14,212 bases of DNA, taken from NCBI RefSeq assembly GCF_006345805.1, contig NW_021825813.1, forward strand, positions 1-14,212. Reading direction: 5' to 3'. Both the position numbers and the translations under genes were made by a program. The notes under the pieces are model-generated. The model did no database searches and was not told the origin of the DNA. It saw only the letters and a program-made list of their open reading frames with translations. This DNA is from Octopus sinensis. Its lineage: Eukaryota. Below, piece after piece: positions 1-14,212 of this stretch (positions within the stretch are counted from its first letter, which is position 1; each line of letters starts with the position of its first letter).

Positions 1-57
1 AGGCTGTTAAGAGCTTTCAAATTCATGGGATTAAGCATTTTAGCGATTGATTGAATC

Positions 58-63
58 CACACA

Positions 64-117
<54 letters not shown>

Positions 118-118
118 A
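58..118. repeat. (CA)n microsatellite
   Basis: Near-perfect CA run visible directly. Confidence 0.98.
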
Positions 119-261
119 TGCAGTTATGAGCATACACACAGATATGCGCATGCGTAGATATGTTGAAGCACGCGCATACGTATACTTATATAAGCAGACA
201 CTAGAGTACGCGTGCATGTGTATACACTCAATACGAAGAAGGAAAGGATGTAGACCATAAG

Positions 262-280
262 ATGCAGCAGTAGCAGCAAC

Positions 281-347
<67 letters not shown>

Positions 348-364
348 AGAGGAGGAGGAGGAGG
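262..364. repeat. Compound trinucleotide microsatellite (CAG)/(AGT)n/(GAG)n
   Basis: Pure AGT run 281-347 followed by a GAG run. Confidence 0.97.
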
Positions 365-394
365 GGTGATTGAAAACGAAAATTTGGATAACGA

Positions 395-395
395 A

Positions 396-459
<64 letters not shown>

Positions 460-510
460 AAAGAGAGAGAGAAAGAAAAAAAGAAAGAAAGAAAGAAGAA
501 AGAAAAAAGA
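395..510. repeat. (AAAG)n microsatellite
   Basis: Direct reading; explains the KKER and FLSF ORFs. Confidence 0.97.
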
Positions 511-744
511 AGGAATGAAAGAATTAGTCTGAGCGAAAACAAAAGTTACGTTAGCAATCGTTATTGTTCGGTTCAAATCTCAGATGGTGGAATGTAGAAT
601 GGAAAGAACTCGAAAGAAAGCGCCGTACTTGTATTTAGTGAAGTCAATTTACACCCTTAAACCAATCGCCAACTTAGAAAACTTTGGTCTTCACCCTTCC
701 AGGGCCATATATTATAACCATATTATTACAGTGAGATTAATACA

Positions 745-973
745 TATCTCTTTATTACCCACAAGGGGCTAAACACAGAGCGGACAAACAAGGACAGACA
801 TAGGTATTAAGTCGATTACATCGACCCCAGTGCGTAACTGGTACTTAATTTATCGACCCCGAAATGATGAAAGGCAAAGTCGACCTCGGCGGAATTTGAA
901 CTCAGAACGTAACGCAGACGAAATGCCGCTAAGCATTTCGGCCGGCGTGCTAACGTTTCAGCCAGCTCGCCGC
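745..973 (-). mobile_element. Full-length tRNA-derived SINE (family 1) with 16-bp target-site duplication
   Basis: Minus strand starts GCGGCGAGCTGGCTGAAACGTTAGC (A-box-like) and has a B-box GAGTTCAAATTCC. The body GCCTTTCATC..GGGGTCGATAAATTAAGTACC resembles the Meta/beta-core type SINE domain (from memory). It ends AATAAAGAGATA and is flanked by identical CAGTGAGATTAATACA at 729-744 and 974-989. Confidence 0.93.
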
Positions 974-1316
974 CAGTGAGATTAATACAACCAACTAATA
1001 TCCCTCTCTCAAATTTTTTTCCATTCTGCCAAAATTTAACAGAGTCAAAGGAAGAAGCCCCATAACTTGCGGGAACTACTACCGAAAGAAACTGTCATTC
1101 TTCAACTACTGCAATAGAAACCAATGTTGATAAAAAAATTTTAAATTACAAAAAACCTCAGTGCTATCATGTTAAACCAAATGTACCGCCGCTCAAGATT
1201 ATATAAACAATTCCTTTGACGGATTTATGTGTAGTTTCTTTCCTCGCATTTTTAATCCGAAATGCTTGGGTTTAAACCCAGACGAGTGTGGAAGAAAATT
1301 CTCTCACAGTAAAAGG

Positions 1317-1406
1317 TGATTCCCATTGAGGAAGGCTAAAGAGCCAGAAACGTGCATCTGTTGTTTCCCAATGAGGACTGCTGAAGAGTCAAAAACGCAC
1401 GTCTGT
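1317..1406 (+). repeat. 45-bp tandem duplication; each unit resembles a decayed minimal hammerhead
   Basis: Units 1317-1361 and 1362-1406 align without gaps at 35/45. Unit 1 reads UUCCCA-UUGAGGA-A-GGCU-AAAG-AGCC-A-GAAA-CGUGCA-UC. Confidence 0.6.
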
Positions 1407-1739
1407 GAATACGATAGGGGGAAGCACCGGGCAGATATGGTGTTTTTACACATTCTATCATAAGAGAGAATTTTTTTCTTCACGGTAACTGCACTGAATT
1501 TACCTTTAGAAGTTACTATGTGCCACAAACATATTAACTTAAAGTTCGTTTATTCCTAATACCTGTATGGTGCTCCTACTGGTCTCTCCTCCACACTCTC
1601 TCTCTATATATATATATAGAGGCAATTCGAGGATGTTAGATCCACATTAGGGATTATATAATACCCAAAATTCTACTGCTTAATCACTATCGTATAAGGA
1701 TAAAGTCTCGATGATATGTTAGGGTTTATTGTATTAATA

Positions 1740-2305
1740 CCTATTCTTTCTACTCTATGCATAAGGCCCGAAATTTGGGGGTGGGGGCAGTCGATTAGAT
1801 CGACCCCTGTATGCAACTAATACTTAGTTTATCAACCCTGAAAGGATAAAAGGCAAAGTCGACCTAGGCGGAATTTGAACTCAGAACGTAAAGACAGACG
1901 AAATACAAGGGGCTAAACATAGAGAGGACAAACAAGGACAGACAAACAGATTAAGTCGATTATATCGTCTCCAGTGCGTAACTAGTACTTATTTAATCGA
2001 CCCCGAAAGGATGAAAGGCAAAGTTGACTTCGGCAGAATTTGAACTCAGAACGTAAAAGCAGACGAAATACCTATTTCTTTACAACCCACTAGAGGCTAA
2101 ACACAGAGAGGACAAAAAAGGACAGACAAACGGATTAAGTCGATTATATCGACCCCAGGGCGTAACTGGTACTTATTTAATCGACCCCGAAAGGATGAAA
2201 GGCAAAGTTGACCTCGGCGAAATTTGAACTCAGAACGTAGCGACAGACGAAATACCGCTAAGCATTTCGCCCAGCGTGCTAACGTTTCTGCCAGTTCGCC
2301 GCCTT
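1740..2305 (-). mobile_element. Head-to-tail trimer of family-1 SINE (one full head plus two 5'-truncated copies)
   Basis: The core GTCGATTA..CGACCCC..GGCAAAGTCGACCTCGGCGGAATTTGAACTCAGAACGT occurs three times (about 1740-1906, 1906-2071, 2072-2305). Only the rightmost copy has the A-box head; the leftmost has a different 3' tail. Confidence 0.93.
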
Positions 2306-2307
2306 AC

Positions 2308-2635
2308 ATATTATTAATATTGAAAGAAACAAGATGGAAGAAAATTAAGGTATGAATAATTTATTTGTATGATATAAAGATGTCGATTTTTTTTTAATAA
2401 TAACAATACAAATAAATCATAAGTGGTAAAGCTCAAAAAGAAATGATAGATGCTTCCTAGGAGCATGGACTGAAAAATATATGTAGGTTTTTTCGCATCT
2501 ACATTTTCTTTTTGAGCTTTACAACTTATAATTTATTTGTATTGTTATTATGAAAAAGAACTTTTCAACATTATACAAATAAATTATTCATGCATCGACT
2601 TTTCTCAATTTTCTTACTTTCAATATTAACAATAT
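2308..2635. repeat. Fold-back element: ~145-bp imperfect inverted arms (2308-2453 / 2495-2635), 41-bp spacer
   Basis: Left AATAACAATACAAATAAATCATAAGTGGTAAAGCTCAAAAAGAAA matches the reverse complement of the right arm; ends ATATTATTAATATTG / CAATATTAACAATAT; (TA)n on the right flank. Confidence 0.88.
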
Positions 2636-2805
2636 ATATATATATGTGTGTGTATTTTTAATGTGTACAAATAACACGGAAAAAACAAATAAATAGTTAA
2701 CAGGTAGCAAAAAATTCACATAAGTACCAAGGATATAACAGCCCACTTAAAAGGTAGAAATTGCAGGGTTTAGTGAAATGTTTTTGCGTAACAGATTAAT
2801 AAAGA

Positions 2806-3577
2806 AATGTAGCTAAACGCAGGTGCTATTCAAATCTTTATACTTCCGACATATGTTTCGAAGAAAACATTGGTATTATTCCAGAAGGAATAAATAAAAT
2901 GATGTAAAACAATGCGATCTTCGCATCAGGAAAAAAAAAGAGAAACAAAACACATCAATAAGCCGTTTTAACCGAATGTGATGACTGTGTATTTAAAAAA
3001 AAACAACCGTTAATATATTTAACTTCAAATGCAATTTAGAGAAAAGGAAAGAAAGAAAGAAATTAGCAGAAAACCAAGAATGGAGAAATGTAGTGCAATA
3101 GATGAATGGGAATAAAGCTTAAAGGCGTGGGAATGGATATATTTAGTAGAAATGAAATGTAAGAAGATAGTTAAAGGTTGAATTTTATAGATTGCTAGAA
3201 ATTACTTATAGGAACTAAAGGTATGTTTTTTGCCAATGTTTACAACGAAAAACGCGTTCTTTAAACGTGTTTACAAGAGAATTCTCTGAGAACAGGATGA
3301 GATATAGTTCATCGTTACATAGCGGACAAGAGGATTTACCTTTATCATATGGGAAGGACCTATATTGCATTTGACATTAAATCTATTAATGGTTTTTCTT
3401 TTTTGAATAACCTGCCAGCGTTCCCTTCATCAGATACAAAGTCATCACATTCGGATAGAATGGCTTATTGATGTATTTTGTTTCTCTTTTCTTCTCTGAT
3501 GAAATAATACCAATGTTTTCTTCGCAACATGTGTCGGAAGTATAAAGATTTGAATAACACTTGCGTTTAACTCCATT
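2806..3577. mobile_element. Fold-back element: ~220-230-bp inverted arms (2806-3038 / 3361-3577), ~320-bp spacer
   Basis: Left TATTCAAATCTTTATACTTCCGACATATGTTTCGAAGAAAACATTGGTATTATT matches the reverse complement of 3503-3556. The left arm has a ~43-bp extra block and the right a ~27-bp extra block. Confidence 0.88.
3491..3540 (+). ncRNA. Damaged type-I hammerhead-like motif in right fold-back arm
   Basis: CUUCU-CUGAUGA-(21 nt, weak stem II)-GCAA-CAUGUG-UC-GGAAG; stem I is CUUCU/GGAAG. GAAA is mutated to GCAA here but intact, with palindromic CAUAUG and GUC, in the left arm (2843-2859, - strand). Confidence 0.5.
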
Positions 3578-3671
3578 ACTTAATTTATTTATTTACCTAT
3601 ATACTTGCGAGCCTCCTGTCCTTCGACCCGGTCTGTATGATGTTGAAATGTATTCATAAGGCACATATTAA

Positions 3672-3741
3672 CAGTACGTAAAGAGCCAGGTGGAATGAAG
3701 CATTTTGTTTGACACCCTGACGATTTTGCCAGCTTGCGACC

Positions 3742-3742
<1 letters not shown>
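3672..3742 (-). mobile_element. Degenerate family-1-like SINE head fragment
   Basis: Minus strand GGTCGCAAGCTGGCAAAATCGTCAG..CAAAATGCTT..TCTTTACGTACTG aligns loosely with the SINE head at 2305-2230. Confidence 0.6.
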
Positions 3743-3772
<30 letters not shown>

Positions 3773-3833
3773 TATAAATATAGATATAGATATATATATG
3801 CGTGGTGTGTGTATGTGTGTGTGTATATATATG

Positions 3834-3866
<33 letters not shown>

Positions 3867-3900
3867 ATATATATATATAATATATATATTGGGCATATAT
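3743..3900. repeat. (TA)n/(TG)n/(TATG)n compound microsatellite
   Basis: Direct reading. Confidence 0.95.
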
Positions 3901-3910
3901 CTACATACAT

Positions 3911-4093
3911 ATCACGTGATCACGTGACCGACCAGACCATCAGATGTTGCTACACATCGCTGGTCACAATGCGTTCGCATTGTTTTAGCCTTCGAATGAC
4001 GCCACCCCGCTGGCTAAGCGAGCAGGCCAACAGAAGAAACCGCGATCTTTGACTGCGAGTTCGCTGCCCTAACCAGTAGGCCATTGCGCCTCC
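3911..4093 (-). mobile_element. tRNA-derived SINE (family 2), apparently internally deleted
   Basis: Minus-strand head GGAGGCGCAATGGCCTACTGGTTAGGGCAGCGAACTCGCAGTCAAAGATCGCGGTTTC is tRNA-like with an A-box. The B-box is cut short at ~4036. The tail ends in repeated palindromic TCACGTGA. Confidence 0.8.
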
Positions 4094-4250
4094 CAACACA
4101 TACAACACACACATATATATATATATTATATATATATATATATATATATTATAACGGGAAGCTTTATGAAAATAGAAAAAGACGAAGGCAGGTGGGAAAC
4201 AAACAAACAATTGTATTAGTATGGCGCTCAGGAAATATAAATAAAACAAG

Positions 4251-4288
4251 TCTTTAACGTTTCGAGCCTACGCTCTTCAACAGAAAGA
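4251..4288 (-). ncRNA. Minimal type-I hammerhead-like motif (A6U variant)
   Basis: UCUUU-CUGUUGA-A-GAGC-GUAG-GCUC-GAAA-CG-UU-AAAGA: 5-bp stem I, 4-bp stem II with tetraloop, palindromic AACGUU stem III. Confidence 0.6.
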
Positions 4289-4457
4289 TACACAGAGAAA
4301 TAAAAACACAGAAAGAAGGAGAAAAAAAATGCGTGCAGTAACTAACGAATCAACATGGCGATCTGATTTCGGCCAGAGGTCAAAGATCAAACATGAGACA
4401 CGAGAGCGAAATAAGGGGAGATAATAGGGTTGATAATAGGGTTGAATGACCAGCTAT

Positions 4458-4495
<38 letters not shown>

Positions 4496-5002
4496 TATAT
4501 ATTATATATTATATATTAGCATAAATCGAACAAGCGCATAATGCCTGAACACAGACAATATATACAACACACACGCAACACGCATAGAGAAGGATAACTT
4601 TCGCCCACATACATTGTACACATGCATACTATTTGGTCACAGAGACACACCAGTGAAAAAGAATACATCAACTGCTATCTCCCCCCCACACACATACGTC
4701 AACTACGCTCACACACATACACACACGTTACACGCACACACATACACACACACACACGTCAAGCTCACTTGCCTCCATTCACACATACACGCTTACACAC
4801 TCACACACTCCATTTTCACATACACATGCTCGCTTGCGCAACTTAGCTTGTTGGGATCACCATTATTATCTCCCTTTCATTCGACTTCGCTTTATTATCA
4901 CTCTCATTCAACCTCTTTTTTTCCCAATCATTTGTCATGCTGGACCACGGAGCTCTACACACTTTTGTTTTTTCATTCTCTCTCTGCTTATTTCTTCTTA
5001 TT

Positions 5003-5040
5003 CCTTTCTGTCGACGAGGGAAGGCTCGAAAGGTAGAAGA
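5003..5040 (+). ncRNA. Decayed inverted copy of the 4251-4288 hammerhead-like motif
   Basis: CCUUU-CUGUCGA-C-GAGG-GAAG-GCUC-GAAA-GG-UA-GAAGA; stems I, II and III are each broken. Confidence 0.45.
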
Positions 5041-5130
5041 CTTCTCCATTTTTCCTGAGCGTCAAACTAATACACTTGCTTGTTGTCCCAATATCTGCCT
5101 TCGCCTTTTCTTTTTCTATAAATTTGAACT

Positions 5131-5218
5131 ATATATATATACATACACATACACACACACGCACACAAACACACACACACACACACACACACACCACACA
5201 CACAACACACACACATAT

Positions 5219-5258
<40 letters not shown>
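5131..5258. repeat. (TA)n/(CA)n compound microsatellite
   Basis: Direct reading. Confidence 0.95.
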
Positions 5259-5260
<2 letters not shown>

Positions 5261-5262
5261 TG

Positions 5263-5475
5263 TATTAGAAAGTTACAAATAATATGAAGGTCAATAATAC
5301 ACTTATCAAAGTCGACAAACATCTAAAGAACAGCTTAAACTATTCTTACAATATCATGAATGTGGATTACTGAAGTTGAAAAGGAGTTACCTATATATAT
5401 ATATCCTCTGTGTTTAAATGTGTGTCGGCTTTGATGAGGAGTATTATTGACCTTGAACTTTGTCTGTTTCTAATA
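5263..5475. repeat. Small fold-back: ~70-bp inverted arms (5263-5333 / 5408-5475)
   Basis: AAGGTCAATAATACACTTATCAAAGTCGACAAACATCTAAA versus the reverse complement of TTTAAATGTGTGTCGGCTTTGATGAGGAGTATTATTGACCTT, about 36/42 identical. Confidence 0.8.
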
Positions 5476-5574
5476 AATACTTTAATCTAATCACTCAGTA
5501 AATTGATCCCTATGCTGTTGTTTCTTGAAAAGAGTTCACCTCTTTAATTTTTTATTACCTATATATATATATAT

Positions 5575-5622
5575 AGCGGTGGAGGGAAACAAACACAGAT
5601 ATAGAGACACACATAAATATAT

Positions 5623-5659
<37 letters not shown>

Positions 5660-5825
5660 CGTGGGCTTCTTTCGGTTTCCGTCTACTAAATCCCCCACAA
5701 CGATTTGGTTGGCCCGAGGCTATAGTAGAAGACATTTGCTCAAGGTTTCACGCAATGGGACTGAACCCAGAAACATGCTATGGCTGCGAAGCAAACTTCT
5801 ACCACACAGCCACGCCTGCGCTCCT
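5575..5825 (-). mobile_element. tRNA-derived SINE (family 3), head plus internal microsatellite, 3'-truncated
   Basis: Minus strand has A-box TGGCTGTGTGG and B-box GGGTTCAGTCCC, then ACCTTGAGCAAATGTCTTCTACTATAGCCTCGGG; homologous to 10986-11126. Confidence 0.85.
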
Positions 5826-5829
5826 ATCT

Positions 5830-5913
5830 CTCTATGTGTGTGTGTGTGAGTGTATATATAATATATATTATATATATATATTCATATATATATATACATA
5901 CACATATTATAGA

Positions 5914-5946
<33 letters not shown>

Positions 5947-6075
5947 ATATATATATATATTATATATATATCATTATATCTATATATAATTCATATATCT
6001 ATATACATACATATAATATAATATATTATATATATATATATATATATTATTATATGTACACAGTCATATATGTAT
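5830..6075. repeat. (TG)/(TA)n degenerate microsatellite
   Basis: Direct reading. Confidence 0.93.
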
Positions 6076-6268
6076 AAGAGTGTGTGATATGGTCACTCAA
6101 ACATACTCCCTCCCACACACACACACGCGCATGCGTAAATACACCCCCCTAGATACGCTCAATTATCTTACAACATATTTAGCTTTATTTAACAACTTTA
6201 TTTCTGTTTTTTTCTCACCCATTTTTTGTTTTCTTTTGTTTTGTTTTTTTTGTTCTTCTTTTATTTAG

Positions 6269-6331
6269 TCGGCGACAATAATACTATTGTTTCTGCTGCC
6301 AACTTCTTGAAAAGAACAAGATTGGTAAATG
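6269..6331 (+). CDS. Putative internal coding exon of an unidentified host gene (63 bp, phase 1-1): (x)GDNNTIVSAANFLKRTRLVN(G)
   Basis: A ~65-nt T/C-rich tract ends TTATTTAG (acceptor); the donor AATG|GTAAGT is a full consensus. The length is a multiple of 3, only one of three frames is stop-free, and the sequence is not low-complexity. Confidence 0.68.
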
Positions 6332-6477
6332 GTAAGTTAGTGAAAGATGGTGACAGAAGTATGGAATCAGTGTCAGACATTTATAATGACCACCAATATA
6401 GTTATTCATTGTGGCTTTGTCCATTAACTGTAACAAGCATTTAAAAGCTAATACTGATATGTTGCTATTCCAAATAC

Positions 6478-6501
6478 TGATTACTATTATTATTATTATC
6501 G

Positions 6502-6562
<61 letters not shown>

Positions 6563-6606
6563 CATTATTATGATTGTTATTATTATTATTATTATTATTA
6601 TTGTTG

Positions 6607-6661
<55 letters not shown>

Positions 6662-6708
6662 CATCATTATTATGATTGTTATTATTATTATTATTATTAT
6701 TATTGTTG

Positions 6709-6747
<39 letters not shown>

Positions 6748-6770
6748 GTGTTGCTCTTATTGTTATTACA
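6478..6770. repeat. (ATT)n microsatellite with GTT/ATC interruptions and a 102-bp higher-order duplication
   Basis: The interruption block ATCATTATTATGATTGTT starts at 6561 and 6663; GTTGTTGTT starts at 6603 and 6705. Confidence 0.95.
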
Positions 6771-6839
6771 CTGGTAAAAGACAAAATGGAAGACGATTAA
6801 ACATGGAGGCGAAAGAGTGACATTAACTGGGGGAGAGAA

Positions 6840-7339
6840 CATGTATGTTTATCTGAGTATATTTATTTAAGTGTATGTGTGTGTTTAAACAGTTGTGTGT
6901 GTTTGTGTGTTTATATATCTTAGTATCTGTGCGTATGCATGGGTGTACGTCTGTGTGCTTGTGTAGATATGTTTATCTCGTATGTCTCAGTTTTCTCCAT
7001 GTATATGTGTGCAAGAGAGAGAGAGAGTGTGTGTATGTCTGTGTGTATTTGTTTGTGTGCTGCGTACGTGTGTGTATGTGTGTGTGCAAGCGCTTGTGTG
7101 TGAGTGTGTGCGTGGTTGTCTACATATATGCGCTTGTATGTCTGTAAGTGTACGGTTATATTTCTGAGTGTATTTACATGAATTTGTCGACATATGATTG
7201 TGTTTGTTTAGGTTTATGTCAAATATTTTCATGTTTGTATATGTGTATTTTTATGTACTTGTGGTGTTTATCTATGCTTTTTCTCTCTCCGTGTTTACAT
7301 CTGTATACGCGCGCGTGTGTGTATGCGTGTGTGTGTGTT

Positions 7340-7387
<48 letters not shown>

Positions 7388-7510
7388 TATTCATGTATAT
7401 TTACCGGTGTTAGTTTCTGTATGTGTGCATTTGTGTATGTGTGCGTGTTTATCCTTCTATCTGTGTGCTTATCTGCATGCGTTTATGTGTTAATATGTGT
7501 GTGTGTGTTT
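6840..7510. repeat. Degenerate (TG)n-rich low-complexity tract
   Basis: Direct reading; source of the CV-rich ORFs. Confidence 0.9.
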
Positions 7511-7738
7511 CTCATGGCCTTCATCTTGACATCATTATCTTGTCTTCCTCCTCTATCATTTTAGCAAATTCATTACCGCCTCTCCAACCTCACTTCAGCA
7601 TTCTTCACTTAGGCTCTTTTTCTTTTACTTTAAAAATTTTACATTTCATTGTTCGTAGCTTGAGTGGTTGTTCCTCTTTTTACTTTTCCCAGTTTTTCTA
7701 TTCATTTGGCTCTTTTTAATTATGTTCTTGTTGCAATT

Positions 7739-8510
7739 GTTTAGCACCCAGATCAGCTCTGAGTTGATCAATATATCAAAGACGTTCTACCCGTGACTAT
7801 TCCATTTTTTATTCTGACGTTTTACATCTTGGACTTCTTTATCCAACAATACGTTTTTCTCTTACCTAGACTGTAGGCTGAAATTTGCAAGAGATTTGAC
7901 TATTATTTCTAGCCGATGGAGCTAGAATGTGGTCATATGTTATTGCTGTTGATGCTGTTTAACCCCGAGTCAGACGTTATTAAACAGGACAATGATCAAA
8001 GACATTCAAACTGTGGCCATCTAGTCTGTTCTAGTTTTGAGATAATTCTTAATGAATCAACAGAGAAATAAAAGACAAGATGGTCACAGTTGGACCGTAC
8101 ATGATTATAGGCTTGTTCGATCAGGGTTGTCCTGGAGTTAAACGATAATGATATGCCATTTAGAATGACATAAATGCTTCGCATTTCCCGCCCCCCTTTA
8201 TATTGTGGCCTTTTTGTCTATAAAATCAATTTTTGTAATTGTTTCCCAAGTTATACATTTGTAAAACAAATTAAGCTGACGAAATTGACAAAACGCCCCG
8301 ATATATGCAAATCGATATAGGTAAACCGATATAGGTAAATCAGTGTTTTTTTGTTTTTTTTTCGTTGTTCTGTCTGTCTGATGAGACGTGTCTGTTTTTG
8401 AGTAATTCTCTGTAAGCCAACCTTAAGAAGAAGAACAGATTGATTGTCACAGATGGTATGTCATTGATTTTAGGTCGGTTTGTATGATCAGAGCTGACTC
8501 AGGAAGCAAA
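7739..8510. repeat. Four decayed copies of a ~70-bp interspersed module (7739-7803 +, 7956-8027 +, 8073-8143 -, 8437-8510 -)
   Basis: Shared pattern TTTA(A/G)CCCC(A/G)G(A/G)TCAGC(C/T)CTGAT..ATCAAAGACATT..CTGTGACCATC; resembles an old cephalopod SINE tail from memory. Confidence 0.6.
8299..8340. repeat. 14-bp minisatellite x3
   Basis: CGATATATGCAAAT / CGATATAGGTAAAC / CGATATAGGTAAAT. Confidence 0.85.
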
Positions 8511-9194
8511 ACGGTAATAACTACAACTCCTGTTCTCATTTCGACTCCGACTTGATGCAACAAATATCAAAAATCCTAATAAAAAAAACCGTTTCAAGTG
8601 TGAGGTAGACACAGCAGAGTGCAAATGACACGATAAACTTCGCAAAATATATTCCGTTCAAAATAGTCCTCATGGTGGTATAATTTATTGTTTCATACCA
8701 CAGCAGCGGGAGTAAATGTGGAATTGGTAAGCCTTGCCTTAAGATTGTATTGTAGAATTCAGTTGTTCTTGCTTACAAACCAACATTTTATTCAGTGTGG
8801 TAGATTTATCACTTATCACATTTGATAGTACGGAATTTAAACATAAATAATTTTTATAGATTCTTTATATTTTGGAAATTAATTAGATAAACAATAATGG
8901 CTGTCGACGGACTTCTCGGGTCTGAGAAAACGATAAGCTAAAAGAACGCAGAAAATGATGTTGTTCAATTTACCAAAACAAAACATGTCATTGAATAATT
9001 ATCTGTTTATAAATCTAATGAATTTAGAGACGTATCAAAATCTCTTGAACGTTTTCTTGAATTCAAACCTCACACAATACCAAGGTTGTTCTTGGTGTGA
9101 AAAATCGGAGTTGCGAATCAACTCACGTTCTCATCAAACCACTATTATGACGATGTTTGTTTCACTTGTGTTATATATATACATACATATATAC

Positions 9195-9227
<33 letters not shown>

Positions 9228-9271
9228 TCTTTATCATTAAAGTTGCAAAAACACCACAAAAATATCACAAC

Positions 9272-9315
9272 AAACTGCTACTTAGAGTTTCACGTTTCCG
9301 TTCATCGGACAGTTT
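9272..9315 (-). ncRNA. Compact type-I hammerhead fold (U4C core variant)
   Basis: AAACUGU-CCGAUGA-ACG-GAAA-CGU-GAAA-CU-CUA-AG-UA-GCAGUUU: 7-bp stem I, stem II with GNRA loop, 3-bp stem III, GUA cleavage triplet; 3' end ~45 nt from a (TA)n tract. Confidence 0.72.
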
Positions 9316-9441
9316 TAATTGAGAATAGAACAAGAAATTAAGGTTATATTTATAAACATACAATTTACATTAATTTGAAATTGGTTTCATTTCTTTGGTC
9401 CTTTCAACTAATGCTTTTTAAAAAAATAAACGGCGATATAC

Positions 9442-9527
9442 ATGGCGGTGCCCCAGCAAATGGCGGTGCCCCAGCATGGCCACGGCTCATGAGCTGAAAC
9501 TGGAAAAATCAAAAATCAAAATCAATC
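9442..9527 (+). mobile_element. 5'-truncated SINE 3' tail with an 18-bp-period duplication and (AAAATC)n end
   Basis: ATGGCGGTGCCCCAGCA at 9442 and 9460; similar to the reverse complement of the tail at 11975-12020. Confidence 0.72.
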
Positions 9528-10068
9528 ATACATAAAATTAAAATTAAAAGATTCAAAAGTCATATTATGTAAAGCCGAAGAAAACCTTATATTAAAAATT
9601 AACTTTAGTTAGAAGGAAAACATGTATAACCAGAGTAAATTAATTAATGATCCTATAAATTTAATTAAAATAAATGCAAGTTTGTTTATGATAAAATATT
9701 CACTTACAGAGATTTAACAGCATAAAAATATAAATACCCGTTAGTCACATACAAACATATACAAACATTCACTTATACATACACACACTAAAAACATATA
9801 CATACACGTATGCACTAAACATACAAACGTTGGCACAGCATACATACATATATACAGACATATACACAAATACATATATTTATATATATATATTATTATA
9901 TATAATATATATATATATATAATATATATATATATTATATATTATATAGAGGGCACTACTACACATAGATGCCACACGCTAGGAGGGACTTTTAAAGTCA
10001 AAACTACCAAACTAAACAAATTGTACCGAATGTAATCTTCGAAGCGAGTCATTTAAAAACAGAATTTA

Positions 10069-10132
10069 GTTACATATCACCTGTGATTTCGCAATCAATG
10101 CAGTATATGCATTTTATGTTCATCAGTGTAAC
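10069..10132 (-). ncRNA. Type-I hammerhead ribozyme, complete core
   Basis: GUUACA-CUGAUGA-ACAUAAAAUGCA-UAUAC-UGCAUUGAUUGC-GAAA-UCAC-AG-GUGA-UA-UGUAAC: perfect 6-bp stem I, stem II with a 6-bp upper helix, near-palindromic stem III, AUA triplet; predicted cut between 10075 and 10074. Confidence 0.85.
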
Positions 10133-10643
10133 GAACTCAAGATAAATATGAATGAACAAACACAACATACCAGACGAGCAACCGTAGTGTCCATCGCAGC
10201 ATATATGAATGTACATCCCTATATATCTATGTAAATGGCGCGCTTTTCGAATTGCATTTCGGTAACAACGTGCTTACTCGGAACAAAAATTCTGTAATGA
10301 ACTGTTCCGGTGAAAAATATAAATTTAAAAATAGGATAAAATCTTCATAAGAAATTATCAAGTAGTTAGTGTGAAAAAACCTCGTAAGAGAAAAAATTCG
10401 CAAATTTTTTCCACTTAAAATATTTATTTATATGAAGATTTTATCCTATTTTTAAATTTATATTTTTCACCGAACAGTTCAATACTGAATTTTTGTTCCG
10501 AGTAAGCACGTTGTTACCGAAATGCATTCGAAAAGCGCGCCATTTACATAATATATAGGATGTACATTCATATATGCTGGCGATGGACACTACGTTGCTC
10601 GTCTGGTATGTTGTGGTTGTTCATTCATATTTATCTTGAGTTC

Positions 10644-10708
10644 GTTACACTGATGAACATAAAATGCATATACTGCATTGATTGGCAAAATCACAGGTGA
10701 TATGTAAC
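10644..10708 (+). ncRNA. Mutated second copy of the element A hammerhead
   Basis: Same sequence except UUGC-GAAA reads UUGGC-AAAA, removing catalytic G12. Confidence 0.75.
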
Positions 10709-10943
10709 TAAATTCTGTTTTTAATGACTCGCTTCGAAGATTGCATTCGGTACAATTTGTTTATTTTGGTAGTTTTGACTTTAAAAGTCCCTCCTAGCGT
10801 GTGGTATCTATGTGTAATAGTGCCCTTTATATAATATAAATAAATATTTAAGAGTGGAAAAAAATTTGCGAATTTTTCTCTTACGAAGTTTTTTTCACGC
10901 TAACTACTTGATAATTTCTTATGAAGATTTTATCCTATTTTTA

Positions 10944-10985
<42 letters not shown>

Positions 10986-10989
<4 letters not shown>

Positions 10990-11126
10990 GACGGGATTCT
11001 TTCAGTTACCAAATCCATTCACAAGGCTTAGGCGACCCGAGACTATAGTAGAAGACACTTGCCCAAAGTGTCCGCCAGTGGGACTGAACCCGGAACCATG
11101 GTTTTGGTAAGCAAGCTACGTACCAC
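10986..11126 (-). mobile_element. Family-3 SINE head, 5' end clipped
   Basis: Minus strand GTGGTACGTAGCTTGCTTACC..CATGGTTCCGGGTTCAGTCCCACTG..TTTGGGCAAGTGTCTTCTACTATAG; homologous to 5657-5825. Confidence 0.85.
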
Positions 11127-11441
11127 TTAAAACATACATATATAATAGTAACACACATTTATACATGCATACAAATATACAATATACAAATAAACAATAC
11201 GCATATATAATAATATATATTACATATATAATATGTATAAGCATAAACGTACGTATATACATGATATCGTGTATACGCATACAAATATACTTATGTATTA
11301 AACAGTATTTTCCTTTGATGTATTGAATATTAAAAATGAGAAAATAGCGCAATAAATTAATGTGATATAATTTAGTGTAGCATAAATATGAAAATATAAA
11401 TTTAAAATATAAATTTGAAAATGAGTAAAATTTTTTTTAAT

Positions 11442-11535
11442 TTGACCTCGGCGAAATTTAAATCGGAAATTTAGCAACTGGCTAAATATCGCCAAATATT
11501 TTGCTCAGCTCGCTAAAGCTCTGCAACATCACCTT
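11442..11535 (-). mobile_element. Highly decayed family-1 SINE head fragment
   Basis: TTGACCTCGGCGAAATTT is identical to 2208-2225; weaker similarity beyond that. Confidence 0.55.
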
Positions 11536-11967
11536 ACCAGCAATGATAATAATAATGATAAATAAATGCAATGAAAGTAATTAATTAAATAATAAAAATC
11601 ATAAAAATTATAACAAAAAATAAAATAAAATAAATCCATTCGGGTATCTGATATCTTAAGGCAATTTTAGGCAATTGTAGATACACGATATCTTTGAAGC
11701 ACATTTTGGACAGTTGTAAATGGACTTTTAAAGATATGCATTATAAATCAAAGTTGTGAGGTATATTTTGGATTAAATTGCAGTGTAAAAAACAATATCA
11801 TGGCTCAAAAAAGGTGCATTGAGAAGTAGTAGTTATAATAAAACAGTGAAAATAAAATAAAAATAGAAAATAAAATAATAGTTTGTAAATAATCGGTTTT
11901 CTTGAAAGTTATAAAATATAGATGTAAAATGTAAAGACGAAAAATATATATCCAATGGATGTATATA

Positions 11968-12138
11968 TTTTTTTTACTTGTTTCAGTCATTTGACAGCAG
12001 CCATGCTAGAGCACCGCCTTTAGTCGAGCAAATCGATCCAGGAATTATTCTTTGTAACCCTAGTACTTATTCTATCGGTCTCTTTTGCCGAACCGCTAAG
12101 TTACGGTGACGTAAATACAACAGCATCGGTTGTCAAGC
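11968..12138 (-). mobile_element. SINE 3' half (5'-truncated), fused to the mariner relic
   Basis: Minus strand GCTTGACAACCGATGCTG..TAACTTAGCGGTTCGGCAAAAGAGACCGATAGAATAAGTACTAG..GATTTGCTCGACTAAAGGCGGTGCTCTAGCATGGC..GACTGAAACAAGTAAAA with an A-rich end. Confidence 0.8.
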
Positions 12139-12158
12139 ATGTGATCGTTGCATTGACC

Positions 12159-12584
12159 ATGACAGAGAAAATTGCCATGGCGATACCTGCTCAGAGGCCT
12201 ACACAATGTTGCAGAAAGTGTATGGAGAGGAATAAATGAGCCTCGCACAAGTGTACGAGTGGCTGAGACGTTTCCAAGATGGCCGAAACAATGTCGATAT
12301 TGGCGATCGTTGTGGGAGATCCGCAACAAGCAGGACTAAGAAAAGCATCGCAGATGTACCTGCAGCTATGAGGGGAAATCGTCGAATCACCATCCGTGAG
12401 TTATCAGAGGATGTGCAGATTAGTTACGGTTCAGTTCAGCCCATTATCACTGAAGATTTGGATATGAGACGTGTGTCTACCTAGTTTGTGCCAAAATTAG
12501 TTTCAGCTGACCAAATGGGCACTAGGGTTTCAGTTTCACATGATCTCTTTGATTGTGTCAAGAACAATGAAAACTTTTTGGAAA
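12159..12584 (+). pseudogene. Tc1/mariner transposase N-terminal (HTH DNA-binding) relic
   Basis: The frame reads GDTCSEAYTMLQKVYGEE*MSLAQVYEWLRRFQDGRNNVDIGDRCGRSATS..RRITIRELSEDVQISYGSVQPIITEDLDMRRVST*FVPKLVSADQMGTRVSVSHDLFDCVKNNENFL. This matches mariner motifs (xGRP, RRxTxRE, WVP-equivalent FVPK linker). It has two stops and a frameshift and ends before the catalytic DETW motif. Confidence 0.93.
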
Positions 12585-12587
12585 TTC

Positions 12588-12740
12588 TGCGTAGGCCTCT
12601 GAGCAGGTATCGCCAAGGTTTTCTGCGCAACTCTTTGTCATAGTCAATGCGACGATCACACGCTACACACTTGCTTCGAAGCACTTCTGTAACCAGTGGG
12701 AGTGAGCTAGAACGTTAAAACTTAGTGCGCATGCACTAAA
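12588..12740 (-). mobile_element. Inverted duplicate of the mariner 5' UTR and first codons
   Basis: Its reverse complement AGCGTGTGATCGTCGCATTGACTATGAC..TGGCGATACCTGCTCAGAGGCCTAC matches 12136-12202; it ends in the hairpin TTAGTGC-GCAT-GCACTAA (12722-12739). Confidence 0.88.
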
Positions 12741-12773
12741 AACATATATACACACATATATATATACATACAT

Positions 12774-12815
<42 letters not shown>

Positions 12816-12829
12816 TATATATATATTAT

Positions 12830-12863
<34 letters not shown>

Positions 12864-13534
12864 CTACTAATATAGATGAAGTTCTTTACAGAAAAAAATC
12901 CATCAAAAAATGTGGCAGCATATTAAAATACCTTTAAATTATAAACAACTTATAATAAGGGCTAAAGAAAATTATTTCAATACCAATATGCTGATAACAG
13001 GCTTTTAAATCGTCAATTTCCACATATTATTTACTCGCTACAGAAAAAAACACGACGTGCAGAAATCGGGGAAAGCCGGCCGATAGAATTTTTTTTAAAG
13101 TTCGTTATTTCTATAGTGAATCAATTTCAGAATTAATCTCATAATAGATTTTTTTTCCTCTTCAGTAGAACATACGAAAGGATATAAATAAGATACTTAC
13201 ATGCGCCCATGGAAAAAAACCGAAGCAAAAATCATGAGTACATATAAGTACCCCAGATATATCTAAAAATATATCTAAAACGTGTTGACTGTTCTCCACT
13301 ACAGGTTATAGTGGTTACCAGTCCCTATAGCGAGTAGTAATAAGTCTTCTACTAATATAGGATGACGTTCTTTTACAGAAAAAAATTCCTTCAGAAAATG
13401 TGGCAGCATATTAAAATACCTTTACGGTTAAAATTATAAACAACTTATAAATAAGGGCTAAAGAAAATTATTTCAATGCCAATATGCTGATAACAGACTT
13501 TTAAATCGTCAATTTCCACAAATTATTTACTCGC

Positions 13535-13538
<4 letters not shown>
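12864..13538 (-). mobile_element. Retrozyme-like element B: ~1.4 tandem copies of a 485-bp hammerhead-containing unit, embedded in (TA)n
   Basis: Direct repeat 12864-13042 / 13349-13538 (6 substitutions, four 1-bp indels, one 7-bp indel), period 485, (TA)n on both flanks, HHR in the unique middle segment. Confidence 0.83.
13109..13170 (-). ncRNA. Type-I hammerhead ribozyme, complete core
   Basis: UUCUA-CUGAAGA-GGAAAAAAAAUCU-AUUAUG-AGAUUAAUUCU-GAAA-UUG-AUU-CAC-UA-UAGAA: 5-bp stem I, stem II with an internal loop and AAUCU/AGAUU helix, stem III with one U.C mismatch, CUA triplet; predicted cut between 13114 and 13113. Confidence 0.75.
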
Positions 13539-13568
<30 letters not shown>

Positions 13569-13622
13569 CATACGCACACATATACGGTCCTATAACGTCA
13601 CACGCAGGGAACACAAGATATA

Positions 13623-13656
<34 letters not shown>

Positions 13657-13815
13657 CATACATACATACACACACATATATACACACATACATATGTATA
13701 TATACATATATATATATCTATATATATACATATATATATACGCACACACACACAAATATACATACATATATATATATATATATATTATATATACACGTAC
13801 ACACATATGTATGTA
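13539..13815. repeat. (TA)n/(TACA)n/(CA)n compound microsatellite
   Basis: Direct reading. Confidence 0.93.
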
Positions 13816-14152
13816 TGTCTTGAAACATTGAAATTTTATTCTCTCCTGCGTTGCATCATTTGCACAATGTGGAGGTCATACCACCAGCATTGCCCAAACG
13901 ACCTTATCAAATGCAGATTTCATACGTATCCTACACAATTCAAGGTCACAATACATAAATACACTGCGGCACAATTTCTTTTCCTCAACAACCCCGATCT
14001 ATTTAATAATATCCCAAAACAAACCATGTATTTCAAATAATAGAATTCAATTTGAGGAATGATTTGGTTGTTATTTTTAGTAGGTAGAGTGATTCTGATT
14101 GGCAGGGTAGAAGGAAGGGTGATTAGCAGGATGGGGCGATTGAGAGATGGAA

Positions 14153-14177
14153 AGATAGACAGGTAAATAGACAGACC

Positions 14178-14212
<35 letters not shown>
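14153..14212. repeat. (GATA)n microsatellite
   Basis: Direct reading; runs to the window end. Confidence 0.95.

Follow-up and report, generated by a model that had tools for sequence, protein, structure and literature searches.

The window analysed here, a stretch of 14,212 nt from Octopus sinensis (NW_021825813.1:1-14212), contains two non-coding repeats with units of about 490-510 nt and one hammerhead per unit. This raises the question of what these repeats are and how they came to lie in (TA)n microsatellites. Both elements are probably dead, dispersed copies of two unrelated non-coding, non-autonomous retroelement families of the animal non-LTR retrozyme type.

A preliminary description had characterised the two elements as mutually dissimilar, free of ORFs and flanked by (TA)n on both sides. 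These features were recovered, as BLASTN between the two units gave chance matches of 8-16 nt only (best E = 0.099), no ATG ORF of at least 50 aa lies inside element 1 or element 2, and TRF detected tracts on all four sides (Table 1). Of the unit sizes given there, 489 and 485 bp, the first stood, while the second becomes 486 nt in the window. The family consensuses measure 488 nt (family 1) and 510 nt (family 2), and the latter exceeds the window unit because the window copy has a deletion of ~24 nt. The GC content is 32% in both families. Permuted or more than unit-length copies had also been claimed, which holds for element 2 with its 1.38 tandem units, whereas element 1 consists of two convergent arms. 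Its left arm, for which the RNA sense is the minus strand, begins at the main fixed start of family 1 (GAGGGC...), and its right arm begins at the second fixed start, q369, adjoining the right-hand (TA)n. The arms are joined with a 7-nt overlap, and the right arm is 96% identical to the left. Element 2 begins at a fixed start of family 2, CTACTAATATAG, and its distal end, which joins (TA)n, has no fixed unit position. A tRNA-SINE-like fragment at 10989-11130 adjoins (TA)n, and such a fragment was seen again in locus L069.

Table 1. Features of the two elements and their surroundings in the window (q, unit position)
Feature	Position	Strand	Details
(TA)n-rich microsatellite, left target of element 1	9840-9948	.	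TRF period 2; sequence
Element 1, whole	9949-10953		two convergent arms
Element 1, left arm	9949-10437	+ (cDNA sense)	family-1 unit q1-489
Predicted family-1 type-I hammerhead, 64 nt	10069-10132	-	fam2-only CM 34.5 bits, E = 1.7e-5
Element 1, right arm	10431-10953	- (cDNA sense)	q369-485, then about q1/q2-401
Second family-1 hammerhead copy, in right arm	about 10644-10708	+	fam2-only CM 24.9 bits
(TA)22, right of element 1	10945-10988	.	TRF
(TA)n, left of element 2	12744-12863	.	TRF
Element 2	12864-13538	+ (cDNA sense)	family-2 q1-486, then q1-179 = 1.38 tandem units
Predicted family-2 type-I hammerhead, 62 nt	13109-13170	-	fam2-only CM 78 bits
(TA)14, right of element 2	13538-13565	.	TRF

The claim of one type-I hammerhead of 62-64 nt per unit agrees with the motifs of 64 nt and 62 nt located on the minus strand. 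The family-1 hammerhead reads GUUACA-CUGAUGA-(helix II, 29 nt)-GAA-AUCACAGGUGAU-A/UGUAAC, with predicted cleavage (slash) between 10075 and 10074, and the family-2 hammerhead reads (G)UUCUA-CUGAAGA-(helix II, about 28 nt)-GAA-AUUGAUUCACU-A/UAGAA, with predicted cleavage between 13115 and 13114. The descriptor-defined fold matches the long stem II with an internal loop, the tiny stem III and the UA cleavage described before. In both hammerheads, helix I is open (type I), helix II is long with an internal loop, helix III has 4 bp, and cleavage is predicted after U16.1-A17. The window copies carry several defects. The family-1 hammerhead of the left arm has an A at 10.1, and the copy in the right arm, in which GCGAAA is changed to GGCAAAA and the catalytic G12 is lost, is presumably dead. 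The family-2 hammerhead has a G.U at 10.1/11.1 and a broken 15.2-16.2 pair, with helix III damaged.

As judged from sequence, the hammerhead motif is nevertheless very likely genuine. Both families have the complete core (CUGANGA, GAAA, U-H) together with three helices, and the catalytic core C3-U4-G5-A6-N7-G8-A9, G12-A13-A14, A15.1-U16.1, H17 is present in both consensuses and in most copies. The family consensuses are canonical (G10.1-C11.1, 4-bp helix III) and cleaner than the window copies, the defects being carried by single copies. A descriptor comprising the core and contiguous pairs in helices I and II finds 0.007 chance matches per shuffled 14-kb window in its strict version and about 0.02 (0.023) in its relaxed version. 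At least three unrelated families in about 290 kb have the complete motif on the predicted RNA strand. Position N7 takes all four bases (A, U, C and G) across copies, and H17 is always A, C or U except for a G in one family-2 copy. Helix cells are paired in 93-96% of cases, compared to 16-55% when the partners are slid. Pairs changed on both sides number three in family 1 (reached in 11/500 shuffles) and six in family 2 (reached in 0/500 shuffles), all six tracing to one diverged copy, and this covariation gives modest backing to the three helices. The family-2-only CM finds every family-1 ribozyme (E = 4e-7 to 9e-3) and also a third family (E = 0.06). With regard to the upkeep of the fold across copies, an issue raised in the preliminary description, the hammerhead fold persists in the sub-families, where compensatory changes accompany it, and is common to unrelated families. 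G10.1 has been lost from a younger sub-family of family 1, to which the window copy belongs.

The Infernal search with the Hammerhead_1 model that had been suggested matched neither family. In a cmscan of the window and 16 loci, the Rfam hammerhead models (RF00163 and related) gave no hammerhead match, nor did a threshold of E <= 10 bring one up in the window or in two 181-nt slices that hold consensus-like copies. The cmscan output consisted mostly of spurious miRNA matches in (TA)n and (TACA)n. Applied to the whole genome, RF00163 found other hammerheads, mostly of 42-48 nt, with families 1 and 2 not among them. Since Rfam-based annotation misses these ribozymes entirely, cephalopod hammerhead counts probably fall far short of the true numbers. 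When the isolated RNAs of 62-64 nt were folded by MFE, helix II was recovered but the canonical helices I and III were not. Relative to the MFE structure, the canonical fold is less stable by 1.2 kcal/mol in family 1 and by 5.3 kcal/mol in family 2. In the predicted homodimer, an extended helix III yields a double hammerhead. The ribozyme region showed no clear excess of conservation among copies over the rest of the unit, which is expected of neutrally decaying copies. For the whole units, circular MFE z-scores were -5.0 and -7.4 on the hammerhead strand and -1.9 and -5.1 on the opposite strand. The predicted structure excess is therefore strand-specific and favours the hammerhead strand.

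Copy number, which the preliminary description had proposed to determine, was estimated by counting near-exact ribozyme halves across the chromosomes together with a control pattern. These counts are lower bounds and amount to at least 304 for family 1 and at least 609 for family 2, with 0 for the control. Both units are thus multi-copy, and their copies are dispersed over all chromosomes. Most loci contain a single ribozyme, long arrays were not seen among the sampled loci, and same-strand ribozyme pairs one unit apart are spaced by 489-519 nt.

The ends of the inserts follow distinct rules. In family 1, the cDNA starts at q1 in 22 of 43 arms and at q369-371 in 13, and in family 2 at q1-2 in 23 of 39 arms and at q77-82 in 13. 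Start points are therefore not freely permuted, each family having two fixed, TA-rich unit positions for them, and three of these four positions directly follow a TA-rich tract. Of the 20-nt stretches upstream of the starts, 33/43 (family 1) and 29/39 (family 2) are TA-rich, compared to only 4/43 and 4/39, respectively, past the distal ends. Insert length ranges from 0.1 to 2.7 units, with distal ends scattered over the whole unit. Fixed ends with TIRs or TSDs, named beforehand as typical of a DNA transposon, are absent: inserts have no TIRs or TSDs, and of the two ends one is fixed and the other scatters. An end pile-up at the ribozyme cleavage site, corresponding to run-off on cleaved linear monomers, was not seen. 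Many inserts have a second arm that comes from the other side and converges on the first, with joins at 0-7-nt overlaps. At sampled loci, opposite-strand neighbours converge at 13/14 (family 1) and 9/9 (family 2) junctions, and neighbouring ribozyme pairs genome-wide have the matching orientation in 10/10 cases. Within-insert identity is 0.958 and 0.938, compared to 0.892 and 0.916 between inserts. In families 1, 2 and 3 alike, the insertion polarity implies that the hammerhead strand is the RNA strand. This insert pattern is what target-primed reverse transcription with twin priming leaves behind, and there is good reason for confidence that the families spread by target-primed reverse transcription at (TA)n.

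A mechanism consistent with these observations would start from a source locus with at least two same-sense hammerheads, transcribed from what is the minus strand of the window. The type-I hammerheads would cut out a unit-length RNA, probably aided by dimer pairing via the short helix III, and this highly self-paired unit RNA may be ligated into a circle. A (TA)n microsatellite would then be nicked, its 3' end priming reverse transcription at one of the two preferred unit positions. The resulting cDNA of 0.1 to about 2.7 units would read through the ribozyme cleavage site and end at variable positions. A second cDNA would often be primed by the opposite strand of the break, and the two arms would converge and join at 0-7-nt overlaps. 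In LINE-1 twin-priming 5' inversions, two cDNAs from the two strands of one staggered break likewise converge and are joined by microhomology. The octopus arms share the convergence and the short overlaps, but their primers would start at preferred TA-rich sites within a template that is repetitive or circular, which is why an arm may be more than one unit long. Inserts of over one unit with read-through of the cleavage site are explained equally well by a circle and by an uncleaved multimeric RNA, and because the starts are fixed and not freely permuted, a circle is not required. The chances that the template was circular rather than multimeric linear are accordingly rated as even.

The reverse transcriptase and the endonuclease would be supplied in trans, most likely by a Penelope-like element (PLE). 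Co-occurring PLEs with the same flanks had been suggested as a search target, and PLEs with RT and GIY-YIG are indeed present, with matching (TA)n junctions. The genome contains 4846 GIY-YIG candidates, including many open frames of 781 aa that combine RVT_1 with a C-terminal GIY-YIG domain and whose copies are 98-99% alike. A set of 10 loci, covering two or three PLE families, was used for comparison. All sampled PLE copies end in ...ACAAATATATA(TA)n, and the copies show 5' truncation, in L072 with an inverted piece. BLASTN of both units against the 10 PLE loci found no similarity except an old family-2-like copy flanking the PLE of L064. The occurrence of family-2-like sequence on both sides of this PLE suggested a shared pLTR, which was rejected because other copies of the PLE are without it. 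The sequence is an old insert in the flanking DNA, inside a 5.9-kb local duplication, and was used as a diverged homologue for covariation. In the UTRs of the L064 PLE, the copy studied in detail, no canonical hammerhead was found. A PLE is suggested as the enzyme source because the footprint at (TA)n is shared by the PLEs of this genome, and this assignment is moderately favoured. For both families, derivation from circles and mobilisation by a PLE are inferences.

Alternatively, the same retroelements could have been mobilised in a SINE-like manner by a LINE with a (TA)n-type tail. LINE insertions, too, are marked by a fixed 3' end, 5' truncation and twin-priming inversions, the tRNA-SINE-like fragments next to (TA)n in the window and in L069 would fit, and a sequence link to the 10 PLE loci was not found. 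However, the combination of partial tandems exceeding one unit with inverted arms that frequently converge at microsatellites is the published PLE signature (PMC8557442), which the sampled PLE copies show at (TA)n, and hammerheads go with PLEs, not with LINEs (PMC7229834). Mobilisation by a LINE is therefore considered unlikely, and a PLE remains the preferred source.

It could also be argued that the hammerhead-like motifs are due to chance or are decayed and non-catalytic, and that the repeats are ordinary short non-autonomous retroelements. This would agree with the negative Rfam results, the weak, AU-rich helices, the absence of the canonical junction from the MFE fold, the lack of excess conservation of the ribozyme region and the spread of a sub-family without G10.1. 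It is nevertheless improbable given the complete motif on the predicted RNA strand of at least three unrelated families in about 290 kb, for which shuffles expect 0.007-0.02 per 14 kb, as well as the CM detection across families, the compensatory changes, and the variation of N7 and H17 almost only within the allowed sets (one family-2 G at H17). Least probable is a spread at the DNA level, be it as Helitron-like or foldback/MITE elements at AT dinucleotides or as a satellite spread by recombination. Although (TA)n would be an ideal Helitron target and element 1 resembles a foldback with long inverted arms, each arm has one fixed end while inner or distal ends scatter over the unit, and an insert's two arms, since they start from different unit positions, are not true TIRs. 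Moreover, the ends do not fit the Helitron 5'-TC...CTRR-3' termini, inverted pairs are nearly all convergent in one sense, and dispersed inserts of 0.1-2.7 units occur on all chromosomes without long arrays. The Helitron, foldback and satellite readings were rejected on end structure.

As retrozymes, the octopus families closely resemble the metazoan non-LTR retrozymes known from coral, mussel and axolotl, with newt satellite 2 and Schistosoma Sm-alpha (Cervera & de la Pena 2020, NAR, PMC7229834). In both groups the unit is short, AT-rich and non-coding, has a single type-I hammerhead and lacks an LTR, PBS and PPT, some copies lie head to tail, the unit RNA is highly self-paired (predicted here), and PLEs coexist in the genome. 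In contrast, the octopus units are longer (488-535 nt compared to 150-450 nt), their hammerheads have a long helix II of 28-52 nt with an internal loop, and the copies are mostly single inserts of less than two units instead of long tandem arrays. The octopus inserts stand out by their convergent inverted arms and strict (TA)n junctions, and the main text of PMC7229834 makes no mention of microsatellite targets. Furthermore, circRNA has been shown for the metazoan retrozymes, whereas the octopus families are known here from genomic sequence alone.

PLEs, of which Penelope/Poseidon, Neptune and Naiad are EN+, are biased to (TA)n and form complex tandem and inverted insertions (Craig et al. 2021, PMC8557442), and a study in Xenopus reported retrozymes homologous to PLE pLTRs (Li, Clavereau & Pollet 2026, bioRxiv 10.64898/2026.07.22.740005). 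The octopus families share with these elements the (TA)n bias, insertions that are 5'-truncated, inverted and partially tandem, and hammerheads of type I in which helix III is short. Unlike PLEs, they encode nothing and have no detectable sequence in common with the 10 sampled PLE loci, and unlike in Xenopus, no pLTR homology was seen in the comparison with two or three PLE families. Plant LTR retrozymes are also non-autonomous retroelements with hammerheads, which release circularisable RNA (Cervera et al. 2016, PMC4918200), a release that is proposed for the octopus families. However, the type III hammerheads in LTRs, PBS and PPT, 4-bp TSDs, high GC and Gypsy-type mobilisation of the plant elements are absent from the octopus families.

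The novelty initially attributed to the elements was overrated, since animal non-LTR retrozymes and their link to PLEs have already been published (PMC7229834; PMC8557442; bioRxiv 10.64898/2026.07.22.740005). The octopus families are a cephalopod addition to the known animal non-LTR retrozymes. No cephalopod description was found, and no cephalopod case was seen in PMC7229834 or its supplement. The families extend retrozymes to cephalopods, in which many repeat families stand unclassified in the annotations. According to the current view, animal retrozymes spread via small circular RNAs copied by Penelope-like reverse transcriptases, and how they integrate has been deduced so far chiefly from co-occurrence and pLTR homology. 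The octopus footprint of fixed TA-rich initiation, cleavage-site read-through and convergent twin arms at (TA)n is unusually legible and ties retrozymes mechanistically to PLE-type target-primed reverse transcription.

A more specific and rather tentative reading is that a PLE makes a staggered break in (TA)n, both 3' ends anneal to internal UA-rich tracts of a circular RNA, a template lacking a 3' end, rolling-circle reverse transcription proceeds past the ribozyme, and the two cDNAs converge and are joined by microhomology, which would make these inserts the first clear genomic footprint of animal retrozyme integration. If this rolling-circle reading is true, octopus genomes would hold many such families, about 290 kb having shown at least 4-5 of them, and the families would supply abundant small circRNAs. 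One or more would then still be active, as indicated by a 99%-identical two-arm insert at locus L063.

Each of the two distinct repeats in the window is bordered by (TA)n tracts on either side, as the preliminary description had stated, and its other claims of dissimilar units without coding capacity also hold: the best BLASTN match between the family-1 and family-2 units has E = 0.099 over 14 nt, and there is no ATG ORF of at least 50 aa in either element. Element 2 indeed exceeds one unit length. Element 1, likewise proposed as a permuted or over-unit-length copy, is not a simple tandem, as a 489-nt + strand arm (unit positions q1-489) meets a 523-nt - strand arm. This second arm starts at q369 beside the right-hand (TA)n, crosses the unit junction and ends at q401.

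Coordinates of the elements, predicted hammerheads and neighbouring features (window positions unless a fetched locus, L, or a chromosome of the genome search, G000:C, is named)
Feature	Location	Strand	Description
Element 1	9949-10953		two arms of opposite strand, 7-nt overlap at the join
Element 2	12864-13538		1.38 head-to-tail units, 486-nt unit
Family-1 predicted hammerhead	10069-10132	-	descriptor with mismatch permitted at first helix-II pair; predicted cleavage at UA|U, 10075|10074
Family-2 predicted hammerhead	13109-13170	-	strict descriptor; predicted cleavage at UA|U, 13115|13114
SINE-like fragment	10989-11130	-	B-box-like GGTTCCGGGTTCAGTCC; directly adjoins (TA)n
SINE-like repeat copy	11975-12130		also in flanks of L040 and L069
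MITE-like element	12131-12669		~75-nt inverted termini, 12131-12205 and 12588-12669
Third family	L063:6492-7596		535-nt unit, two convergent arms sharing 99% identity, (TA)n both sides; 84-nt hammerhead, helix II 52 nt
At least two more small hammerhead elements	L069, about 284-510, 1000-1226, 1330-1580 (reverse complement)		beside (TA)n, upstream of PLE
Apparently intact Penelope-like element	L064:1053-5896		copies L063, L065, L066, L070-L072
Rfam Hammerhead_1 pair/cluster regions	G000:C16:25146363-25146839, C13:23787518-23788082, C10:79962797-80038904		Rfam

Both units are multi-copy, as expected. First-look candidates in the genome searches numbered 1861 for family 2 and 3143 for family 1, and near-exact matches to ribozyme halves (at most one mismatch to a 28-30-nt half) came to at least 304 and 609 for the two families, dispersed over the chromosomes, with none for the reversed control. 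The inserts were decomposed into 39 family-2 and 43 family-1 arms of 36-1327 nt, with positions given in the + strand sense of the query units. Arm starts are concentrated at q1-2 (23/39) and q77-82 (13/39) in family 2, and at q1 (22/43) and q369-371 (13/43) in family 1; three of these four preferred starts lie just after a TA-rich tract of the unit. TA-rich sequence occupies the 20 nt preceding the start in 29 of the 39 family-2 and 33 of the 43 family-1 arms. The opposite ends are spread over the unit, with TA-rich sequence at only 4/39 and 4/43, respectively, and show no pile-up at the predicted cleavage sites (~q126/127 in family 1, q251/252 in family 2). At the fetched loci, opposite-strand neighbours converge at 13 of 14 junctions in family 1 and 9 of 9 in family 2; the spacing at the join ranges from -7 to +49 nt, and many joins overlap by 0-7 nt. 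In unbiased pattern listings, all ten neighbouring ribozyme pairs had matching orientation. Median identity within one insert was 0.958 and 0.938, compared to 0.892 and 0.916 between inserts. Such a pattern is what target-primed reverse transcription leaves behind: cDNA begins at a fixed point at the nicked (TA)n, the 5' end varies, and the second strand provides twin priming. In all three families, the RNA strand implied by this pattern is the one carrying the hammerhead. The q1 end of family 2 frequently carries (CTA)n expansions; at L007, L013, L018 and L024, 4-12 repeats of (CTA)n/(TAG)n often lie between (TA)n and the family-2 start CTACTA..., pointing to slippage as the cDNA is initiated or to a template whose 3' tail varies.

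A pattern search found CTGANGA...GAAA on the minus strand of both elements, and the hammerhead motif claimed for each was recovered by a descriptor demanding the core, a minimum of 4 contiguous pairs for helix I and of 3 for helix II, an A15.1-U16.1 pair and H17 other than G. The chance expectation per shuffled window is 0.007 matches for the strict form and 0.023 with the helix-II mismatch permitted. Consensus ribozymes derived from 60 genomic loci are less damaged than the window copies in both families: GUUGCA-CUGAAGA-GCA/UAG/AAUGCA-UAUUC-UGCAUU/GAU/UGC-GAA-AUCA-CAGG-UGAU-A|UGUAAC (family 1, 64 nt) and UUUCUA-CUGAAGA-GGAA/AG/AAUCU-UUUAUG-AGAUU/AA/UUCC-GAA-AUUG-AUU-CAAU-A|UAGAAA (family 2, 62 nt). 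Unconstrained positions differ among copies nearly always within the rules, with N7 being A, U, C or G and H17 being A, C or U in every copy except one family-2 copy with G. On the named structure, 96% (family 1) and 93% (family 2) of the cells are paired, and pairing collapses in both families when partners are slid. Three pairs have changed on both sides in family 1 and six in family 2, the latter tracing to a single 67%-identical relative (L064 492-557), whose helices II and III have been remade with G-C pairs. The strongest single test of hammerhead identity is cross-family detection: a covariance model trained on family-2 sequences alone detected all family-1 ribozymes searched, each where it should lie and in the right orientation, with scores of 23-41 bits (E = 4e-7 to 9e-3; 34.5 bits for the window copy), and scored the third family at 20 bits (E = 0.06).

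Five observations weigh against catalysis. The proposed check with Rfam hammerhead models gave no match to these ribozymes, even in 181-nt slices. Minimum free energy folding of the isolated RNAs yields helix II only, the canonical fold lying 1.2 kcal/mol (family 1) and 5.3 kcal/mol (family 2) above the minimum. Among copies, the ribozyme region shows no clear excess conservation over the rest of the unit. The family-1 sub-family of the window has A at position 10.1, and G12 is missing from the window's second family-1 hammerhead copy. In the sub-family nearest the window copy (L032-L046 and 10069-10132, 92-95% identity), the G10.1 to A change leaves an A.C mismatch, and an A-U pair at 10.1-11.1 is restored in two copies; the sub-family may have spread while its ribozyme was weakened, or else the pair may be dispensable here. 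A double-hammerhead mode is known for the hammerheads of Penelope-like elements (PLEs). The predicted homodimers take this form, with an extended helix III, and it is also described for newt hammerheads (PMC7229834). On the hammerhead strand, circular folds of the consensus units are far more stable than those of dinucleotide shuffles (z = -5.0 and -7.4); the difference is smaller on the opposite strand (z = -1.9 and -5.1). This predicted stability is in line with the strong self-pairing published for metazoan retrozyme RNAs (PMC7229834).

The co-occurring PLEs anticipated as a source of reverse transcriptase are present at the ten loci fetched from 4846 candidates of a GIY-YIG search, many of which have open frames of 600-880 aa. 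At these loci, the ORFs (775-781 aa) comprise RVT_1 together with a GIY-YIG domain at the C terminus. Within the main family, copies agree at 98-99%. Every copy terminates in ...TTTTTTACAAATATATA followed by (TA)n, and several are 5'-truncated, one with an inverted fragment at the truncation. Judging by these ORFs, identities, ends and truncations, the (TA)n-targeting PLEs that share the insertion footprint look recently active. Published PLEs show a (TA)n bias and complex tandem and inverted insertions, with which the footprint of the octopus PLEs agrees (PMC8557442), and recently active Penelope families are reported from Octopus vulgaris (PMC13282606). Neither unit matches the bodies or termini of the fetched PLEs, and no canonical hammerhead lies in the UTRs of the L064 PLE, the copy inspected in detail. 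L064-type PLEs carry a 479-aa ORF upstream of the 781-aa ORF (reverse transcriptase and C-terminal GIY-YIG), are 98-99% alike and end in ...ACAAATATATA(TA)n; their 3' UTR contains ~92-nt tandem repeats with TGACGTC motifs. The L064 copy lies within a 5.9-kb local tandem duplication.

The octopus elements fit the structural definition of metazoan non-LTR retrozymes (Cervera & de la Pena 2020, PMC7229834) and are predicted to work like them. They share the insertion footprint of PLEs, which accords with the suggestion that retrozymes of animals derive from PLEs (bioRxiv 10.64898/2026.07.22.740005). The literature searched held no description of hammerhead retrozyme elements in cephalopods, and only 235 Rfam hammerhead hits are given for the giant squid genome (PMC6962438). 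We rate the octopus families as a putative cephalopod addition to the known animal retrozymes. Their main worth lies in the legible integration footprint and in the caution that ribozymes of this sort escape standard models.

More elements of the same design were found in the ~80 kb fetched around the PLEs. The near-identity of its arms suggests that the third-family insert may be very recent. The elements at L069 include one 83-nt and one 45-nt ribozyme. Elsewhere, Rfam Hammerhead_1 matches form same-strand pairs 431 nt apart, inverted pairs ~520 nt apart and local clusters, which hints at further retrozyme-like families with short (42-48-nt) hammerheads.

Dozens of sub-threshold Rfam 'miRNA' matches (mir-297, mir-3149, mir-5014 and others) in (TA)n/(TACA)n tracts, including 13524-13700 of the window, were rejected as low-complexity artefacts. 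The MITE-like element encloses the 82-aa remnant of an ORF, with weak matches to HTH, and is probably a mariner-type deletion derivative. ARAGORN found no tRNA within the SINE-like fragment at 10989-11130. The same SINE adjoins (TA)n in L069, and (TA)n seems to serve other retroelements of the octopus genome as well.

What the first reader, a model, noticed from the sequence alone, without database searches (positions are those of the whole stretch)
10069..10132. Canonical type-I hammerhead in element A
Seen: all core residues (CUGAUGA, GAAA, A15.1-U16.1, H17=A) sit in the correct topology, closed by a perfect GUUACA/UGUAAC stem I. Stem III AUCAC-AG-GUGAU is self-complementary apart from a central tandem A.G pair. 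Established: short palindromic stem III HHRs typically work as dimers. The base of stem II is A.C rather than the usual G-C, so the rate is uncertain.
Basis: partly seen in the sequence, partly recalled or inferred. Interest (0 to 1): 0.88.

Follow-up and report, generated by a model that had tools for sequence, protein, structure and literature searches.

The report
Atypical hammerhead motif in retroelement-like repeat
The hammerhead-ribozyme-like sequence is really there, inside a ~490-base repeat inserted in a way typical of Penelope-like retroelements, but it is not a canonical hammerhead, its twin copy is broken, and such ribozyme-bearing repeats are already well known in animal genomes.

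Summary
The motif exists exactly as described on the minus strand, 10132->10069. It has a 6-bp helix I, the CUGAUGA and GAAA boxes, the A15.1-U16.1 pair and A17, with the predicted cut between 10075 and 10074.

"Canonical" is not supported:
- No Rfam hammerhead model matches, even at E<=10.
- The G10.1-C11.1 pair is replaced by A.C.
- Helix II is 2 bp, then a 3x3 internal loop, then 6 bp.
- The hammerhead fold is about 3.7 kcal/mol worse than the best fold, which buries both boxes in other hairpins.
- The only other copy (10644-10708, + strand) has the catalytic G12 changed to A.

The bare motif is rare per window (3e-5 to 7e-4). Across a genome of gigabase size, 6-120 chance instances are expected.

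What favours a real hammerhead lineage is the context. The motif lies in a ~491-nt non-coding unit. Two arrays of slightly more than one unit lie head-to-head, with the truncation at the centre, inside a (TA)n microsatellite. This is the published insertion anatomy of Penelope-like elements and their non-autonomous retrozymes, and it agrees with the ribozyme's polarity.

Best reading: a weak or decayed hammerhead variant in such a repeat. This is a new member of a known kind, of modest interest. No other copies could be retrieved, so family conservation is untested.

The parts
10069..10132 (-). Type-I hammerhead-like motif, copy A, with a complete catalytic core. Helix I 10132-10127 / 10074-10069; CUGAUGA 10126-10120; helix II region 10119-10091; GAAA 10090-10087; helix III 10087-10076; A17 10075. 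Predicted cut between 10075 and 10074.
   Evidence: Sequence read; own descriptor scan; shuffles and random-sequence rates; no Rfam hammerhead match; folding.
10644..10708 (+). Inverted copy B of the motif, with a broken core: G12->A at 10687 (GCGAAA becomes GCAAAA, a CpG->CpA change) and an extra G at 10684 in the 3' strand of helix II.
   Evidence: Alignment of the two arms; list of differences. G12 is a catalytic residue with no high-activity mutants (PMC9901934).
9938..10432 (-). Minus-strand array. A 15-nt tail of a preceding unit (10432-10417) is followed by one full unit A (10416->~9938, ~479 nt of a ~491-nt unit). Its 3' end runs into (TA)n.
   Evidence: Self-BLAST; alignments; sequence. 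The circular fold of this 491 nt has z=-3.5 against shuffles.
10431..10849 (+). Unit B: a 5'-truncated copy, starting at about unit position 82, head-to-head with A and 95.7% identical to A over 415 aligned columns.
10850..10950 (+). Unit C: the first ~100 nt of a further unit in tandem after B. Its similarity ends in (TA)n.
   Evidence: Self-BLAST: 10834-10953 against 10433-10317, 93%; alignment; sequence.
9862..9937 (.). Left flank: TA-rich microsatellite, read as half of the insertion target.
   Evidence: Sequence; repeat families.
10951..11115 (.). Right flank: (TA)n followed by a SINE-like repeat. In another copy of this repeat (5627-5777) the internal (TA)n is uninterrupted.
   Evidence: Right flank 78% identical to 5627-5777, E=1e-31; sequences.

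Best explanation
The site is a hammerhead-ribozyme-derived motif (type I topology). It is carried by a ~491-nt non-coding repeat of the kind mobilised by Penelope-like retroelements, that is, a pLTR-like or non-LTR-retrozyme-like non-autonomous element.

Shown:
- The full catalytic core, helix I and helix III are present in copy A.
- The repeat is present as two arrays of slightly more than unit length. They lie head-to-head with the truncated end at the centre, inside a (TA)n microsatellite.
- The ribozyme's polarity is the polarity that puts both 5' ends at the centre and both 3' ends outward.

Inferred mechanism:
- In transcripts of the ribozyme polarity the three helices form around the core, transiently or by pairing of the near-palindromic helix III of two copies.
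- G12 acts as general base, and the 2'-OH of A17 (10075) attacks the next phosphate. This leaves a 2',3'-cyclic phosphate on A17 and a 5'-OH on U (10074).
- In tandem or multimeric transcripts this releases unit-length RNA. A tRNA ligase can circularise that RNA, and a Penelope-type reverse transcriptase can copy it for more than one unit length at a nick in (TA)n.

Because of the A.C at 10.1-11.1, the interrupted helix II and the competing local hairpins, cleavage by this particular sequence is expected to be weak or absent. This locus has only one intact copy, and its partner is an antisense copy with G12A. It is most likely a dead insertion rather than a working ribozyme gene.
For: - Motif: confirmed and unique in the window. 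Its chance rate per window is 3e-5 to 7e-4.
- Arrays: the unit is arranged as a minus-strand array (10432->9938) and a plus-strand array (10431->10950). Each is about 1.0-1.06 units long and they are permuted differently.
- Target: both arrays end in (TA)n. The right-hand (TA)n is the internal microsatellite of a SINE-like repeat that is uninterrupted in another copy.
- Published Penelope-like anatomy: partial tandems plus an adjacent inverted 5'-truncated copy, with insertion bias for (TA)n (PMC8557442).
- Published Penelope-like motifs: long helix II, palindromic helix III, and pairs of motifs 100-700 bp apart on opposite strands (PMC4209133). Here the two motifs are 511 nt apart on opposite strands.
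- Mismatch precedent: a natural hammerhead with a mismatch (U.U) at the base of helix II still cleaves, and cleaves better as a dimer (axolotl HHR_Amex2, PMC7229834).
- Self-pairing: the unit RNA in the ribozyme polarity is more self-paired than shuffles (circular MFE -113.9 kcal/mol, z=-3.5, against -95.1, z=-2.7, for the other polarity). This is as described for retrozyme circles.
- Ancestral state: the G12->A difference in copy B lies at a CpG, so copy A probably keeps the ancestral state.
Against: - No Rfam hammerhead family matches, even at E<=10 on 121 nt.
- G10.1-C11.1 is described as highly conserved even in minimal Penelope-like motifs (PMC4209133). It is absent here, and both copies share A10.1. 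[quoted passage not shown]
- Helix II has only 2 pairs before a 3x3 internal loop.
- The hammerhead fold is -8.4 against -12.1 kcal/mol for the best fold. In the ensemble helix I has about 7% probability and helix III under 1%. z-scores of the local fold are insignificant.
- Both conserved boxes are sequestered in alternative hairpins (GUUCGUUA/UGAUGAAC and GAUU/AAUC).
- The motif is no better conserved between the two copies than the rest of the unit: 2 differences in 64 nt against 16 in 351.
- No reverse transcriptase or GIY-YIG reading frame was seen among the listed ORFs.
- Neither array end coincides with the predicted cleavage site.
- No further copies could be found, so there is no covariation evidence.
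- Genome-wide, 6-120 chance motifs of this looseness are expected.
Confidence: 0.6

Rival explanations
1. Chance resemblance. The repeat is an ordinary satellite, foldback or inverted duplication at a microsatellite. The 64 nt merely happen to contain CUGAUGA and GAAA between complementary flanks. No ribozyme ancestry and no cleavage.
For: - 6-120 such motifs are expected by chance in a gigabase-sized genome when helix II is not required.
- All hammerhead covariance models fail.
- G10.1-C11.1 is absent, and the hammerhead fold is thermodynamically disfavoured and not significant against shuffles.
- The second copy has a mutated core and the motif shows no excess conservation.
- A second, clearly spurious, CUGAUGA...GAAA hit exists at 3374-3437.
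Against: - The per-window probability is only 3e-5 to 7e-4.
- The motif sits in the kind of element, and in the polarity, where hammerheads are known to reside. Under chance that coincidence should be rare.
- All 10 pairs of helices I and III are Watson-Crick, and all 13 conserved positions are correct.
Confidence: 0.32
2. One reading: a canonical, currently active type-I hammerhead that processes transcripts of this locus, as a monomer or as a dimer.
For: - Complete core, perfect helix I and near-palindromic helix III.
- A natural precedent exists for activity with a mismatch at the base of helix II (PMC7229834).
Against: - Not canonical by any tested criterion.
- There is no second intact sense copy in the window for dimer formation. 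The partner copy is antisense and carries G12A.
- A read-through transcript covering both arms would form a hairpin of about 420 bp instead of a hammerhead.
- Even bona fide minimal Penelope-like motifs cleave poorly in vitro (PMC4209133).
Confidence: 0.15
3. A box C/D small nucleolar RNA-like gene, with a terminal stem GUUACA/UGUAAC and a C box (C)UGAUGA.
For: A weak Rfam hit to snR60/Z15 over 10067-10134 (13.7 bits against a gathering score of 41, E=7.4).
Against: - There is no D box (CUGA) next to the 3' strand of the stem.
- The score is far below threshold.
- The sequence is part of a repeated element with a mutated twin.
Confidence: 0.01

Closest known systems
Minimal or atypical type-I hammerheads in the pseudo-LTRs of Penelope-like elements (Cervera and de la Pena 2014, PMC4209133)
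   Same: - Type I topology, a long helix II and a palindromic helix III.
- Pairs of motifs a few hundred bp apart on opposite strands.
- The host element is inserted as partial tandems with an inverted 5'-truncated copy, preferentially in microsatellites.
- Low expected activity.
   Different: [quoted passage not shown]
- Helix II is interrupted by a 3x3 internal loop.
- Helix I is a full 6 bp, and helix III is 4-5 bp rather than 0-2 bp.
- No RT/EN reading frame was found among the window's listed ORFs.
Metazoan non-LTR retrozymes: tandem 150-450-bp repeats with type-I hammerheads, expressed as circular RNAs (PMC7229834; bioRxiv 10.64898/2026.07.22.740005)
   Same: A non-coding, low-GC unit with one type-I motif per unit, head-to-tail continuation (B->C), a self-paired unit RNA, and a proposed origin from Penelope-like elements.
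   Different: - The unit (~491 nt) is longer than the reported 170-400 nt.
- Only about one unit per array.
- There are not two consecutive intact motifs, which is the operational criterion for an active retrozyme.
- Expression and circularity are untested.
Axolotl HHR_Amex2 (PMC7229834)
   Same: A mismatch at the base of helix II, a weak monomer, and possible dimeric action through helix III.
   Different: - The axolotl mismatch is U.U, here it is A.C.
- The axolotl motif keeps a short canonical helix II and loop-loop contacts.
- It is present in about 60,000 tandem copies and its cleavage was demonstrated.
pDo500 satellite of Dolichopoda cave crickets and newt satellite 2 hammerheads (PMC2837043; cited in PMC7229834)
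   Same: A repeat unit of a few hundred bases (about 500 in pDo500) carrying a type-I hammerhead that works better in multimeric transcripts.
   Different: Those are long tandem satellite arrays with motif conservation and compensatory changes documented across species. Here there are two inverted copies, one of them broken, and no comparative data.

Membership tests
Hammerhead ribozyme (type I) | Conserved core C3-U4-G5-A6-N7-G8-A9 and G12-A13-A14 | tested here: met
   CUGAUGA at 10126-10120 and GAA at 10090-10088 in copy A. Copy B has G12->A.
Hammerhead ribozyme (type I) | A15.1-U16.1 pair and a non-G nucleotide at position 17, before the cleavage site | tested here: met
   A 10087 pairs with U 10076; A17 is at 10075.
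Hammerhead ribozyme (type I) | Three helices around the core, with helix I open-ended | tested here: inconclusive
   Helix I is 6 bp and helix III 4-5 bp, all Watson-Crick. Helix II is only CA/UG, then a 3x3 internal loop, then 6 bp.
Hammerhead ribozyme (type I) | G10.1-C11.1 pair at the base of helix II | tested here: not met
   A10.1 (10119) faces C11.1 (10091) in both copies. No alternative register gives G-C.
Hammerhead ribozyme (type I) | Match to a curated covariance model (Rfam hammerhead families) | tested here: not met
   No hammerhead hit at gathering score, at E<=10 on the window, or at E<=10 on 10040-10160.
Hammerhead ribozyme (type I) | Active fold is thermodynamically accessible or favoured | tested here: not met
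   Hammerhead fold -8.4 against MFE -12.1 kcal/mol. Helix I probability is about 0.07 and helix III under 0.01. The active fold is 3.7-4.8 kcal/mol worse in longer contexts.
Hammerhead ribozyme (type I) | Conservation of the core and covariation in the helices across copies | tested here: inconclusive
   Only two copies are available. There are 2 differences in 64 nt against 16 in 351 outside, and both differences are disruptive. No other copies were found.
Hammerhead ribozyme (type I) | Mg2+-dependent site-specific self-cleavage | not testable with these tools
   Needs in vitro transcription or RNA end mapping.
Penelope-like element insertion (pLTR-type or non-autonomous derivative) | Partial tandem copies with an adjacent inverted 5'-truncated copy | tested here: met
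   Minus array 10432->9938 and plus array 10431->10950 lie head-to-head. B is truncated at the centre and B->C is a tandem continuation. Anatomy as described in PMC8557442.
Penelope-like element insertion (pLTR-type or non-autonomous derivative) | Insertion bias for microsatellites such as (TA)n | tested here: met
   (TA)n lies on both sides. The right one belongs to a SINE-like repeat whose other copy is uninterrupted.
Penelope-like element insertion (pLTR-type or non-autonomous derivative) | RT plus GIY-YIG endonuclease reading frame | tested here: inconclusive
   No ORF above 166 aa, and nothing RT-like among the ORFs listed. If the locus is related to Penelope-like elements at all, the element would be non-autonomous.
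Metazoan non-LTR retrozyme | Tandem repeat with at least two consecutive units, each holding a complete hammerhead | tested here: not met
   There is one intact motif (A). B is on the other strand with G12A, and C stops before the motif.
Metazoan non-LTR retrozyme | Small unit (about 150-450 bp), low GC, highly self-paired unit RNA | tested here: inconclusive
   The unit is ~491 nt, slightly above the reported range. GC is 0.33. The circular MFE has z=-3.5 with 64% of bases paired.
Box C/D snoRNA | C box and D box brought together by a terminal stem | tested here: not met
   C-box-like UGAUGA and a terminal stem are present, but there is no CUGA D box next to the 3' strand. The Rfam score is 13.7 against 41.

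The most novel reading that the evidence does not exclude
The ~491-nt unit is a live family of retrozyme-like circular-RNA elements in this (apparently cephalopod-like) genome. Its hammerhead works despite an A.C (possibly protonated A+.C wobble) at 10.1-11.1 and a long helix II with an internal loop. It would then be a new functional hammerhead architecture that current covariance models and descriptors miss.
Probability: 0.15. Interest if true: 0.5.

Novelty: new member of a known kind. Interest (0 to 1): 0.25.

Why it matters
If real, this adds one more lineage, and an unusually loose helix II variant, to the very large set of hammerhead-bearing retroelement repeats of animals. It would also be an example that standard covariance models do not detect. 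It would not change the present picture of Penelope-like elements and retrozymes. If it is chance, it shows usefully that a complete hammerhead core with perfect helices I and III is expected several times per large AT-rich genome. Helix II, model scores and family conservation therefore have to be checked before a ribozyme is called.

Tried and rejected
- Rfam at gathering score and at E<=10, on the window and on 121 nt: no hammerhead and no other ribozyme. Only microsatellite-driven miRNA look-alikes and a 13.7-bit snoRNA look-alike appeared.
- Family copies through spurious ORFs. The 48-aa ORF spanning the motif found nothing in the protein collection. An exact look-up of a window ORF was not on record.
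- Exact-pattern scans with two conserved segments of the unit: metagenome contigs, prokaryotic genome contigs and viral contigs all gave zero hits. These collections probably do not hold the source organism.
- Relaxed scan for other CUGANGA...GAAA motifs with a helix II. One hit appeared, at 13125-13165 (-), with 4 helix II pairs; I did not examine it further. The hit at 3374-3437 (-) has no helix II and a 4-bp helix I with G.U, and I judge it to be chance.
- Alternative registers for helix II, including a bulged nucleotide after A9 as in Penelope-like motifs: none restores G10.1-C11.1.
Only a mariner-type remnant was confirmed separately.
- Box C/D snoRNA reading: rejected for lack of a D box.
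- The 'palindromic helix III' as independent evidence: rejected. Any hairpin with a 2-nt loop is automatically near-palindromic.

Full report
**Observation.**
The minus strand from 10132 to 10069 reads GUUACA-CUGAUGA-(29 nt)-GAAA-UCACAGGUGAU-A-UGUAAC. A descriptor scan I wrote looks for helix I, CUGAUGA, 8-45 nt, GAAA, a helix III closed by A15.1-U16.1, a non-G position 17 and the helix I return strand. It recovers this site as the only good hit on either strand. Helix I has six Watson-Crick pairs. Helix III is AUCA/UGAU with a CAGG loop, or five pairs around an AG that is too short to be a loop. The cut would fall between 10075 and 10074.

**Chance.**
- In 3000 dinucleotide-preserving shuffles of the window, no hit reached helix I >=6 bp with helix III >=4 bp. 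Looser thresholds gave 0.0017 and 0.025 hits per window.
- In 4.16 Gb of random sequence of the window's composition, the rate is 3.4e-5 per window with Watson-Crick pairs only and 7e-4 with G.U allowed.
- The motif is therefore far beyond chance for one window. Scaled to a genome of 2.5 Gb, 6 to 120 such sites would arise by chance, because this descriptor asks nothing of helix II.
- The bare motif does not prove a ribozyme. Further criteria are needed.

**Is it a canonical hammerhead? No.**
- Model matches: Rfam's covariance models give no hammerhead match at gathering score, none at E<=10 on the whole window, and none at E<=10 on 121 nt around the site, where the filters are laxest.
- The G10.1-C11.1 pair: it is described as highly conserved even in the minimal hammerheads of Penelope-like elements (PMC4209133). 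Here it is A.C in both copies, and no alternative register restores it.
- Helix II: two pairs (CA/UG), then a 3x3 internal loop (UAA/GAU), then a six-pair hairpin (AAUGCA/UGCAUU, loop UAUAC). Canonical metazoan type I motifs have a 4-bp helix II whose loop contacts a loop in helix I (PMC4209133).
- Energetics: the hammerhead fold scores -8.4 kcal/mol against -12.1 for the minimum-energy fold. Helix I has about 7% probability in the ensemble and helix III under 1%. With 10-40 nt of flanks the hammerhead fold remains 3.7-4.8 kcal/mol worse.
- Competing fold: it buries the CUGAUGA box in a GUUCGUUA/UGAUGAAC hairpin and the GAAA box in a GAUU/AAUC hairpin.
- Caveat: viroid and retrozyme hammerheads are also often hidden in more stable structures, so the energetic point is weak on its own. 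It does remove any thermodynamic support.

**The second copy.**
The site lies in one arm of a large inverted repeat. The mirror copy at 10644-10708 on the plus strand is identical except for two changes. There is an extra G at 10684, and G12->A at 10687 turns GCGAAA into GCAAAA. G12 is one of the two catalytic guanosines, and no high-activity mutants of these are known (PMC9901934), so copy B is dead. The change is CpG->CpA, so copy A probably keeps the ancestral state. Over 415 aligned columns the arms differ at 18 positions: 2 in the 64 nt of the motif and 16 in the other 351. The motif is therefore no better conserved than its surroundings. Eight of the 18 differences are single-base indels, mostly in G runs, and may be assembly errors.

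**What the element is.**
Self-comparison and alignments resolve a non-coding unit of about 491 nt (GC 0.33).
- On the minus strand, 15 nt of the AT-rich tail of a preceding unit (10432-10417) are followed by a full unit A (10416 to about 9938).
- On the plus strand, a 5'-truncated unit B (10431-10849) begins at about unit position 82. It continues without a break into the first ~100 nt of another unit, C (10850 to about 10950).
- The two arrays are head-to-head. Each is a little more than one unit long, and they are circularly permuted relative to each other.
- Both outer ends run into (TA)n.
- The right-hand (TA)n continues into a SINE-like repeat that is 78% identical (E=1e-31) to another copy at 5627-5777. 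In that copy the internal (TA)n is uninterrupted. The left flank matches only through low-complexity sequence.
- The ~1.0-kb composite therefore looks like an insertion into a (TA)n microsatellite.

This is the published anatomy of Penelope-like element insertions: partial tandems, an inverted 5'-truncated copy next to the upstream repeat, and a bias for microsatellites, with (TA)n named for one clade (PMC8557442). Pairs of minimal hammerheads 100-700 bp apart on opposite strands are described for Schistosoma Penelope-like remnants (PMC4209133). Here the distance is 511 nt. The polarity of the hammerhead is the polarity in which both arrays have their truncated 5' ends at the centre and their 3' ends outward. 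I did not build this agreement into the search. No RT or GIY-YIG frame was seen among the ORFs of the window, so the element would be non-autonomous. That resembles the metazoan non-LTR retrozymes, which a recent preprint derives from Penelope-like pLTRs (bioRxiv 10.64898/2026.07.22.740005). The unit RNA folded as a circle is more stable than shuffles in the ribozyme polarity (-113.9 kcal/mol, z=-3.5, 64% paired) and less so in the other polarity (-95.1, z=-2.7). This is in line with, but not specific for, the self-paired circles described for retrozymes (PMC7229834).

**Weighing.**
- For a real hammerhead lineage: all 13 conserved positions; ten Watson-Crick pairs in helices I and III; and a host element whose architecture, target and polarity are those of known hammerhead carriers.
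- Mismatch precedent: a natural motif with a U.U mismatch at the base of helix II still cleaves. It reaches 22% in an hour as a monomer and much more as a dimer (PMC7229834). The A.C is therefore not disqualifying.
- Against: failure of all curated models; absence of G10.1-C11.1; the irregular helix II; the unfavourable fold; no excess conservation; a broken twin; and array ends that do not coincide with the cleavage site.
- No other copies could be retrieved from any collection open to me. The decisive test, conservation and covariation across the family, could not be run.
- My probabilities: 0.6 that the motif descends from a hammerhead of a Penelope-type or retrozyme-type element; about 0.32 that it is chance; about 0.15 that this very sequence is an active ribozyme at this locus.

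**How it would work (inferred, not shown).**
In transcripts of the minus strand, the three helices would form around the core. G12 would deprotonate the 2'-OH of A17 (10075), which attacks the adjacent phosphate. This leaves a 2',3'-cyclic phosphate and a 5'-OH on U 10074. In multimeric transcripts this yields unit-length RNA, which an RtcB-type ligase can circularise. Over 80% of the axolotl retrozyme RNA and about 30% of the mussel RNA were circularised by RtcB in vitro (PMC7229834). A Penelope-type RT could then copy the circle for more than one unit at a nick in (TA)n. That would explain arrays slightly longer than a unit with different permutations. The AT-rich array ends (unit tail UAUAUAAUAUAAAUAAAUAUUU; UUUUUAAAU) suggest priming by microhomology with the (TA)n target.

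At this locus a dimeric hammerhead in cis is impossible, because the only partner is antisense and mutated. A read-through transcript would fold instead into a hairpin of about 420 bp. A 4-bp helix III with a tetraloop can form in a monomer, and near-palindromy is automatic for any hairpin with a 2-nt loop.

**Comparison and novelty.**
Closest are the atypical type-I hammerheads of Penelope-like elements and the non-LTR retrozymes. Membership in 'hammerhead ribozyme' is met for the core, the cleavage site and the topology. It is not met for G10.1-C11.1, the model match and fold preference, and it is untestable for cleavage. Membership in 'active retrozyme' (two consecutive intact motifs) is not met. 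Hammerheads in animal repeats are known in very large numbers. At best this is a new member of a known kind with an unusual helix II. Interest is modest (0.25).

The most novel reading not excluded is a live family whose hammerhead functions with an A.C at 10.1-11.1 and an interrupted long helix II that standard models miss (probability about 0.15).

**Provenance.**
The SINE-like repeats and the microsatellite load resemble, from my memory only, cephalopod (octopus) genomic DNA. This is a lead, not a test, and nothing above depends on it.

Noticed in passing
window ~12150-12600 (+): Remnant of a mariner/Mos1-type transposase N-terminus. Pfam HTH_48 E=1e-6, 29.2 bits against a cutoff of 24.1. 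It is interrupted by stop codons and coincides with the GC-richest part of the window.
   Followed up: partly
window 1789-2256; also 739-987 and 11439-11516: A 184-bp tandem repeat with 2.7 copies at 79-91% identity. Related SINE-like pieces occur elsewhere in the window. It holds no CUGAUGA box, so it is not a hammerhead carrier.
   Followed up: partly
window 5627-5790 and 10988-11115: Two copies (78% alike) of a SINE-like repeat with an internal (TA)n microsatellite. The second is the right flank of the element studied.
   Followed up: yes
window 2790-2883 / 3500-3593, and 3374-3437 (-): Inverted repeat with 94-nt arms (87% complementary) enclosing 616 nt, which looks like a MITE or foldback element. 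Inside it is a weak CUGAUGA...GAAA hit with a 4-bp helix I (G.U included) and no helix II, judged to be chance.
   Followed up: partly
window 12864-13042 and 13349-13538: A segment of about 185 nt is duplicated at 91% identity. Each copy abuts a (TA)n tract. It is unrelated to the 491-nt unit.
   Followed up: partly
window 9938-10850: Eight of the 18 differences between the two arms are single-base indels, mostly in G runs. This pattern suggests assembly or sequencing errors rather than mutations.
   Followed up: no
window 3730-3920, 5600-5910, 13520-13820 and others: Sub-threshold Rfam 'mir-297', 'mir-3149' and 'mir-1277' matches (up to 45 bits against gathering scores of 81-100) all fall on TA/TG/CA microsatellites. 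They are low-complexity artefacts.
   Followed up: yes
window 6408-6824; 2305-2638: A long trinucleotide-type array, reported with spacings of 9-15 nt, in a stretch of 21% GC at 6408-6824. A nested palindrome at 2305-2638, with arms of 81-86 nt at 74-84% complementarity.
   Followed up: no
window 13125-13165 (-): The relaxed scan returned one CUGAAGA...GAAA pair here with a 4-bp helix II. Helices I and III were not checked, so its status is open.
   Followed up: no
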